Shown in pieces: positions 1 through 64,000 of a stretch of 64,000 nt of DNA. The stretch covers positions 1 to 64,000 of the forward strand of contig JAHQWJ010000014.1 in the NCBI GenBank assembly GCA_029856125.1. Direction: 5' to 3'. The notes below the pieces were generated by a model, which did no database searches, was not told where the DNA came from, and saw only the letters and a list, made by a program, of their open reading frames with translations. The stretch's first letter is position 1, and each line of letters starts with the position of its first letter. This DNA is from Promethearchaeia archaeon. GTDB taxonomy: Archaea > Asgardarchaeota > Lokiarchaeia > Sigyniarchaeales > SOKP01. The translations under genes and the position numbers were made by a program.

Positions 1-142
1 TAATTTTGTTCAATTTTTTGACAAATACGAAGGAAAGGCTACTGCATTCGTATGCATTAATAAAACTTGTAAAGCACCTACAAACGATATACACATAGCT
101 TTAAAACACTTAAGTTCCAAAGTATAGATTTTTTTTTCTCAT

Positions 143-898
143 TTATAAAATTGGTCTTTTTCCTACAGGAGCAACTAGCACTACAAATTCATCTTTTCCA
201 TCTATTTCCAGCATAGCATCAAATTTCTTTTGCTCGTAATACCCAATCGCAACTGTTCCAAGATCTATCGCCTCGCAGGTAAGGTATAAGTTCTCGGACA
301 CATGTCCTAAATCTACAGCTATGAATTTATGGGCAAGAATAGTATATCGCCACTCAGTTCGGTAAGGTATAGCTACCCAACAGAATATTACTGCTCCTTT
401 TCCAACAAACTTTTGATCGTACGTTAATTCACTGATTTTCCTCTCAGCACCTTCAATATTTTTAATGAAAAACAGTTTGTGAGTAAAAGAAATATAACGA
501 TACAACCCGGGCTCAACCCCTTCCACTCTATTAATTACGAGATATGTCTCAAAGGGGCTTCTTGCTCCTGCAGATGGAACAGTTCGTAAAACACCAGTTT
601 TATCCTTAAAAGTCTTCTTCACTCCTTGTGTACACCAAAGTAAAAATGATAATTCTTCCAGATTAAGTGACTCATCTGTGTAATTTCTGCGACTTATCCT
701 TCTATTGACAACCTCTAAGAAAGGTTTTCCACCAATCTCAAATTCTTCAGGAGGTATTAAATCAATTAGTTTTGAATCTTGACCAAAATCTTTTTGGAAT
801 AAAGGAAAAGGTTTCTTCTTTTGCTCGTCTGATTCTGGAACCAACCTTTCATATTCATCTTTGTCAAAAAAATGTAAAAATCTTCGATTGCTTTCCAT
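143..898 (-). CDS. SagB/ThcOx-family nitroreductase-fold dehydrogenase
   Basis: RRISRRNY FMN-binding motif, RTVPSAGARSPFETY, DLGHVSENLYL. Confidence 0.88.
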   Translation of the reverse strand: MESNRRFLHFFDKDEYERLVPESDEQKKKPFPLFQKDFGQDSKLIDLIPPEEFEIGGKPFLEVVNRRISRRNYTDESLNLEELSFLLWCTQGVKKTFKDKTGVLRTVPSAGARSPFETYLVINRVEGVEPGLYRYISFTHKLFFIKNIEGAERKISELTYDQKFVGKGAVIFCWVAIPYRTEWRYTILAHKFIAVDLGHVSENLYLTCEAIDLGTVAIGYYEQKKFDAMLEIDGKDEFVVLVAPVGKRPIL

Positions 899-984
899 TT
901 ATTTTTTAACAATTCTTTCTAAATAAAACTATCATTTCTAATGTATTGATGAAATTCAAGTAAAATAGAACAAATAAAGAGATT

Positions 985-1353
985 TTAATTTATTTTAGAA
1001 GATACGAGATTTTCCATTTCAGTAGTCGTTGTTACCTTATCCATTTCTTCTTGCGAAATAAGTAACCTAAGAACGCCATCTTCTAATAAATAAGCAGAAG
1101 GATATTTTGCGTCTTGAACGTCGTAGTTTTCTAAAAATTCGTCTTTATGAAGAAATTCCGTATCAACTTCTAAGGTGTTAATAAAAGATTTCCACTCTTT
1201 TTTCGCTCCGAAAGTTCCAAAGGTGGTTTGACACAAATTACATTGATACGTGCTAGGTCTAAGAGCTTTATGCCAGAAGTCCTTTACGGTGTTTAATAAA
1301 CCTGAATCCGCATTATATATAAAAATTAATTTTTTTTTTTTTTTTTCGCTCAT
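985..1353 (-). CDS. Conserved hypothetical protein (YNADSG...YxCxLC motif)
   Basis: ORF; ATG at 1353 preceded by GGGTGA RBS; CNLC motif. Confidence 0.65.
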   Translation of the reverse strand: MSEKKKKKLIFIYNADSGLLNTVKDFWHKALRPSTYQCNLCQTTFGTFGAKKEWKSFINTLEVDTEFLHKDEFLENYDVQDAKYPSAYLLEDGVLRLLISQEEMDKVTTTTEMENLVSSKIN

Positions 1354-1558
1354 ACAAATCACCCGTGACAAGAAAAACTTATCTAAATATATAGAGCTTG
1401 ATTTGAGATTTTAATCTACTGATTATTATCTATAAATATTATGAAATGTGAGAGAAATTAGATAAGTAATTATCTAAAAAAATTGCTAAATTATTAGTTA
1501 AACAATAATATACTATTTTAGAATCATACTCTTAACTAGGCTTGCACCCCTCTCTTAA

Positions 1559-1936
1559 TTAAAACAGTTTTGTAATTTCTTCCATCCTTTTTCGGTTTAC
1601 TCCCATATCGCTATAACCCATTCTTGCTCGAGAGCGAAAATGGATAACTTTTTCTTTATCGTCAAAAAGAAATTCAACATCGTCGACAAACCTGAAAGTA
1701 GCAGTTCTAAATTCTATGTGAATGTAGTTTTCTTCATTTGTTATGATTTTAGATCTTTTTAACGAGTTTATTATGTCAATTATTTTAGCTTTAGCATCTT
1801 CAAGATCTCCAGAATAATTAATAGGTTCCATTTTTTGCTTTTCATCAATAGCTTGCGTAGAGACACAATTTGGAGATTTAGGACAAGGATGTAATTTTCC
1901 GTTTACAATTCCAATTGGTTTTTTTGATTTTGCCAT
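1559..1936 (-). CDS. DUF1499 domain protein
   Basis: CPKSPNCVS, FRFVDDVEF, RSRARMGYSDMGVNRKR signatures. Confidence 0.88.
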   Translation of the reverse strand: MAKSKKPIGIVNGKLHPCPKSPNCVSTQAIDEKQKMEPINYSGDLEDAKAKIIDIINSLKRSKIITNEENYIHIEFRTATFRFVDDVEFLFDDKEKVIHFRSRARMGYSDMGVNRKRMEEITKLF

Positions 1937-2042
1937 AAGACTTTCATCATTTAATCCATTATATTTATTTGGGTTTTAATCTATAGGACACGAGAAAAAG
2001 GAGCGCTAAGGAGGAGAAAATTGATTCTCCGTCTATTTCGAT

Positions 2043-3353
2043 TTAAACGCTAATAATTTCTTTTACAAGTTCGACAATACGAGCCTTATCGAAAACGGCT
2101 GTATTACCTGTTTTGTTAAATTGTACTATTTGATCGTGGTAGTGATCCTCAAATTGATTTAAAAAATATGCTAATCTCTCTTTTAAGCGTTGAGGAGCTG
2201 GTTTCGATAAAAATAACGCTATTTTTACGAACTTTCCATATACGGCATGTATATAAAACCCTTTGTAATTAATTTCATTCATTGAAGTAGTGCCTCCTAT
2301 TTCTGAAACAAAGGAGTCCATAGCTGACAAAAAGCCAGATACTAATTCTTGTTCCATAGGAAAATCTTCACTGGAATGTGAAATCATATTTAACCCAGAG
2401 TCTTTGTCTATTACCATTAGTGTTCTAAATGTGTCCTTAAACAGAGGCTTTATAGTTACTGCGTGGTCTTCTAGAATTAATGTCTCTTTTGGAAAAAGTT
2501 CAAACATGACAAAATTTTTGGGGTTATACGATTCTGATTCTTTAAATTTATATTTCGATATTTTAGCCAATCGTGAAGGTGCCCTTATCGGTTCGTGCGG
2601 TAATTTTTGAATAAAATCGTCTCTGATTGAAGTTTCGTGATTCTTCGATTTTTTACCTTTAAGAATACCTAGAACTTTTTGATGAATTGGGTCGATTACA
2701 TATAACCAGGTACTTAAGTTCTCCATATCACTCTTTAGTCGTTCGTAACCAATATTACACACGCCTCGAGGAGTTGTTACAAATACAGACCAAACTGCTA
2801 CTTTTGAAGCTTCATTAATTAGGTAAAATGTGTTCTTATAGTTTTCTTCGGTCATTTCTGCTCCTGTTCTAACAAAAACAGCTTCTGTTCTCAGGAACGG
2901 TTTTTTCTTAATTAAGTATAAGTCCAGCGAAAAATCTTTGATATCCACGGTATTATACACTGAAATTCCATAATCAGCACAATAATCAGCGAAGGCGTCT
3001 ATTAATTCTTGTTTTGAAATGAAATCAAATCTTGTTAAATAATCACTTAAAATATCGTCATTTAAAATGAAATTTCCGATGTAATCTATTGGAGTCTTAA
3101 ATTGTTTATGAAGAGTCGGACTTTTTTGGTATTGTTTATAGAAAAAAAAGCTAATATAATCAAGTAGTTCCAGTTTTGATAACTTTTGATTTTCTGGTAA
3201 AGGAATAGTATGCCTCTCCATAAAGGCATAAATTTCTTTAAACCTGGCTCTTACCATTAAACAGTTCAGACATAATATCCCTAATTTCCCTTCACTATCG
3301 CTTCTTATAATCCTTAAAATTTCTTCTGCGTCGGATAGATTTTCAGTGTTCAT
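2043..3353 (-). CDS. Hypothetical protein with C-terminal longin/roadblock-like domain
   Basis: C-terminal LMVIDKDSGL...LVSGFLSAMDSFVSEI pattern typical of Asgard longin-like domains. Confidence 0.6.
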   Translation of the reverse strand: MNTENLSDAEEILRIIRSDSEGKLGILCLNCLMVRARFKEIYAFMERHTIPLPENQKLSKLELLDYISFFFYKQYQKSPTLHKQFKTPIDYIGNFILNDDILSDYLTRFDFISKQELIDAFADYCADYGISVYNTVDIKDFSLDLYLIKKKPFLRTEAVFVRTGAEMTEENYKNTFYLINEASKVAVWSVFVTTPRGVCNIGYERLKSDMENLSTWLYVIDPIHQKVLGILKGKKSKNHETSIRDDFIQKLPHEPIRAPSRLAKISKYKFKESESYNPKNFVMFELFPKETLILEDHAVTIKPLFKDTFRTLMVIDKDSGLNMISHSSEDFPMEQELVSGFLSAMDSFVSEIGGTTSMNEINYKGFYIHAVYGKFVKIALFLSKPAPQRLKERLAYFLNQFEDHYHDQIVQFNKTGNTAVFDKARIVELVKEIISV

Positions 3354-3426
3354 TATTGATATTATTAGATGAATAAGTTTAAAATACTTTCATAATATCT
3401 TAAAAAAACAAATTAGATAGGAAAGC

Positions 3427-4056
3427 TTATTCTTTAAATAATTTACGTGCCTTTATCAACCGTAATATCGCAGTCGTAAATACCAGGCTAGAAAAAATCC
3501 ACAATAATATCAAACGCCAAGGAATTAAGATAATCATAGCCAAGAAAAAAAGAAAGGTCTCAGAACGCTCCATTAAACCAGTTTGGTATGTGATGACTTT
3601 AGATTTGTTTTCTACACTGTTTCTTTTAGTTATGCCCCCTACAATTAGAAACATAGAAATACAAAGGATAATAGCAGCTAATGAAAACATTCCTGCCCAT
3701 ATTAGATTCAGAGAATCTGATGCAACAAGCGAAATTATTATCGATATTTCGACTAAACGATCGCAAAAAATGTCTAATATACCACCAAATATAGTAGGGC
3801 CTTCATATCTTGCTACCGAGCCGTCTATGGTATCTATAAAAAAAGAAATTGAAACAATGCTAACGGAGATTATAATCATAAATATTAGGAGATCTTCAAA
3901 GAGACTGCTGAGATATATTAAAAACGAGCCTATGAGACCAAAAATTAGCCCAATTATAGTGAGTTGATTGGCCGAAATTTTACCGAGAAAAAATTTCCTC
4001 ACAAATTTCTCATACGCATCTTTAAATTTCGTCTTAGAAAGCCAGCTATCAATCAT
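3427..4056 (-). CDS. CDP-alcohol phosphatidyltransferase family protein
   Basis: DTIDGSVAR...GGILDIFCD fits DxxDGxxAR...GxxxDxxxD; multi-pass membrane protein. Confidence 0.9.
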   Translation of the reverse strand: MIDSWLSKTKFKDAYEKFVRKFFLGKISANQLTIIGLIFGLIGSFLIYLSSLFEDLLIFMIIISVSIVSISFFIDTIDGSVARYEGPTIFGGILDIFCDRLVEISIIISLVASDSLNLIWAGMFSLAAIILCISMFLIVGGITKRNSVENKSKVITYQTGLMERSETFLFFLAMIILIPWRLILLWIFSSLVFTTAILRLIKARKLFKE

Positions 4057-4311
4057 TATGAGATTTTTAAGATATACTTACTCCTATTAATCTTAATGAG
4101 TCTGCTGTTAAAAAAATTTATGTAAAAACATTTAATAATTCCTTGGAATTAATAGTAGATTGCTTCTTCAAGTGTTTTAGATCGATTCATCAAAAGTTGA
4201 AGAGTCCATTCATAGTTTAGCATTAAAAACTAATTATGTATCCTTACCTTGTTTTAATTAAGAACAAAAAAAACAAGAAAAAGAAAAATAATAAGAAGGA
4301 GGTAAAAGCTA

Positions 4312-4410
4312 ATGGAAAAATCCGACACAAAAGCGTTAAAAGCTCAATCGAACTACAATTCATTTGAACTTCAATACCTTAAATTTGCTTGCGAAATAAG
4401 CAAGGAATAA
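4312..4410 (+). CDS. Putative small protein, 32 aa (MEKSDTKALKAQSNYNSFELQYLKFACEISKE)
   Basis: Strong AAGGAGGT RBS 8 nt before ATG; T-rich tract after the stop; below the ORF-track size cutoff. Confidence 0.45.
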   Translation: MEKSDTKALKAQSNYNSFELQYLKFACEISKE

Positions 4411-4476
4411 ATTATTTTTTTTAAATTTTTTAAAATTATGAATACCAAAAACCCCCAATAAAAGAGGTTAATAAAA

Positions 4477-4548
4477 ATGGACAAGTATGAAAAAAGAAAA
4501 ATCATAATAAAAACACCTGACGCTTTTCTTGAGCGTATAGATTTCTAA
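4477..4548 (+). CDS. Putative small protein, 23 aa (MDKYEKRKIIIKTPDAFLERIDF)
   Basis: AGAGGT RBS 8 nt before ATG; stop overlaps the stop of the convergent HAD gene. Confidence 0.3.
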   Translation: MDKYEKRKIIIKTPDAFLERIDF

Positions 4549-5156
4549 TTCTGAGGAAGTACATAGAGTTTTTTCAATTCTTCTCTTAAATCAGTTTCAG
4601 GACGATTCCATATGGTTTTCATACCGAGTTTTTTTGCCGGCTTCAGGAAAAACAGGATATCATCGATAAAAAGGCTTTCTTCAGGAACTAAATTATACCG
4701 ACTTAGGAGAAGTTCGTAAATCGCTTTTTCTGGTTTAATTACTTTTTCAACTCCCGAAATTATCTGACCATTGAACAGAGAAAGGAAACTATATTTCGAA
4801 CTAACGTAACTAAATGCTTCTATAATATAGTTGGACAAAATATACGTTCTATAACCCAATTCCTTTAATTCTTCTAAAATCTTTATATTTTCTTCAATAG
4901 GGGCTAGCATGTCCATCCATTGATCAAAGAATTGCTCAATAAAATCTTTTTCCTGAGGATATTTAGATAGAAAAATAGTTCTGGCATTTTCTAAGGATTC
5001 TGTTCCCCGATCTAGCTCTAACCATGTCTTGCTCCGAGTGACTTTTGAAATAAATTGGTCGATATACTCTTTATCGTTGGTAAATCTTAGCAAGAATTCG
5101 TAAGGTTTGAAGTTTATTAAGACGTTTCCTAAATCAAATATGATGTTCTTTATCAT
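4545..5156 (-). CDS. HAD-family phosphatase
   Basis: IIFDLGNVL motif I, LSN, KPEKAIY, FIDD motif IV. Confidence 0.9.
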   Translation of the reverse strand: MIKNIIFDLGNVLINFKPYEFLLRFTNDKEYIDQFISKVTRSKTWLELDRGTESLENARTIFLSKYPQEKDFIEQFFDQWMDMLAPIEENIKILEELKELGYRTYILSNYIIEAFSYVSSKYSFLSLFNGQIISGVEKVIKPEKAIYELLLSRYNLVPEESLFIDDILFFLKPAKKLGMKTIWNRPETDLREELKKLYVLPQN

Positions 5157-5217
5157 TTTATAAATTATAATAATAAAAGAAGAAATAAAAGAATTGTAAT
5201 TTTATTTTGATGAATAC

Positions 5218-6057
5218 CTAATATTCATTAGGCATTTTTTTGAGTTCAGCGAGTGAAAAAACAGGACCATCGATGCAGACAAATTTCTCACCGATATTAC
5301 ATCTGCCGCATTTCCCAATTCCGCATTTCATTCGCATTTCTAATGAATTAAGAATCTTCTCGTCTTTCCAACCGATCTTAACTAACTCATCTACGGCAGT
5401 TCTTATCATAATAGGTGGTCCGCAAATAATTGCTACGGCATTATCTGGGGAAGGGGCAACTTCCTTGACTACAGCAGCTACAAAACCAACTTTTCGAGTC
5501 CAGCTTTCCTCTTCGCGATCTATAGTCAAAACTACGTTAATATCGTCTCGTTTTTCCCATTCTTCAAGAACATCTCGATAGAGAACTTCGCCTGAATCTC
5601 TGTTTCCATAAATTACCGTTATATCACCGTAATCTTTCCTATGTTTATCATCTAATACATATAACACGAGCGATCGTAGCGTAGAAAACGCAAAACCCCC
5701 TCCAATTACAACAATATTCTGTCCTTTTAACTCTTCCATAGGCCACCCGTTTCCCAACGGACCCCTTACACCAATTGTGTCTCCAATATCACTATTGTGA
5801 AAGGAAGAAGTCACGGTTCCCATTTTTTTGATCGTGAATTTGATCGTACCCTCTTCAGTGGGAGAAGAAGCAATTCCAATAGGACATTCTCCTTTACCAA
5901 TAATACTAATTTCTGCAAATTGACCGGGAATATAATCGAAGGCTTTATATTCTTCCTTCTTTTGAAATTCTAACTCGAGAGTTTTTATATCTCGGACTTC
6001 ATTTTCCGAAATAATAGATTTTACTCTCGTCAACATTGGAATATACGGATTAGGCAC
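5218..6057 (-). CDS. flxA: FAD/NAD-binding [2Fe-2S] subunit (FlxA / AsrB / PyrK-like)
   Basis: PGQF, RGPLGNG, IGGG, CGPP, MKCGIGKCGRC...CIDGPVF; likely GTG start at 6057 after a GGTGAG RBS. Confidence 0.8.
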   Translation of the reverse strand: MPNPYIPMLTRVKSIISENEVRDIKTLELEFQKKEEYKAFDYIPGQFAEISIIGKGECPIGIASSPTEEGTIKFTIKKMGTVTSSFHNSDIGDTIGVRGPLGNGWPMEELKGQNIVVIGGGFAFSTLRSLVLYVLDDKHRKDYGDITVIYGNRDSGEVLYRDVLEEWEKRDDINVVLTIDREEESWTRKVGFVAAVVKEVAPSPDNAVAIICGPPIMIRTAVDELVKIGWKDEKILNSLEMRMKCGIGKCGRCNIGEKFVCIDGPVFSLAELKKMPNEY

Positions 6058-7108
6058 TAACTTTCTCACCACTTTTTTCTTGAATCTCAAGTATTTTATC
6101 AATTATTAATCTGAGCTCGTTATTAACGGGGCAGGCGGTAATGCATCTTCCGCACCCCACACACCCTAAACAATCGTAGTTCGAGGGATAATAGCTAAAC
6201 TTGTGCATTATTCGATTTCGGCACCTTTGTATTTTAGCTGGGCGGGGGTTGTGACCGCTCGTTTCGAGCGTATAAAGACAGGATTGACAAGTATCCCAAA
6301 TTCTAATTCGTCTACCCCGATTATTATATTCGTCGTTTTCGTCGATAACATCAAAACAAGTACAAGTAGGGCATAGAAAAGTACACGAACTGCATCCGAT
6401 ACAGCTTTCGCTAATTTCTTGCCAGACCGGATGTTCGAAGTTTTCGTCTAATACTTTTGTTACTAAATCAAAATCAAATTTAGTCGTAAACGATTCCTCC
6501 GCTAGCTTTGCTAACTCTTTAGATTTTTCTACATCTGCTTTTTTAGCGTCAGCAAGCCAAGATAGCTTCTTCAAGAGGTTCTCTCCTTTTTCGCTTATGG
6601 CCTCTACTAAATATGTATCTCCTAAATCTGATAAGAATACATCTGTACTCTCTTTTTGAAAGGGATGACCACCTACAGACGTACAGAAGCACGATTGCCT
6701 CGGACTATTACAACCAATGCCGATAATAGTCGCATTTTCTCGTTTTTTTAGAAAAATATCGTCCTGAAAGTCGCCAGACGCAAAAAAGTCTTCTAATAAC
6801 TTAAAACTGTATGCATCGCAAGGTCTGACTCCAAAAATTATCAGTTTATCCTCGAGATCTTTTCTCTCTTCAATGATTACTTCTTTTCCTTCGTATCTGT
6901 ACTCAAAAATAGTTTCTTTTTGTGGAAATAGCACATCCTTCGGAGGAACCTTTGAATTCAAATAGTCCAATTCGATTTCTTCTGCATTAGAAATCTTTTT
7001 GAAAGCAATGTTACCTTTTACTTTAGTAGGAGCGTAAAATTTGTATTCTTTTTCTAGCTCGCTATAAAACTTACCAATGTCGTCTTTTTTCAATAATTTT
7101 TCTGCCAT
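6050..7108 (-). CDS. flxB: 4Fe-4S subunit (FlxB / AsrA-like)
   Basis: GVRPCD, CFC, CIGCSSCTFLCPTCTCF, CVGCGRCITACP. Confidence 0.8.
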   Translation of the reverse strand: MAEKLLKKDDIGKFYSELEKEYKFYAPTKVKGNIAFKKISNAEEIELDYLNSKVPPKDVLFPQKETIFEYRYEGKEVIIEERKDLEDKLIIFGVRPCDAYSFKLLEDFFASGDFQDDIFLKKRENATIIGIGCNSPRQSCFCTSVGGHPFQKESTDVFLSDLGDTYLVEAISEKGENLLKKLSWLADAKKADVEKSKELAKLAEESFTTKFDFDLVTKVLDENFEHPVWQEISESCIGCSSCTFLCPTCTCFDVIDENDEYNNRGRRIRIWDTCQSCLYTLETSGHNPRPAKIQRCRNRIMHKFSYYPSNYDCLGCVGCGRCITACPVNNELRLIIDKILEIQEKSGEKVSA

Positions 7109-7124
7109 ATCTTAACCACTTCTC

Positions 7125-8156
7125 TTAATCCTCTTCTAACATAAATTCTTGGGCATCTTCCATCTTGAAATCTACCATGGGTGGTAGCACATCTGGATCG
7201 AGCCCTGAAGTGAAATTAAATCGTTCTTTCACGATTTTTTCTAATTTTCTATTAATTTTATTTAAATCGATGCCCACAGGACAAACTAACGAGCACGCAC
7301 CGCACGCAACGCATCTTCCCGCCATGTGCATCGCCCGGATCAAGTGATAGACAAATACATCCGGTAAATCGGTTGTCTTCCCGAACCAAACCGGTTTGTT
7401 TTGATCAACAAAACAAAGATTACAGTAGCACATAGGACAGGCTTCTCGACACGCGTAGCATCGGGTACACACGCTTAATTCTTCAGTAATCTGGTTCCAT
7501 TTTTCTTCGGGAGTTAACGCTTCGAACTCGGCAATATCGCTAAAATCGTCTACGATGTTCGAATATTCTTCGCATTCGCCAACGCATAAGTCAGGCGCTT
7601 TAGAAACGAGAGGTGGTTTTCGAATTTTACATGTTTTGCATAAATCGTTCATGTATTCATCGAATGGAAACTCTTTTTCAAAGTCTTTTCCCTTAACAAT
7701 TACATTATTACCCGATACGGAGACTTCAAGAATCTCTTTTTCTCCAATTTCCATCTCAATCCGTTGCCTATTAACAACTCCGTTACACGGAATTCCGATA
7801 ATTTTTATCTCGTCTAATTTAATCTTATTTTCTGACGCTAAGTGAATTAAAGCTCTTCCTACACAGCCTTTAGAAACAACTCCTACCGTTAAGTTGCCTT
7901 TTTCGGAATCCACGAACTTTGGCACTCTAGGAACTAAGTATTTGGCTAAATTAACGTAACATAAATTGTTCCAAATCAACTTTTCGACATCTTCTTCGCT
8001 GTCGATTATAATTGGTTGGGAGAGCATGGGTAAAGTACCTTCCATATAACCAATAATCACATCAACTTTTTTATCCTTAAGTAATCCTCTTGCTATTTCT
8101 CTTAGATTAGTCTCAATATCCTTATTTTCTGTCTCAAGTCCCATAATCTTCACCAT
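7125..8156 (-). CDS. flxC: FrhB/FdhB-like 4Fe-4S subunit (FlxC)
   Basis: KGC, IGIPC, CTRCYACREACPMCYC, HMAGRCVACGACSLVCP; start may be ATG 8144. Confidence 0.78.
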   Translation of the reverse strand: MVKIMGLETENKDIETNLREIARGLLKDKKVDVIIGYMEGTLPMLSQPIIIDSEEDVEKLIWNNLCYVNLAKYLVPRVPKFVDSEKGNLTVGVVSKGCVGRALIHLASENKIKLDEIKIIGIPCNGVVNRQRIEMEIGEKEILEVSVSGNNVIVKGKDFEKEFPFDEYMNDLCKTCKIRKPPLVSKAPDLCVGECEEYSNIVDDFSDIAEFEALTPEEKWNQITEELSVCTRCYACREACPMCYCNLCFVDQNKPVWFGKTTDLPDVFVYHLIRAMHMAGRCVACGACSLVCPVGIDLNKINRKLEKIVKERFNFTSGLDPDVLPPMVDFKMEDAQEFMLEED

Positions 8157-8605
8157 TTCTTTTCAAATTTTGTGTTTGGACCCAATTTTTTTACGATTTC
8201 AGTTGCTTTTCGAACTAACACGGCAAAACGCTCGCCTTCTGCAGCAGAAGCCCACATAAAGTTAACTCTACCGGGTTCGATACCAAAAAATTCTAAAAGT
8301 TCTTTTAATATCGCAAATCTTCTACGAGCAACCAGATTTCCACTAATGTAATGGCAATCGCCAGGGTGACATCCAGAAATGAGAACCCCGTCCCAACCAT
8401 CAGTTAAACTTTTTATAATAAAATAAGCGTTAATCCTTCCAGAGCACGGGACCCTTACAATTCTAATGTTTGGGGGATATTGGATTCGACTTACTCCCGC
8501 TAAATCTGCTCCGGCGTAGGAGCACCAATTACATAGAAAAGCGATAATTTTTGGTTCCCATTCTTTATTTTCAGTTTGTTTTGTTTCTACTATTGGTTCT
8601 GTCAT
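8150..8605 (-). CDS. mvhD: [2Fe-2S] subunit MvhD/FlxD
   Basis: FLCNWCSYAGADLAG, RVPCSGR, GCHPGDCHY. Confidence 0.93.
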   Translation of the reverse strand: MTEPIVETKQTENKEWEPKIIAFLCNWCSYAGADLAGVSRIQYPPNIRIVRVPCSGRINAYFIIKSLTDGWDGVLISGCHPGDCHYISGNLVARRRFAILKELLEFFGIEPGRVNFMWASAAEGERFAVLVRKATEIVKKLGPNTKFEKKW

Positions 8606-8607
8606 TA

Positions 8608-10608
8608 TTAAACCCTCTTAGTTATCATTGAATGTAATTGTTCAGATGAAAATCCTATTATATCAATTGCGGAGCTTCTACAATTACCCGAGCAAGCACC
8701 ACATCCTTTACAGAGTGCTACATTAACTGAAGCTATCGTTCCAAATCTTCTATCATCAACATATTCAATAGCTCCATACGCGCAATTTTGAATACACATT
8801 CCACAACCAGAACATCGATCAGCATGAATTACGGCAAAAAATGGCTCAATCTCTACTTCTCCTTTCGCCATTAACGCAATTGCGCTAGCAGCTGCTGCTT
8901 TAGCCTGAGCTACGGAATCTGGTATGTCTTTAGGTCCCTGAGAAACCCCCGCTATGAAAATACCTTCGGTTAAAGTATCTACAGGTCTTAGTTTAGGGTG
9001 CGCTTCTAAAAAGAATCCATCGGCTGACTTTTGAATTCTCAAAAGAGTAGTAATAGAGTCTGAGTCCGCTCGAGGCTCGATACCCGTCGAAAGAACAAAT
9101 AATTCAACTTCTACTTCAATGGGTTGTTGGAGCAGCGTATCTTCGGATCGAATAATTATATTGTGATTCAGAGGATTTTCTCTTACTTCAGCAATTCGCC
9201 CTCTTACGTAATTAATACCATAATCCCTTGCTGCGGATTCGTAAAACTCTTCATATCCTTTTCCAAACGCTCGAATATCCATATAAAATATGTAGATATC
9301 CGCTTCTGGATGCTTTTCTTTGTACTGCCTTGCCTGCTTGGTAGCATACATACAGCACACTCGAGAGCAATACTTATTTCCGCCTTCTCTAAAATTTCTG
9401 CTTCCAACGCATTGTAAAAACGCAATACTATGCGGATCTTTAAGGTCTGATGGTTTTACAGGTTTTCCTATAACTGGACCAAACGAACTAAGTAATCGTT
9501 CCATTTGAAGGCCTGTAATGACATTGGGGTATTTCCCGTAGCCATATTGCTTTAGCCCCGACGGATCGTATTCGTCGTATCCTGTCGCTACTATAATGGT
9601 GCCTACTTTAACATTAATATATTCAGGCTTGTCGTCGTAATTTATAGCAAGAGGTTCACATACACTTTCTCTCGCGCAAATTCCGCATAAAACACAGCTG
9701 TCCATGTCGATAGTATATTCGCTTGGAACCGCTTGAGGGAATGGAACGTAAATAGCCTTTCTTGTAGCTAATCCTAATTCAAACTCGTTAGCAACTGATA
9801 TAGGGCATGAATCTACACAAATTCCACACCCGGTGCATTTAACTTGATCTACATAATGAGGCTTTTTTTTAATCGTAACTTCAAAATTGCCTACATATCC
9901 TGTTACTTCTTCTACTTCAGAATACGTCAACAATTCAATATTTTTGTCTCGTGAAATTTCTGACATTTTAGGTGTAAGAATACAAGAAGAACAATCCATA
10001 GTCGGAAAGGTCTTGTCAAGCTGGGCCATATGCCCTCCAATCGTCGCAGATCTTTCCACTAAGTATACTTTGTATCCCGCAGCGCTAAGATTTAAAGCGG
10101 CGTTCATTCCTGTAATCCCAGCACCGATAATTAAACTTGCTGGTTCTACCTTTACTTTTTGTACTGCTAAAGGTGCTAATTCTCTTGCTTTCGCAATTGC
10201 TAACCTTATGTGATCTTTTGCTACTTCATAGGCACCTTCAGTATCTTTCATGTGAACCCACGTAGAGTGTTCTCTAATATTTGCCATCTCAAACAAAAAT
10301 TGATTTAAGCCTGCTTCTTTACAAGCTATTCGAAACGTAGGTTCGTGCATTCTCGGAGAACACGCTGCAACCACAACCCGGTTAATTAGTCCCGCTTCGA
10401 TATCTTCTTTAATCATTTTTTGTCCGACATCTGAACAAAAGAATTTGTATTCCCGACCCACCGTAACATCCGGTAGCGTCTTGGCATACTCAACTAAATC
10501 TGGAACTGAAACTACTCCACCAATATTCACGCCGCAGTGACAAACGTAAACTCCTATCCTTGGTTTTTCGTTTCCCATGATACTGATTTTTTTATCTGAT
10601 TCTGTCAA
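8608..10608 (-). CDS. hdrA: Heterodisulfide reductase subunit A
   Basis: GVYVCHCGVNI, ACSPRMHE, GAGITG, LDKTFPTMDCSSC, QCVGSR, YCSRVCC, C-terminal ferredoxin. Confidence 0.96.
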   Translation of the reverse strand: MTESDKKISIMGNEKPRIGVYVCHCGVNIGGVVSVPDLVEYAKTLPDVTVGREYKFFCSDVGQKMIKEDIEAGLINRVVVAACSPRMHEPTFRIACKEAGLNQFLFEMANIREHSTWVHMKDTEGAYEVAKDHIRLAIAKARELAPLAVQKVKVEPASLIIGAGITGMNAALNLSAAGYKVYLVERSATIGGHMAQLDKTFPTMDCSSCILTPKMSEISRDKNIELLTYSEVEEVTGYVGNFEVTIKKKPHYVDQVKCTGCGICVDSCPISVANEFELGLATRKAIYVPFPQAVPSEYTIDMDSCVLCGICARESVCEPLAINYDDKPEYINVKVGTIIVATGYDEYDPSGLKQYGYGKYPNVITGLQMERLLSSFGPVIGKPVKPSDLKDPHSIAFLQCVGSRNFREGGNKYCSRVCCMYATKQARQYKEKHPEADIYIFYMDIRAFGKGYEEFYESAARDYGINYVRGRIAEVRENPLNHNIIIRSEDTLLQQPIEVEVELFVLSTGIEPRADSDSITTLLRIQKSADGFFLEAHPKLRPVDTLTEGIFIAGVSQGPKDIPDSVAQAKAAAASAIALMAKGEVEIEPFFAVIHADRCSGCGMCIQNCAYGAIEYVDDRRFGTIASVNVALCKGCGACSGNCRSSAIDIIGFSSEQLHSMITKRV

Positions 10609-10621
10609 TTTTTCGATCCTC

Positions 10622-11572
10622 CTAAGTTAACTGGTCTTTTACTTTTTCTAAAAACGGTTCTATAGGGATAAACGGAGTTACTCCTTTTAGGTCGTGATTT
10701 TTTACTAACCCCAAAAGATTAGGATCAATTCCAAAAGATAAGCCTAAAAGCTGAGTAATGTATACTACAGGGATTTTGTATGGTTCTCCAATCATATCTT
10801 TATAAAAGTCATTAGCCTCCATTTGGCCTAAATCTAACTGCAAATGACAGAAGGGGCAGCAATCGATGATTATATCGGCGCCAGCATCCCTCATGTTCTC
10901 TAATTTTTCTCGAGAAAAGTCAGCTGAAACTTCTTTTACTGCCGTTCTTACTGCGCCACCTGCTCCGCAACACATAAGTTTATCATTATAATCGATGCTT
11001 TTTGCTCCTGTAATTTCTACGATTTCATCAAGAAATGTAGGGTCTTCGCATTCGCCACCCCAAGGTCTTTTATCACTTGGTTTTATTATGTGGCATCCAT
11101 AATGCACAGCAACTTTTAAATCCTTAAATTTATGTTTTACAAAACCTCGTAAGTAATCTAAACCCATGTCTTGATATAATACTTGAACGATATGTTTGGG
11201 TTCAATTGAACCCTTAAATTCTCTTCCAACTTTGGCGAGATGTTCATTTACCATTTTCTTTAATTCGGGTTCGTGTTCTAACTCAACCCAGGCGTCTCGA
11301 AGCGTACCATAGCAACCATTACACCCCGTTATAATATCAACTCCCAGTTTTTCTGCTATTGTAATATTTCGAGCCGCAATTACTAACCAAGTAGGAATGT
11401 GGAACGCTCGAAAAACTCCTGGAGCAGGACAACAAGAGGCTCCTTCTAATTCCAAAATTTCAGCACCTAAATGATCAAATACTGCCCTGATAGATGATTC
11501 AATCATGGGATAGCGATTAGGGGCTACGCAACCAAGAAAGAAACCGTATTTCCATTTATTTTCTTCACTCAT
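10622..11572 (-). CDS. hdrB: Heterodisulfide reductase subunit B
   Basis: FLGC, SCCPAPG, CNGC, HYGCH, CCGAGG, CPFCHLQ (two CCG domains). Confidence 0.95.
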   Translation of the reverse strand: MSEENKWKYGFFLGCVAPNRYPMIESSIRAVFDHLGAEILELEGASCCPAPGVFRAFHIPTWLVIAARNITIAEKLGVDIITGCNGCYGTLRDAWVELEHEPELKKMVNEHLAKVGREFKGSIEPKHIVQVLYQDMGLDYLRGFVKHKFKDLKVAVHYGCHIIKPSDKRPWGGECEDPTFLDEIVEITGAKSIDYNDKLMCCGAGGAVRTAVKEVSADFSREKLENMRDAGADIIIDCCPFCHLQLDLGQMEANDFYKDMIGEPYKIPVVYITQLLGLSFGIDPNLLGLVKNHDLKGVTPFIPIEPFLEKVKDQLT

Positions 11573-11586
11573 TATTATATATCACC

Positions 11587-12195
11587 TTATTTTTCCTCTT
11601 CTTTGTCTTTTTCAGCCTCAGCTTTTTCTTTTTCCTTTATTTTTTCGATTTTATCCAACAAATCTCTAAAACCAACAGACTTCATTAATTCTTGACATTC
11701 TTTGACAGCTTCAGGATGCGTGTGAACGGTTGGAGGTAATGGGGGTAATCCATAGGATTCGCGTAAATCTCGCCATTTTTTATTTGCTTCTCCATTGGCA
11801 GGTACTCCATGGCCTGTTTCGTAAAATATTTTATTAGCTAACCCAAAATGAGCGTCTAAAATATGTCCTTCTTCAACAGCGATATTTCTTAGCTTAATAA
11901 TCATATCAGTTACTGGAATGTCTCGCGGACATCGCTCATAACAAGTATAGCATGTACTACAAAGCCAAATATCGATATCTTCTAAAACAGATTCATCGCC
12001 TGTTAAAGCTCGACGAAGAATCGAGCGCGTTCTAATTGCTGTACGCCTACCCGATGGACAAGACCCTGTACATGTCCCACAATTAATACACGCTCTAAGC
12101 TTCTCTAAACCGGCGTCAACAAATTTTTGAGTAATACTTGAGCCCGTGGACTTATAAACCTTTCTTTTTATGTATTTTTCTACATTTTCGCTCAT
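11587..12195 (-). CDS. hdrC: Heterodisulfide reductase subunit C
   Basis: CINCGTCTGSCP and IWLCSTCYTCYERCPR. Confidence 0.95.
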   Translation of the reverse strand: MSENVEKYIKRKVYKSTGSSITQKFVDAGLEKLRACINCGTCTGSCPSGRRTAIRTRSILRRALTGDESVLEDIDIWLCSTCYTCYERCPRDIPVTDMIIKLRNIAVEEGHILDAHFGLANKIFYETGHGVPANGEANKKWRDLRESYGLPPLPPTVHTHPEAVKECQELMKSVGFRDLLDKIEKIKEKEKAEAEKDKEEEK

Positions 12196-12263
12196 AATTA
12201 ATTCAAATCCCCATTTTTAATTAGATTTACTAAATGGTAAAAAACTAAGTCTTCACATAAACG

Positions 12264-12288
12264 TGTTTGATCAAACAAATCAATTGAT
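12264..12288. promoter_or_regulatory. Tandem palindromes upstream of hdrC (candidate operator)
   Basis: Perfect 14-bp TGTTTGATCAAACA (12264-12277) and 10-bp ATCAATTGAT (12279-12288), about 70-95 nt before the hdrC start. Confidence 0.3.
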
Positions 12289-12508
12289 AATCTTATAGTT
12301 GAAAAAGAACTTTTCTTAAAAAAATTTATTATGATAAATAAATAACCAAATTCCTAATATTGACTATATCATATATCGAATATTTTTATAAGGAATTTAA
12401 TTAGAAATATCAAATTAAGGAACAAATTTTTATTAAAATTAGAGTACAGACATGCAATTCCGATTTGAAAGAATTGTTAAGGATGCATAAACAAAAAAAA
12501 TAGATTTT

Positions 12509-12847
12509 TTATTTAGAAACCAATTTTCTGCCACATTCTGGACAGAACTTTAAAGATTCTTCTCCAGACTTAAATCCACAATTAGAACATATTGCATGAA
12601 CGATAATAGGGGATTGTTCTTTCATTGATCTAGGCTCACTTTCCTCTCTCTCTTTAACTAAAGGAGGGCCAAATATAGAATTACCTTTATTTACGCGTTT
12701 ATAAAAAAAGTAACCTAATATCATTATTAAACCCCCTACTAATGCATACTCGTGCAAAAACAAGAAAGTTCCATATCCAAATATGGAATAAATCGACAGA
12801 CCTAAAGAGACACTAACAACTAACCATGAAAAAGAAAGAAGTTTCAT
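12509..12847 (-). CDS. Membrane protein with C-terminal zinc ribbon
   Basis: Two hydrophobic helices; CSNCG...FCPECG. Confidence 0.7.
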   Translation of the reverse strand: MKLLSFSWLVVSVSLGLSIYSIFGYGTFLFLHEYALVGGLIMILGYFFYKRVNKGNSIFGPPLVKEREESEPRSMKEQSPIIVHAICSNCGFKSGEESLKFCPECGRKLVSK

Positions 12848-13013
12848 CTTTTCTTCAATTAAAGTCGTAAAAAGGTAGGATAAGCTTCCATTTATATTTA
12901 ATTAAAAAGAAGAAAGATAAGTTAATTTATAATTTCAGCCGTTTTCTGAGAATATTTAATGATCAAATTTAATAAAATAGAGAAAATTGACAATTTTGAA
13001 GAAATTTGATTAC

Positions 13014-13250
13014 TTATTTATTATCTTTAGCAAGTTCTTTTAAAAATTCTATTTGCTTTTCTTCTGGTAAAAAGGCTAATTCTTTCTTAATTTCCTTTAG
13101 CTCGTCTTTAGAAAGGTTTAGCTTCATTAATTCTTCTTTAACTTCTTTGGATAGTACTGTAAAGATTCTATAGAAATATTTTTTCACAACTTCTAATTTC
13201 TCAAATCCTCCATTATTTTCATCGCTACTTATCATGCTCACCAAATGCAC
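13014..13250 (-). CDS. Small helical hypothetical protein
   Basis: 78-aa ORF, charged amphipathic helices. Confidence 0.45.
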   Translation of the reverse strand: MHLVSMISSDENNGGFEKLEVVKKYFYRIFTVLSKEVKEELMKLNLSKDELKEIKKELAFLPEEKQIEFLKELAKDNK

Positions 13251-13331
13251 ATTTAATGTGATGTTAAAATTTCATGTATTGTCTAATTAAGAAATGAAAT
13301 GAGCGTTATTAAAAAATGTGGAGTCCATATT

Positions 13332-16202
13332 TTAGTCTTCAATAATAGGCAACGAAAAGAAAAAAGTACTTCCTTTATTTCTACCTTCTGATTCCACCCA
13401 AATTTTACCGTCGTGAAGCGTCATTAATTCTTTTGAGATATACAATCCTAATCCGGTTCCTTCGATGTCTACATCCCAGCCTTGGCCATATCTTTCGATT
13501 TTCCCAAATTGCGTGAATAGTTGGCCAATTTCTTTCTGAGTTAATCCAATACCCGTATCTTTTATCGAAATGATGTATTGACTGTCTTCTTTAGTAGAGT
13601 CGATTGTGATATGGCCACCCACAGGAGTGTATTTGATAGCATTTATCAACAAATTCGTAATCACTCTGTATATTTTTTCTTTATCGAATTCCGTAAAAAG
13701 ATTGTCCTGAGTATTTACTTCAATAACATGTTTTCTTAATTCAGTATTTCCTCGAAGTTGTTTAACGCAATCATTTATTAGATCGGTAAGATTATCTTTT
13801 ACTTTATGTATTTTTAGTAAACCTTGGTCTAACTGCGAGCTTTCTACAAGTAAATTAATATAATCCTCAAGGCGTTTACTTCCGTCTTTAATTTCTTCCA
13901 AAATTGAAATAACATCCTCATCTAACTTTTCTGAATGTAAATTTATTAATAAATCAGTAAATCCCTTAATGGAAATTAACGGCGTTTTTAATTCGTGGGA
14001 TGTTCGGGAAAAGAGATCGCTTTTTAATTTATTGATTTCGCTCAACATTCTGTTTTGTTCTTCTAGATGTTGTTGAGACTTCCATCTTCTTTGCTCTATT
14101 TCAAGAGCATCGCAAATTAAGAATAGTACCAACTTGTTTTGGTTAGAAATCGTAGGGTTTTCGGTAAACAAGACAACTAACAAATCGTTTAAATCGTTCC
14201 CAGACATTATTAATTTACCGTAGCAAGCTTTAATTTGTTGATCCATAATGAAACTATCTGTTTTAGCATATTCCGTTTTATCGATGTCATAAAATTCTTG
14301 AGTAAAATCGTGGTTTTCTACAAAGAATTGACTTACAAATAAATTTTTCTTAAACTCTTCTGAGGAATATAATTTCACATCCCCTTTATGAGACATTACT
14401 CTGTATTGTTCTTCTTCTTCATCTTCACGAATAATTTTATTGATATACAAAACAACATCGCCATCAAGTAATTTTAGGCAAGTTTTTAGCAATAATTCAA
14501 TGTTTTGTTGAGTATCCGTCGTGTAGTTTAAAAAGTTTATATTTAGCTCATAGATTAATTCTTCGTAAATCTTTTTCTCAGTTACGTCCTCTAACCACAG
14601 TCGAAAACTTATCAAATTGCCTTTCTCGTCGTGTTGGTTTAATCTTTTACCCTGTAACCATTTCATCTTACCATCATTGGTAATAACTCTAAACTCTATC
14701 TCCTTTCCTTCTTCAGAATTTAATAATCTTAGCAAGTCGTCAGGATGGATAATTTCATTCATTAACTTTTTATTAACAATTTTGATATCTTGATAGCCAA
14801 TGAATTCTAACAATCGAGGGTTAAGGTAGGAGATGCTATTCTTTTTTAGTTCAATTTCTAGAACTCCAATTGTTGACGTCTCTAATAAATCCCTAAGTTT
14901 TTCCTCTGAATCCTTAATTTTTTGTTCAGAAAACACTTTTTCGGTTATATCGTCTACAGTAAATATTATATTCTCTATCTTCCCGTTGGTTCCAATAAGA
15001 GGAGTGCCGTTAATTGAAAGGAGGATGTTCTCATCCTTAGCTAAGTTAAAGGTTGCGTGATAATCAAATAATGGTTTTTTCGTTTGCATAATAATTTGAA
15101 ATGGAAGCTCGTGTTTTGGTATGGAATTACCTTCTGAGTCTATAAGCTTGAACTTTGATGCGATAAAGGACTTTTTTAATAATTCTTCTTTAGGATAATG
15201 TAAAACTTTCTCAGCTTGTGAATTTACGTAAATAATTTGTCCACTTGTATCTATAGATAAAATACCAGCGGGATTTGTTTCCATGATCCGTTCCAGTCTT
15301 TCGTGTTGGCGACGTAAGTTTTCTTCAGCATTTTTTCGTTCTGTTATATCTTCAAATGTTATTAGAAGTCCTGCTACTTTCCCATCAGAATTCAGCAACG
15401 GGATTCTATTCACATCGATCCAGATTTTTTGTTCATTTCTACGAATCCAATATTCATCTTTATGAAAAACTGCTTGATTTGATTCGATAACTTTCTTCTC
15501 CTGTTGTTTATTAAACTCAATCTGTTTACTATCCCAGAGCAATTCTTCGTCCTTTTTGGCTATAATATTTTCGGGGTGGTCAATTCCTATCAAATTTGCA
15601 TAATTGTCATTACACCCTAAATAACTTAAATCAATATCTTTCCAGATAATGTATTGTGGAATATTTTCCATAACCATTTGGAGCATTTCGTATGAACTTT
15701 GGAGGGCTTCTTCGTATTTCTTCGGATTGAACAATTTCCAAAATCGTATTTCAGGAATGGTTTCAGTAATTTTTTTAAAACGGTCCTCTGTATCCCTGAG
15801 GTTTACTTCGATTTTCTTTTGCTTTGAGATATCTTTTAGAATTACTAAGATCTTATCGATCTTGTTCTCGTCAGTAAATTTTTTTGCTTTAATTTCTGCC
15901 CAAATAATTTCGCCCTTCTTTGATAGTAACCTTATTTCTTGGAAATGACCAAATGTTTCAACACCTTTTTTAAAAAACTTAGAAACTTTTTTGATATCCT
16001 CAGAAAAAAAAATTGTTAAAAAGGGCTTACCTGTTATGTCATTTTCAGAATACTCAAGCTTGTCTAATAAAGGGCATTGGTTAATGAGTTCTATGTCGAA
16101 ATCTTTATTTTGATTAATAACAACAACCAGATCGTTTACAATTTCCATGAAAATTTGAAATTGAGTTTTGATGTTGCCTTGTTTGTTGTCGTCAGAAATC
16201 AT
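13332..16202 (-). CDS. Multi-PAS sensor histidine kinase (cytoplasmic)
   Basis: Repeated PAS/PAC ends (DISKQK, DITERK, DITEK, DVTEKK); SHELKTPL H-box; NAIKY, DTGIG, GTGLGL. Confidence 0.93.
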   Translation of the reverse strand: MISDDNKQGNIKTQFQIFMEIVNDLVVVINQNKDFDIELINQCPLLDKLEYSENDITGKPFLTIFFSEDIKKVSKFFKKGVETFGHFQEIRLLSKKGEIIWAEIKAKKFTDENKIDKILVILKDISKQKKIEVNLRDTEDRFKKITETIPEIRFWKLFNPKKYEEALQSSYEMLQMVMENIPQYIIWKDIDLSYLGCNDNYANLIGIDHPENIIAKKDEELLWDSKQIEFNKQQEKKVIESNQAVFHKDEYWIRRNEQKIWIDVNRIPLLNSDGKVAGLLITFEDITERKNAEENLRRQHERLERIMETNPAGILSIDTSGQIIYVNSQAEKVLHYPKEELLKKSFIASKFKLIDSEGNSIPKHELPFQIIMQTKKPLFDYHATFNLAKDENILLSINGTPLIGTNGKIENIIFTVDDITEKVFSEQKIKDSEEKLRDLLETSTIGVLEIELKKNSISYLNPRLLEFIGYQDIKIVNKKLMNEIIHPDDLLRLLNSEEGKEIEFRVITNDGKMKWLQGKRLNQHDEKGNLISFRLWLEDVTEKKIYEELIYELNINFLNYTTDTQQNIELLLKTCLKLLDGDVVLYINKIIREDEEEEQYRVMSHKGDVKLYSSEEFKKNLFVSQFFVENHDFTQEFYDIDKTEYAKTDSFIMDQQIKACYGKLIMSGNDLNDLLVVLFTENPTISNQNKLVLFLICDALEIEQRRWKSQQHLEEQNRMLSEINKLKSDLFSRTSHELKTPLISIKGFTDLLINLHSEKLDEDVISILEEIKDGSKRLEDYINLLVESSQLDQGLLKIHKVKDNLTDLINDCVKQLRGNTELRKHVIEVNTQDNLFTEFDKEKIYRVITNLLINAIKYTPVGGHITIDSTKEDSQYIISIKDTGIGLTQKEIGQLFTQFGKIERYGQGWDVDIEGTGLGLYISKELMTLHDGKIWVESEGRNKGSTFFFSLPIIED

Positions 16203-16469
16203 ATTCTTGCATCCTTAGTTAAAACTAATTTTTTTTTTCCTAACCTTCGTGTTACTCCTAATTAAACAAGTAAAGAAACTTTTATTTATATATAAGTATA
16301 ATTTTCCAACGATATCAGTAATGGGATAGGCTTAAGATCATGGAAAGAATCTTATATCTTAATAGCACTAAAATTTTATTCTTACAAAAATTATTAGATG
16401 ATAACAGATTATCAAAATTTATAACAATTGGGAAGTTTCCAAAATAATATAGGAGTGTGTTAAGAATCT

Positions 16470-17309
16470 ATGGAAGGTTTTATAAATTGTTTGTCGTGTG
16501 GTAAGAAATTAGGTCCAAAATCTAAGCATAACCATGGACAATGCACAGAATGCCTTTTGAAACTAGAATTTAAAACAGAAGATACAGATCTTGAATTCAT
16601 TCAAAAATATCTGCAAGGAATATTAGATTTCTTTGTATCTGACGTAAGCGCAGCGTTTAATAAAGATCCTGCCGCTCATACTTTGATTGAAGTTTTAACT
16701 AGTTATCCCGGAATAAAAGCTGTATTGTTGTATCGTATTGCTCACTTTTTTTGGAAATTAAACGTTCCATATATTCCAAGATATATATCGGATATTGCTA
16801 GAGAGTTAACAGCAATAGATATACATCCAGGAGCTGAAATTGGGTCCGAATTTTTTATAGATCACGGAGCGGGAGTTGTAATTGGTGAAACCGCGGAAGT
16901 TGGCAATAACGTGACGTTTTACGCCGGAGTAGTCTTAGGGGGTACTAATTTAGAACAAACTAAGAGGCATCCCACTTTAGGAGATAATATAGTTGTTGGT
17001 ACTGGAGCCAAAATTTTAGGACCCATCAAAATCGGTGATAACGTAAGAGTGGGCGCTAATTCTGTAGTAGTACACGATGTTCCTCCAAATTGCGTCGTAG
17101 TTGGGGTTCCTGCAAAAGTAGTATCAAAGAAAGGTGATAAAATAGATAAGATAGATCTACGACACGGAGATCTCCCAGATCCTATTTCAATTGCTATTGA
17201 AATGCTAGATAAACGACTTAAAGAGATCGAGAACCAATTCCCAAATATCAAAAAACCGAGTAAAGACGAATTAGAAATATTTTACGGCGAATACGGTGAA
17301 GGAATTTAA
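16470..17309 (+). CDS. cysE: Serine O-acetyltransferase with N-terminal CxxC...CxxC extension
   Basis: DPAA, YPG, IDIHPGA, FIDHG, VIGETA, KRHPT hexapeptide repeats; next to cysK. Confidence 0.94.
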   Translation: MEGFINCLSCGKKLGPKSKHNHGQCTECLLKLEFKTEDTDLEFIQKYLQGILDFFVSDVSAAFNKDPAAHTLIEVLTSYPGIKAVLLYRIAHFFWKLNVPYIPRYISDIARELTAIDIHPGAEIGSEFFIDHGAGVVIGETAEVGNNVTFYAGVVLGGTNLEQTKRHPTLGDNIVVGTGAKILGPIKIGDNVRVGANSVVVHDVPPNCVVVGVPAKVVSKKGDKIDKIDLRHGDLPDPISIAIEMLDKRLKEIENQFPNIKKPSKDELEIFYGEYGEGI

Positions 17310-17354
17310 TCCTGAGGGCTTTTTTCAAAATAAATAAATAAAAAAGTGAAAGTT

Positions 17355-18284
17355 ATGGCTAATTATTATAGTAGTATTATAGAAACAATAGGAAAGACTC
17401 CATTAGTAAAGCTTAATCGAATTACCAAAGACGTTAAACCAAATATCTTTGTTAAGTTAGAATCTTTTAACCCTGGTGGTAGCGTTAAAGACAGAATTGG
17501 TATGAACATGATCCTTAAAGCGGAAGAGGAAGGTATAATTGATAGCGACACTATTATCGTTGAGCCCACGTCGGGAAATACAGGGATCGGTCTTGCGATT
17601 ACATGTGCTGCAAAAGGCTATAAATTAATCCTTACGATGCCTGAAAGCGTTACTGTCGAAAGAAAGCAAATTCTTCTTGCGTATGGTGCTGAAGTTGTTC
17701 TCACACCAAAAGAGGGAGGGATGAAAGGTTCCATAAAGAAAGCAGAAGAAATCGCAAGAGAGAGGGGAAAGGTGCATATACCTCAACAATTTAGAAATTT
17801 AGCTAATCCAGATATCCACAGGAGAACAACGGCTAAAGAAATATTTAACGACTTAGATGGTCAAGTCGATGGATTTGTTGCTGGAGTTGGAACGGGAGGA
17901 ACTATAACTGGTGTAGGAGAAATATTAAAAGATAGAGTAGGAGCAAGGTTCAGAGTTTATGCTGTGGAACCTAAAGATTCTGCGGTTTTATCAGGAGGAG
18001 AACCAGGACCACATAAAATTCAAGGCATAGGTGCGGGATTTGTACCAGAAGTGCTAAACACCGAAATATACGATAAAATTATTATTGTAGCCTACGAGGA
18101 TGCTGTCGCAACAGCAAGAAAATTAGCTAAATTAGAAGGTATATTCGTTGGTATCTCTGCGGGAGCCTGTGCGTGGGCAACTATTTACGAGGCCTCAAAA
18201 GATTTCGAAGAAGGAGATAACCTTGTAGCTTTACTACCTGACGGTGGGGAAAAATATCTCTCAACTGAATTATTTCGTTTTTAA
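17355..18284 (+). CDS. cysK: Cysteine synthase A
   Basis: NPGGSVKDR PLP lysine, TSGNTG, GTGGT, HKIQGIGAGF. Confidence 0.96.
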   Translation: MANYYSSIIETIGKTPLVKLNRITKDVKPNIFVKLESFNPGGSVKDRIGMNMILKAEEEGIIDSDTIIVEPTSGNTGIGLAITCAAKGYKLILTMPESVTVERKQILLAYGAEVVLTPKEGGMKGSIKKAEEIARERGKVHIPQQFRNLANPDIHRRTTAKEIFNDLDGQVDGFVAGVGTGGTITGVGEILKDRVGARFRVYAVEPKDSAVLSGGEPGPHKIQGIGAGFVPEVLNTEIYDKIIIVAYEDAVATARKLAKLEGIFVGISAGACAWATIYEASKDFEEGDNLVALLPDGGEKYLSTELFRF

Positions 18285-18297
18285 GTAGGAATAAAAT

Positions 18298-19194
18298 TTA
18301 TTCGATTTTTATTGTATCTAATAACATTATATCGTAAATTTTCTTCCAATATTCTTCAATGTTCCAATTAGTTTTGTTTTTAATTTTTTCAGATAGATCA
18401 ATAAAAATCTCTTTTATTTCTAACGTGTGAAAATAGTTAATTGACGGTGCTATAACCGCAATCATATATTGTTTTTCTCCAAATCTTTCTTTTTTGTCAA
18501 GATAAGAATCAAAAAAGAGATAGCCACGACTTTTTAGATTTTTTATGTCTAATAAAACACCCTCTGCCTTTGTAATCTTATCGTGACCATAAATTGAAGT
18601 CGCTACCGTAAACAATTGATTTACTATGTCATTTAAGGGAATTGGAAATATTTTTTCCTCAGGAAAATATTGATGTAATTCTGGACCGAATTTATCGTCC
18701 CAAAATGCTAAAAATAAACAGATAAAATATTCTCGTTGACCTTCAATAGGACTTTTCATTATTGTATTCGAAGTTGAAAATGATTCTTCAATTTTGGTGT
18801 TTAATGCGTTTATTCTTTTATTACGAGCAATTCTACCTAATAATATTGCGAGTAAGTCTTTCTCGTTAAATGGTTTAGTTAAATAAGCGTCTACACCAAG
18901 TAATTTCCCAAATCTTATATCTTTAGGGGTGGTACGGGCTGAAAGAAATAGGAATGGAATCCTATTCCAAAGTGGATTGTTCGAAATTTTTCTAAAAAAT
19001 TCGTAACCATCCATTTCAGGCATCATAATATCGCTTATAATAACTTCAGGAATTTCTTCGAGGTTAGAGAGGATTTCTAGAGCTTCTTTTCCATTTTTCG
19101 CAGTGATAGGTCTATAATTGTTAGATTCTAGTAATAAATTTAAGTTATACAACAAATCAACATTATCTTCAACTACAAGTATAAAAGGTTTCAA
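18298..19194 (-). CDS. Response regulator: receiver domain fused to longin/uDENN-like domain
   Basis: VVEDN, ISDIMMPEMDG, LSA, YLTKPF; C-terminal LFLAFWDDKFGPELHQYFP. Confidence 0.85.
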   Translation of the reverse strand: MKPFILVVEDNVDLLYNLNLLLESNNYRPITAKNGKEALEILSNLEEIPEVIISDIMMPEMDGYEFFRKISNNPLWNRIPFLFLSARTTPKDIRFGKLLGVDAYLTKPFNEKDLLAILLGRIARNKRINALNTKIEESFSTSNTIMKSPIEGQREYFICLFLAFWDDKFGPELHQYFPEEKIFPIPLNDIVNQLFTVATSIYGHDKITKAEGVLLDIKNLKSRGYLFFDSYLDKKERFGEKQYMIAVIAPSINYFHTLEIKEIFIDLSEKIKNKTNWNIEEYWKKIYDIMLLDTIKIE

Positions 19195-19240
19195 ATCGAA
19201 TCTAACTGAATTTTTTTTTCTTTTACATTAGAAGTAGGGA

Positions 19241-21847
19241 TTATTGAGTATATATGTCTTTTTCAATTCTCGGAAAAAAAGCAAAAAAAATTGTTCCTTT
19301 TCCATATTCGCTTTCAACATACACTCCTCCATTATGAAGTTCGATCAATTCTTTCGCAATAGGTAATCCCAGACCTGTTCCGGGGATATCGCTTACCTGA
19401 TCTGACCTAAAAAATCTCTGAAATATGAAAGAAATATCTTTTTCTGAAATTCCAATTCCATTATCTTCAAATTGGAATAAGACTCCATCCTGGGCACTAG
19501 GATTATATTGCCCTTTATAATGATCAATTGCTTTAATTTCGATAGTATTCTTCTCTTTAGAATACTTTATAGCATTGTCAATAAATATACGAAATATTTG
19601 GTCAACTTTCTTACTGTCCCCATTTATTTTAATGTTTTCGCTAACATCTACCCTAAAAGTTATATTTTTTTGGTTTCCAATTGGTTCCATCAGTGCTAAG
19701 ATATCCGTAAGGAGTAGAAATGGCTGGTATTCTTTCCATTGCATTTTAGCTTTTCCTTCATCTATTCTCGAAAGCGTTAAAATATCTTCTATTAAGTCTT
19801 TCAGAAGATAGATATTTCTTGAGATTCCTTCTCTCAATTTTTTCTCGATTTCTGGAGTAATTTTATCAGTGTGGTTTTCTAAAAATTCAATCGACATTGT
19901 TAATACACTAACTGGTGTTCTCAATTCGTGAGAAACCGTAGAAACAAAACGACCCAAATTATCTTCGGCTTCTTTCCGAGCTGTTATATCCAAGCCATAT
20001 ATATTCGCATATTCCTTTCCTTTAATAGGCACTATGAAGAGGTAATAAACTCGATCTTTAATTTTTAATTCCATTTCTATATTCTTATCCATAGAAAATG
20101 CTTCGTTAACAGGTTTTATAAGGACATCTGGAATTCTACTACCTTCCCCTATTCTGAATAAAGTTTGGCCAGTCTTATTAGCTAAGAGGACATAATTTCT
20201 ACTTAATCTTAGCACGGGATTAGGATTTTCGGTGTAAAATTTTGCCATATCTGCTATTTTTTCTCGTGCAATTTTTTGCTCAGAAATATCTGTCACAAAC
20301 GCCATAGCACCGTTGAAATTTCCATTTTCATCAAATATTGGAGAAGATCTTACACTCGCAAATACCTTTTTACCTGATTTGTGAATAAACTCAAACTCGT
20401 GATCTTCCTCTATCCCCTGTCTACGTCTTTCAAAATTTGCCTCTGCGATTTTTTTTCCATCCTCGTCCGTAAATTCATAAAGATTAGCTCCAATCATCTC
20501 ATCAATCTCATAGCCAAACATTTTTGCCATGCTTTGATTAACAAAAGTAGTATTAGTTTCATCGTCAATTACCCATATACCTTCCAGGGAATCTTCAACT
20601 AACTTTCTATATTTTTCTTCCGATTTTTTCATCGCCACTTCAAGCTTACTGCGTTTAGTTATATTTGTGAAATTTTGAATTATTCCTACGAACTCCCCCT
20701 TAGTATTTCTGTAAGGGACAGACTGCACAATACTTACGATTTCAGTACCCTCGTCCAATTTAGTAGTTAATTCGTATTCATAATACTCTTTACCTTTTTC
20801 GATTTGTTTCATTGAGCACAAATCAGTATCACAAAGATGCCCAAGGGGCGATAAAGTAGGATCGTAACATTTCTTCCCTAATATTTGCTTTTCAGATATG
20901 TGAAAAAGATCAGTATATGTCTGATTTACCCGTATAATTTCACATTCTTTACTAATAACTCTCAGCGGAAGAGAAGCGTTAAAAACTTGGGTAAATTCTG
21001 AATATGCGTGTTCTAAATCTTCTGCTTTTTGTCTTAATGATTCGTCGCTTAACTTTAATTTTCTAAGTAACAATCCAAATGGATTCGTTAAGCCTATTTC
21101 AATTATTGCCTTGTATATGAAGAAAAATGCTAATATTTTTAAAATATGACCGATAAGATTTGAGAAGTCAAATACGCTCACATAGAATGTGAATGCAAGC
21201 TCTGAAACGATCGTTATGCTAATGGAAATAATGATTAATGAAAAGATCTTCCTATTAAATTCGTTCCTAAACTTATATAAAATTAATATTGAAGCTAATA
21301 GGATTGAATTTATTACGTACTCGCTTATAATTTTAAAGGGTGTTAGTCCAACACCTACGATAAAACAGGTTGGGAATAATCCCGTAAATATAGTAAAAAA
21401 AAGAATTGAAATAATAATTAAACCGCTATCCATCAAATAACTTGCTTTAACTTTTTTATTAATAGCAAGCGAAGCAAGAAGATAAGAAAATGATTGCCAA
21501 TATCTTGCTGCGATCCATAATTGCGTTGGTAAATTCGCATCGTAATCAAGAAAGATGTTCATTCCTGAATAGGATAACGTGTGGAGTAAATCGATTACGC
21601 TTATAAATAAGAAGGAAGTTCCAACTATTAAGAAGAAGGAACTATTCATGTATTTTCGAGAGTTCCAGCCAATAAAAAAAATTCCACCCGAAATTACGAT
21701 GCTAATAACCTCAGCAATCGAATGAAAAAGTAAATAACTATAGGTGCTTAGCAAAAATGTAAGCAATATCCCTATGATAAGGATGAAATACTCTATAAAA
21801 TCCCGCCAAAGTACTGATTTCTCTGATTCTGATTCTTGAGGAAACAA
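19241..21847 (-). CDS. Membrane sensor histidine kinase (MASE3-PAS-PAS-HisKA-HATPase)
   Basis: YLLFHSIAE, DLLHTLSYSGM, TQLWIAAR, NLIGH (MASE3-like); VSHELRTP, DNAIKY, GTGLGL. Confidence 0.92.
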   Translation of the reverse strand: MFPQESESEKSVLWRDFIEYFILIIGILLTFLLSTYSYLLFHSIAEVISIVISGGIFFIGWNSRKYMNSSFFLIVGTSFLFISVIDLLHTLSYSGMNIFLDYDANLPTQLWIAARYWQSFSYLLASLAINKKVKASYLMDSGLIIISILFFTIFTGLFPTCFIVGVGLTPFKIISEYVINSILLASILILYKFRNEFNRKIFSLIIISISITIVSELAFTFYVSVFDFSNLIGHILKILAFFFIYKAIIEIGLTNPFGLLLRKLKLSDESLRQKAEDLEHAYSEFTQVFNASLPLRVISKECEIIRVNQTYTDLFHISEKQILGKKCYDPTLSPLGHLCDTDLCSMKQIEKGKEYYEYELTTKLDEGTEIVSIVQSVPYRNTKGEFVGIIQNFTNITKRSKLEVAMKKSEEKYRKLVEDSLEGIWVIDDETNTTFVNQSMAKMFGYEIDEMIGANLYEFTDEDGKKIAEANFERRRQGIEEDHEFEFIHKSGKKVFASVRSSPIFDENGNFNGAMAFVTDISEQKIAREKIADMAKFYTENPNPVLRLSRNYVLLANKTGQTLFRIGEGSRIPDVLIKPVNEAFSMDKNIEMELKIKDRVYYLFIVPIKGKEYANIYGLDITARKEAEDNLGRFVSTVSHELRTPVSVLTMSIEFLENHTDKITPEIEKKLREGISRNIYLLKDLIEDILTLSRIDEGKAKMQWKEYQPFLLLTDILALMEPIGNQKNITFRVDVSENIKINGDSKKVDQIFRIFIDNAIKYSKEKNTIEIKAIDHYKGQYNPSAQDGVLFQFEDNGIGISEKDISFIFQRFFRSDQVSDIPGTGLGLPIAKELIELHNGGVYVESEYGKGTIFFAFFPRIEKDIYTQ

Positions 21848-21875
21848 TATAAGTTCACTTTTTTCTTATTTATTT

Positions 21876-22415
21876 TTATATAATCGATTTTTGAAAGACG
21901 GTATATATCGATGTTTTATAAATTTGATGCGGAAAGCTCTGTGGAATAATATTTTTGATCTGTTTTATCAAAGTCTGGATTAGTTCTTCGTTTATATCTT
22001 GGGTTATTAGCTCTATGTCAGGATCAAATTTATGTAGGAATAAAGAAAAATCCGGATTTAATTTATTTTTTTGTAATAGCGCAATAATTTTAGCTAAATA
22101 CTGTAAGGATAGATCGTATCGATCTCGATCTTGAATATCTAACACATAAATAAGTTTGCTCGTCCCTTTAATGTGATTTTTAAAGTCCTTAACATAATCT
22201 TCTCTAAATTTTTCTTGTCCCCCAAAATCCCAGATATTAAAGTCTGAGCCCATAGTATTAAATTTGTTGATTTCAAATCCTCTTGTTGGTTTTATAGCGC
22301 TAAATGACGTAAGATTTTTCACTCCTTTCAAACATAACACTATAGATGATTTACCACTATTATCTAAACCCATTATAACTATTTTCTTAGTAATCTTAGA
22401 ATCGTTTCTTTGCAT
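21876..22415 (-). CDS. Small GTPase, Rag/Arf-like
   Basis: GLDNSGKS, PTRG, WDFGGQ, LHKFD, TSIY. Confidence 0.88.
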   Translation of the reverse strand: MQRNDSKITKKIVIMGLDNSGKSSIVLCLKGVKNLTSFSAIKPTRGFEINKFNTMGSDFNIWDFGGQEKFREDYVKDFKNHIKGTSKLIYVLDIQDRDRYDLSLQYLAKIIALLQKNKLNPDFSLFLHKFDPDIELITQDINEELIQTLIKQIKNIIPQSFPHQIYKTSIYTVFQKSII

Positions 22416-22446
22416 ATTTAAAATCCTATACCATATCAAATAAAAC

Positions 22447-22782
22447 TTAAAAAAGGGTGTCTAAAATATCTTCATTACTCATAACTTGAAGTTTTTCTTT
22501 ATTAATTTCCGCAACGAATGACTTTATATCAATTAGGAGTTTAAAAACTTCTTTATTCTTGATTTTATAATACTTAATGTTGTTAATTCTATCAAAAATA
22601 ATGAGATTCATATTAGTTAAAACCTTTAAGTGCTGAGAGATTGTAGATTGAGATTTTTTCAGAGCTGATTGAATTTCAGAAGAGGTCTTCTTCTCATGAT
22701 ACAGTAAATCTAGTATCTCTAATCGAGTTTGATCGGATAGGACCTTTAAAAATTCGATGATATCTTTTTTAAGTTCACTCAT
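22447..22782 (-). CDS. ArsR/SmtB-family HTH regulator
   Basis: LSDQTRLEIL...SQSTISQHLKVL. Confidence 0.88.
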   Translation of the reverse strand: MSELKKDIIEFLKVLSDQTRLEILDLLYHEKKTSSEIQSALKKSQSTISQHLKVLTNMNLIIFDRINNIKYYKIKNKEVFKLLIDIKSFVAEINKEKLQVMSNEDILDTLF

Positions 22783-22950
22783 AAATTCTATTCAGCTGTA
22801 TTTTAGGATTATTGGGTATAATCGCATTTAAACCTATTTTTAATTAATTATTAAGTATTAATATTTAAATATAAGATCACCGCAATATTTATATATCGGC
22901 ATATCGTTATTAATGAATATAGATAAAATAAAATTTTTTCACCAATTCCT

Positions 22951-23463
22951 ATGGAAAGTAAAGTTTTTAAAATCGATGAAATAGACAAAAACATAATCGA
23001 AATAATACAAAGAGAGCCAATGCTCACTCATACTGAGATCGCAAAGAAAGTGAATCGAAGCCAGCCTACAATTGGAATGAGAATTCGCAAACTAGAAAAA
23101 GCAGGAGTTTTAAAATTTCAAGCTGGTATCAATGTGAAAACTATGGACTTACTGTTAGCAAGGGTTGAAATTCAGACGTTAAAACCAGATGAAACAGTTA
23201 AGTTAGTAAAAAGTTGTCCTCACATGTTAAACGCTTTCAGATTAAGTGGCACATCGAATCTTAGTATCCTAGTAGTAAGTGATAAACTCGCAGATCTAGA
23301 CGAGATTGTAAACCATCATTTTAGAAAAGATCCTAACGTAACAGAAGTTTATATGGATATTATAACCGATGTGACGAACGATTTTGTCCTCCCTTTTGAT
23401 TTTAATTTCGATAACTGTGGTTTAACTTCAAACCATGAGTGTTGTGGAAAATGTTTTGCCTAA
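22951..23463 (+). CDS. Lrp/AsnC-family regulator with Cys-rich tail
   Basis: IDEIDKNII...EIAKKVNRSQPTIGMRIRKLEKAG; RAM domain; C-terminal CGLTSNHECCGKC. Confidence 0.88.
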   Translation: MESKVFKIDEIDKNIIEIIQREPMLTHTEIAKKVNRSQPTIGMRIRKLEKAGVLKFQAGINVKTMDLLLARVEIQTLKPDETVKLVKSCPHMLNAFRLSGTSNLSILVVSDKLADLDEIVNHHFRKDPNVTEVYMDIITDVTNDFVLPFDFNFDNCGLTSNHECCGKCFA

Positions 23464-23645
23464 AATTCCAATAAAATTTTAGAATTGGATAACATCGATT
23501 TATAGAATAGAACAAGCATTTTTATTCCATTAACATCAAATTTTTAGCATATTCTACTTTTTTAGAATTTGATAGTGATCTTTATTCAATCAAAAAATCA
23601 AATTAAATAAATAATTGAATCTTATACAATTTAACTATTGAACTA

Positions 23646-23726
23646 GCCAGCGTATCCGAGTAGTTAAGGAGGCGGCCTGCAGAGCCGTTGCTTTCAGCAT
23701 CGTGGGTGCAAATCCCACCGCTGGCT
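23646..23726 (+). tRNA. tRNA-Cys(GCA) with long variable arm
   Basis: Acceptor GCCAGCG/CGCTGGC, U73, D-stem TCC/GGA, anticodon stem GCGGC/GCCGT with loop CT-GCA-GA, T-stem GTGGG/CCCAC; 13-nt variable region; CCA not encoded; directly upstream of cysS. Confidence 0.92.
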
Positions 23727-23771
23727 CTTAAACCATCTTCTAAATTAATTAATTTGGGTGTATCAACAATC

Positions 23772-25217
23772 ATGAAAGTATACAACAGTCTAACATTCCA
23801 AAAGGAAGAATTTGTTCCTATAGAGTCCGGAAAAATCAAGATGTATGTTTGTGGAGTTACAGTTTATGGGAGTCCACATCTAGGTCATGCAAAGTCTGCC
23901 GTCGCTTTTGATTTAATTCATAGGTTTTTAAAATATAAAGGATACGAGGTGAACATAGTAAAAAATTACACTGATATAGACGATAAAATTATCAAGAGCT
24001 CGCAAGAAAACAATGAAGATTATAGAGTACTAAGTGAACGCCATATCGGTGAATACGAAGAAATCATGAAATTGTTGAATGTTGAAAAAGACACTCAAAA
24101 TCCCCGAGCAACAGAAGTAATTGATCTTATTATCAAATTCGCTCAAGAATTAATTTCTAAAGGTCACGCTTATGAACGAAATGGATCGGTATATTTTTCA
24201 GTTAAGTCCTTTCCCAAATATACTACAATACTTCAAAGAATAAAGGAGCACGATACTGAAAGCGAAGAAGAGGATTACATGGTCGATCAAGACACGGCTT
24301 TCGGCGAAGATAAGCTCGATAAACGCGATTTTGCTTTATGGAAAAAAATGAAAGAAGGTGAGCCGTTTTGGGAAAGTCCTTGGGGTAAGGGTCGTCCTGG
24401 ATGGCACATCGAATGTTCAGTTATGATCTTACATTTCCTAGGAGAAACGATTGATATCCATGGCGGAGGGCAGGATCTTAAATTTCCTCATCATAGAAAC
24501 GAGATTGCCCAATCGGAATCTTATTCAGGTAAAGTATTTGCTAAATATTTTTTACATAATGGTTATGTTAACGTAAACAACGAAAAAATGTCAAAAAGCC
24601 TTAATAATTTTTTTACCGTTGCTGACATTATTAAAAATTACGATCCGATGGTTATCCGCTGGTATCTGATATCGAGTCATTACAGAAGTTCAAATAATTA
24701 CACTCCGGACAGTATGGAACCAGCAAAAAAGACTTACAATAGATTAATTAATACGATCAAGAAAGTTAACGATGCCGAGTTTAGCGAAGAACCGTCTAAC
24801 CAGCTTGATATTTTGACGAATAAAATTATAGAATCTAAACATAAAATTATTGAAGCCATGGACGACGATTTCGACACTCCCGTAGCTTTGGCTGAACTTC
24901 TAACGCTATTTAGAGAAATAAACAAAGCCTTATTACAAGATGGGTTAAAAATTAATCAATCATTCAAAGACCAATTTTTAAATTATATTGAGTTTATTGA
25001 AGAAATTTTCGGGATATTTCCTTTTTTAAAATCTAAAACGCTACCTTTTTCAAATGTTGACGCTGATGAGAAAGATATCCTCATAAAAAATCTTATTAAT
25101 TTAATTATTGAAACGAGAGCTAAGATAAGAGAAAAGAAGCTTTATGATATAAGCGACTTAATTCGAGAACGGTTAAAAGAATTGGGGCTTGATATCGAAG
25201 ATAAAAAAGTAAAATAA
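23772..25217 (+). CDS. cysS: Cysteinyl-tRNA synthetase
   Basis: MYVCGVTVY, HLGH, DFALWK, GRPGWHIECS, DIHGGGQDLKFPHH, KMSKS; ATG at 23772 (the track start lies inside the tRNA). Confidence 0.96.
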   Translation: MKVYNSLTFQKEEFVPIESGKIKMYVCGVTVYGSPHLGHAKSAVAFDLIHRFLKYKGYEVNIVKNYTDIDDKIIKSSQENNEDYRVLSERHIGEYEEIMKLLNVEKDTQNPRATEVIDLIIKFAQELISKGHAYERNGSVYFSVKSFPKYTTILQRIKEHDTESEEEDYMVDQDTAFGEDKLDKRDFALWKKMKEGEPFWESPWGKGRPGWHIECSVMILHFLGETIDIHGGGQDLKFPHHRNEIAQSESYSGKVFAKYFLHNGYVNVNNEKMSKSLNNFFTVADIIKNYDPMVIRWYLISSHYRSSNNYTPDSMEPAKKTYNRLINTIKKVNDAEFSEEPSNQLDILTNKIIESKHKIIEAMDDDFDTPVALAELLTLFREINKALLQDGLKINQSFKDQFLNYIEFIEEIFGIFPFLKSKTLPFSNVDADEKDILIKNLINLIIETRAKIREKKLYDISDLIRERLKELGLDIEDKKVK

Positions 25218-25264
25218 CTAATTTTTTAATTCCAATAAATAAAAATCTCTTTTAATACGTAAGT

Positions 25265-25672
25265 TTAAAGATTTGCGGTATTATTTACTATTTCTTCTTG
25301 CTCTTCGAGATTTTTGTAATGTTTATAAAGAATTGGGGCAAGTTTAACATCTTTAGTAGTAGAAACGGTTAAAACCTGATCTTCTCCAGCGTGTAGCACT
25401 AAAAGATATCCTTTTTCAGCTTGAATATACGATTGCTCAAACTCTCCTAATCCCATTTCTCCGATTGCTCGTTCGCTTAACGAACATAGTGCTGCTGTCA
25501 TTGCCGCAAAGCGCATATCATCCGCAGTTGCTGGTAGAATTGAGGCGAGAGGTTGACCTGTGTCTGCCGTAAGTTGAGCTGCTTTTACACCTTCAACATT
25601 ATCCATGATATCCTTTAAGAGTTCCTCTAGAGAAGATTTAAAAACTCTTCTTTTCCTTAACCCTTTCATCAC
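25265..25672 (-). CDS. Roadblock/LC7 domain protein
   Basis: GVKAAQL..DTGQPLAS, FAAMTAALCSLSERA, GEFEQSYIQAEKG. Confidence 0.88.
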   Translation of the reverse strand: MMKGLRKRRVFKSSLEELLKDIMDNVEGVKAAQLTADTGQPLASILPATADDMRFAAMTAALCSLSERAIGEMGLGEFEQSYIQAEKGYLLVLHAGEDQVLTVSTTKDVKLAPILYKHYKNLEEQEEIVNNTANL

Positions 25673-25848
25673 ACAAGAATTTTATTGAAATTATTAGATA
25701 TATACACTAAATATATATTATACCTTTGTTGCTTAAAAAGGAGACTTTCTAATATAAATTTTAGTACGATTTGATGATATCGAACTAATAAGTTAAGATA
25801 AAAACAATCAAAAAAAATAAAATAAAGGTTTAAGAGCATTCTTTGTTA

Positions 25849-26622
25849 TTATTTGAGACGACGCCCTAACTTTTTTCTTATAACAATAAATATTCCTATA
25901 CTTATAGCAGCTATTATGGAAATTATTGAAAATCCCGGTATAGCACCGTCACTGGGACTTGGGGGTGTTCCTGCTGTATAGGTAAGTGTCCAAATGTATC
26001 GCCATATATATATTGTTACACCTAAATCTTTCTCCACCATTTCGTCAAAAACATAGCTTAAAACCTTATCTGAATTAAATCTAATATTTCCTGTGTAAAT
26101 ATCTGTCTCATCTCCGTCGACAAAAGTTCCTGATAAAGAGAAATTATTTGTCGGAGCCTCTCCAAAGGTAAGCCATGAATTATCGGCAAGAGTTTGTAAT
26201 TGAGGTTTTGTAGTTTGTGTAATTTCAGTGTTACAAACTAAATAAACATGTACTGGATAAGGATTTGATGTATCGATTATTGGCGTCACCCAATTTTGGC
26301 TAGGAGTCCCAAAGTAATATAATGCATGACTAATTTCCCCCTCATAAACCGTACCGTTGTTATTGATAGTTCCATTCAAATATTCTGCTCCCGATGATCC
26401 TGCCCAATTCGTAAAATTAAACTCAAGGAAATAATGATGAGTGTAAGAAAGAGGATTATCTAGTCCAAATCCATCTTTATAATAGTAATATTTCGTTGCG
26501 TCCCATCTAAAATGTGCTCCAGGATCAACTGAATATTGGTTTGCTGCCAATGCAGGTCTAATCGAAGCTATTAATGTTAAACTGATCAATAATAGAAAAA
26601 TTGTTGGTTTTGAATTTTTCAT
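25849..26622 (-). CDS. Secreted surface protein with IPGF (Loki-CTERM/PGF-like) sorting signal
   Basis: N-terminal signal peptide; Pro/Ser linker, IPGF, TM helix, basic tail RKKLGRRLK. Confidence 0.75.
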   Translation of the reverse strand: MKNSKPTIFLLLISLTLIASIRPALAANQYSVDPGAHFRWDATKYYYYKDGFGLDNPLSYTHHYFLEFNFTNWAGSSGAEYLNGTINNNGTVYEGEISHALYYFGTPSQNWVTPIIDTSNPYPVHVYLVCNTEITQTTKPQLQTLADNSWLTFGEAPTNNFSLSGTFVDGDETDIYTGNIRFNSDKVLSYVFDEMVEKDLGVTIYIWRYIWTLTYTAGTPPSPSDGAIPGFSIISIIAAISIGIFIVIRKKLGRRLK

Positions 26623-26756
26623 ATAAATTACCTTTATATTACAATAATTGTATTCACAATAAGATAGAACAACTATTATTTAATCCTATTTAAAATTATT
26701 AAAGCACGAATAATTGAGACTTTCAAAGAGTTCGTATTAAAAGAAAAAGTCCAATT

Positions 26757-27452
26757 TCATATTTTAAATAATTTAAAACCACAATTAGTGCAAAATTTCG
26801 CATCAGTTAGTAGATTTTTAAATCCGCATTCGGGGCAAAAATGTAGGCTTCCCATTGTTTTAGATGCTGGGATATAATCCTTACCGGTATCCATTCTAGG
26901 TGGAATAATATCCTCTTTTCGTTTTGAATAGTATTGAAATACTCCGACTCCTACAAATGATAACGCTGCACTTAAAAAAAGGGAAACAACACCAAAACCG
27001 GGGCTGAATACGTCCCAAAAATGATACCCTGCTGGAAATATAGTACCCTCCACCGTTAATCCATTATAAAATGCGATGTCCATAGCCATCATGTAATATA
27101 TTGTAACGCCAATCGATAAAACAGCGCTAATGATTGACCTTAATCCAAAATTTTTTGTATCTAAGTTTCTCTTTCTTGTTGAACTAAAAAGTATCAATAA
27201 ATTAACCGCACTAAATAATGCAACGACAGTTGTAACTATCGAAGGTATAATAAAATCCACATCAGTAATGAACAAGCTAACGGAATCATACCCCACTACA
27301 CCCATTGTCGTAAGATTCCACATCCACCAATTCCAAGTTACACCCATATAACTGAAATAAGCTGTTGGAGTCAAAATTGCGAGTATTACCAAAATTCCAG
27401 CAATTAACGGAATTACCCAGACATTATTTCTTGTCTTTTTCTTTTCGTACAT
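26757..27452 (-). CDS. Four-TM membrane protein with C-terminal zinc ribbon
   Basis: Four hydrophobic segments; FCPECG...FCTNCG. Confidence 0.75.
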   Translation of the reverse strand: MYEKKKTRNNVWVIPLIAGILVILAILTPTAYFSYMGVTWNWWMWNLTTMGVVGYDSVSLFITDVDFIIPSIVTTVVALFSAVNLLILFSSTRKRNLDTKNFGLRSIISAVLSIGVTIYYMMAMDIAFYNGLTVEGTIFPAGYHFWDVFSPGFGVVSLFLSAALSFVGVGVFQYYSKRKEDIIPPRMDTGKDYIPASKTMGSLHFCPECGFKNLLTDAKFCTNCGFKLFKI

Positions 27453-27551
27453 TTCTAGTATTCAATATTGCTTTAACTATTATAAATATATTTCAAAATA
27501 TCCTTATTTACACAATACAAAAAATAAATTTTAACAAGGAGATAATAAACA

Positions 27552-27749
27552 ATGCCCGTAATCACAATTGAGGGGCCTCCTCGCAATAAAGAAACTAAAC
27601 GGAAGCTTGTAAAGCAATTTACAGCTATATTCAAAGAAGTTTATGGATACCCTGAAGATTTTTCTCACGTATCAATAATTATTCGCGAAAATGCCCCCGA
27701 AAATATAGGAACAAATGGAGAATTGTTAATTGATAAGAAGAAAAAATGA
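27552..27749 (+). CDS. 4-oxalocrotonate tautomerase family protein
   Basis: N-terminal catalytic Pro (MPVITIEG), IRENAPENIG; AAGGAG RBS. Confidence 0.85.
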   Translation: MPVITIEGPPRNKETKRKLVKQFTAIFKEVYGYPEDFSHVSIIIRENAPENIGTNGELLIDKKKK

Positions 27750-27837
27750 AGACATTAATCAATTCTAATCTTTTTTTTTATCGAACTCTCATATCGAGTC
27801 AAAAATATTTTTAGAAAAAGTAAGAGATAAAAAAGTT

Positions 27838-29559
27838 TTATTTCCCGGTAAAAATCTTTTCTTTAGGGGCGTATACGTCTTGAACCGCGTAATTATTAAA
27901 GTTTATACTGTAATGGTCGCGCCAGCGTGCTTTTACTTCTTGCATCATTTCCTCGTGAACATGGTCTTTAACTTGGCCCTCTGCTCGGAGTAAGGTTCCC
28001 ATAGTTGTGGCTATTATTTTACCGTCTTTCACCACGATCTTGCCGTCTTTTATGGTGTAAGCAGCACTTGAAAACGCTTTCTCGATTGCCTTCCCATCCA
28101 TCGTCTTTGGATCTAACTTATAGACCGCTACGTCGCCTAACGCTCCGACACCAAGATGGCCTCTATCTTTCAATCCTAAGGTCTTGGCGTTTCCTGCTCT
28201 TGTTACAACGCATAATTCGCTTAACGTATATTCTCTGTCTATGTCTGGAAGCGATGTTGCCGTACTGGCTTTCTTGGAAACAACATTTTCTAACATATCT
28301 TTTCGAGATTTTCTATCCATTAACCATTTGAATACAATAGGATAGGTAGTGAAAGGCGCTCCATTTGGATGGTCTGTTGTGTGGCTAAGCTGCCAAGGAT
28401 TCTTAATCAAGAGCATTAATTCAAGAGCAATTGCCCACTGGATAGCGTTAACGCCAATCTTTGGTGAGAAAAAGTATGGTACTACACCAGATCCAGATTC
28501 TGCCTCTACTTGACCGTTAACCCATTTAATTCCTGGTTTAGAACCCCACGCAGACATACCTCCTAAATGGTGGAGAGCGAACTCCCACGGACCGTCTCCT
28601 GTCATTGTTGTGGTTGCGTATTTCGTGAAAACAACTTGCCCACTATCTAAAGTCATGTGTTTGTGTGAGTTAACATAATCAGCGATCTCTGCTGCTCCTG
28701 AATTCATATCTCCCCAGTTGGTACCCGCATATGCGTTGAATTGGCAGTGGGTAACATGAAATGAACTATCCCTGTCGCCTGCTGGTTTAATTTTTTCGCA
28801 AATTTTGAATGTTTCAATTGAGTGCTTATAATTTCCCGGATGTCCTAAGTTGTTACAATGAACGTGAATGGAATGTGGTAAATTTAATAGTTCATTAGCT
28901 TTCGCTAAATTTTCGACAATTTGTCTGGGAGTGACATCCCAATATAAAACGGGCGTGTCTACATTGTCGCAATTTTTACCCCAAGCCCAGTTTTCTACGC
29001 CTCCAGGATTAACGATTTTAATTGCATACCCTTTGGTAGCTTTTAAAATCCAATTTACATACGCTGCTAGCTTTTCAATCTCGTTGTTTCTTATAAAGTT
29101 CAAAACATACCAATTATTTCCAAAAATTGGCATGGCGAGCTTATCGATAATCGGGATTTCTAAAAACTCTTCGTGGGTATGTCTAGCTTCCAGCATAGGC
29201 ATTGCAGGCTCACACACGGTTGTATATCCCATTTTAGCATATCTATAACCAGTAGACCATGTACTAGGAACGCTAAATCCGGTTCCAGAACGTCTTACCT
29301 TGGATTTCTTATCGTTATATTCTGGGGGCTTATCATCGGGTCTAAGCGATCGTCCCGTGTTTACCTTCGCTCCAGCGATGTGAGAATGAATATCTACGCC
29401 TCCAGGCATAATTATCATGCCTGCAGCATTGATAACTTTGGCATCCCCGTTTACCTTATCAACGATAACGCCGTCTTTAATAAAGATATCTTTCTTCTCA
29501 CCGTCGAGCTTGTTTAAAGGGTCGTAAACTAAGCCGTTTTTGATTATTAAATCACTCAT
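27838..29559 (-). CDS. fwdA: Formylmethanofuran dehydrogenase subunit A
   Basis: GGVDIHSHIAG, KIVNPGG, LPHSIHVHCNNLGHPGN, TTDHPNG. Confidence 0.95.
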   Translation of the reverse strand: MSDLIIKNGLVYDPLNKLDGEKKDIFIKDGVIVDKVNGDAKVINAAGMIIMPGGVDIHSHIAGAKVNTGRSLRPDDKPPEYNDKKSKVRRSGTGFSVPSTWSTGYRYAKMGYTTVCEPAMPMLEARHTHEEFLEIPIIDKLAMPIFGNNWYVLNFIRNNEIEKLAAYVNWILKATKGYAIKIVNPGGVENWAWGKNCDNVDTPVLYWDVTPRQIVENLAKANELLNLPHSIHVHCNNLGHPGNYKHSIETFKICEKIKPAGDRDSSFHVTHCQFNAYAGTNWGDMNSGAAEIADYVNSHKHMTLDSGQVVFTKYATTTMTGDGPWEFALHHLGGMSAWGSKPGIKWVNGQVEAESGSGVVPYFFSPKIGVNAIQWAIALELMLLIKNPWQLSHTTDHPNGAPFTTYPIVFKWLMDRKSRKDMLENVVSKKASTATSLPDIDREYTLSELCVVTRAGNAKTLGLKDRGHLGVGALGDVAVYKLDPKTMDGKAIEKAFSSAAYTIKDGKIVVKDGKIIATTMGTLLRAEGQVKDHVHEEMMQEVKARWRDHYSINFNNYAVQDVYAPKEKIFTGK

Positions 29560-29772
29560 CGTAAGTATCCTTTCAAATTTATTTTGTTCTCAAAATCTAT
29601 TATTATTAAAAAACTCCTATTTTAATAAACTCTTTCTATATTTTAAATTCATTTTTTATGAAATGTAAGTTAAAAATCGTAATTTAAAATTATGAATAAA
29701 AATCACAGACAAAAATCTTTTAATAATATCTTCCTATTACTTTTACATAGGTTTAAGAAAGGAGTGGTTAAA

Positions 29773-30393
29773 TTGTTGAAATATAAAATCATAATTGCTG
29801 GAGCGAAAGACGTTGGTAAATCTTCCTTGATAGCTCGTTTTTGCGACAATGTATTCAAAGAGGATATGAAAGCAACAATTGGAGTCGACTTTAAAAGAAA
29901 AAATATGACAATAAAAGGGGCTCATAATGATATTTCCTTAGAGTTACACATATGGGATTTTGCGGGAGAAGAAAAGTATCGCACATTATTTCCTGCGTAT
30001 GCTCACGGTGCATCAGCAGCGTTCATTCTGTTTGACACTACTAGGAAAGAAACTCTAAAAGATATCGATAACTGGGTCGAAATTATTGATAAGAACGCGA
30101 ATTCTAATATAGTAAAGCAAGTAGTAGCAACTAAGATCGATTTAAAAAGTGACAGAGAAGTTTCTAAAGACGATGCTGCAGAATATTTTAAAAAATATGA
30201 CTGGTGTACAGAGATCACCAGTACTTCCTCGAAGACTGGAGAAAATGTTGAAGATTCGTTTGTTCTAGTTGTTAAAAAGATAATAAAGAACAATCTACAA
30301 ACATGTAAATCATGTGATGAAATCTTTAATAAAAAATTGAAGAACTGTCAATATTGTGGAGAAAAAGTGGAAGTTAGGCTCAGTCCTCTCTAA
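29773..30393 (+). CDS. Rab-like small GTPase with C-terminal zinc ribbon
   Basis: GAKDVGKS, ATIGVDF, WDFAGEE, ATKIDL, TSSKTG; CKSC...CQYCG; start placed at TTG after an AAGGAG RBS (ORF extends to 29692). Confidence 0.88.
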   Translation: MLKYKIIIAGAKDVGKSSLIARFCDNVFKEDMKATIGVDFKRKNMTIKGAHNDISLELHIWDFAGEEKYRTLFPAYAHGASAAFILFDTTRKETLKDIDNWVEIIDKNANSNIVKQVVATKIDLKSDREVSKDDAAEYFKKYDWCTEITSTSSKTGENVEDSFVLVVKKIIKNNLQTCKSCDEIFNKKLKNCQYCGEKVEVRLSPL

Positions 30394-30399
30394 AAAATA

Positions 30400-31227
30400 T
30401 TATAGATCTTCTTTTTCTCTATTGTAAAGTGAGGGTGGAGGTCTTGCTTTACCAAGAGATTTACTCTTAATTCGATTAACAAATGTATGTAATGCATTTT
30501 TTGCATTTTCTATAGATGTTTTAATCTCTTGAGCTACTAAATCGGCTCCGATTACTGAATGTCCATGGCTAGGATAAAAGGTGTTTATTTTTAAAGTGTC
30601 TAATAATTCCAAGGAATCGATGTACTCAGAAATCGAGCCTGATTCGTAAATATTTGATAAGGTTCCTTTAAATAACATATCGCCAGAAAAAAGATAATTT
30701 TTATAAGGCTCATAAAGACAGATACACCCTGAAGTATGTCCCGGTGTTTCGATCACCTTCAACATTGTGTTTCCTAAATCGATAATGTTTCTATCTTCCA
30801 ACCACAAATTAATTTTCATATCGGTTAAATCGATGCCCCATTTTTTCCCTTTCGTTATTAATTCATCACTGTGTTGTATTTTAACCGCAGCCCATCGATG
30901 TGCAGCAATGGGACAATGAAAATAGGCATTAGCGCTTATGTGATCGAAATGTTCGTGTGTATTGATAACTAATCCTATGTCTTCTACTTTTAAACCAATT
31001 TCAGTAGTGAGCAAATAGTTAAAGCTATTGAATTTAGTAATAATACCTGTATCTATTAAAACGTTTAGATCATCGCCAATGATCAGAAAAATATGACATC
31101 CTGCGGTTCTCGAGTAAAACTGGTATACATTCGGTCTTAAAAGGTTCAGTCTGTATCCTTCAAGTTCGCCGTACATATCGTCTTCTTTTATCAATCGAGG
31201 TTCAAATTCCTTTGACTCTTGTGGCAC
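30400..31227 (-). CDS. MBL-fold metallo-hydrolase
   Basis: THEHFDH, TPGHT, SGD, PSHG. Confidence 0.9.
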   Translation of the reverse strand: MPQESKEFEPRLIKEDDMYGELEGYRLNLLRPNVYQFYSRTAGCHIFLIIGDDLNVLIDTGIITKFNSFNYLLTTEIGLKVEDIGLVINTHEHFDHISANAYFHCPIAAHRWAAVKIQHSDELITKGKKWGIDLTDMKINLWLEDRNIIDLGNTMLKVIETPGHTSGCICLYEPYKNYLFSGDMLFKGTLSNIYESGSISEYIDSLELLDTLKINTFYPSHGHSVIGADLVAQEIKTSIENAKNALHTFVNRIKSKSLGKARPPPSLYNREKEDL

Positions 31228-31534
31228 AATATTTCACTAGAAATCTATTTTTAGATATTTGCTAAATTAATTGAATAACTTATGACTTAAAAATAAACCA
31301 CACAATTCAAAAGATTATTGAGATGTAAAAATTATTCATCAATAAATCTTAGATTGGAAGTTTTGAGGCATTATGGCTTTAGAGTTAAATTCAAAAAAGT
31401 TTTTTGATGACAATTTTGACAATTCTTCCCTTAAAAAAATATCTAAATCTATATAAGGATAAAAGAGCATTATAACCATAATTAAATTTCATTTTAATTA
31501 AAAAAAAAAACAAAAAAAATTAAGTGATTAAATT

Positions 31535-32080
31535 TTGGGAGTAGCTAGAGTTTTACTAATAGTAATAGGTGCGGTTCTTTCTATCCTAGGAACTTATGTG
31601 TTTGGTCTTTTTTCCGCTATTGGATATCCAGCATCCGGTATTGGATTCTTTATGAATACAATTGTAGGGGGAAATGCTCTATTTATATTTCTTTTTGGGT
31701 CGGCTCCTTCGTTTATTTCAGATCCTGCTTTATATGCTGGTTTTGCCGGTATAGAGGTTTGGTTATTTTGGATCCTCCTGATTGTATTTTTAATCTTTTG
31801 TATTGCCGGGATTCTCCAATTAGTCGGATTGAAATCTAGAATTGTTGGTGTGATCTTCTCACTCTTTCCAATAGGAGTTGGAGTAATGTTCCTATTACTA
31901 TTTTACACTGATATCTTAGGCGTAATAAGCGGATCGTTTGGACTCTTTTTTGTAGGCGAATCAATTGGAGGTTTTCTACCAATTATCGTAGATATTGGAG
32001 ATGGAATAGGATTAGGAGCCTTCTTTCTACTTGGTGGAGGCACTTTAGGATTAGTCGGTAGTATTCTACCTCGAGAATAA
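31535..32080 (+). CDS. Hypothetical membrane protein
   Basis: Gly-rich hydrophobic ORF with several TM segments; poly-T after the stop. Confidence 0.65.
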   Translation: MGVARVLLIVIGAVLSILGTYVFGLFSAIGYPASGIGFFMNTIVGGNALFIFLFGSAPSFISDPALYAGFAGIEVWLFWILLIVFLIFCIAGILQLVGLKSRIVGVIFSLFPIGVGVMFLLLFYTDILGVISGSFGLFFVGESIGGFLPIIVDIGDGIGLGAFFLLGGGTLGLVGSILPRE

Positions 32081-32107
32081 GAAATAATAACATTTCTTTT
32101 TTTTTTA

Positions 32108-32776
32108 TTAACTTTTGTTTAAGATGGACTCTAATATTTTAATATCTTCACGTTTGTTAATATTTTTAAATGACAAAAGGTTAGGATCTAATTTTTTAAT
32201 GTCTTGTTCAATTGAGATGTAGTTAATTTTCCAATTTGGGGCAATAATCCTCGTCAATTTATAATGCTTTTTTTTTAAATTTCTTAACGAGGTTTCATAC
32301 GCTTTTCCAATAGGATAGATTGCGAACAAAGGTTCTAAAAACTTGTTTTTCCATTTTGGGATACAGCAATCAAATCCATCGCAATGATTTATAATATTCT
32401 CAATAACTTCGGATTTAACTAGAGGATTATCGCAAGAAAGCACAAAAACTTTTTTATAGCCTAATTTCTGGAGTTCTTTAAATGTAGTATAAAGTCCGAT
32501 TAGTGGTGAGCTTATTTTTTGACTTATACTAATCTCGTAATCATCTACTATAAATGCTGATATGTCCGTGTAGTCAATTTCATTTAGATAATTTTGAACT
32601 TGTTGTTGTGAATTAGCTATGAGGAAAATATCACGCTTAAAGCGAGATACCGTTTCTAATAGGTAAGAAATAAAAGATTTTCCTCGATAGATAAAGAGTC
32701 CTTTATCCGAACCGAAACGTATACTCTTACCACCGATAAGTATAGCAAAAGCAAGATATTTATTTGTATCGTTAAT
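32108..32776 (-). CDS. mobA: Molybdenum cofactor guanylyltransferase (apparent ATT start)
   Basis: Frame open upstream of the track ORF up to the stop at 32780-82; gives ILIGGKSIRFGSDKG, PLIGL, LSCDNP, EPLFAIY, FKNIN. Confidence 0.85.
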   Translation of the reverse strand: MNDTNKYLAFAILIGGKSIRFGSDKGLFIYRGKSFISYLLETVSRFKRDIFLIANSQQQVQNYLNEIDYTDISAFIVDDYEISISQKISSPLIGLYTTFKELQKLGYKKVFVLSCDNPLVKSEVIENIINHCDGFDCCIPKWKNKFLEPLFAIYPIGKAYETSLRNLKKKHYKLTRIIAPNWKINYISIEQDIKKLDPNLLSFKNINKREDIKILESILNKS

Positions 32777-32901
32777 TTCTTACCAACTTTCTTAAAAATT
32801 CACTAATAATCTATTAAATCAAGTAATAAAAATAATAAATCATTTAAATTAATAGCAGATGAACTAGATTTTTAATTCTGATTATACCATATAGGAATAA
32901 A

Positions 32902-34425
32902 ATGGCTCTTAATTGTAAAAAAAATCTTAAAATAGACAAGCCTATTGAACAATGTGCCGTATTTGGTGTTGCAAGCAAAGATAAAACTTTTACAATCTCA
33001 AGGCAGCTTTACCTTGGGCTTATTTCTCAACAACACCGCGGTCAAGAGTCCACTGGAATATCTATCCTGAAAACCGGTGGTTCAATTGTTACTTATAAAA
33101 ATAAAGGCTTAGTTTCTCAAGTATTAAATGATAAAGCTCTCTCTAAGTTGTGGGGAAATGTAGGGATTGCTCATAACCGCTACGCTACAACTGGAGCTCA
33201 AGAATACGATTCATTAGAGTATATTCAACCTTACCATTTTAAAAACGATGAAATCGAATTTTCATTAGCGTTCAACGGAACAATTCCAAACTACCATGAA
33301 TTGAAACAAGAGTTAGAGGCTCACGGTCGAATTTTCATAACTAACACTGATACAGAAGTTATCGCTCAATTAATAGCTTATACTGCAAATAAAACTGATA
33401 GCTGGCCCGAGATATTGAAAGAAATGAGTAAGTCTTTAGATGGGTCCTATTCACTCCTAATATTGACGAGTGAAAGCGATATTTATGCTATTAGAGATCC
33501 TTTAGGTTTTAAGCCTTTATGCATTGGAGAAATGATAACTAAAGAAAGAAAACATTACATAGTCTCCTCTGAATCCTGCGGCATTGATGTTGTCGGCGGT
33601 AATTTACTTAGGGATGTAAGGCCAGGAGAGATAATTCATTTAAGTAGTGAGAAGGGAATTCATTCAGAAATGGTTATAGAAAGCGAGAGAACTGCCCTTT
33701 GTCAGTTTGAATTCGTATATTTCGCTCGTCCTGATTCAATTATAGATGGAGTCTCTGTTGCTCAAACTAGGCTACAGTTAGGGATTAACCTTGCCAAAAA
33801 CGATCCAATTCTGGCTGATCCTCATTTTAGAGAAAATGCTATTGTGGTTCCAGTACCCGATTCTGGACGAAGTGTCGCCGTAGGTTACGCACAGGAAGCA
33901 AAATTACCTTACATGGAAGGGCTCATGAAAAATCGCTATGTGTGGCGCACGTTTATAATGCCTGGACAAAAAAAAAGAGAAGCGGCAGTTAAAGAGAAAT
34001 TAAACCCTATAAAAATTTTTGTTGAAGGGAAGAACGTAATTCTTTTGGACGACTCGATTGTAAGAGGTACTACAACAAAAAAGATTATATCCTTAATTAG
34101 AGAAGCTGGTGCCTTATCAGTAAATGTAAGGATAAGTTGTCCTCCTGTAATAAGACCGTGTTATATGGGTATCGATTTTCCTACAACCTCTGAGTTAATA
34201 GCTGGTCGTTTTAAAGAATTATACGGAAATGAAGCATATATCGATGAAATTAGGAAAAAAATCGGAGCAGATTCTCTGAGATATCAAACTATCGAGGATC
34301 TAATGAACGCAATAGGAAAAGGAAAAGACCAGCTATGTATGGCTTGCCTTACCGGAATTTATCCATTAAAATCTGTAAACAGGATTATAGAATTCGAAAA
34401 GGCTATATCGTCTAATAGAAACTAA
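32902..34425 (+). CDS. purF: Amidophosphoribosyltransferase (canonical, with propeptide and catalytic Cys)
   Basis: EQ-CAVFG, QHRGQE, HNRYATTG, VPVPDSG, DDSIVRGTT, CYMGID, CMAC. Confidence 0.95.
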   Translation: MALNCKKNLKIDKPIEQCAVFGVASKDKTFTISRQLYLGLISQQHRGQESTGISILKTGGSIVTYKNKGLVSQVLNDKALSKLWGNVGIAHNRYATTGAQEYDSLEYIQPYHFKNDEIEFSLAFNGTIPNYHELKQELEAHGRIFITNTDTEVIAQLIAYTANKTDSWPEILKEMSKSLDGSYSLLILTSESDIYAIRDPLGFKPLCIGEMITKERKHYIVSSESCGIDVVGGNLLRDVRPGEIIHLSSEKGIHSEMVIESERTALCQFEFVYFARPDSIIDGVSVAQTRLQLGINLAKNDPILADPHFRENAIVVPVPDSGRSVAVGYAQEAKLPYMEGLMKNRYVWRTFIMPGQKKREAAVKEKLNPIKIFVEGKNVILLDDSIVRGTTTKKIISLIREAGALSVNVRISCPPVIRPCYMGIDFPTTSELIAGRFKELYGNEAYIDEIRKKIGADSLRYQTIEDLMNAIGKGKDQLCMACLTGIYPLKSVNRIIEFEKAISSNRN

Positions 34426-34444
34426 CTAATCTACCTAAAAAATG

Positions 34445-35842
34445 CTACTCTACTCCATCCCAACAATATGTGCATAGTTTTTCCTTTGGCAACCCAATAG
34501 CTTTAACTAAGTTTTCTAACTTCTGATATTTTAACGTCGTTAAATGCAACTTTTCGCGAATAACATTGACCATTGCCTTATAATTATCAGACTCTGGATT
34601 TGTATATTCTACTGGGTTCTCTAAATCTCTGCCGATTAAATCTTTAATGGCCCATCTTCCTGCTAAATCTAGCTCAGAACGAGATCGAGAGAAGTTTAAA
34701 AACTTACATCCGTAAACAAGTGGAGGACAAGCAGTTCTCATGTGTACTTCTTTTGCTCCTGATTCAAACAACCTTTCAACTTGTCTTCTCAATTGAGTAC
34801 CTCTCACGATCGAGTCTTCGCAAAAGAGAAGACGTTTATCCGCGATAAGCTCTTTAATTGGTATAAGTTTCATCTTTGCGACTGTATCTCTAATGGATTG
34901 TTCTTGAGGCATGAAACTTCGGGGCCATGTTGGCGTATATTTTACAAAGGGTCGAGCATAGGGAATTTGTGCTTCGTTAGCGTAACCTAATCCATGAGCT
35001 GTACCCGAATCTGGGATCCCTGCTACGAGATCAATCTCCAGATCATCTTCTCTTCGTAGATAAGCACCACATTTATACCGAACAGATTCAACATTTATAC
35101 CCTCATAACTAGAAGCAGGATATCCATAATAGACCCATAAGAAAGAACATATTTGCAATTTATTACTTGGTGCAACCTTTTGTTCGAAACCCTTTTCACC
35201 TAGAAAAACGATCTCTCCAGGTCCTAGATATTTTGTTATTTCAAAACCAAGATTAGGGAATGCACAAGTTTCCATTGCAACAGCATAAGAACCGGGCTTT
35301 TCAGCTATAACGAGAGGTGTTCTACCTAGTGAATCGCGCGCAGCGAATATCCCTTTATCAGTTAAGATAAGAAGGGTACACGAACCATCGATCAAACTTT
35401 GAACCTTTTGAATACCTTCTTCAAATGTCGCTGCTTGGCTAATTATTGTTGCTACCATTTCCGTAGGGTTGATTTCTCCTCCATGCATTTCTGAGAAATG
35501 AGTTCCATTTTGTAACGCTTCGCTTGCGAGTTCTTCTAGGTTATTAATTTTACCTACTGTTGAAATGGCAAAAACACCTAGTCGTGAATTTATTATTAAG
35601 GGTTGATCTTCGTAATCGCTTATTACTCCTATCCCTTTATTTCCATGCATTTTTTTGATATCTTTATCGAATTTAGATCTAAATTGGCTCTTCGTTATAT
35701 CCTTGATGAACCTTTGAAAGCCACCAGAGTTTTTTACAGCCAAACCACCTCTCTTAGTTCCTAAATGCGAATGATAATCAGTACCATAAAAAAGGTCTTC
35801 TACACAGTCCGTATTCGAGAAAACGCCAAATAATCCTCCCAT
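34445..35842 (-). CDS. PurF homologue lacking the N-terminal catalytic Cys
   Basis: Starts MGGLFG; GIPDSG, EDSIVRGTQ, CTYCW retained. Confidence 0.85.
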   Translation of the reverse strand: MGGLFGVFSNTDCVEDLFYGTDYHSHLGTKRGGLAVKNSGGFQRFIKDITKSQFRSKFDKDIKKMHGNKGIGVISDYEDQPLIINSRLGVFAISTVGKINNLEELASEALQNGTHFSEMHGGEINPTEMVATIISQAATFEEGIQKVQSLIDGSCTLLILTDKGIFAARDSLGRTPLVIAEKPGSYAVAMETCAFPNLGFEITKYLGPGEIVFLGEKGFEQKVAPSNKLQICSFLWVYYGYPASSYEGINVESVRYKCGAYLRREDDLEIDLVAGIPDSGTAHGLGYANEAQIPYARPFVKYTPTWPRSFMPQEQSIRDTVAKMKLIPIKELIADKRLLFCEDSIVRGTQLRRQVERLFESGAKEVHMRTACPPLVYGCKFLNFSRSRSELDLAGRWAIKDLIGRDLENPVEYTNPESDNYKAMVNVIREKLHLTTLKYQKLENLVKAIGLPKEKLCTYCWDGVE

Positions 35843-35965
35843 CTTTTAAATCACATCCACTAAGTATTGTATTTTATTAGAATTATTAAAATGAATTATT
35901 AATATGATAAGATTTGACAGTATAGTATTTTTTTAAGATTATACATAAAAAAAAATTGAATAACA

Positions 35966-37048
35966 CTAAATCGCTCCAGGTATCATCTCTCTTTCAAATC
36001 GAACCATTGTAAGTGCTTTTTCCGGACAAGTGACTGCACATAATCCACATCCTATGCATTTATCTGGATTTATTTCGGCTTTATCGTTTATAGTGATTGC
36101 TTCAAATTTACAGCGCTCTAGACATGTCCCACAAGCAACACATAATTCTTCGTCGACTTTTGAGATAAAATTAGCTCGTGCTATAGCTCTGGGATTATCT
36201 AGCCTTGTTAATCCTTTTAACATACCACAGCAACATTCACAACATGCGCAAAGGATAGCTGTATTTTCTGCTCTATTATCCGTACAGTGAACTAATCCGA
36301 TTTCAGCAGCTTCTCTGGTTAAATTTTTAATTTCTTCCTTCGAAGCCTCTCGAATTATAGGATCATCCATTGCTAAAACCGCTTTAGCAATAGGCCCTAT
36401 AAGTATACAGTTATGAATAGGATATTTATCTGTACATTCTCTTATGCCTTCTAATCCTGCCCTCATCCTACAAGGACAAGGAATTACAGCAAAATCATCC
36501 CACTTGTCGATTACGCTATAAACTTCCTCAATAGGTAAAATTTCTCTTTCAGGTTCGATTTCCTCACTAACAGTCAGTACCCGCATTCTCGGAGTTCCCT
36601 TTCTACTGTTTTGCCAAGTTTTATAATAACCCTCTTTCTCATAGAAGTGATGACTAAGCTCTGCAAATTTTATAGCTTCTTCCTTATGGTCTTCGTAATT
36701 CTTTTTCAAGATAAAAGGCATATCATAGATGAATAATGGCATTGGTTGTGCATACTGTTTACCAATATTTATAACAAATCCTCTTTTTGCTGGTTCTTCT
36801 AACATTTCTGCTAGTTTGCTTTTATTAATGTTTACTTTTTTAGATAGTCTGACTATTGACATAGTTCCAGGAAAAACAGGTAGTTCTTTGACTATTTCAG
36901 CTATTTTAGGATTGTACATTAAGCTTAAGTATTCCAAATATGTTCCTGTTGGTTCTCCATTTTCGTCTTTAGGATAAGATTGAGAGGATCGTTCTAATTT
37001 TTTTGCAATTTTAATAAGATCTTCTTTATATTCTTCTGATGCTATCAT
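35966..37048 (-). CDS. 4Fe-4S binding protein
   Basis: CPCR, CACCECCC, CVACGTCLERC, CIGCGLCAVTCP. Confidence 0.85.
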   Translation of the reverse strand: MIASEEYKEDLIKIAKKLERSSQSYPKDENGEPTGTYLEYLSLMYNPKIAEIVKELPVFPGTMSIVRLSKKVNINKSKLAEMLEEPAKRGFVINIGKQYAQPMPLFIYDMPFILKKNYEDHKEEAIKFAELSHHFYEKEGYYKTWQNSRKGTPRMRVLTVSEEIEPEREILPIEEVYSVIDKWDDFAVIPCPCRMRAGLEGIRECTDKYPIHNCILIGPIAKAVLAMDDPIIREASKEEIKNLTREAAEIGLVHCTDNRAENTAILCACCECCCGMLKGLTRLDNPRAIARANFISKVDEELCVACGTCLERCKFEAITINDKAEINPDKCIGCGLCAVTCPEKALTMVRFEREMIPGAI

Positions 37049-37118
37049 TTAAATTCATTTTAAAAGCTGGTTTTATAGTTAATAGTAATTTAAGATAACA
37101 GATAAAATTAATTAAAGT

Positions 37119-39515
37119 TTAAAGCGAATGCTTGAAAAGTCCACCAATTAATTGGCCTGTACTAACTCCGGCGTCTCCTGGAGGTATTTTATTGTGTTCT
37201 AAAAAGATCAATCCTTTTTTTAAAACTGTTTCTTTAATTGCATTTGAAAATAAATTGTTATAAGCTACTCCTCCAGTTAAACCAATTCTATCAATCTTAT
37301 TAAGATCAGCAATTAATATGGCTATATCTGCAAAAGCTTCTGCAAAAACCACGTGAAATTTTGCCGCTATATCATTTCGATTAACACTAGGATTTTCAAG
37401 GAGGGTTAAGACATTCATGACTAATTCTGAAGTATTTATGAAAAACATTCCATCTTTTTTGTAATATTTAATTTCTAAGTCAATTCTATCTGGATTCCCT
37501 TTTGAAGCAAATCCTTCAAGCTTCATAGCAGGTTCACCTCTATAGGTTTTAAGGCTTGCCGCTCCTAAGAGATAGCTTATCGTATCAAATATCCTTCCAG
37601 CGGAACTCGTTAATGGTATGTTTTTGCCTAACGACGATTTTGTATAATGCTCAAATTGAGAAATAATAGCATTTAATTCCACATTTTCGTACTCCAAGTC
37701 ACTTGCTAATCTAATTCTTTCAAAAATTCTTTTGCTTTCTTTGTGTTCAAGAGAATTTAAAATAATGGACGCTGCCATTCGAGCTGGAAATTTAGTACAG
37801 CGATCACCTCCAATCATAGGTTGGTATTGTAATTGACCTAATCGTTCGTAGCCTTCGTAACCACTTAAAAAAATCTCTCCTCCCCAGATATTTCCATCGT
37901 CTCCATACCCAACCCCATCAACGCTAATTCCAACGATCTTCTCGTCCAGATTTATGCTATTTTCTGCCATTAAACTTAAAATATGAGCATAATGATGTTG
38001 AATTTTATAGGTTTTAATATTGTACTGAGTAGATAGTTCTTGGGCTAGTTTGGTTGTTGTGAAGCTTGGGTGAGCGTCGCAAGCGATATAGTTTATCTCA
38101 GAATTTTTTATCTGTAGCAACTTTTTCATATGGTGTAGAGAGTCTTTTAAAAAATCGTAGGTCTCTAGGTGAGTTACGTTTCCAATATGCTGAGTAGGAA
38201 AGATTCGATTGTTTCGCAGTATAGCCCCTGTGACGGCTAATTCCGGGCCAGTTGATATGGCTGCTGGTGTTTCTACTTCAAATGGTAATGCAAAATACTC
38301 TGGAACATAACCTCGTGATCGCCTTATGAGTTTCACTTTATCGTTATGTATCCTTAAGACGCTATCGTCTGCTCTTTGGTATATGGGTCTATTATGAAGT
38401 AGGAAGAAATCGGCTAAATTGTTGAGTTGATCAAATATCTTTTCGTTTTCAATTGCCATAGGGATATTTGACTTGTTCCCACTCGTATAAACTAATGGCT
38501 GTTTTCCAATATGGTCAAAAAGTAAATAATGAATACCTGAATATGGGAGCATAATTCCTACATTGTTTAAACCAGGTGCCACGAATTCGCTAATATTAGA
38601 GTCACTGAAATTACTACTTTTCTCTAAGAGCACGATTGGTCTTCGAAAAGATGTAAGAAGTTCTCTTTCTTTATTTGAAATCTTTAAATAATCTTCAAGA
38701 ATGTTTAAATTCGGAACCATTAAAGCAAACGGTTTATTCTTACGCTTACCTTTCCTCCTGCGTAGTTTTAAGATTGTTTTGTCATCGTTAGCAAGACAAA
38801 CCAAATGGACTCCACCGATTCCCTTAATTGCTGCAACTTCTCCTTCTTCTATCCTTTTCGCAGTTATCTTTAATATTTCCTCAATCGAATCTGTTTTAAT
38901 GGCATTTTTTCCTTTATCGTAAAGTTGATAATTAGGACCGCAAACGGAACAAGCAAAAGTTTGAGCGTGGAATCTCCTGTTTTGAAAGTCAGAATATTCT
39001 GCTACACACGATTCTGGTTTTGCCTCTTTACAGAAAGGAAATTTTATCATTGTGCTCCTTTCTCTATCGTAAGGCAGTTCTTTTACTGTCGTAAATCGTG
39101 GTCCACAAACGGCACAAGCAATAAAGGGATAATTGCTATACTTTTGTAAATCTGGGTTTCGCATGTCTTTCAAGCAATTATTACATATTGCAACATCTGG
39201 AGGTAAAGTTAGACTAATACCCCTTCCTTCTTCGCTGGCTTCTATTCTTAAATCGGTAAATATATCGCTTATTTCGCTTTCTTTAACAATGAGTTTTTCA
39301 ATAAATGATATATTAGGTTTCTTCTTTTTCACGTTATCAATAAATTCCTCAAAATCTTCTCGATTTCCTTGTAAAGTAAGCCTAACACCCGCATTTCCTC
39401 GATTAAGGATAACACCCTTTAAATCGTGATATCGTGCTAAATTATAAAGAAAGGGACGAAATCCTACTCCTTGAACTATTCCTGTTATTTCCAGATTATA
39501 AGTTATATGCTTCAA
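37119..39515 (-). CDS. hypF: Hydrogenase maturation carbamoyltransferase HypF
   Basis: GIVQGVGFRPF, zinc fingers, RRFHAQ, KGIGG, QHHYAH, DGVGYG, PPGD. Confidence 0.96.
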   Translation of the reverse strand: MKHITYNLEITGIVQGVGFRPFLYNLARYHDLKGVILNRGNAGVRLTLQGNREDFEEFIDNVKKKKPNISFIEKLIVKESEISDIFTDLRIEASEEGRGISLTLPPDVAICNNCLKDMRNPDLQKYSNYPFIACAVCGPRFTTVKELPYDRERSTMIKFPFCKEAKPESCVAEYSDFQNRRFHAQTFACSVCGPNYQLYDKGKNAIKTDSIEEILKITAKRIEEGEVAAIKGIGGVHLVCLANDDKTILKLRRRKGKRKNKPFALMVPNLNILEDYLKISNKERELLTSFRRPIVLLEKSSNFSDSNISEFVAPGLNNVGIMLPYSGIHYLLFDHIGKQPLVYTSGNKSNIPMAIENEKIFDQLNNLADFFLLHNRPIYQRADDSVLRIHNDKVKLIRRSRGYVPEYFALPFEVETPAAISTGPELAVTGAILRNNRIFPTQHIGNVTHLETYDFLKDSLHHMKKLLQIKNSEINYIACDAHPSFTTTKLAQELSTQYNIKTYKIQHHYAHILSLMAENSINLDEKIVGISVDGVGYGDDGNIWGGEIFLSGYEGYERLGQLQYQPMIGGDRCTKFPARMAASIILNSLEHKESKRIFERIRLASDLEYENVELNAIISQFEHYTKSSLGKNIPLTSSAGRIFDTISYLLGAASLKTYRGEPAMKLEGFASKGNPDRIDLEIKYYKKDGMFFINTSELVMNVLTLLENPSVNRNDIAAKFHVVFAEAFADIAILIADLNKIDRIGLTGGVAYNNLFSNAIKETVLKKGLIFLEHNKIPPGDAGVSTGQLIGGLFKHSL

Positions 39516-39653
39516 GTAGAACCGTTAAAATCCATCTATATTTTAAAACTAATCTAATAAAGTATCCCTCAAAAATAAAATTAATATTTTATTATGATAA
39601 GAAATATAGAACAAACATGTAATTTCTAAGTAACTACACATATTTGATTTACT

Positions 39654-40526
39654 ATGACAAATAACGATTTAAGATGGGATATCCCTTATCACAAAGCTTT
39701 TTTCAAAACTAGTCATAATTCTTTCAATATTTCTGTTCGAAAACAACTCAATCACGGTGTTAGAGGGCTTGAATACGACATACACGACGATAGGATTCAA
39801 GAAGTTGGCGATTTTGAAGTATATCACTTACCCAAACATGTTGACGCTGCACTTAATGTAGACGGAAATCCTGGAGACTTATTGCTATCTAATTGGCTCT
39901 TATTATTGAAAGACTGGTCAAATGATCAGAGTAACCAACACGCACCTATAACTCTTTTTATCGAATTGAAAGATTGTATTGTTGACGCAAATAACGAGCC
40001 AAGTGAATTATATGGCATTAAAAGGTTAAATAAAGTAATTCTTGATACATTATCACCTAAATACCTATATTCTCATAGCGATTTTAGAAAAAGCGAATAC
40101 CAATGGCCAACAGTAGGAGAATTAAAAGGATGCGTAATTATTGTATTAACCAGTTATTGGGGCGGTTATTGGGCTTCCAGTGAAGGGGGGTTCGAATCCC
40201 GTTTACAATATTTAGACAACTGTCTGAAAGGTGAAGATGACATTTGCTTCGTATCTTGGATCGAAGAAGATCGCGGAAAACAAAAATTATTTATGAAAGA
40301 GAAAGCAACATTTTGGAAATGTAGCATAGAGCTTAGCACTAAAAATTATGAAGAGAATGTGAAATTACAACGATCCACGAGAGTTGATTTTGATAAAATA
40401 AGAATGGGGCGTCATGTGAAAACGTATTACGAAAAAAATTATAAAAGTGGTTTTAGAGCAAATTTCATGGCGACTGATTCTTGGGCGACAACAGAATATG
40501 AAAACTCATATCCTTGGTCGATTTAA
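39654..40526 (+). CDS. PI-PLC-like phosphodiesterase (TIM barrel)
   Basis: SHNSF, QLNHGVRGLEYDIH, HAPITLFIELKD, WPTVGELKG. Confidence 0.75.
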   Translation: MTNNDLRWDIPYHKAFFKTSHNSFNISVRKQLNHGVRGLEYDIHDDRIQEVGDFEVYHLPKHVDAALNVDGNPGDLLLSNWLLLLKDWSNDQSNQHAPITLFIELKDCIVDANNEPSELYGIKRLNKVILDTLSPKYLYSHSDFRKSEYQWPTVGELKGCVIIVLTSYWGGYWASSEGGFESRLQYLDNCLKGEDDICFVSWIEEDRGKQKLFMKEKATFWKCSIELSTKNYEENVKLQRSTRVDFDKIRMGRHVKTYYEKNYKSGFRANFMATDSWATTEYENSYPWSI

Positions 40527-40528
40527 AT

Positions 40529-41668
40529 TCATAATGAATTATATAACGCTTTTATGAGCTTCTCACTACGAGGATCACCAGTGAGCGTTGAAACCATCTT
40601 ATTCATTACATAGCAAATGCTCAATTTCGCATCGAGGTCAACCGCTATTACAGAACCGCCAAACCCTCCCCAGTAAAATACGTTTGGGTTCGGACCGATA
40701 GGTAGTTCCTTACTTTGAAGCCCCCAACCTAATCCGAAACGAATAGGAACGTTTAACACTAAGTCAGTACCATAAGACTGCTCTTCAATTGATTGCTTAA
40801 TAGTTTTTTGGGATAATAGACGGACACCATCAAGTTCCCCACCACAAGCTAATGCTGCCGTAATTCGTGAGACGGATCTCGCATTTCCGTGACCATTAGC
40901 ACCGGGAATCTCAGCACTCCTCCACTCTCTAGTTTTTGTAGCCAGAACATCAATAATTGGATTAGTCAAACTTCTCATTGCAACTGATTTTGGATCGATG
41001 TCACCAAAAGTACTCAAATCTATTGGAGGAGGAGGTATTAAATCAGCAACTCTATCATCATGTTCTTCGGACAAACCAATGTGAAAATCTGCTCCAAGAG
41101 GAACTGCGACTTCTTCTCGAAAAAAAGTCCCTAGTGACTTTTTGGTTATGCGTCTTACTAATTCACCTAAAAGATGTCCAAAAGTTATCGTGTGATATCC
41201 GCTTTTAGTTCCTGGCTCCCACCAAGGTTTTTGAGCTGCAAGGAGTTCAACCATTAAATCCCAATTGTAGAGCTTTTTACTCCGAAAATGTTTATCCCAA
41301 CCTGCTAAACCAGAAGTATGACTAAGGAGATACCGAACTGGTAGGTTTTCTTTGCCTGCTTGTGCAAACTCAGGCCAATATTTAGCAACTGGAGCATCTA
41401 AATCCAATAATCCGCGATCTATAAGTATGTGAATGCATATTGCTGTCATAACTTTAGTTGTGGAGTAAACATTTACGATTGTATTTTTTTTCCACTCTTT
41501 AGTTTTAGCGGCGTTAGCGTAACCACCCCAAAGATCAACTACATGCTTGCCGTTGAGAGTTACAGCAAAAGAAGCACCAACCTCTAAATTATCGTCAAAA
41601 TTAGATTGAAAAACTTCCTTTACGGACTTGAATCGCTCCTCACAAAAACCATCAATTACACTTGTCAT
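40529..41668 (-). CDS. Serine hydrolase, beta-lactamase/EstA family
   Basis: YSTTK (SxxK), LLSHTSGL, WWEPG...GYH, WGGFGGS. Confidence 0.92.
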   Translation of the reverse strand: MTSVIDGFCEERFKSVKEVFQSNFDDNLEVGASFAVTLNGKHVVDLWGGYANAAKTKEWKKNTIVNVYSTTKVMTAICIHILIDRGLLDLDAPVAKYWPEFAQAGKENLPVRYLLSHTSGLAGWDKHFRSKKLYNWDLMVELLAAQKPWWEPGTKSGYHTITFGHLLGELVRRITKKSLGTFFREEVAVPLGADFHIGLSEEHDDRVADLIPPPPIDLSTFGDIDPKSVAMRSLTNPIIDVLATKTREWRSAEIPGANGHGNARSVSRITAALACGGELDGVRLLSQKTIKQSIEEQSYGTDLVLNVPIRFGLGWGLQSKELPIGPNPNVFYWGGFGGSVIAVDLDAKLSICYVMNKMVSTLTGDPRSEKLIKALYNSL

Positions 41669-41758
41669 AGTTACACTTCAATAAAAGTGTATATAAAATT
41701 ATGCTATAAAATAGTAAAAATTGATAACTTAATTACTACAATTAAAAATGAGCAATTG

Positions 41759-42847
41759 TTAGTGATATTTATAATATATACTACAAGTTCCCTCCATTGA
41801 AACCATGCAAGGCCCGATAGGATTAAGAGGAGTACAAGATTCTCTAAAAAGTTCACATTCAGTGGGATAAATTTTACCAACCATGACTAAGTGACAAGAA
41901 CATCCTGGAGGAATATCTTGCGATTTATTAATCTTTATATCAAATTTCTTATCAGCGTCAAATTCTTCGTATTTGTCTCGTATAGCCAATCCTCCGTCAA
42001 GAATTCGTCCAATTCCTCTCCAAGGACTTGATACTGATTGAAAAACATCGGCTATAATTCCCTGAGCAATTTTATTTCCCTCAGGTTTTACAACTCTCGA
42101 ATACTCGTTTAACGTTTCGAATTTTTTATTTTTTATTTGCTGGAGAAGCATTAAGATACCCAATAATACGTCGTTAGGTTCAAAACCGGCGATCACGTTA
42201 GGTACTTTATAAGCGTCTGAAAAGATCTTAAATGGTTGTAAACCTATAATTGTAGAAACGTGACCCGGTGATATAAATCCATCAATCCGAAGCTGCGATT
42301 GACTGATTAAAAGTTCCAAAGCCGCTGGAATTAATTTATAGGCACAAATTACAGAGAAATTAGAAGGAGGTCCGCTTTGAATTTCGTATCCTATCAGTGG
42401 AGCAGTGGTTTCAAAGCCAATAGCAAAAAATATTACTTCTTTATTTGGATTTTCTTTAGCGATTTTAACTGCGTCGTGCGGCCCGTAAACTATTCTTACA
42501 TCTGCACCTTTCGCCTTTGCTTGTGCTAAAGATAGGTTGGTAGCTGGAACGCGTATCATATCCCCAAAAGTAGTGATGATAGTGTCGTCTCGTTTCCCAA
42601 TCTCAATTGCCTTATCGATATCTGCAGCAGGACATACGCAAACAGGGCACCCCGGACCTGAAAGGATTTCGATCTCCTTAGGTAACAACGGTCTTAGCCC
42701 ATACTTCGAAAGAGTGTGTTCGTGAGTGCCACACACGTGCATAAACTTAACTGGTTTATTTATATCCTTTACAATTTTATTTATTGATTTAATTATTTTT
42801 TCAGTGAATTCTCTGCTTCTTAAAATTTTAATTCCTGGAATATCCAT
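41759..42847 (-). CDS. hypD: Hydrogenase maturation protein HypD
   Basis: HVCGTHE, GPGCPVC, GFETT, PGHVS, GPCMVSMEGTC. Confidence 0.96.
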   Translation of the reverse strand: MDIPGIKILRSREFTEKIIKSINKIVKDINKPVKFMHVCGTHEHTLSKYGLRPLLPKEIEILSGPGCPVCVCPAADIDKAIEIGKRDDTIITTFGDMIRVPATNLSLAQAKAKGADVRIVYGPHDAVKIAKENPNKEVIFFAIGFETTAPLIGYEIQSGPPSNFSVICAYKLIPAALELLISQSQLRIDGFISPGHVSTIIGLQPFKIFSDAYKVPNVIAGFEPNDVLLGILMLLQQIKNKKFETLNEYSRVVKPEGNKIAQGIIADVFQSVSSPWRGIGRILDGGLAIRDKYEEFDADKKFDIKINKSQDIPPGCSCHLVMVGKIYPTECELFRESCTPLNPIGPCMVSMEGTCSIYYKYH

Positions 42848-42862
42848 CTTTTTCAGTCTATT

Positions 42863-43531
42863 TTAATCAATAATGATGTGTTCTAAAATTTGACCCGAAG
42901 TATCAAAACACTTTATACTATCAGAACGATTGTAAGGATGGGCCAATAACATTGTAAATCTTCGTTTTTTAAAAATCTGGTTTAGTTTCTCATTCGTTGA
43001 GAGCGTGCCTGATGGGCGTGATATGAAAGTTCCTTCATATGAGAAATCTAATGGAATACTACAGGTTGGTCTGATTATCTCAAAATCTTTATCACTATCA
43101 GTACAAGCTCTTGATGATATTATATATTCAGATACAACTCCTTTGTGGACTCCCAATATCCCCTTCATTTTTTTAGGATGACCCTTTTGACACATATCAA
43201 CTAATCCCTCAAGAAAATCTTTTTTAATCATAATTTGATTTAATTTCATATTATCAATTAATAAAAGAATTTCATCAATTATTTCTAAAACGGAGTCTGT
43301 TGAATGTTTGTTCCAATTCCGTAATGAGGATACGATCCGACTGAGTTTAAATTGATCTGTTCTATTTTTAATTAAATAAGCTTTTAGTTTTTTTGGATAT
43401 CTTCTAAAATCGACTTCTAACGAAATTTCATTATTGATTTCAAAATGCAAAAGATAGTTATCTCCGCCAACTGAAATAGCACCTGGAAATTTCTCAAGAA
43501 CTTTTCGATATTCTTCCTTTCTTATATCCAT
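42863..43531 (-). CDS. UBC/RWD-like domain fused to inactive JAB/MPN domain
   Basis: N-terminal ISLEVDFRRYPKK...LRNW...VLEIIDEI; C-terminal GTFISRPSG...LAHPY...IKCFD resembling archaeal JAMM with the metal ligands lost. Confidence 0.6.
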   Translation of the reverse strand: MDIRKEEYRKVLEKFPGAISVGGDNYLLHFEINNEISLEVDFRRYPKKLKAYLIKNRTDQFKLSRIVSSLRNWNKHSTDSVLEIIDEILLLIDNMKLNQIMIKKDFLEGLVDMCQKGHPKKMKGILGVHKGVVSEYIISSRACTDSDKDFEIIRPTCSIPLDFSYEGTFISRPSGTLSTNEKLNQIFKKRRFTMLLAHPYNRSDSIKCFDTSGQILEHIIID

Positions 43532-43594
43532 AGTTTTCTCAAATTGTTATGGTTTATTTTATTTACGATTAAAATTTAAATTTCTGTAGTTATC

Positions 43595-44647
43595 TTAACA
43601 AATTCTCGGTATTGGTTCCCCTAAAGGCATATCTACAAACCGTGTTCCCCCTACTATGGTGTTTAAAAGTACCCTTTTAGGATTGTCTGACTTGACTACG
43701 CCGATTATCTCTGCGTCTTTTCCAATTGATGTTGATAGTATTTTAGATAAGATTTTTTCCGCTCGATTTGGATCTACAGACATAAGAGCTCTCCCCTCAG
43801 AAGCAATCGCATAAGGATCTAATCCCAGCATTTCACATATGGCATTAACTTGCTTTTTGATTGGAATCTTGTCTTCTTCTAAAGTAATACTTACATTTGA
43901 TTTATTTGCCCAATCGTTGAGTGCCCCTGCTATCCCACCTCTTGTTGGGTCTTTCATTGCGTGGATGTGATTATTTTCAATTTCTTCTTTAAGAACGTTG
44001 TAAATCTCAAGTAAATGCGCTACATCAGAATTCAAGTCAGTTGAAATATTTAAGCCTTCACGGCTTCCAATTAGTGCGCTCCCATGGTCACCAATACTCC
44101 CCGTAACAATAATGGTATCTCCCGGTTTTAAGTTAGCATCCAAAACTTTTATGTTTTTATCCTTGATTCCAATCCCCGTTGTTGCCATTATCATTTCGTT
44201 CAGGGTCCCCTTAGGCATTACCTTGGTGTCTCCAGCGATAATCGCAACGTTCGCCTCTTTAGCTTTGTTATTAAATGAATTAAGGATTTTGTTTAGTTGA
44301 TCGAACTTAAAACCCTCCTCTATAATAACTATCGACGTTAATGCTATAGGTTGAGCACCCATCATTATTAAATCGTTTACCGTGCCACAAACGCTTAATG
44401 TCCCTAAATTGCCCCCCGGAAAAAAAAGTGGATAAACAGTGTGTCCATCGGCAGTAATTACAATTTCTTTTTCATACTCATCTAAAGGAATTGTTGCTCC
44501 ATCGTCAAGTTCTTGAACTCCTATACCTTTGTTTACATTTTTAAAGGTAATATTTCTCGTAACATACGAGATTAGTTCTTCTTGTAATTTGCCACCAGCA
44601 CCATGAGCTAACGTAATTATATTTGAGCTCACTTTTTTCATACTCAT
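43595..44647 (-). CDS. hypE: Hydrogenase maturation protein HypE
   Basis: LAHGAGG, GTVND, GDTKV, DPTRGG, C-terminal PRIC. Confidence 0.96.
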   Translation of the reverse strand: MSMKKVSSNIITLAHGAGGKLQEELISYVTRNITFKNVNKGIGVQELDDGATIPLDEYEKEIVITADGHTVYPLFFPGGNLGTLSVCGTVNDLIMMGAQPIALTSIVIIEEGFKFDQLNKILNSFNNKAKEANVAIIAGDTKVMPKGTLNEMIMATTGIGIKDKNIKVLDANLKPGDTIIVTGSIGDHGSALIGSREGLNISTDLNSDVAHLLEIYNVLKEEIENNHIHAMKDPTRGGIAGALNDWANKSNVSITLEEDKIPIKKQVNAICEMLGLDPYAIASEGRALMSVDPNRAEKILSKILSTSIGKDAEIIGVVKSDNPKRVLLNTIVGGTRFVDMPLGEPIPRIC

Positions 44648-44729
44648 ACTAGAGAATAAGAATTAAAAATTAAAAGTATTTAGAATTTAGAGTAGAAAAT
44701 CGTAGCATTCATACGAATTACGGATTACT

Positions 44730-46340
44730 TTATAGTTTTATTCCATAAGCGTCAATTATATCGGGAAATTTCTTGAGTTCATTTAGATCTTCGTTAGAGA
44801 CCGCTTCGTCTAGTGTGATAATTGAAATTGCAGTATTTCCCTTTTCCTTTCTTCCGCATTGTAGCCCGGCTATGTTGATTCCTTTATTTCCTAAGAAACT
44901 TCCAATATTCCCAATCACTCCGGGGACATCGTTGTTTCTTAAGGCAAGCATGTAGTTTGTGGGAGCAAAGTCGTAAATTAAGCCGTTTATCTCGACTATT
45001 CGAGGATTTTCCGAGAAAACTGTTCCTGCAATTTTTGTAATAGAACCATCTTCAGCCATAATTGAAATTTTAATGTAATTTTCGTAATTAATTGGTTTAC
45101 CGTACTTTTCTACAATCACGTTAATTTCATTTTCTTGTAAAATCTCTTCTAAATTAATATAGGTTATTATATCTACCAGCCTCCCATCAAATAAGGACTG
45201 CAATATCACAGCTTTAATTGGATCAAAGTTAGTAAATATCTCTCCTTTATACTTAATTTTCACACTAATAATTTTTGATAGGTTAAACTGAGTAATGAAC
45301 TTACTTAAAGAAGCCCCTAATTCGATATAAGGCCGATATAAATCTGCCATTTCTTCTGACATGTTAAAAGAAATATTAACAGCATCTACGAATATTTTAG
45401 AATTAAGAGCTTGGCCTATTCTTTCAGCTGCTAATTTCGCGACCTCAATCTGCGCCTCAAATGTGCTAGCACCTAAGTGAGGCGTTGTAATACAATTATC
45501 TAATCCAATAAAAGGTGCGTCCTTAGGATCAACTGGTTCTTTAGAATAAACATCAATACATGCTCCTCCAATTTTGTTGTTTTTTAGAGCGTCGTATAGT
45601 GCTTGTTCATTTACAACACCCCCTCGAGCAACATTAACAATAATCGCTGTAGATTTCATTTTTTCTATCTCAGCATAACTAATTAAATCTTTTGTTTGAG
45701 TTGTTAAAGGAACGTGAATCGTGATATAGTCTGATCGAGCTAAAAAATCGTCAAAATTATTTAATAACTCAACCCCCAAATCCTGACCTCGTTTTCTTGG
45801 AACGAAATTATCGAAAGCTATTGTATTCATGTCAAACGCTTGACATTTTTTTACAACAGCGGCCCCGATATTTCCTAATCCAATAATTCCGACTGTTTTA
45901 CCTTGTAATTCTGAACCTCTTAAGATTTTTTTATCCCATTTGCCTTCACGCATAGAAGAGTTTGCTTTATAAATATTTCGCGCAAAATTCAGCATAAGAC
46001 CAACTGTTAGCTCAACTACCGCATTAGTATTGCCTAATGGAGTTATCAAAACAACAATTCCATGTTTATTACATTCTTCAATATTAATGTTATCGTATCC
46101 GGTTCCAGCTCGAACAATAACTTTCAATTTTTTCCCTGCGTTAATTATATCCGGAGTGATTTTAGTAGCGCTCCTAACTATAATACCGTCAAAATGTTCT
46201 ATAATTTCAAGAAGTTCTTCTCTACTTGTTTTATTATTAATCGTAAGTTCAAAATTTTTAAACTTCTTTAATATCTCAACTCCCTCTTGAGCTAAACCGT
46301 CAGAAATCAAAAGTTTGTAATTTTTTAATTCCATAATCAT
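44730..46340 (-). CDS. serA: D-3-phosphoglycerate dehydrogenase with C-terminal ACT domain
   Basis: RAGTGYDN, GLGNIG, NVARGG, TPHLGAST, DVPGVIG...INIA. Confidence 0.93.
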   Translation of the reverse strand: MIMELKNYKLLISDGLAQEGVEILKKFKNFELTINNKTSREELLEIIEHFDGIIVRSATKITPDIINAGKKLKVIVRAGTGYDNINIEECNKHGIVVLITPLGNTNAVVELTVGLMLNFARNIYKANSSMREGKWDKKILRGSELQGKTVGIIGLGNIGAAVVKKCQAFDMNTIAFDNFVPRKRGQDLGVELLNNFDDFLARSDYITIHVPLTTQTKDLISYAEIEKMKSTAIIVNVARGGVVNEQALYDALKNNKIGGACIDVYSKEPVDPKDAPFIGLDNCITTPHLGASTFEAQIEVAKLAAERIGQALNSKIFVDAVNISFNMSEEMADLYRPYIELGASLSKFITQFNLSKIISVKIKYKGEIFTNFDPIKAVILQSLFDGRLVDIITYINLEEILQENEINVIVEKYGKPINYENYIKISIMAEDGSITKIAGTVFSENPRIVEINGLIYDFAPTNYMLALRNNDVPGVIGNIGSFLGNKGINIAGLQCGRKEKGNTAISIITLDEAVSNEDLNELKKFPDIIDAYGIKL

Positions 46341-46557
46341 TCATACCGCAAAGTTAATCGTAATTAAATTTTAGTTAAACACTTAGTAGGAATAAATACC
46401 GTAAATTTATTATCTTTTCGAATTAGAAACCTAGTTTATTGAGACCTTGTCTAACTCAGCTTCTTATATAAACCCCAAAAAACATGAAGAAAATATCTAA
46501 GAATGCTTTAGAATAAAATAAAAGTTAAAAAATAAAAAGTTCAATAATAAAAAAATT

Positions 46558-47913
46558 TTAATAAAATTCACAATCTTCAAGTATCATAGACAAATCTATA
46601 ACCGGTAAATCAGGTTTGTTGCGACTGGCAGCTAAATGTAAATTATTTTTACAAAAGACACAAGCGCTAACTAAAACTTCGGCATCGGTTTCGATTGCTT
46701 CCTTTAAGCGGTCTTCGTTAATGTTCTCCCAGCATGCTACAGTTTCATCTAAACGATTATTAGCAATATCAAGTGAGATTTCTCCGTATAAGGCTCTTAC
46801 TCCGCCTCCCGCACCACAGCATAACGACATTTCTCGGTTGTGTCTCATTTCGATAAACTTAACGCCTTCAATCATGTTCATTAGCTCTCTTGGCTCGTCG
46901 TAAACTCCACAGTATCGTCCTAAGTGGCATGGATCGTGATATGTGATAACCATAGGGTCTTCTTTTGTACGTTTCGTGTACCTAATCTTAAGACCTTTTT
47001 GTTTTACGATTTTAGGAACAAATTGAACCAAGTGAGAAAGCTCAAACCCAAGATCTCCGCCAGCAAACTTAGTATATTCTGTTGTAAATGTAGAAAAACA
47101 GCCTGCACAAGAAAAAACGAGTTCGTTTACTCCTAACTTACGGACCATGTCAAGGTTATATTCAACTAATTGAAGAGCATCGTCTTCTAACCCAGTTCGG
47201 AACATAACCGAGCCACAACAATATTCATCAGGAAATAAAATGAACTTCACGCCTAGTTTTTCTAAAATTCGAGCAGTTGCCGTACTTAACTCGTTATTAC
47301 GATATGAGCTTGTACAACCAACGAAATAACCAACTAAATGCTCATCAATATCACTTGGTTTTAATTCTCCAGATTCTATTTGTCTAGTACGTTCTGTTCC
47401 ACGTTGTAAAGCCTCGTATCCTTCTTTACAGGTTTCCGAATCACACCAATTATATCTATCTGTTCCACTTTCGAGAAATGGATTTTTATTTGTCAGTATC
47501 GAGTTTTTTAAGATTCCTAATTTTTCAGGTAGAACACCTTTACGCACTGCAGTTCTTCTGTAATTTTGAAAGACTTCTAAAGTATCGATTCCTACTGGGC
47601 AAACGGTTCTACAATGGCCACAAAGCATACATTGAAATAACGCAGGCACGATTTCTTCTTTATCGAAATCAAGCTCTCTTTTAGATAAGGCTTTGAGGAT
47701 TCTATTACGTCCACCAGCATAGTCTCTTTCGGAAAAGGTTATGCTATATACTCTACAAACGTTACGGCAATAACCGCACTGTATGCATTTCTCGAAATCG
47801 TTGTCTGTTTTGCGTCCTGGATCAACTAAATTCTCTTGGTCTGGTGCAAAAAATCCTGAGACTGGAGAACCAGTCGTAATTACTTTTTTTACATCACTTA
47901 CTTTTTCATTCAT
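46558..47913 (-). CDS. GlcF/HdrD-like Fe-S protein (2x[4Fe-4S] plus two CCG domains)
   Basis: CIQCGYCRNVC, CMLCGHCRTVCP, FVGC, CCGS, YHDPCHLGR, CCGAGGG. Confidence 0.88.
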   Translation of the reverse strand: MNEKVSDVKKVITTGSPVSGFFAPDQENLVDPGRKTDNDFEKCIQCGYCRNVCRVYSITFSERDYAGGRNRILKALSKRELDFDKEEIVPALFQCMLCGHCRTVCPVGIDTLEVFQNYRRTAVRKGVLPEKLGILKNSILTNKNPFLESGTDRYNWCDSETCKEGYEALQRGTERTRQIESGELKPSDIDEHLVGYFVGCTSSYRNNELSTATARILEKLGVKFILFPDEYCCGSVMFRTGLEDDALQLVEYNLDMVRKLGVNELVFSCAGCFSTFTTEYTKFAGGDLGFELSHLVQFVPKIVKQKGLKIRYTKRTKEDPMVITYHDPCHLGRYCGVYDEPRELMNMIEGVKFIEMRHNREMSLCCGAGGGVRALYGEISLDIANNRLDETVACWENINEDRLKEAIETDAEVLVSACVFCKNNLHLAASRNKPDLPVIDLSMILEDCEFY

Positions 47914-47938
47914 TATTAATTTTACTCCATTTTTGTTT

Positions 47939-49411
47939 TTAGATTGTTTTCATTGTTTTAAAGAGTCGTTTTGCTATCCAAAATAGAAGTCCCATCCTCC
48001 AAGTTCTCATCTTTGCTTTCACCAATCTGTAAGAGTTAACGAGATCTTTTGGGTCTAATTTGTTTTTCATTGCTAGTAAGGCCGCTGCTTTTTCAGGATT
48101 GTATTTGAGAAAGTAGAACGTATTTACTACGCCTAAAGTGTATAAGCTGTCTCCATTTTCGTAGTTATTTTTAGTTATATCGTTAAAAACTGCTTTAATT
48201 CCGAAAAATTCTCGAGAGTCCTTAATATTAGAAAGACCAAACAGTTTAACTCTGTTCTCTCCTTTAGCTCCAGACATCATGTAGAATGCATGTCGATACT
48301 TTTCTTTAGAGGTTTCAGTATAAAAGTTGTAAAAATCTTCGATTCGACCGTCAGATACCATATATTCTTGAAAAATTAAGTTCTCGCACCAACGTCCAAC
48401 ATTTAATTCAGTATCAGCCATGTCTCTCCATTTTTCCTTTAGATACCATTCTTCAACGCTAAGTCCGTCTAACTTTGAAGCTGTTTCTTTCGCAAATGAA
48501 ACGCTTTGAGAGGTCGCACTAGGATCGTCAGAATATACCGCATAGACGAAATAATCTCGCGATGGAAAAGTCCAGTGAGCATATTTCTCAAAATGTTTGT
48601 CTGAAAGCGAAAGGAAAAGCGGTTTGCTTGCATCGCTATTTTTCAGCGTTCGAAAGAACTCAATTGCCATTTTAAATGTGTGAAAACTGTATCCTACCAT
48701 CTCTAATGAAGTCTTAAGAGACGTTACTTCCATTTCTACTTCAGCGACAGCACCGAATATTCCAAAAGAGCCTATAACATCATCAAGCGATAAATCTCCT
48801 TGAGATTCGCGAGTTATAGTTTCAGTAGAACCATCTGGTTTCACAAAAACAATAGATCGTAATATATCTTTCATTGATCCATTTTTTAAGACACCCACTC
48901 CTACTTTACCAGAAGTAGCAACAAATCCGCTAACACAACTAGCTCTATAGCTAGTAGGATAACATTTTGGAGCTAATCCATATTCGAGAAGTTCTTCCAT
49001 GAGTTTTTGCCAAGAAATTCCAGCGTCACACTTAACAACCATTTTCTCTTTGTCAATATTGTGAACTTTGTTCATTCGTCGAAAATCAATTATTACACCA
49101 CCTTTAGTAGGTGTAGAAGCTGAATAACACGAAGTTCCTGCGGCTCGTAGGGTCATAGGTAATGAATATTCATCACATTTTTGCATCAATTTAGAAAGTT
49201 CTTCGGTATTACCAGGACGGATTACGTGAGTAGCTCGATATTCTTCTTTAAACTTATAGTGATACTTCGATAACAATGAAAGATCACCAGAAGTTGCTTC
49301 AATCTCGTAGATATCAGTGCTTACGTGTGGAGAGGGCATGAATTCTTCTACATCTTTTGTAAATTGTGTCTTTCCAATTTCTTCTTTTTCATCAATTTTT
49401 GCTTCATTCAT
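47939..49411 (-). CDS. FAD-binding oxidoreductase (GlcD / FAD_binding_4 type)
   Basis: VIRPGNTEE, RAAGTS, IGSFGIFG, KNKLDPKDLVN. Confidence 0.82.
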   Translation of the reverse strand: MNEAKIDEKEEIGKTQFTKDVEEFMPSPHVSTDIYEIEATSGDLSLLSKYHYKFKEEYRATHVIRPGNTEELSKLMQKCDEYSLPMTLRAAGTSCYSASTPTKGGVIIDFRRMNKVHNIDKEKMVVKCDAGISWQKLMEELLEYGLAPKCYPTSYRASCVSGFVATSGKVGVGVLKNGSMKDILRSIVFVKPDGSTETITRESQGDLSLDDVIGSFGIFGAVAEVEMEVTSLKTSLEMVGYSFHTFKMAIEFFRTLKNSDASKPLFLSLSDKHFEKYAHWTFPSRDYFVYAVYSDDPSATSQSVSFAKETASKLDGLSVEEWYLKEKWRDMADTELNVGRWCENLIFQEYMVSDGRIEDFYNFYTETSKEKYRHAFYMMSGAKGENRVKLFGLSNIKDSREFFGIKAVFNDITKNNYENGDSLYTLGVVNTFYFLKYNPEKAAALLAMKNKLDPKDLVNSYRLVKAKMRTWRMGLLFWIAKRLFKTMKTI

Positions 49412-49426
49412 CTTTTTTTCACCTCA

Positions 49427-50035
49427 TCAGTATATGGGAGGAATGGGTAGTTCTAATAAGAGCCCTAAAAGAAAGGCCCCCCACCATCCTGCTAACGTAA
49501 AGTATCCTGTCATTCTTGCGAGATTTCGTTGTCCAGAAGCCCCAAATAAGAAGCTTGCGACACCTGTCATTAATCCAAAGGCTCCAAGAATTATATGAAG
49601 CGTGTGGATCATTCCGGAATAGTTAAGTATTTCCGGTGGAGTCAAGAACATTAATAGAATAACGTTTATTATCGTTACAATCAATGCTCCTCCAGCAGCT
49701 AATCCGTGCCACATAACATATTTTGCCTCGTCATATAAGACAAGAATTGTGCCAACCGATAATGAAATTAAAGCTGGCAAACCTAGAATTAATCCTATAT
49801 GCCAACTACCAAAATCTGGGTCAAACCCAGGAGATTGATAATCACTTAGTCTAAGAGCAAATATTTCAATACCATCTAATACGATTATTACAGTCATCAA
49901 AACTCCGAATATCGTTGCCATAATCCAAATGAGAACTTTCTTTTGATCTCGTTTCCTAAAGTTCAATATTAGAATCAATGCTATAAATATTGCAACAGCT
50001 GCAACGGAAAGGATTATTTGTATTTCAGGTTCCAT
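49427..50035 (-). CDS. His-containing membrane protein, DUF420/CtaM- or cytochrome b-like
   Basis: About 6 TM; WHIG, WHG, HTLHIILG, ARMTGYFTLAGW. Confidence 0.5.
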   Translation of the reverse strand: MEPEIQIILSVAAVAIFIALILILNFRKRDQKKVLIWIMATIFGVLMTVIIVLDGIEIFALRLSDYQSPGFDPDFGSWHIGLILGLPALISLSVGTILVLYDEAKYVMWHGLAAGGALIVTIINVILLMFLTPPEILNYSGMIHTLHIILGAFGLMTGVASFLFGASGQRNLARMTGYFTLAGWWGAFLLGLLLELPIPPIY

Positions 50036-50135
50036 AATCTTTACCTTTTTTTTTTGTTTTGTTTAAATTTGTAGTTAAATTTTTGATATTTTTTATAATC
50101 ATTTATAATGCTAAATAAACCTTTTTATTCCATAA

Positions 50136-51020
50136 TCATCTTAGGATTACACCTAAAAAGACTAATAAAAATCCTAAGACCATGTAAAGTGAAGCGATCT
50201 TGAAGATTAGAAATGTAAGTTTATTCGTCGGTTTTATCAAACTTTTGATTGATAAAATTATAATAATTAACGACAATACACCCCAGATGATTCTGATAAT
50301 CCAGTTTGCGCCCAATAGCCTCGCAGCTTCGTATAGCGCTACGCTACTAAGAAACGCACTAATTGCTATTACGCGCATAGTTTGGGCTTGTGAACTTACA
50401 ATAGGCCACATAGGTACTTTTGCTTTTTTATACCCCTCAAAATTTCTAGGAATTAGCGCTATCGTAAGAATATGTACGGGTATCCAAGTAAGAATGAAGA
50501 TAAGCAATAAAAATCCAATCCAATCTAAGCTCCCGGTTATTGCAACTCTACCTGCCCAAGCAGGGAGCCCACCAGCTATCCCTCCGAAGATAATACTATA
50601 TTTAGTTCTCCTTTTCAACCAAATACTATAAATAACGACATCAAAAAAGAATCCTAAAAATACGATTAAAGCTGCTAACCAGTTGAGAGTCAAAAACGCA
50701 AGGAAAATCCCTAAAACAGTGAATATGGTTCCAAATGTAAGCACTGCGGAGGCCGTAACCTTTCCGCTCGGTAATGGTCGATCTTTTGTACGCTCCATGA
50801 TTGCGTCGATATCCCTATCTATGTACATGTTTAGTATAGTAGTACCCGATACTGCAAGATACAAAGAAATTGCTAAATGGAGTAAATTAAACCAGTTAAT
50901 TTCTACTGCTAAACTTGCAACAGTAATCAAATAAGTAAAAACGCCAGTGTAAACTAAAAGTATCGTCTGTCTCGCTTTAATAAGTTCTCCAAAGAGCGTT
51001 AATACATTTTTCAAATTCAA
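50136..51020 (-). CDS. cyoE: Protoheme IX farnesyltransferase (heme O synthase, CyoE/CtaB)
   Basis: NMYIDRDIDAIMERTKDRPLPSG, YSIWLKRRT, GGIAG, WIPVH, YKKAKVPM. Confidence 0.9.
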   Translation of the reverse strand: MNLKNVLTLFGELIKARQTILLVYTGVFTYLITVASLAVEINWFNLLHLAISLYLAVSGTTILNMYIDRDIDAIMERTKDRPLPSGKVTASAVLTFGTIFTVLGIFLAFLTLNWLAALIVFLGFFFDVVIYSIWLKRRTKYSIIFGGIAGGLPAWAGRVAITGSLDWIGFLLLIFILTWIPVHILTIALIPRNFEGYKKAKVPMWPIVSSQAQTMRVIAISAFLSSVALYEAARLLGANWIIRIIWGVLSLIIIILSIKSLIKPTNKLTFLIFKIASLYMVLGFLLVFLGVILR

Positions 51021-51204
51021 GAATATCCCCGAGCGTTAGCAATTAATATTCAGTTTATAAATGAAAGAAATACCAAATAAAAGTTGAATAGTGAAATTAA
51101 GAATGCTTAATAAAATTTTATTTCGATAAATATAAGATTAAATTAGAAAAAATAAGATTAGAAAATAGTAAGAATAGAAAAAAATAAGATTAGAAAAAAA
51201 AATT

Positions 51205-52740
51205 TTAAACGGTTTTTTCAGTAAGAATCAGAGGTTTAGAACCACTTGATCCGTGAGCCGGTGGTGGGATAGTTTTTACGTTTTTCCCAAGCGCGTATAA
51301 TCCAATGACAAAGCCTGTTAAGAGAAACCATACTCCTATAAATGTTATGGTTCGAAAGCCATCGAAATTTTCCAATGGTAGCGGACGTACCATATGTATC
51401 ATTGCGAAAGGAAACGTTAAATTAACTCCGATAAAAAATATCCAACCCAGAATTTGTTTCATCCTTCCTTTAACCTTAAAAAAGTCAATAGCATGTATCA
51501 TCAGAGCCACAGCGATCATCACTGCCAATTGGTGCCAGTGAGCAACGTTAAAATTATATTCCAGCATTACCATATCATGCAATCTATAATAACCGTCTGT
51601 AGTAAGACCAACATAGATTTGAGGGAAAACTAAAATTTCTGCAATGAAAAGAAGGTAATAATACGACAACTTTACAGGTTCCTTAAACAATGCTTTGAGC
51701 CTTGTCCCACGCGATGCGTCTCGGAAATCGTCTCCTAAATGTTCTTTAATAGTGGTCTTCATGCCAACTATTGACATAATAATCGTGACGAGGATCAATA
51801 TCCCTGCTCCCACCCATATTATGTAATGGTTTAGGACCCAAGCACCATAAGACAATGTTATAACGCCAATCGGAGTAATCGCTAAAAGATATGTATAAAG
51901 TTTACCTGACAATTTACTCGTACGGAAGGCGACCAACATTACCATAGCAGCTGATTGAGCAAGCTGTATGTGAAGGTGACCAACTATCATGTCTTGGACG
52001 ATATCATGATGTCCCCCGAATGTTATACCTTTTCTAATGATTGCTTCTGCTAAAAAGGCGATAGGTTCGCGATCTAACCCCCAAATAGTACCAGTAAAGT
52101 TTTCAATAGCGGAGAGAGCGCCATATATTGCCGAAACCATAATGCATATCGCTAAAATTACGAGATTAAAATATTCCAAATTCAACCCACGGAACGTAGA
52201 TCCATCTGGATTACTTTTTGGAAATCTACCTTTCACTGGCCAAGCGGCTATAAGAAATACTATTCCACCGACAAAGCAGAGCAGCATACCGAACGTGAAA
52301 AGCTCGTGGAAAAATCTTAGACGTGTATAGGCAAAAATCATTCCGTTTATACCTACAAGAAATGCACTAGGTATAAAAAGAATTTTTAAAGTTGGTAGCC
52401 ACTTCTGACGGATTTCGTAGTGTTCTAATATCCAGAATACGTTCGCGATAAAAAATGGTAAAGCTAACGAGTGATATATCATGACAAGTCGAGCTGTTCT
52501 TGATATTACGTCGTCGTTAAGCATCCAAGGCCAGATCGGTTCTCCACCAATTAGAACGGTTAAAGGTTCAGAGAAGGTCATATAGAACATTACTTGTATG
52601 AAGACAAATGCAAACATGATAAAGTGTATCTTCTTAAAATGCGTTTCTGGGTCAATTCTCATCTCCTGCGTTTCCATTGAAGTTTCTGCACCAGTTTCCA
52701 TTGGGACTGTTTCCGTTATTTCTGTTTCTATTTTTAACAC
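51205..52740 (-). CDS. 12-TM His-rich membrane protein, putative divergent heme-copper-oxidase subunit I-like fold
   Basis: His at the starts of TM2 (IYHS), TM6 (VGHLH) and TM10 (FNVAHWH); next to cyoE; start uncertain. Confidence 0.55.
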   Translation of the reverse strand: MLKIETEITETVPMETGAETSMETQEMRIDPETHFKKIHFIMFAFVFIQVMFYMTFSEPLTVLIGGEPIWPWMLNDDVISRTARLVMIYHSLALPFFIANVFWILEHYEIRQKWLPTLKILFIPSAFLVGINGMIFAYTRLRFFHELFTFGMLLCFVGGIVFLIAAWPVKGRFPKSNPDGSTFRGLNLEYFNLVILAICIMVSAIYGALSAIENFTGTIWGLDREPIAFLAEAIIRKGITFGGHHDIVQDMIVGHLHIQLAQSAAMVMLVAFRTSKLSGKLYTYLLAITPIGVITLSYGAWVLNHYIIWVGAGILILVTIIMSIVGMKTTIKEHLGDDFRDASRGTRLKALFKEPVKLSYYYLLFIAEILVFPQIYVGLTTDGYYRLHDMVMLEYNFNVAHWHQLAVMIAVALMIHAIDFFKVKGRMKQILGWIFFIGVNLTFPFAMIHMVRPLPLENFDGFRTITFIGVWFLLTGFVIGLYALGKNVKTIPPPAHGSSGSKPLILTEKTV

Positions 52741-53089
52741 CTTAATTTGTAATATAGATTAAAAAAGTATTTTTTTACTAATTAAATAATTATTGATTAA
52801 TATATCTTTTGTTTACCTTACTTTGTAATTTCCTTGAGCTTAGCGTAAAAGAATACGTAATTCAGAAAATAATTTTTATTAACTGCTTATAGAAAAATGG
52901 TAGAATAAAAATTTTTGATAAATTGATGCGTTTTAATCCCTAACATTTTGAATGAATTGAGTTTTATTAGTTCAATTTCATGTTTAGGATGAAGTAACCT
53001 GTAGTTCAAAAAGAAAATTAGTAGATGTCAACAAAAAAAATAAAAAGAAAAAAAAATTTATTGCAAAAATGCTTATTTATAGATTTAAT

Positions 53090-53860
53090 TTAGTCTTCTA
53101 ATTCAATACCCGGAATATTAAAGCCCCATCTTTTAGGAACAAAAGTTCCCCAAGCAAAGAATAGAACAGCTAACAGGTAAATGAATGGAAACGCTGCTAA
53201 GACTATGAATAGATATCCTTCCTCTAGAGGCGCCGCCATTTCAACAAGGGTTGCACCAGCTAATAGAACTCCAACGAGACCCATTAGAACACCTGCTATT
53301 GGGAATGCAAGCGCTGCTTTTCCGTTTTCATCTCTCGTTTGTAATGGAAGCCAAATTATTAAAATTGCACTAGGAACGTGTAAGGCCATTACTAAAATCG
53401 GTACAAGGTATGAGGGAGTGCCAAGAACTATAATCATGTTTTCATTTTTAAAGAATCCTATTACGAGGGACATAACAATTACGTAGTATAAAAGGTAATT
53501 ACCAATTTTATCCTTTTCAGGTTTCACATTTTTCCATAGACCTACGGCAAACAGTCCTACCGTTAATGCAAAAAAGACCGAGTTTACAGGATCAGTAAAA
53601 GTCCAGAAACCGGCGAGTCGGGTAATTGACATGGATCGTACGTCGACAGCAACATAGGTTATAGCGAGATGAGTATTTATCCAAAGCAAAGCGAAAGAGA
53701 TTCCCCAATAGAGATGCTCAGGTTTCCTAGTATTAAGATAGGAAGACAAAAGAAATAACGCAAAAATAACAGAGATAATTGCTGCTATCCATAAGACAAT
53801 CTCAATTGCTTGACCCCATTCATAGAACGAGAATTCCCAGGGAGTTGCAAATAACACCAT
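53090..53860 (-). CDS. Hypothetical 7-TM membrane protein
   Basis: About 7 hydrophobic helices; GTGA RBS. Confidence 0.7.
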   Translation of the reverse strand: MVLFATPWEFSFYEWGQAIEIVLWIAAIISVIFALFLLSSYLNTRKPEHLYWGISFALLWINTHLAITYVAVDVRSMSITRLAGFWTFTDPVNSVFFALTVGLFAVGLWKNVKPEKDKIGNYLLYYVIVMSLVIGFFKNENMIIVLGTPSYLVPILVMALHVPSAILIIWLPLQTRDENGKAALAFPIAGVLMGLVGVLLAGATLVEMAAPLEEGYLFIVLAAFPFIYLLAVLFFAWGTFVPKRWGFNIPGIELED

Positions 53861-54117
53861 TTTATTTCATCACTTATTTGTTTTTTTTTTAATTTAATTT
53901 TATATTTATTTAAAAAAATTGTTTTTGATGTATTTTTTAAATAATAGTTAATATTAGAAAGAAGGTTCTATATAAAAGTTTGTGATTGAAAGAGCTACTG
54001 AATGATAATTCAAAATAAGAATAAATCTTTAAATAGTAGTTGACATCCTACTATATACTAATAGAAATTTATCTATTAGTTTAAAAAATATACAAAAAAA
54101 ATATATTAAAAAAATAG

Positions 54118-54888
54118 TTGGTGTTTAAAACGCGGATAAAACGATCTGATTTGATATTTAATTTAATAATATTAGCTCTTTTTGCGGTTGTTGCGGCTAC
54201 TCAGCTTTTAAGTGCTTATGGTGCGATATGTGTAGTGTGGGATATTCCTTCAGGTATGCCTTCTCCACCGTTTCCAGCAGACCATACATATTGGGATATG
54301 TTTTCATATGCAGGTACTTTTAGTTGGATTTATCAACCTTCGAATATAATAACCTGGATTATAGCATTTGCTTATGGCTTTTTGATTTACTCGTATTTTA
54401 CAAAAATGCCTTGGAAGCGTTTCTTTATAATTGCTATGGTTGTCGCCTTCTTAGGATTTATTACTGGACTTCTCCCCGCACTTGTCTCAGATACTGCTGG
54501 ATTCAGTGAAGCTTTTGACTTTGGTTCACCAAATTGGGGACGAACAATAGGAAATGCATTAATGTTAGTTGTACTTCTAGCGATGAACTTTGTGCCAAGG
54601 TTAAAGGTAGCAACCAAAAGTTTTATCGAAGAACGAAGTGTAGCTGGACAATATGTAAAACAATTAATTTTAATGTCCTTGTTTTTCTTCTGGTTAGGAG
54701 CTGCCTCATTCCTCGGAACAACTTTTATGGCAAATGCACATGTTGTTGGTGGAATCAATGTTTGGACAACTGTTGATATTCAATTTGTTGGTGGTGTAGT
54801 TACGTCACTCATCGGGGCTTCAATGTTGTCAACCGCCCTGATTTACAATCAAATTCGACCATCTTCAGCACTCATAACAACAAAGTAA
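54118..54888 (+). CDS. Hypothetical multi-pass membrane protein
   Basis: About 6 TM; long T-tract downstream; start uncertain. Confidence 0.7.
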   Translation: MVFKTRIKRSDLIFNLIILALFAVVAATQLLSAYGAICVVWDIPSGMPSPPFPADHTYWDMFSYAGTFSWIYQPSNIITWIIAFAYGFLIYSYFTKMPWKRFFIIAMVVAFLGFITGLLPALVSDTAGFSEAFDFGSPNWGRTIGNALMLVVLLAMNFVPRLKVATKSFIEERSVAGQYVKQLILMSLFFFWLGAASFLGTTFMANAHVVGGINVWTTVDIQFVGGVVTSLIGASMLSTALIYNQIRPSSALITTK

Positions 54889-54949
54889 ACGCAGTAACAA
54901 AAGAGATATTATTAATAATGTAGCATTCCGCAAGTGATTGGAGTGTTTA

Positions 54950-55005
54950 ATTTTTTTTTCTTTTTTTATTTTTTTATTTTTTTATTTTTTCTCATATTTT
55001 TTTTC
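54950..55005 (+). terminator. Oligo-T archaeal terminator tract
   Basis: Several T7-T9 runs after the 54118-54888 gene. Confidence 0.4.
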
Positions 55006-55613
55006 AGATGTTTTCTATTCGCCGTTTATTGACTTAAACTATCTATCCAACTATCGAAAAAGAATTGCCTTTTAATTTAATAGCAAGAATATAAAATATT
55101 GGGTCTAAGACGTGTTATTTATTAGTGGTTTTTACATTTTTCAAATACTTCTTTTTATTACATTTAACAATTTCATTATAGTTATAATCTCTTCCTTAGA
55201 GCAATTAATCATACCGAAAATGATTAAATAAGTTTTAAAAATGACTATAATCCATGTTATCTTAACAATTTTTGGATATTGTATCATTCATTAAAAGAAT
55301 TCAAGATAGTTTCTTCTAAAAGAAAATTAGAACAAAGAATTTGAAAAATGGTTGAAAATGTTGTTAATCAATATAGTATTGATGATATTGTATTGGTAAT
55401 TGACTATTCATATGTTAAATCGTAAAATTTGACCTTAATTTTCTCTTTTAACTATAGAAAAGATGGATTATTTGATGATTTATATAAAGAATTATATTTC
55501 GTATTAAAACAAGAGGGAAAAAATTGTGGTATTATGTAAAATTCTAAAACTAATTGTAAGTAAAAAAGTAAGAAAATAAAACAGGTAAAAAAATTTGTTT
55601 ATTTTTAATTTGT

Positions 55614-56297
55614 TTAATGTTTGCCTTTTACTTCTAATTTTGGCGCGTTTTTTTGACCTAACTTCGGTAAGGTAAAAAGTAACACAAGTACTATGATCGT
55701 CGAGACAGTTGCAGGAATTGCAGCTTCAGCGAAGGTTAGATGTGGGTTATAGTATGGTAGTCCAACGTAATAATGCTCTGTTAGGACTCCCCCGAGGGAA
55801 CAAGTAGCAGATAGAGTAATATTAGTCCGACCTTCACCTAGATATGGTACCACTAATCCGGTATTTTTGTCTATCGGTGCATCCTCTACCACTTCTCCGG
55901 TTTTCTGGAGTCCTGGAAGATTAAGGTAATAACGAGCTATTGTGTGTGAGACTGTAATTTCAGTTATATCGGTTGGTTGTTCAGTGTAGACAAACGTATA
56001 ATTAGGCGCTACTGAAGGAAGTACAGCAAGAGCATAATTATCCTGATCATCGTAATATGTGTTATGATCGTGATCTTCCCACACTTGTGTGATATTAACC
56101 CACACTTCGATTGTTATTATATAATGATAATGAGGATCCGAAACTCCGTGGGTATATTGAACGCTAAGTAGTTCCGTATTAGTATCGTATTCCATATCTA
56201 TGTTTATAGGAGGATGCGCTCTCACGTTGAGAACGCTCATCGTAACACCGAGGATTAAAAAAACGGACAAAACATAAAATATTTTTTTTTTTGACAT
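55614..56297 (-). CDS. Secreted, membrane-anchored putative metal-binding protein
   Basis: Signal peptide ending VRA, then HPP; THGVSDPHYHY; ATCSLGG; C-terminal TM helix with basic tail. Confidence 0.65.
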   Translation of the reverse strand: MSKKKIFYVLSVFLILGVTMSVLNVRAHPPINIDMEYDTNTELLSVQYTHGVSDPHYHYIITIEVWVNITQVWEDHDHNTYYDDQDNYALAVLPSVAPNYTFVYTEQPTDITEITVSHTIARYYLNLPGLQKTGEVVEDAPIDKNTGLVVPYLGEGRTNITLSATCSLGGVLTEHYYVGLPYYNPHLTFAEAAIPATVSTIIVLVLLFTLPKLGQKNAPKLEVKGKH

Positions 56298-56468
56298 CTT
56301 AATTCGGGTTTTTTTTTAAATTATAAATTTATGAATTGTTAAAATAGTTTAGCAATTTAATATTTTACTTTTTTCAAACCTACTCGACGCTTTAATCACA
56401 TATAAACAATATTTGGTCGTTGAGCAAAAAAAAAAGAAAAGAAAACTGAGTAACACTTTTTAGTATCG

Positions 56469-57881
56469 TTATTCTATAACGAGAGGAATAATATTTTCAG
56501 AGAATTTTTCCCGTTTAAATATTGCCTGGTATACGATTAAGCCTAAGAACAGTAGTACATCAAAAAAGAGAAGGAATAGGCCTCCCAGAATTATGGATTT
56601 TAAAACTAATTCGCCAGCGGCATCGGTTGGTGATCTTAAAAAATAAAAAGCTGCTGCGGGAAAAGCGAGCAACATGCTTGCAAACAATGACCATCCTATG
56701 ATCTTCCGTAATATGTTTTTAGGGATTAAGTTGTGGATTATTAGGCAAAAAACTACGATTGCTCCGAGAGTAATAAGAATGTGGGGGTGTCCAGTAGCAA
56801 AATTGCGTTCAACTACGTAATTAGATAGGTCGCGATAAGTTTCAAGGTCTGCTACGATAACCATGCCAGGTATTACCACAATTATGCCGGCTAAGAAAAA
56901 TGGAACGAACATGCTTAATCTCAATGGGTTTTTTAAAACTGCTGTAATTTTAGAGCTAAGAGAGGAAGAATTATATCCCGAACCGATCTCTTCTTTCGCT
57001 ACTTCTCTCCACCCGTAAACAGCAATTATCACGCCTGTAAACAAAATTAACGCTCGAGCTGGCATTAGAATGGCATTTGCAGCTTTACCCATAACAAGCA
57101 CGAGGAAGTAACCTACTGTCATAGCAATTACACCAGGCAAAAGTAACCAAAGACCAATCTTAGCTAATCTACCTTTAACTCCCGTATATCTAAAAATCAG
57201 AATTAAGACTCCAGTTAACAATAACGCATTCATTAACCGCATGTGGAAACTGGCGAGTTCTTGAAACAATTCCTTGGGAGTCACTCGATCTAAATATGCT
57301 ATTTCCACTAGGAAAAATTGTTCGTCGATTTCCAGCATTATGATTGCAGCGACAGCTCCAAATATTGCAAATACTATCATGCTTCCGATGACAATTACGG
57401 CACTTAAGTGTAGGATATTGAAACCAGCAATTTTAGGAATGTCCCGATAATATTCACTTTCTTTTACTTCTTTTCCAGGAATTAAACCGTAAACCAACAA
57501 CACAGCACAGGCAAATAAGAGGCTAAGACCAACTAAGAACACATGATGTAAAAGAAAATTATCAGAATATGCCCAAAAAATAGCACCAATACCCCCACAA
57601 ATTCCACCTATAGCAGCCATGTACTTAATTGGTTTAATTACCCTCGATCGCATTTCGATTACGTCTAAAAATAAAAGCGTTACAATTCCAATGAACGGCG
57701 TTGACATGGAGTGGTAGGTCATAATTACTCTATGGGCTTTGTGATGCACAACTGGCGTGTAGTAAAAAGGCCAAGCGCTATAAAGCATATGATACGAAAA
57801 CGCAATAGAAAGGTTAATTACGATAATAACTGATAATAGTAAGATAAGTAATTTATTGGAAAATTTCCATTTAATTTCGAT
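56469..57881 (-). CDS. 12-TM membrane protein, paralogue of 51205-52740 (apparent ATC start)
   Basis: IMTYHS, LLHHVF, ASFHMR, FATGHPH align with the paralogue; frame open 31 codons upstream of ATG 57788 to an ATC 6 nt after AAGGTGA, adding TM1. Confidence 0.6.
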   Translation of the reverse strand: MEIKWKFSNKLLILLLSVIIVINLSIAFSYHMLYSAWPFYYTPVVHHKAHRVIMTYHSMSTPFIGIVTLLFLDVIEMRSRVIKPIKYMAAIGGICGGIGAIFWAYSDNFLLHHVFLVGLSLLFACAVLLVYGLIPGKEVKESEYYRDIPKIAGFNILHLSAVIVIGSMIVFAIFGAVAAIIMLEIDEQFFLVEIAYLDRVTPKELFQELASFHMRLMNALLLTGVLILIFRYTGVKGRLAKIGLWLLLPGVIAMTVGYFLVLVMGKAANAILMPARALILFTGVIIAVYGWREVAKEEIGSGYNSSSLSSKITAVLKNPLRLSMFVPFFLAGIIVVIPGMVIVADLETYRDLSNYVVERNFATGHPHILITLGAIVVFCLIIHNLIPKNILRKIIGWSLFASMLLAFPAAAFYFLRSPTDAAGELVLKSIILGGLFLLFFDVLLFLGLIVYQAIFKREKFSENIIPLVIE

Positions 57882-58143
57882 TGTATTTCACCTTAGTTTT
57901 GATTAATTTATTCATATTTGGTATATCCTACTTTATCTCATTTGATTTATAAAACTAGTTTTAAAATTTTATAAATAGAAGATTTTAATATGAAAAAAAA
58001 AGATCAAGAAGCCCTTACATTACATTTAGTTTATATTTTAGATATTTTTAAATTGCAAGCAAATTGGATAGAAATTTCATTTATTTCTAAAAAATGAACC
58101 AAAATGTAAAAAGACCTTTAGTGATCAATATTAATTACTCTCT

Positions 58144-58590
58144 TTACACTATATGAATTTTCGCATTATACTCTTTATTAATTTGGTTTACAATTTCCCT
58201 TGAGAGTTCTACTTCAGGAAGAAAAAACACGGGACACTCTTGGAGGATTGCTAAGGAAATTGAGTAGCAGTCCGAAATGGCGATTGGATATCTACATTTA
58301 ATATTGGCTGCTTTTTTGAATAACCATGTGTCACCTATAGTGTTCATTATGCTCTCTGTCTTTTTTAAAACCATCTCAGCTTCAGTCATAGATATTTCGC
58401 GACAAGTTATGTAGAATAGTTCTGATTTGATTAAATTATGCCCATAGAGTACTATCTTTGATTCTTGAGTAAAAAGATACTCCTCTAATAAAGAATTAAT
58501 ATCGCGTGCTTCACTTATGAAATAACCAAGTAAAACACTGGTGTCCAAAACTAGATTAGGGGTATTGATTAGAATTTGTCTAATACTCAT
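58144..58590 (-). CDS. PIN-domain (VapC-like) toxin
   Basis: VLDTS, SELFY, IAISDCYSISLA. Confidence 0.8.
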   Translation of the reverse strand: MSIRQILINTPNLVLDTSVLLGYFISEARDINSLLEEYLFTQESKIVLYGHNLIKSELFYITCREISMTEAEMVLKKTESIMNTIGDTWLFKKAANIKCRYPIAISDCYSISLAILQECPVFFLPEVELSREIVNQINKEYNAKIHIV

Positions 58591-58604
58591 TGAATCACTT
58601 CTGT

Positions 58605-58877
58605 TTATTCTTTAAATGGGGCAAGGTTTTCTTCTTGTTTCAAATCTTTCTTTTTTTCATCTATATAAGACTTCTTTGCGGATTTTGGTAATATTCCTTT
58701 CAAGCTTCTGAATTGTTGTAAATTAGATTTTCTAATCAGGTTCGATGGTTGGCTTTCTATGAGATATCCAATAAGATCGTTATATGTTATAGCTTCCCCT
58801 TTTTGTTCCTCTAATCTTAATTTGATCCTAAATAATAATTTCTTGGTTTCGTCGTCAATTTGAATTGTGGTAGTCAT
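58605..58877 (-). CDS. Putative antitoxin (VapB-like)
   Basis: MTTTIQIDDETKK...TYNDLI, directly upstream of the PIN gene. Confidence 0.7.
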   Translation of the reverse strand: MTTTIQIDDETKKLLFRIKLRLEEQKGEAITYNDLIGYLIESQPSNLIRKSNLQQFRSLKGILPKSAKKSYIDEKKKDLKQEENLAPFKE

Positions 58878-59061
58878 ATCATTTTATTTCTATAGAGTTA
58901 TAATAAAAATAGGTCTATAGAATATTTAACTTTAACTATTAATTATCTTTTTAAAATCATTTAAAATCATCAATAGAATCAGCTCTCTTTTTTTCAATAA
59001 AAAAAAAGATTTCAAGTATAATTTAAGAAGGTCACACAAAAGGAAAAAATGTAAAATGAAA

Positions 59062-60300
59062 TTAATCATTTTTAAGATATTTCAAAAGCACTACGAAAAC
59101 AATAGCCATGATTAAGGGAACGATGATTCCTAATGCCAAAGTTAATTGGGCATTAAAAACTTCGTAAACATGAGTCGAAATTGGCGCTCCAATGGCTACT
59201 CCAGCAACTATCAGAGCATAGAATGTTCCTGTTGCTATACCGCTCTCAGAACCCTTGGTTTTCTCTTTAACAGCACCTGCTGAAGAAGGAAAAATCAATC
59301 CATGTCCTAAACCAAGGAAGACCATACCAATCATAGGTATATACATAGGTATTGGTTTTTCTGGGGATATCATGAAAACTCCAAATGCAGATGCTATCAA
59401 CAATAATCCAATTAACATTACTTTGGTGTATCCTATTTTGTCGCTCAATATACCTGCGGGATAATGAATTAGTATCGAAAAGATAACCATTATGCTAAGT
59501 ATCATTCCTGTTTGACCAGCGGTAAAATCTGCGGACTCCAGTATAACCGTATAAGCCGCCGTAACAATTCCCATATTAAACATCATTGCTAACATCGAAA
59601 AGTAAGGACTTATCATAGATTTTCTAAAGACGACTTTTCTAAATTTTTTGATTTCTTTGCGGAAGTTTAATTTCTCTTTAGAGGGTTGATAAATCTCAGG
59701 AAGGAGTAGCGAGGTAAATGACATGATGAATAAAACAATTGCTATTATGAAAAACAAATTGCTTGCTCCAATTATTTGAGCAACTAATCCACCTAACATG
59801 AATCCTACCAAATTTGAAAATCCGATGGACATTCCATATAGTGCCATCCCCCTTCCGCTCCGTTTCTCGGAAGTAGCGTCTGAGATATAAGACATTGTGG
59901 CAGGTCCTCCAAAACCACCCCCTATTCCGTGAATTATTCTTCCAAATAAAAGGAAAAAAGGGTCTTGAGCTAACGCATATAGAAGCATTGATACGCCATC
60001 TAAAAATACTCCGAAAGCTATTAATTTTTTTCTACCGAATTTGTCAACTAACCTTCCAAAGATTAAATTTGAGGGAATATGGACCATAGAGTAAATTCCT
60101 ACAATAAATCCCATGAATAGTAACGAGGCTCCTAAATCTAACGAATACGTAGCAATTATCGGAATTGCTGCGTTGCTGTCGAAATTGACTAAAAATGACA
60201 ACGTAAGTGCTAAAAAAATATGTTTTTTTTCAATTATTAGATTTTTTTGGCTTTTCCCTTCTGCAACATCTAAAGAGGCATGTGAAATCTGTTTTCTCAC
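59062..60300 (-). CDS. MFS transporter
   Basis: GRLVDKFGRK motif A, GRIIHGIG, GILSDKIG; about 12 TM. Confidence 0.93.
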   Translation of the reverse strand: MRKQISHASLDVAEGKSQKNLIIEKKHIFLALTLSFLVNFDSNAAIPIIATYSLDLGASLLFMGFIVGIYSMVHIPSNLIFGRLVDKFGRKKLIAFGVFLDGVSMLLYALAQDPFFLLFGRIIHGIGGGFGGPATMSYISDATSEKRSGRGMALYGMSIGFSNLVGFMLGGLVAQIIGASNLFFIIAIVLFIMSFTSLLLPEIYQPSKEKLNFRKEIKKFRKVVFRKSMISPYFSMLAMMFNMGIVTAAYTVILESADFTAGQTGMILSIMVIFSILIHYPAGILSDKIGYTKVMLIGLLLIASAFGVFMISPEKPIPMYIPMIGMVFLGLGHGLIFPSSAGAVKEKTKGSESGIATGTFYALIVAGVAIGAPISTHVYEVFNAQLTLALGIIVPLIMAIVFVVLLKYLKND

Positions 60301-60416
60301 CAGAAGTATTTTTTTTATTTATTTTCCCGTTAACATTCTGAAATTTCACATCAAAATTAAAATTTTTTATGATAAATCAAATTATTTTATATGTTAGTTT
60401 TTATTATGTTAAGTGA

Positions 60417-60758
60417 ATGAACATGACACCTTCTAATAAGCGCTTAAAACAAGAATACAAAACAATTAAAACTATGATTCGAATGTATTGTAAAAAGGTT
60501 CATGACTGTGAAGAAGGTTTATGTCAAGAATGCTCTGATCTTCTCAATTACGCTGAAGAACGATTAAATAATTGTAAATATGGTGAAGATAAACCCACAT
60601 GTGATACGTGCTCAATTCATTGTTATAAGCCTGATATGAGGGAGAAAATACGAGAGGCTATGCGTTATGCCGGCCCGCGGATGATTTACACGCATCCTAT
60701 TATGGGATTTCGGCACTTGTTTAAAAAAATGAAAAAAAAAGAAAATTTAGTAGACTAA
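60417..60758 (+). CDS. YgbA / nitrous-oxide-stimulated-promoter family protein
   Basis: MIRMYC, LCQEC, KPTCDTCSIHCY, MRYAGPRM...HP. Confidence 0.88.
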   Translation: MNMTPSNKRLKQEYKTIKTMIRMYCKKVHDCEEGLCQECSDLLNYAEERLNNCKYGEDKPTCDTCSIHCYKPDMREKIREAMRYAGPRMIYTHPIMGFRHLFKKMKKKENLVD

Positions 60759-60782
60759 GAATTCCAGAGTTTTGTTTGAATT

Positions 60783-61604
60783 TTAATTATAAATTATTTT
60801 AGTCAGTTCACTTTCTTGTCCTTTAAGATAATTTTTGAGGACACCCTTCTTCTTCATCGAGAGAATAACTACTTCAAGTCCTTCTTGTATTTTATCCTTA
60901 ATAGAAGCCAGTGAAAGCAATTTACCTCGCATTTTGCCAGAGGCATCATCATTAGCTGTTTCGTTCGATTTGTGAACCAATTGCTCAATCTCATTGATAT
61001 TTATCTCTCTAAGCATTTGTGCATGTGCTTCTAATTTTGGGTCTTTATCGAATACACCAGGCACATCTGTTGCAAATATCAGTTGTTTAGCGTCTACTAC
61101 GCGCGAAAGAACTACAGCCAATTGATCTCCGCCACAAACGCTAAACCCCATACTAGAGTCGTACATCATGTCTCCTCCTATCAGGGGGACCATCCCCAAA
61201 GATAAAAAGCCTTTTAAAGAGTTAAATGCGTAATCAGTTATTACCATCTTACTGCCCACAACCATCGAAGAGGCGTGCATTAAGTTAATAGGAATTCTTT
61301 CTTCCAGAAATGTAGTAGCAATTGTTTTTCGAAACCCATTCACGATTTGTTGCGTTTTTGACATAGAAATTAATTGATCTTTGTTTCTAAATCCCTTATG
61401 AAGGTTGTATTTTAGCACGGGTGGATGACCGAAAGAACCTACCCCGTGGACAATCACAAGATTTTTGATTAATCCTAAATCAATACATTCTTTTATTTCT
61501 ACTGCGACCGCTTTTATAACTTCCTCTCTAAGTTTATATGGCGTTGATTTGTTCGTAAGCAATGAACCGCCAAGCTTTAAAACAATTGGATCTTCTACTG
61601 TCAT
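60783..61604 (-). CDS. ipk: Isopentenyl phosphate kinase
   Basis: KLGGSLLT, VHGVGSFGHP (IPK His), GGD, TDVPGV, DASGKMRGK. Confidence 0.85.
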   Translation of the reverse strand: MTVEDPIVLKLGGSLLTNKSTPYKLREEVIKAVAVEIKECIDLGLIKNLVIVHGVGSFGHPPVLKYNLHKGFRNKDQLISMSKTQQIVNGFRKTIATTFLEERIPINLMHASSMVVGSKMVITDYAFNSLKGFLSLGMVPLIGGDMMYDSSMGFSVCGGDQLAVVLSRVVDAKQLIFATDVPGVFDKDPKLEAHAQMLREININEIEQLVHKSNETANDDASGKMRGKLLSLASIKDKIQEGLEVVILSMKKKGVLKNYLKGQESELTKIIYN

Positions 61605-61624
61605 TTGTACTCCTAGATATTATA

Positions 61625-62425
61625 TTAGAAACTAAAAGAATAAGGCCAAAAGGTTGGAAATGCGAATTCAAGTATCAAGATAACGATTACAACCGCCAGA
61701 AAAATTGTGAAATTATCAGTGCCCTTAGGTGATACCGCTTCTACTATCGTAGCAACTATACTAACAACTATTATCGGTAAAATTAGTATGAGTATATCAA
61801 ACTGTGGAACTTCTAAAGAAAAAATCAACACGAGAATAGAGCTTACTAATATCGATCCAACTAGCATACCTATACTTCCTACTATAGTTTTCTCGCTCCC
61901 TTTGAGTCCAATCTTTTTTTTACCAAATTTACGCCCTATTATATCTGCTAACCCATCTCCACCGGAAATACATCCAATTATAAGTAGAGCGGTAGGATTT
62001 GCGTTACTTATCCCGGTAGATGGTACGTAAAACCAAAACCAAGTCATTAATACCATAACAATCGCATAGTAGAGCGTTCCTTGAAGAAGTTCCCGAGGGT
62101 CTCCCGATCTCGACATAGATGCCACAAAACTTTCGTTCTTTATAACACCCATACCGATAGTAATGAATTGTAATACGAATAACAATGGTACTATTACAGC
62201 TACATAATGACTAACGATCTCACCTGAGAAGAGCATCCACGTAACTACGAACACGGGGCCCGCAAAAATATGCACAAATTTTCTCGTAATAATTTGCGAA
62301 ACTTTTCCCTTTTTCTGCATATATGCGTTAATCTGAACTAAAGCCAATAGTATTACTATGGATATAACAGTCGCAATTAAATCCCAAACAAAAACTAAAT
62401 TACTTCCTAACGGATTAAATACCAT
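61625..62425 (-). CDS. Phytol/farnesol/dolichol kinase family (CTP-dependent)
   Basis: TRKFVHI, SMSRSGDPRELLQGTLYY, GGDGLADIIGR, KTIVGS, DN. Confidence 0.85.
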   Translation of the reverse strand: MVFNPLGSNLVFVWDLIATVISIVILLALVQINAYMQKKGKVSQIITRKFVHIFAGPVFVVTWMLFSGEIVSHYVAVIVPLLFVLQFITIGMGVIKNESFVASMSRSGDPRELLQGTLYYAIVMVLMTWFWFYVPSTGISNANPTALLIIGCISGGDGLADIIGRKFGKKKIGLKGSEKTIVGSIGMLVGSILVSSILVLIFSLEVPQFDILILILPIIVVSIVATIVEAVSPKGTDNFTIFLAVVIVILILEFAFPTFWPYSFSF

Positions 62426-62580
62426 AATTTATCACTATTCACATTATATTATTATTTTATAATAGAATTAACTCCTAAAAATCTTAGAAGATATAAAATT
62501 CATTTGGTTTGCGTTCAAATAAAAAATATAAAAAAAAATATATAAAAAAAAATTGAATTTAGCTTCTTGAAATTTCTGGA

Positions 62581-62880
62581 TTACATATTGATAATGGAAT
62601 CGTTCTCAAAAATTAAGTCAATTACCTCATCAGAAGCAACCAGCCTGATTTTATCAGAAATAAACTTATTGAGTCCCCGAATATCTATGTGTTCTTTACA
62701 CGCAAAAACAGTTTTCTTTTGATTAAGCGCTTGTGAAACCGCTTTATTAGATTTATTTGCAAAATAGACCGCGTTTTGAAGTAAAAGGATTGTAACGTCG
62801 TCGTCATCTGTGTGTTCCATTGCAAGCTCTACGCCTGTAATATCTTCACTCGTTATAAAATATAATACTTTTTTTCCCAT
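62581..62880 (-). CDS. DsrH/TusB-like protein
   Basis: ILLLQNAVY, HIDIRGL; third gene of the EFH trio. Confidence 0.78.
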   Translation of the reverse strand: MGKKVLYFITSEDITGVELAMEHTDDDDVTILLLQNAVYFANKSNKAVSQALNQKKTVFACKEHIDIRGLNKFISDKIRLVASDEVIDLIFENDSIINM

Positions 62881-62895
62881 TTTTTTTCAATCCTC

Positions 62896-63240
62896 CTAGA
62901 ATGGTATGGTTACGGTTGAATCCGCAATCATTTTTAATATTTCTCCATGCTCTTTTACTTGAACTTTATCGATGAGATCGTCTTTAGTTAAGCCGCGCTC
63001 ATCAAGCGATTTCTTGTCAACAAATATATCTAAATCAATGTTTGTAATAAATTCTATGTGCATAGCGTACATTGTTTTATCGACATCCTTTGTAAAGGTG
63101 TAAACAGCGTCGTTAATCGCAATTGTAATCGGATCGAAATCAGCACTAACAGCAACCGTCATTCTTAATCCTTCAACGGGATATAGAGTTCCGTGAGGAG
63201 GCTGCCGTAAAAGTATAACTACATTTTTTTCTTCTGCCAT
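62896..63240 (-). CDS. DsrF/TusC-like protein
   Basis: RQPPHGT..EGLR, DAVY, SLDERGL. Confidence 0.8.
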   Translation of the reverse strand: MAEEKNVVILLRQPPHGTLYPVEGLRMTVAVSADFDPITIAINDAVYTFTKDVDKTMYAMHIEFITNIDLDIFVDKKSLDERGLTKDDLIDKVQVKEHGEILKMIADSTVTIPF

Positions 63241-63251
63241 TTTTTATCACC

Positions 63252-63614
63252 TTAACAAATTACTACAAGTTTATCGGTTTCTTCTATTATTTTAGCAAGA
63301 TCGGGAGTTCCTGCCCGTTTCACATCGCCGCACTCCTTTTTTAAACAATTTTTCATAGTTCCTCTAACTAAGAGACAAAGATTACACAATCTTATCGTAG
63401 CTCCCTTATTTAGAATTTCTCTGAAACCCTCTTCAATATTGAAAATTCCTTCAATTTTTTTCTGATTCTCTAAGAGCGCATTTACGGCATCCATATAACA
63501 AAAGATACGAACTTCGTGTCCTTTGTCTAAGGCAGCATCAGCTAGTTTCACTACTGTTTCAGAGGCTTGTGTTTGATAGGGTCCATCAAAAAAAAGAATT
63601 CCTAATCGAGCCAT
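63252..63614 (-). CDS. DsrE/TusD-like sulfur relay protein
   Basis: GPY, GHEVRIFCYMDAV, LCNLCLLVRG. Confidence 0.82.
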   Translation of the reverse strand: MARLGILFFDGPYQTQASETVVKLADAALDKGHEVRIFCYMDAVNALLENQKKIEGIFNIEEGFREILNKGATIRLCNLCLLVRGTMKNCLKKECGDVKRAGTPDLAKIIEETDKLVVIC

Positions 63615-63636
63615 TTTATTTTGTCAACTCCATCTC

Positions 63637-64000
63637 TTAATCTGATTTTCTCATGAAGAGAAGATAAGCCATTATCCAGGATCCAAACATAATGCAAGCG
63701 CCAGTTATAATGCTGTGTAGTGAAAGTTGTGGAACGCCGCCTAAGATGTTCGTAATATTACATCCCATTGCTGTTACTGCGCCAAATCCCATTAAAATTC
63801 CGCCAAAGAATTGCTTCAATAATGTAAAAGCGTCTTTTGGAACTCTTAATTTAAATTCACCACTAATAACAGCAGCAATAAGCGATCCGAGGATAGCACC
63901 AACGATTATAAAGCCTGGCCACGCCATAGGATCGTTTAAAGTAAGCCATTTGCTTATATCCATCCAGCCGCCAGTAATACCTAGTACTCCCCCACCGGCA
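63637..64000 (-). CDS. YeeE/YedE sulfur-compound transporter (5' end beyond the window)
   Basis: GAILGS..SGEF, GGILMGFG...GCN; frame stays open to the window edge. Confidence 0.85.
   Translation of the reverse strand, partial: AGGGVLGITGGWMDISKWLTLNDPMAWPGFIIVGAILGSLIAAVISGEFKLRVPKDAFTLLKQFFGGILMGFGAVTAMGCNITNILGGVPQLSLHSIITGACIMFGSWIMAYLLFMRKSD

Follow-up and report, generated by a model that had tools for sequence, protein, structure and literature searches.

How does a tRNA whose identity elements are those of cysteine come to carry the long, base-paired variable arm of a class II tRNA, and which synthetase would charge it? Each tRNA isotype is taken to belong, throughout a domain of life, to either class I or class II. 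Canonical archaeal tRNA-Cys(GCA) belongs to class I and is charged by CysRS, and also by SepRS where that enzyme is present; a long arm is what SerRS and archaeal LeuRS chiefly rely on to select their substrates. The locus considered here lies in a 64,000-nt stretch of DNA from a Promethearchaeia archaeon (hereafter, the window). Its initial annotation described a tRNA-Cys with a class II-sized arm and an unusual elbow, and went on to propose an origin and a function for it. The anatomy in that account is right; the origin and the probable function are wrong.

ARAGORN reported a single tRNA in the 64-kb window, tRNA-Cys(gca) at 23646-23727, and the Rfam tRNA family RF00005 matched 23646-23726 over its full model (1-71) with 55.3 bits, above the gathering score of 29 (E = 3.5e-9), which places the gene among cloverleaf tRNAs. 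Together with a covariance model, these searches define an 81-nt tRNA-Cys(GCA) gene on the plus strand (23646-23726) that has a 7/5 acceptor/T configuration and does not encode CCA. Read from the sequence, its 7-bp acceptor stem (23646-23652 paired with 23719-23725) is followed by U8, A9, a UCC/GGA D-stem with G13 opposite A22, the D-loop AGUAGUUA and G26. By comparison with orthologues, A-G (A at 23662, G at 23663) replaces G18-G19 in this loop. The anticodon stem opens with G27oU43 and its loop is CUGCAGA, containing the GCA anticodon (23679-23681) and then G37. The variable region, UGCUUUCAGCAUC, occupies 13 nt (23689-23701) and comprises a 4-bp stem (UGCU at 23689-23692, AGCA at 23696-23699), a UUC loop (23693-23695) and a UC tail (23700-23701) in which C48 is retained. 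Beyond a 5-bp T-stem, the T-loop UGCAAAU (23707-23713) has G55 (23708) where U or pseudouridine is expected, and the discriminator is U73 (23726). Both of the main CysRS identity elements, the GCA anticodon and U73, are therefore present in the gene. The minimum free energy fold is a five-armed cloverleaf with a 4-bp variable stem (-32.3 kcal/mol, z = -1.9), and compensatory changes occur at 12 of 21 consensus pairs among orthologues. Direct reading thus confirmed every anatomical detail first listed for this tRNA, and the claim of a tRNA-Cys with a class II-sized arm and an A18/G55-type elbow was borne out by the 13-nt region, the 4-bp stem, the AG D-loop and the UGC T-loop.

This gene also appears to be the one on which the organism depends. 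The host genome (3.69 Mb, 32.7% G+C, 153 contigs) is 99% complete, and introns interrupt many of its tRNA genes. Scored with a covariance model of 15 orthologues, the tRNA-Cys gene reached 94.1 bits, with a tRNA-Leu as the next match at 44.8 bits, and neither BLAST nor a scan for GCA anticodon stem-loops turned up any further tRNA-like candidate in this genome. It had been asked whether this was the only tRNA-Cys; it is the single one detected by these three approaches, bearing in mind that heavily interrupted tRNA genes can evade detection. The unusual elbow and the extra arm might be taken as marks of a decaying or non-functional copy, but no other tRNA-Cys was detected in a 99%-complete genome, every stem is intact and covaries across relatives, and adjacency to cysS is conserved, making decay hardly credible.

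The cysS gene (23772-25217, plus strand) begins 45 nt downstream of the tRNA and encodes a full-length, intact cysteine--tRNA ligase of 481 aa (TIGR00435, 485.8 bits against a cut-off of 340), which matches the E. coli CysRS structures 1LI5/1U0B with 3e-108 over residues 1-477. In most Asgard relatives, tRNA-Cys likewise lies directly upstream of cysS. Relatives of the window's CysRS come from metagenome-assembled genomes labelled Promethearchaeota or Promethearchaeia (Loki-type Asgard archaea), and the nearest non-archaeal relatives from Clostridium and Bacillus (43-45%). The same tRNA-Cys-to-cysS arrangement was also seen on an Undinarchaeota contig (L092:1377-1449 and 1501-2943), with a CysRS that is 44% identical. 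In the spacer between the two genes (23727-23771), an A/T-rich stretch, TTAATTAATTT, and a GGGTG motif lying 12 nt ahead of the start codon ATG suggest that cysS has a promoter and ribosome-binding site of its own and does not rely on read-through from the tRNA alone.

Where the arm came from is clearest from close relatives. Orthologues of the same genus form two groups, one with a near-invariant 13-nt region (its variants being GCGUC, GCAGC and UUUAGC) and one with the 5-nt loop UAUUC. The rest of the molecule is shared, as an arm-less orthologue (L022) matches the window's tRNA-Cys at every one of positions 1-44 and at about 96% of the T-arm and acceptor. Because arm-less orthologues of the same genus have a near-identical body, the arm is, on this comparison, an insertion of 7-9 nt into a class I tRNA-Cys. 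Recruitment of the tRNA from a class II body, as initially proposed, is ruled out by the same orthologues. Nor does the G13-A22 mismatch, cited at first as a resemblance to tRNA-Leu and tRNA-Ser, mark a class II ancestry: G13-A22, A9 and G27oU43 are common to arm-bearing and arm-less orthologues, so the D-arm likeness does not accompany the arm, and many (bacterial-type) tRNA-Cys are described as combining a 13-22 mismatch with A9 and G27oU43 (PMC7566577), three features that the window's tRNA shares.

The stem of the arm pairs more consistently than chance would give. In the window's own family, variants with 4-bp UGCU stems were UGCU-UUC-AGCA, UGCU-UUU-AGCG, UGCU-UUUC-AGCA, UGCU-AUUA-AGCA and UGCU-AUUC-AGCA, and those with other stems were UGCC-AUUA-GGCA, UGCC-AUUA-GGCG, UGGC-UUC-GCCA, UGC-GAAA-GCA and UGC-GCAA-GCA; a second family contributed UGCC-GAAA-GGUA, UGUC-GCAA-GACA and UGUC-AUCC-GACA. 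The insertion site is the same in every variant, and the arm is followed, with one exception, by a tail whose last nucleotide is C48. When 16 distinct variants were aligned, standard pairs occupied 62 of 62 cells, compared with 11-69% of cells in a control in which the 3' partner was slid by 1-3 columns. Two of the four arm pairs had changed on both sides, in 9 cells (CG to UA or GC; UA to CG), and the remaining two had changed to wobble pairs only. The loops vary freely (UUC, UUU, UUUC, AUUA, AUUC, GAAA, GCAA and AUCC, GNRA tetraloops included), the total length of the arm-bearing region stays within 12-14 nt, and the UC tail is retained. Judged from this covariation, selection visibly keeps the arm helical.

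The result is an arm that looks very much like those of the class II tRNAs of the same cell. In the host genome, the variable region measures 13 nt in tRNA-Cys, 14 nt in tRNA-Leu and 15 nt in tRNA-Ser, and all share a spacer layout of U, 3-4 bp, a loop of 3-4 nt and 2-3 nt. With 13 nt and a 4-bp stem, the gene sequence falls within the structural definition of class II (a base-paired variable region of more than 10 nt), and like class II tRNAs (Leu, Ser and Sec, and bacterial Tyr) it combines a stem-loop variable region with a D-stem of three Watson-Crick pairs. Unlike them, it has Cys isotype, U73 rather than G73 or A73, and the body of its arm-less class I orthologues; the isotype is not class II throughout the lineage, as same-genus orthologues have a 5-nt loop. 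The presence of the arm also varies among close relatives in tRNA-Cys, a variation not seen for Leu or Ser. The molecule is thus a tRNA-Cys by every feature examined and a class II tRNA by structural definition only.

An inserted segment in an archaeal tRNA gene raises the question of splicing: the extra 8-9 nt could be a mini-intron, or be excised in some other way, leaving an ordinary class I tRNA-Cys as the mature product. Relatives do carry true introns in this very gene, located in the D-loop after position 15, near 9/10 and 33/34, at 37/38, and in the T-loop, and Asgard tRNA genes are rich in non-canonical introns, with insertions known in the variable region as well (bioRxiv 10.64898/2026.10.13.758758). 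The arm resembles such introns with bulge-helix-bulge (BHB) motifs in being an insertion relative to compact orthologues, in an insertion-rich gene family, with a patchy distribution (bioRxiv 10.64898/2026.10.13.758758), and its presence or absence flips among close relatives as that of an intron would. The Asgard intron census, in which tRNA-Cys is not mentioned, recorded insertions of at least 10 nt only (bioRxiv 10.64898/2026.10.13.758758), a threshold that leaves room for very relaxed or novel processing of insertions shorter than 10 nt. We applied a BHB classifier built on the published definition of Marck and Grosjean 2003, a 4-bp central helix flanked by two 3-nt bulges with the cut sites and at least one outer helix. 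The classifier found true orthologue introns at the boundaries predicted by comparison, assigning a 29-nt D-loop intron (L017) to class HBh' with a 9-bp inner helix, and 37/38 introns (L028 and L063) to class hBH with a 6-bp outer helix. By the same classifier, none of the 6-13 nt excisions in the variable region of the window's tRNA-Cys, or around it, fitted a BHB, hBH or HBh' motif, and excisions that would give back a 4-5 nt loop formed only 1-2 of the 4 central pairs. An unrestricted scan for the BHB pattern gave dozens of matches per gene and was very unspecific, so the meaningful boundaries are those fixed by comparison only.

Other properties of the arm are equally unlike those of the introns. 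The true introns are 17-37 nt long and differ in sequence between close relatives, whereas the arm is near-invariant and exon-like across lineages with CysRS identity down to 63%, and the total length of the variable region is held to 12-14 nt. On the BHB definition, 8-9 nt could not hold a central-helix strand, an inner helix and the bulge parts, and GNRA-type tetraloops and compensatory changes suit a permanent structural arm. The arm thus differs from archaeal BHB introns in motif, in length (8-9 nt, under the 10-nt census threshold) and in conservation. Given the lack of a BHB motif, the exon-like conservation and the shortness of the insert, the arm is most likely retained in the mature tRNA, and we consider its excision distinctly improbable.

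Two further arrangements were seen in interrupted orthologues. In L015, L040 and L041, and similarly in L067, tRNA-Cys is interrupted near 9/10 and spare acceptor bases, GCCAGCG (the first seven), lie just upstream; in the first three the arrangement covers some 50 nt ahead of the tRNA-Cys gene and extends into it. In L043:1341-1462, a tRNA-Cys with a canonical UUC T-loop has a T-arm insertion that in turn holds a copy of half a T-arm, with the loop of the UGC type, as though by recombination between two types of tRNA-Cys; L171 (G086) is similar.

We assessed how widely the arm occurs in a census of 151 genomes of the class, after which the arm sequences were read individually. The arm was present in 22 of 35 resolved genomes of the window's genus and in 21 of 32 of the sister genus, as well as in single genomes of two further genera and in 3 of 3 genomes of a second family; about half of the resolved species of the window's family carry it. 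None was seen among the examined genomes of the family that includes a 4.4-Mb single-contig genome (which has a 5-nt loop), or among those of other classes of the phylum. Matches of 80-91 nt in other Asgard classes proved to be tRNA-Ser or intron-bearing tRNA-Cys. The arm is therefore widespread among relatives. It had been anticipated that such an arm might turn out to be typical of the lineage and already documented; it is indeed common there, but a publication documenting it was not found.

Within this range the arm is evolutionarily labile. On a species-proxy tree of RpoA' only (80 genomes, quick search), its state changed 11 times, at least 9 of them on well-supported branches. Among 44 Asgard CysRS genes resembling that of the window, the 13-nt arm corresponds to approximately one clade and a 12-nt GAAA variant to a separate clade; the CysRS tree was dropped as a species proxy after two CysRS lineages appeared. 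Some close relatives have clearly different tRNA-Cys genes (for example, G131 compared with G105 and G117), so in some cases an apparent change of the arm may reflect replacement of the gene, or loss of different paralogues, and not gain or loss of the arm itself. The RNA polymerase genes showed features of their own. The rpoA1 genes in L232 (G032), L249 (G103), L256 (G134), L257 (G137), L263 (G071) and L278 (G118) exceed those of other relatives by 30-36 nt (2667-2673 versus 2637 nt) and contain 1-3 in-frame stop codons, a pattern that resembles short intervening sequences within a gene for a protein. In G002, G056, G146 and G135, the RNA polymerase A' gene is split by a same-frame, intein-like insert of about 1.5 kb.

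The elbow has a different history. All other tRNAs detected in the host genome have a canonical GG D-loop and UUC T-loop, so that the odd elbow is confined to tRNA-Cys. We compared the distinct orthologue sequences whose D- and T-loops are uninterrupted: a UGC T-loop occurred in 39 of 39 with AG at positions 18-19, and a UUC T-loop in 12 of 12 with GG or CG there; relatedness inflates these counts, and the covariation of 18 with 55 was without exception in this sample. The spacing of AGUAGUUA equals that of AGUGGCUA in orthologues with the canonical elbow, which indicates that the A in the D-loop corresponds to G18. Arm-less relatives, including the 4.4-Mb single-contig genome, have the A18/G55 elbow too, as do L213 and L216 from two further Asgard families of the phylum. 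On this distribution, the elbow is older and wider than the arm, and a separate trait of this tRNA-Cys lineage. G19-C56 would be kept in such an elbow, and the contact between G18 and pseudouridine 55 would give way to a purine-purine contact between A18 and G55. With G55, and hence no pseudouridine 55, alongside A18, this is a rare natural variant of a near-universal elbow contact, and we found no description of it in the literature.

Co-evolution with the adjacent CysRS had been part of the original proposal. That idea does not survive comparison. CysRS lengths are equal (478-483 aa) in arm-bearing and arm-less lineages, and this absence of a length difference led us to reject arm-CysRS co-evolution. 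The host genome has one CysRS. Most genomes of the sister genus (g18), and most of its arm-bearing ones, have another CysRS lineage that is 40-43% identical to that of the window and encoded away from the tRNA gene. The occurrence of the arm beside two CysRS lineages that are about 41% identical argues against tight co-evolution and for tolerance. Examples of the distant enzyme in g18 are G122:C61:13265-14653 and G115:C365:9785-11176; in a few members of g18 the CysRS is instead of the window's type and linked to the tRNA gene, and G077 has both lineages.

A second possibility, raised at first for serylation, is that the arm permits charging by SerRS or LeuRS, which would place serine at cysteine codons or open a serine-dependent route to Cys-tRNA. 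The size and spacer layout of the arm are indeed like those of the host tRNA-Leu and tRNA-Ser arms, and the host has one ordinary SerRS of usual length (contig C82, 22424-23674; a 428-aa open frame; TIGR00414, 484 bits). However, the gene has U73, whereas the host tRNA-Ser genes have G73 and the tRNA-Leu genes A73; an intact CysRS adjoins it; and arm-bearing and arm-less forms interchange among close relatives without apparent change in these enzymes. As the sole tRNA-Cys found, its mis-serylation would corrupt all cysteine codons. The enzymes of tRNA-dependent cysteine formation were likewise not found in the host genome, where the best profile matches reached 70.5 bits for SepRS (cut-off 380.65) and 26.3 bits for SepCysS (cut-off 365.25), so that neither half of the SepRS/SepCysS route was detected and this part of the initial proposal lacks support. 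Serylation or leucylation of this tRNA-Cys is thus disfavoured by the gene content and identity elements, and we regard it as very improbable.

SepRS nevertheless bears on a third possibility, in which some partner recognizes the arm as a functional determinant or anti-determinant: the arm might separate this tRNA from a second, SepRS-linked tRNA-Cys, block or recruit a modification enzyme, or protect against a tRNA-targeting nuclease. SepRS scored above the cut-off in 54 of 151 genomes of the class, and many SepRS-positive relatives have a second tRNA-Cys(GCA), whose elbow is the canonical GG/UUC, whose acceptor is GCCAGAG and whose variable loop is short. This second type, which is distinct from the cysS-linked type (whole loci are, for example, L179 (G019), L180 (G091), L181 (G032) and L184 (G012)), was not found in the host genome. 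In the window's genus, 22 of 22 arm-bearing genomes lack both SepRS and the second tRNA-Cys, and 11 of 11 resolved genomes with SepRS and/or the second tRNA-Cys have the short loop; the pairing of the arm, moreover, is strictly conserved across many lineages. Against these points, the genus-level pattern amounts to about one evolutionary event. SepRS changes 6 times on the RpoA' tree (80 genomes). Among 9 independent pairs with contrasting arm states, SepRS was alike in about 7.3, followed the arm in about 1.7 and ran opposite to it in 0 (p of about 0.5 by sign test), so a link between arm and SepRS is not supported. A tie between the arm and loss of SepRS or of the second tRNA-Cys, which looked perfect within the genus, was accordingly rejected on these independent contrasts. 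Arm and SepRS also occur together in four genomes (G125, G118, G039 and G041), the loop sequences vary freely, and at least 9 flips of arm state speak against an indispensable role. We consider it unlikely that the arm is read in this way. The wider proposal that the arm and A18/G55 together mark a separate cysS-linked tRNA-Cys lineage read by a partner, whether as an anti-determinant for SepRS/SepCysS, through a modification enzyme or through a nuclease of defence or attack, seems to us more doubtful still.

The explanation that we favour, with a probability of roughly two in three, is that the arm-bearing gene is a working tRNA-Cys charged by CysRS, in which the arm is kept as a structurally maintained expansion. 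The cysS-linked tRNA-Cys lineage would have gained a hairpin of 7-9 nt between U44 and the last three nucleotides of the variable loop, turning the 5-nt loop (UAUUC) into an arm of 12-14 nt with 3-4 bp and a loop of 3-4 nt, and the mature tRNA would retain it as such an expansion. CysRS would then charge the arm-bearing tRNA with cysteine by way of the GCA anticodon, U73 and the 13-22 and 15-48 core. CysRS is a class I enzyme, and enzymes of this class, GlnRS among them, are described as approaching the tRNA with the variable region toward the solvent. A solvent-facing variable region would account for tolerance of the arm, which CysRS would then not read. The arm looks like a nearly neutral or modestly stabilizing addition, not an identity switch.

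Known systems offer partial parallels. The window's tRNA resembles canonical archaeal class I tRNA-Cys(GCA) in GCA, U73, G37, G1-C72, 7/5 arms, G15-C48 and an intact CysRS adjacent to it, and departs from it in a 13-nt variable region with a 4-bp stem instead of 4-5 nt, in G55 instead of U or pseudouridine, and in A18 instead of G18. The sole published long-arm tRNA-Cys that we found is that of the bacterial selC* genes; no report of a long-arm tRNA-Cys in archaea or Asgard was found, and it goes unmentioned in papers on the coding systems of Asgard and other archaea. The selC* tRNA-Cys of anaerobic bacteria has U73, in part GCA, and a long variable arm, and is charged by CysRS and not by SerRS (PMC5389517; PMC7609411). 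These tRNAs derive from tRNA-Sec, with an 8/4 acceptor/T configuration, an A51a bulge and dedicated SelB*/CysRS* partners (PMC5389517; PMC7609411). The likeness lies in a cysteine tRNA (U73, GCA) with a long variable arm (PMC5389517). The window's gene is not of this kind, having a 7-bp acceptor stem and a 5-bp T-stem; unlike selC*, it is archaeal, with a 7/5 configuration, and an ordinary tRNA-Cys plus an insertion.

Collectively, sequence comparison makes it most likely that this tRNA-Cys is normally charged and that its arm, common in the lineage, is an expansion that is tolerated and kept as a structure. Annotation pipelines may mis-score or mis-type such genes. Were the arm and elbow to mark a lineage read by a partner after all, Asgard archaea would hold two partly insulated pools of cysteine tRNA, of which the arm-bearing one would take over when the phosphoserine route is lost. 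Here a class I isotype has acquired and retained an arm of class II size, and has lost or replaced it repeatedly, in the archaeal group nearest to eukaryotes. Near-identical tRNAs with and without the arm thus constitute a natural experiment on how synthetases avoid a look-alike arm, on the amount of additional structure that CysRS, EF-1alpha and the ribosome can accommodate, and on the possible origin of class II tRNAs.

Follow-up and report, generated by a model that had tools for sequence, protein, structure and literature searches.

The locus analysed here raises the question of why an Asgard archaeon would keep a protein built like a deubiquitinase that has lost its catalytic residues, and why the gene for it should lie between hypE and hypD. 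The window is a stretch of 64,000 nucleotides from a Promethearchaeia archaeon of the class Lokiarchaeia. The open reading frame, whose position between the two hyp genes and whose exact coordinates (42863-43531, minus strand) had been given in an earlier note on this DNA, encodes a 222-aa protein, begins 63 bp after hypE and ends 15 bp before hypD. The features of the locus are as follows:

43595..44647, minus strand: hypE, a neighbour outside the system (gene calls and Pfam)
43532..43594, minus strand: conserved AT-rich upstream element, kept with the gene across loci
42863..43531, minus strand: gene for the UBC-like plus pseudo-JAMM2 protein (P0001), 222 aa (dN/dS 0.13-0.29)
43241..43531, minus strand: residues 1-97, Cys-less domain of UBC/UEV/RWD fold (AF2 pLDDT 90; VIA Z 8.2-8.7; hhalign E 3.7e-5)
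42866..43240, minus strand: residues 98-222, JAMM2/AfJAMM-type MPN domain, catalytically dead as judged from sequence (profile, Foldseek, VIA)
43169..43171, minus strand: K121 at the catalytic Glu position, invariant within the dead clade (alignment)
43043..43120, minus strand: remodelled Ins-1 loop, residues 138-163, with C143 and C157 invariant in, and specific to, the dead clade (alignment; low pLDDT at 140-163)
43016..43024, minus strand: I170-S171-R172 at the zinc-binding H-S-H position, R172 invariant (alignment)
42983..42994, minus strand: N180 at the catalytic Ser position, invariant, and K182/L183 at the zinc-binding Asp position (alignment)
41759..42847, minus strand: hypD, a neighbour outside the system (gene calls and Pfam)

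A UBC-like domain joined to a catalytically altered MPN domain

The N-terminal domain comprises a helix, a four-stranded meander, a Tyr-Pro pair at residues 45-46, W73 and a closing helix that continues into the MPN domain (AF2 pLDDT 90, from a 91-sequence alignment). This is the helix, meander, YPxxxP-type turn, Trp and closing-helix arrangement by which the UBC superfamily is recognized; P46 and W73 are invariant, and the family consensus is YPKKP, the second Pro of which is L49 in the 222-aa protein. Foldseek returned no match to this model at E<=1e-3, and neither a sequence-profile search of the PDB nor an Atlas feature search with the domain gave anything significant, so that the fold assignment is based on VIA-align and on a profile link. 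Among 48,161 chains, the six best VIA-align matches were tied at Z 8.2-8.7 and consisted of VPS37A, the Tsg101 UEV, the Vps23 UEV, two E2s and residues 268-376 of the BRISC chain 6h3c_C, which we take to be the UEV-C of BRE; nearly all of the top 50 were UBC-superfamily domains. The profile link runs through an Asgard protein with four UBC repeats and a RING: the N-domain profile finds its middle repeats, its outer repeats exceed the Pfam UQ_con/RWD cut-offs, and hhalign connects N-domain-type repeats to the Pfam-positive UBC/RWD repeats (E 3.7e-5, probability 71%). Profile comparison thus indicates that those middle repeats and the N-domain represent one module, and the model-based matches confirm, at the level of the fold, the membership of the N-domain in the UBC superfamily, with the subtype (UEV, RWD or E2) left unassigned.

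Residues 1-97 contain neither a Cys nor an HPN motif, and neither is conserved across the family, which marks the domain as a non-catalytic, UEV/RWD-like module rather than an active E2. Its closest structural matches, the Tsg101/Vps23/VPS37A and Asgard Vps23 UEVs (Z 8.5-8.7), likewise have no catalytic Cys, but the N-domain is shorter (97 aa), has no Vps23 stalk or steadiness box, and is encoded outside an ESCRT cluster. Pfam matches to BRE are weak (E 0.017-0.025; 13.9 bits against a cut-off of 25.8), occur in 7 of 91 family members, and tie with scores for ESCRT UEVs and E2s, so that the likeness is one of fold. The protein also has a single UBC-like domain instead of the UEV-RWD-UEV series of BRE/BRCC45.

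The four-UBC protein (P0166, P0170, P0176; L136:2395-4071, L137, L139, L143; 550-620 aa) has four tandem Cys-less UBC/RWD-like domains followed by a Cys-rich, RING-like C-terminal region, an arrangement that recalls the UBC repeats and RING of FANCL. A shorter version occurs at L140:2209-3315; no copy of the protein turned up in this genome. A further occurrence of the UBC-like module (E 3e-8) is in a 573-aa product at L174:220-1941 (G000:C143), where it precedes a region that on inspection resembles a degenerate ABC-ATPase domain; this product has no Pfam match at E<=0.1.

Turning to the C-terminal half, the only significant match in a PDB sequence search was AfJAMM (E 0.0015 with the single sequence, 7e-8 with a profile). 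The AlphaFold model (pLDDT 75, low confidence at residues 140-163) agrees: its MPN domain superposes on 1r5x with a Foldseek E of 1e-7 and a VIA-align Z of 13.8 (rmsd 2.0 Å over 102 residues), ahead of PfJAMM1 (10.5), BRCC36/ABRO1 chains (9-10) and CsRpn11 (8.8), with eukaryotic MPN- pseudo-deubiquitinases matching at about 8-10. For the profiles of both forms of the family, dead and active, AfJAMM is the sole significant PDB sequence match, with JAMM1 and Rpn11-type proteins more distant; AfJAMM (PDB 1R5X/1OI0) and HvJAMM2 are the closest known proteins to residues 98-222 in sequence and structure.

JAMM metalloproteases carry the motif E-xn-H-[S/T]-H-x7-S-x2-D (PMC300881). Compared with intact-motif sisters, the 222-aa protein retains the MPN fold and none of the five catalytic residues: Glu is replaced by K121, the two His by I170 and R172, Ser by N180, and Asp by L183 or K182, the choice hinging on a one-residue indel that places K182 there in some alignments and L183 in another. 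Because no zinc ligand remains, established chemistry would rule out JAMM-type catalysis, and we infer that the protein is unable to cleave isopeptide linkages in the way that JAMM enzymes do. AfJAMM and HvJAMM2 differ from it in keeping the motif, although they are inactive in isolation; the dead form further departs from them in its fusion to a UBC-fold domain and in a rebuilt Ins-1 loop.

Both halves therefore model as the folds that the earlier note had proposed, namely a Cys-less E2/RWD-like domain of about 95 residues with YP and Trp, and an archaeal JAMM-like domain of about 125 residues with every catalytic position exchanged (E to K, HSH to ISR, S to N, D to L); the outcome that the note had named as refuting, a failure of the halves to take these folds, did not occur. 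Its comparison of the C-terminal half with inactive MPN subunits holds for the loss of the motif, but not for type, which is JAMM2/AfJAMM rather than Rpn11/BRCC36.

Origin of the dead clade and selection on the rebuilt site

At E<=1e-3 the 222-aa protein has 140 homologs; where a taxon is named, it is Lokiarchaeota/Promethearchaeota or Hermodarchaeota. Alignment of distant loci revealed the same two-domain architecture, at the same length, in two forms: one keeps E...HSH-x7-S-x2-D, whereas the other is dead, with 68 full-length copies of the first and 15 of the second (14 plus the 222-aa protein). The UBC-like domain is retained in all full-length copies examined, and dead and intact-motif copies share 30-38% identity. 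Two single-contig genomes carry an intact copy (G143) and a near-intact copy with H-N-H (G138). A search of 400 genomes from the phylum turned up the fusion only in the Lokiarchaeia order to which this genome belongs; matches in other classes are stand-alone JAMM2 or UBC-only proteins. Searched against the PDB, the intact-sister profile finds AfJAMM at E 3e-27, with PfJAMM1 and CsRpn11 absent at E<=10. Since AfJAMM clusters with HvJAMM2 (PMC4895103), the fusion can be understood as the JAMM2 of this order with an added UBC-like domain. HvJAMM2 is needed for proteasomal turnover of TBP2, is inactive in isolation, and has been proposed to require partners (PMC4895103; also PMC6043591).

In a tree built with the catalytic and Ins-1 columns removed and without eukaryotic sequences, the 12 dead representatives are monophyletic (100/100) and nested within a clade (97/96) of intact-motif copies from the family of this genome; a second tree agrees. 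Of the 42 genomes in the genus, 16 have the dead form; beyond these it is found in G155 and in two members of another family, G131 and G132. This nesting marks it as a lineage-restricted derivative and not an ancestor of eukaryotic MPN- proteins, nor does the same tree, given those two support values, place it as a descendant of their lineage. The hypothesis that all degenerate copies share one origin was rejected (AU p 7e-5, for a group defined by motif state after the first tree). Three other degenerate members, P0126 (L180:4223-4864), P0129 (L178:5001-5726) and P0136 (L179:2473-3177), have metabolic neighbours and fall outside the dead clade, so the active site has been lost more than once, at least twice, in the family.

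The family includes further variants. A four-part fusion of AN1 zinc finger, TPR, UBC-like and JAMM2 domains with an intact motif is found in P0150, P0153 and at L125:2926-4416; G132 has both this fusion and a dead copy. A second family copy in G270 (L127, G270:C122:1785-2189) is broken by in-frame stops, and an N-domain-only fragment lies near an intact copy at L094:910-1140 (G185). Our search, which is weak evidence on this point, found no longer fused forms of the dead clade.

The dead form resembles eukaryotic MPN- pseudo-deubiquitinases (Abraxas/ABRO1, Rpn8, CSN6, eIF3f) in combining the MPN fold with a degenerate motif under selection. It differs from them in its separate origin, in the want of a C-terminal extension, the model ending at the MPN core, and apparently in having no obligatory active partner in the genome. 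Rpn8, CSN6 and eIF3f are paralogs within PCI complexes (PMC6043591). BRE/BRCC45 of BRCA1-A/BRISC similarly sets a Cys-less UEV/RWD domain beside an MPN- domain (Z 8.2 to 6h3c_C), but does so with three such domains in a separate chain, as opposed to one in cis. Because the fusion is mainly an intact-motif enzyme from which the dead form is derived, the likeness to BRE and Abraxas, and to eukaryotic MPN- proteins at large, is on the sequence comparisons a convergence of separate origins. Orthology to BRE or Abraxas was rejected, given the BRE score below the Pfam cut-off and the nesting of the dead form in Lokiarchaeia JAMM2 fusions.

The dead form is under purifying selection. Against nine orthologs, dN/dS (simple NG86 pairs, all sharing one sequence) spans 0.13-0.29 for the whole protein; the UBC domain gives 0.22-0.54 and the MPN domain 0.08-0.19, with the strongest constraint, 0.04-0.16, across the dead motif itself (residues 164-200). 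K121, C143, C157, R172, N180, R190 and T193 are invariant in 28 non-redundant dead sequences, and the replacement residues stay so down to about 37% identity. The Ins-1 loop is 3-6 residues longer, and positions in it that are conserved in intact copies (P140, G141, S145, F151, P156 and R158) are replaced in the dead clade. Strong selection together with new invariants indicates that the dead site has been rebuilt rather than left to decay. The geometry of the new residues is read from the alignment, because Ins-1 is of low confidence in the model and is disordered in the AfJAMM crystal (PMC300881). That the gene is a functionless, decaying duplicate would suit its patchy presence and its absence from several close relatives, but intact reading frames in the 140 homologs, the low dN/dS and the invariance of the replacement residues leave this idea barely credible, and we rejected a pseudogene as contradicted by the selection data.

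A variable junction between hypE and hypD

The earlier note had left the position within a tight hypE-X-hypD run unexplained. The gaps of 63 and 15 bp are indeed short here, but the run is not a stable unit across the genus. Of its 30 hypD loci, 28 are informative: hypE abuts hypD in 11, a toxin-antitoxin pair alone separates them in 7, another gene does so in 1, and the pseudo-JAMM gene in 9, the last order being restricted to a subclade of at least 67% identity. An accessory factor of [NiFe]-hydrogenase maturation, acting with HypD and HypE, would account for a co-oriented gene between the two with short gaps, here and in about ten related genomes; two conserved Cys might also fit, as might one intact sister lying two genes past hypE-hypD in G153. 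Conserved presence with hypD and hypE is not what we find, however. The gene is absent from 19 of the 28 junctions, including those of genomes whose HypD is 90-95% identical. Other genes intervene in four loci, namely an MNT-HEPN toxin-antitoxin pair between hypE and the pseudo-JAMM gene in three and an opposite-strand gene between the pseudo-JAMM gene and hypD in one. Seven dead copies have no hyp genes nearby, and the GC content of the gene is 0.305 against 0.37-0.38 for the hyp genes. A role in Hyp maturation is hence highly improbable, and we rejected it in view of the variable junctions. The synteny comparison explains the position instead: the contents of the junction vary, the gene is one of its passengers, and its place among the hyp genes is incidental.

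The 63-bp AT-rich upstream element accompanies the pseudo-JAMM gene even where a toxin-antitoxin pair intervenes before hypE, and may be the gene's own promoter; a sigma-70 promoter scan, a model unsuited to an archaeon, was uninformative.

The junction itself is a local insertion hotspot. In ten genomes the MNT-HEPN pair (nucleotidyltransferase and HepT-like) occupies it on the opposite strand, whether the pseudo-JAMM gene is there or not (L146, L149-L151, L154, L156, L158; L008:7120-7757). The G153 sister (L093:47-3651) lies past an uninterrupted hypE-hypD, is the only intact-motif copy seen near hyp genes, and is there probably by chance. Two of the dead copies elsewhere, in G131 and G132, have an opposite-strand actin-family gene just downstream (L021:8659-9792, L020:9891-10994), one gene intervening in L020. 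Within the window, 39654-40526 (plus strand) encodes a 290-aa protein with a weak match to PI-specific phospholipase C (PF16670, E 7e-7, just below the cut-off); in seven related loci its gene separates hypD from hypF and is read from the opposite strand. At 32902-35842 lie two convergent genes that, on inspection of their translations, are purF-like (amidophosphoribosyltransferase-like), and both are found in three related loci.

A candidate non-cleaving regulator of ubiquitin-like tagging

Having established the folds, the origin and the selection, we weighed what the protein might do. The reading that we favour, at a probability of roughly 0.55, is that it takes part in ubiquitin-like tagging as a binder or regulator that does not cleave, derived from the UBC-like-JAMM2 fusion. 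Both folds, the kinship to JAMM2, the selection on the dead motif, and the presence in this genome of ubiquitin-like proteins, two E2s and seven JAMM-motif proteins, with Rpn11-like JAMMs among the genome's proteins, speak for such a role; the weaker constraint on the N-domain than on the dead MPN domain counts against it. Three of these seven JAMM-motif proteins, all long (331-485 aa), are clustered on one contig at G000:C127:1778-6690.

Under this proposal, a Lokiarchaeia UBC-like-JAMM2 fusion would, most simply, have been duplicated and one copy would then have lost its zinc site. The product would act as a tag reader, or as a competitor, within the pathway to which JAMM2 is assigned, that of ubiquitin-like (SAMP/Urm1/ubiquitin) tagging with proteasomal turnover. 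The Cys-less UBC domain may offer a surface for a tag or a partner, by analogy with UEV domains; Asgard UEV domains bind ubiquitin (PMC9192718). K121, R172 and N180 could line the former zinc pocket and accommodate an anionic group there, the simplest candidate being the free C-terminal carboxylate of a mature tag, while C143 and C157 might clamp the Ins-1 hairpin; both the anion pocket and the Cys clamp are ideas drawn from the alignment. In this way the protein could protect tags or act in competition with active JAMMs, in the role of an accessory regulator that is often missing from close relatives. Ins-1 positions the C-terminus of the tag in JAMMs (PMC6043591), and the replacement of its residues means that the original substrate may no longer bind.

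That last point leaves room for a function outside tagging altogether, in which the pocket residues K121, R141, R172, N180 and R190 and the Cys pair C143 and C157 would make up a novel site, binding a small anion, a phosphopeptide, nucleic acid or a metal, or carrying out thiol-redox or persulfide chemistry. The new invariants of the 28 sequences, the rebuilt and lengthened Ins-1 and the peak of selection on the dead motif would all agree with this, as would the genomic neighbourhoods. Among the annotated part of the family's neighbours we saw no recurring ubiquitin-system gene but mixed, mostly metabolic contexts, and the neighbours of intact-motif copies are likewise varied and mostly metabolic. 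Against it stand the retention of the UBC-like domain in every full-length copy examined and the net charge of the MPN half, which at +3.1 in the dead form and +3.2 in the active form shows no overall shift toward a basic surface. We regard such neofunctionalisation as the less probable course, though one to be taken seriously.

A different partner-based possibility is that the protein is the obligate MPN- half of a heterodimer with an intact sister or an Rpn11-like JAMM, which it would activate as Abraxas/ABRO1 does for BRCC36 or Rpn8 for Rpn11, with a BRE-like UEV built in. Both forms do occur together in nine genomes from the genus and in one further genome, and JAMM2 enzymes, which show no activity on their own, are believed to depend on partners (PMC4895103). 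Yet no intact-motif two-domain sister was found in this genome (99% complete), and G236 (100%) and G248 (98%) also carry the dead form without one. Among the 42 genomes of the genus the two forms co-occur at chance level (both 9, dead only 7, active only 12, neither 14; Fisher p 0.75, for related, non-independent genomes and incomplete assemblies), and most intact-motif copies lie in genomes with no detected dead copy. The 222-aa protein also lacks the C-terminal helical extension. In eukaryotes, C-terminal helices are what pair MPN subunits. Because this genome is without the intact sister, an obligate, BRCC36-Abraxas-like pairing with it is unlikely, and the heterodimer as a whole seems a poor prospect. 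Slightly better odds, though still long ones, attach to the broader idea that Lokiarchaeia independently evolved an MPN+/MPN- pair in which the dead UEV-MPN- protein binds an active JAMM and switches it on or off.

The non-cleaving regulator of tagging hence remains our preferred reading, and with it the adaptor-like pseudo-deubiquitinase proposed in the earlier note: the folds and the catalytic loss stand, but the protein is a derived paralog whose likeness to BRE and Abraxas is convergent.

Inactive MPN subunits are a hallmark of the eukaryotic proteasome lid, CSN, eIF3 and BRCA1-A/BRISC. In the literature searched, which was largely open-access and included Asgard surveys, we found neither a UBC-like-JAMM2 fusion nor an archaeal MPN- protein, and an organisation of active and inactive MPN proteins was not known in archaea (Fuchs et al. 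2018; PMC6043591). Asgard archaea, too, thus keep a selected MPN protein, dead to judge by its motif, that is fused to a UEV-like domain. The value of the finding is moderate, the dead clade being lineage-restricted, patchy and off the line to eukaryotic MPN- proteins. Nevertheless, paired active and dead paralogs in the same genomes make a small test system for the origin of pseudo-deubiquitinases and for binding by JAMM2. Were the MPN+/MPN- pair to prove true, it would be a prokaryotic deubiquitinase regulated by a pseudo-deubiquitinase, with the roles of BRE and Abraxas folded into one chain, and a model for the rise of pseudo-enzyme subunits.
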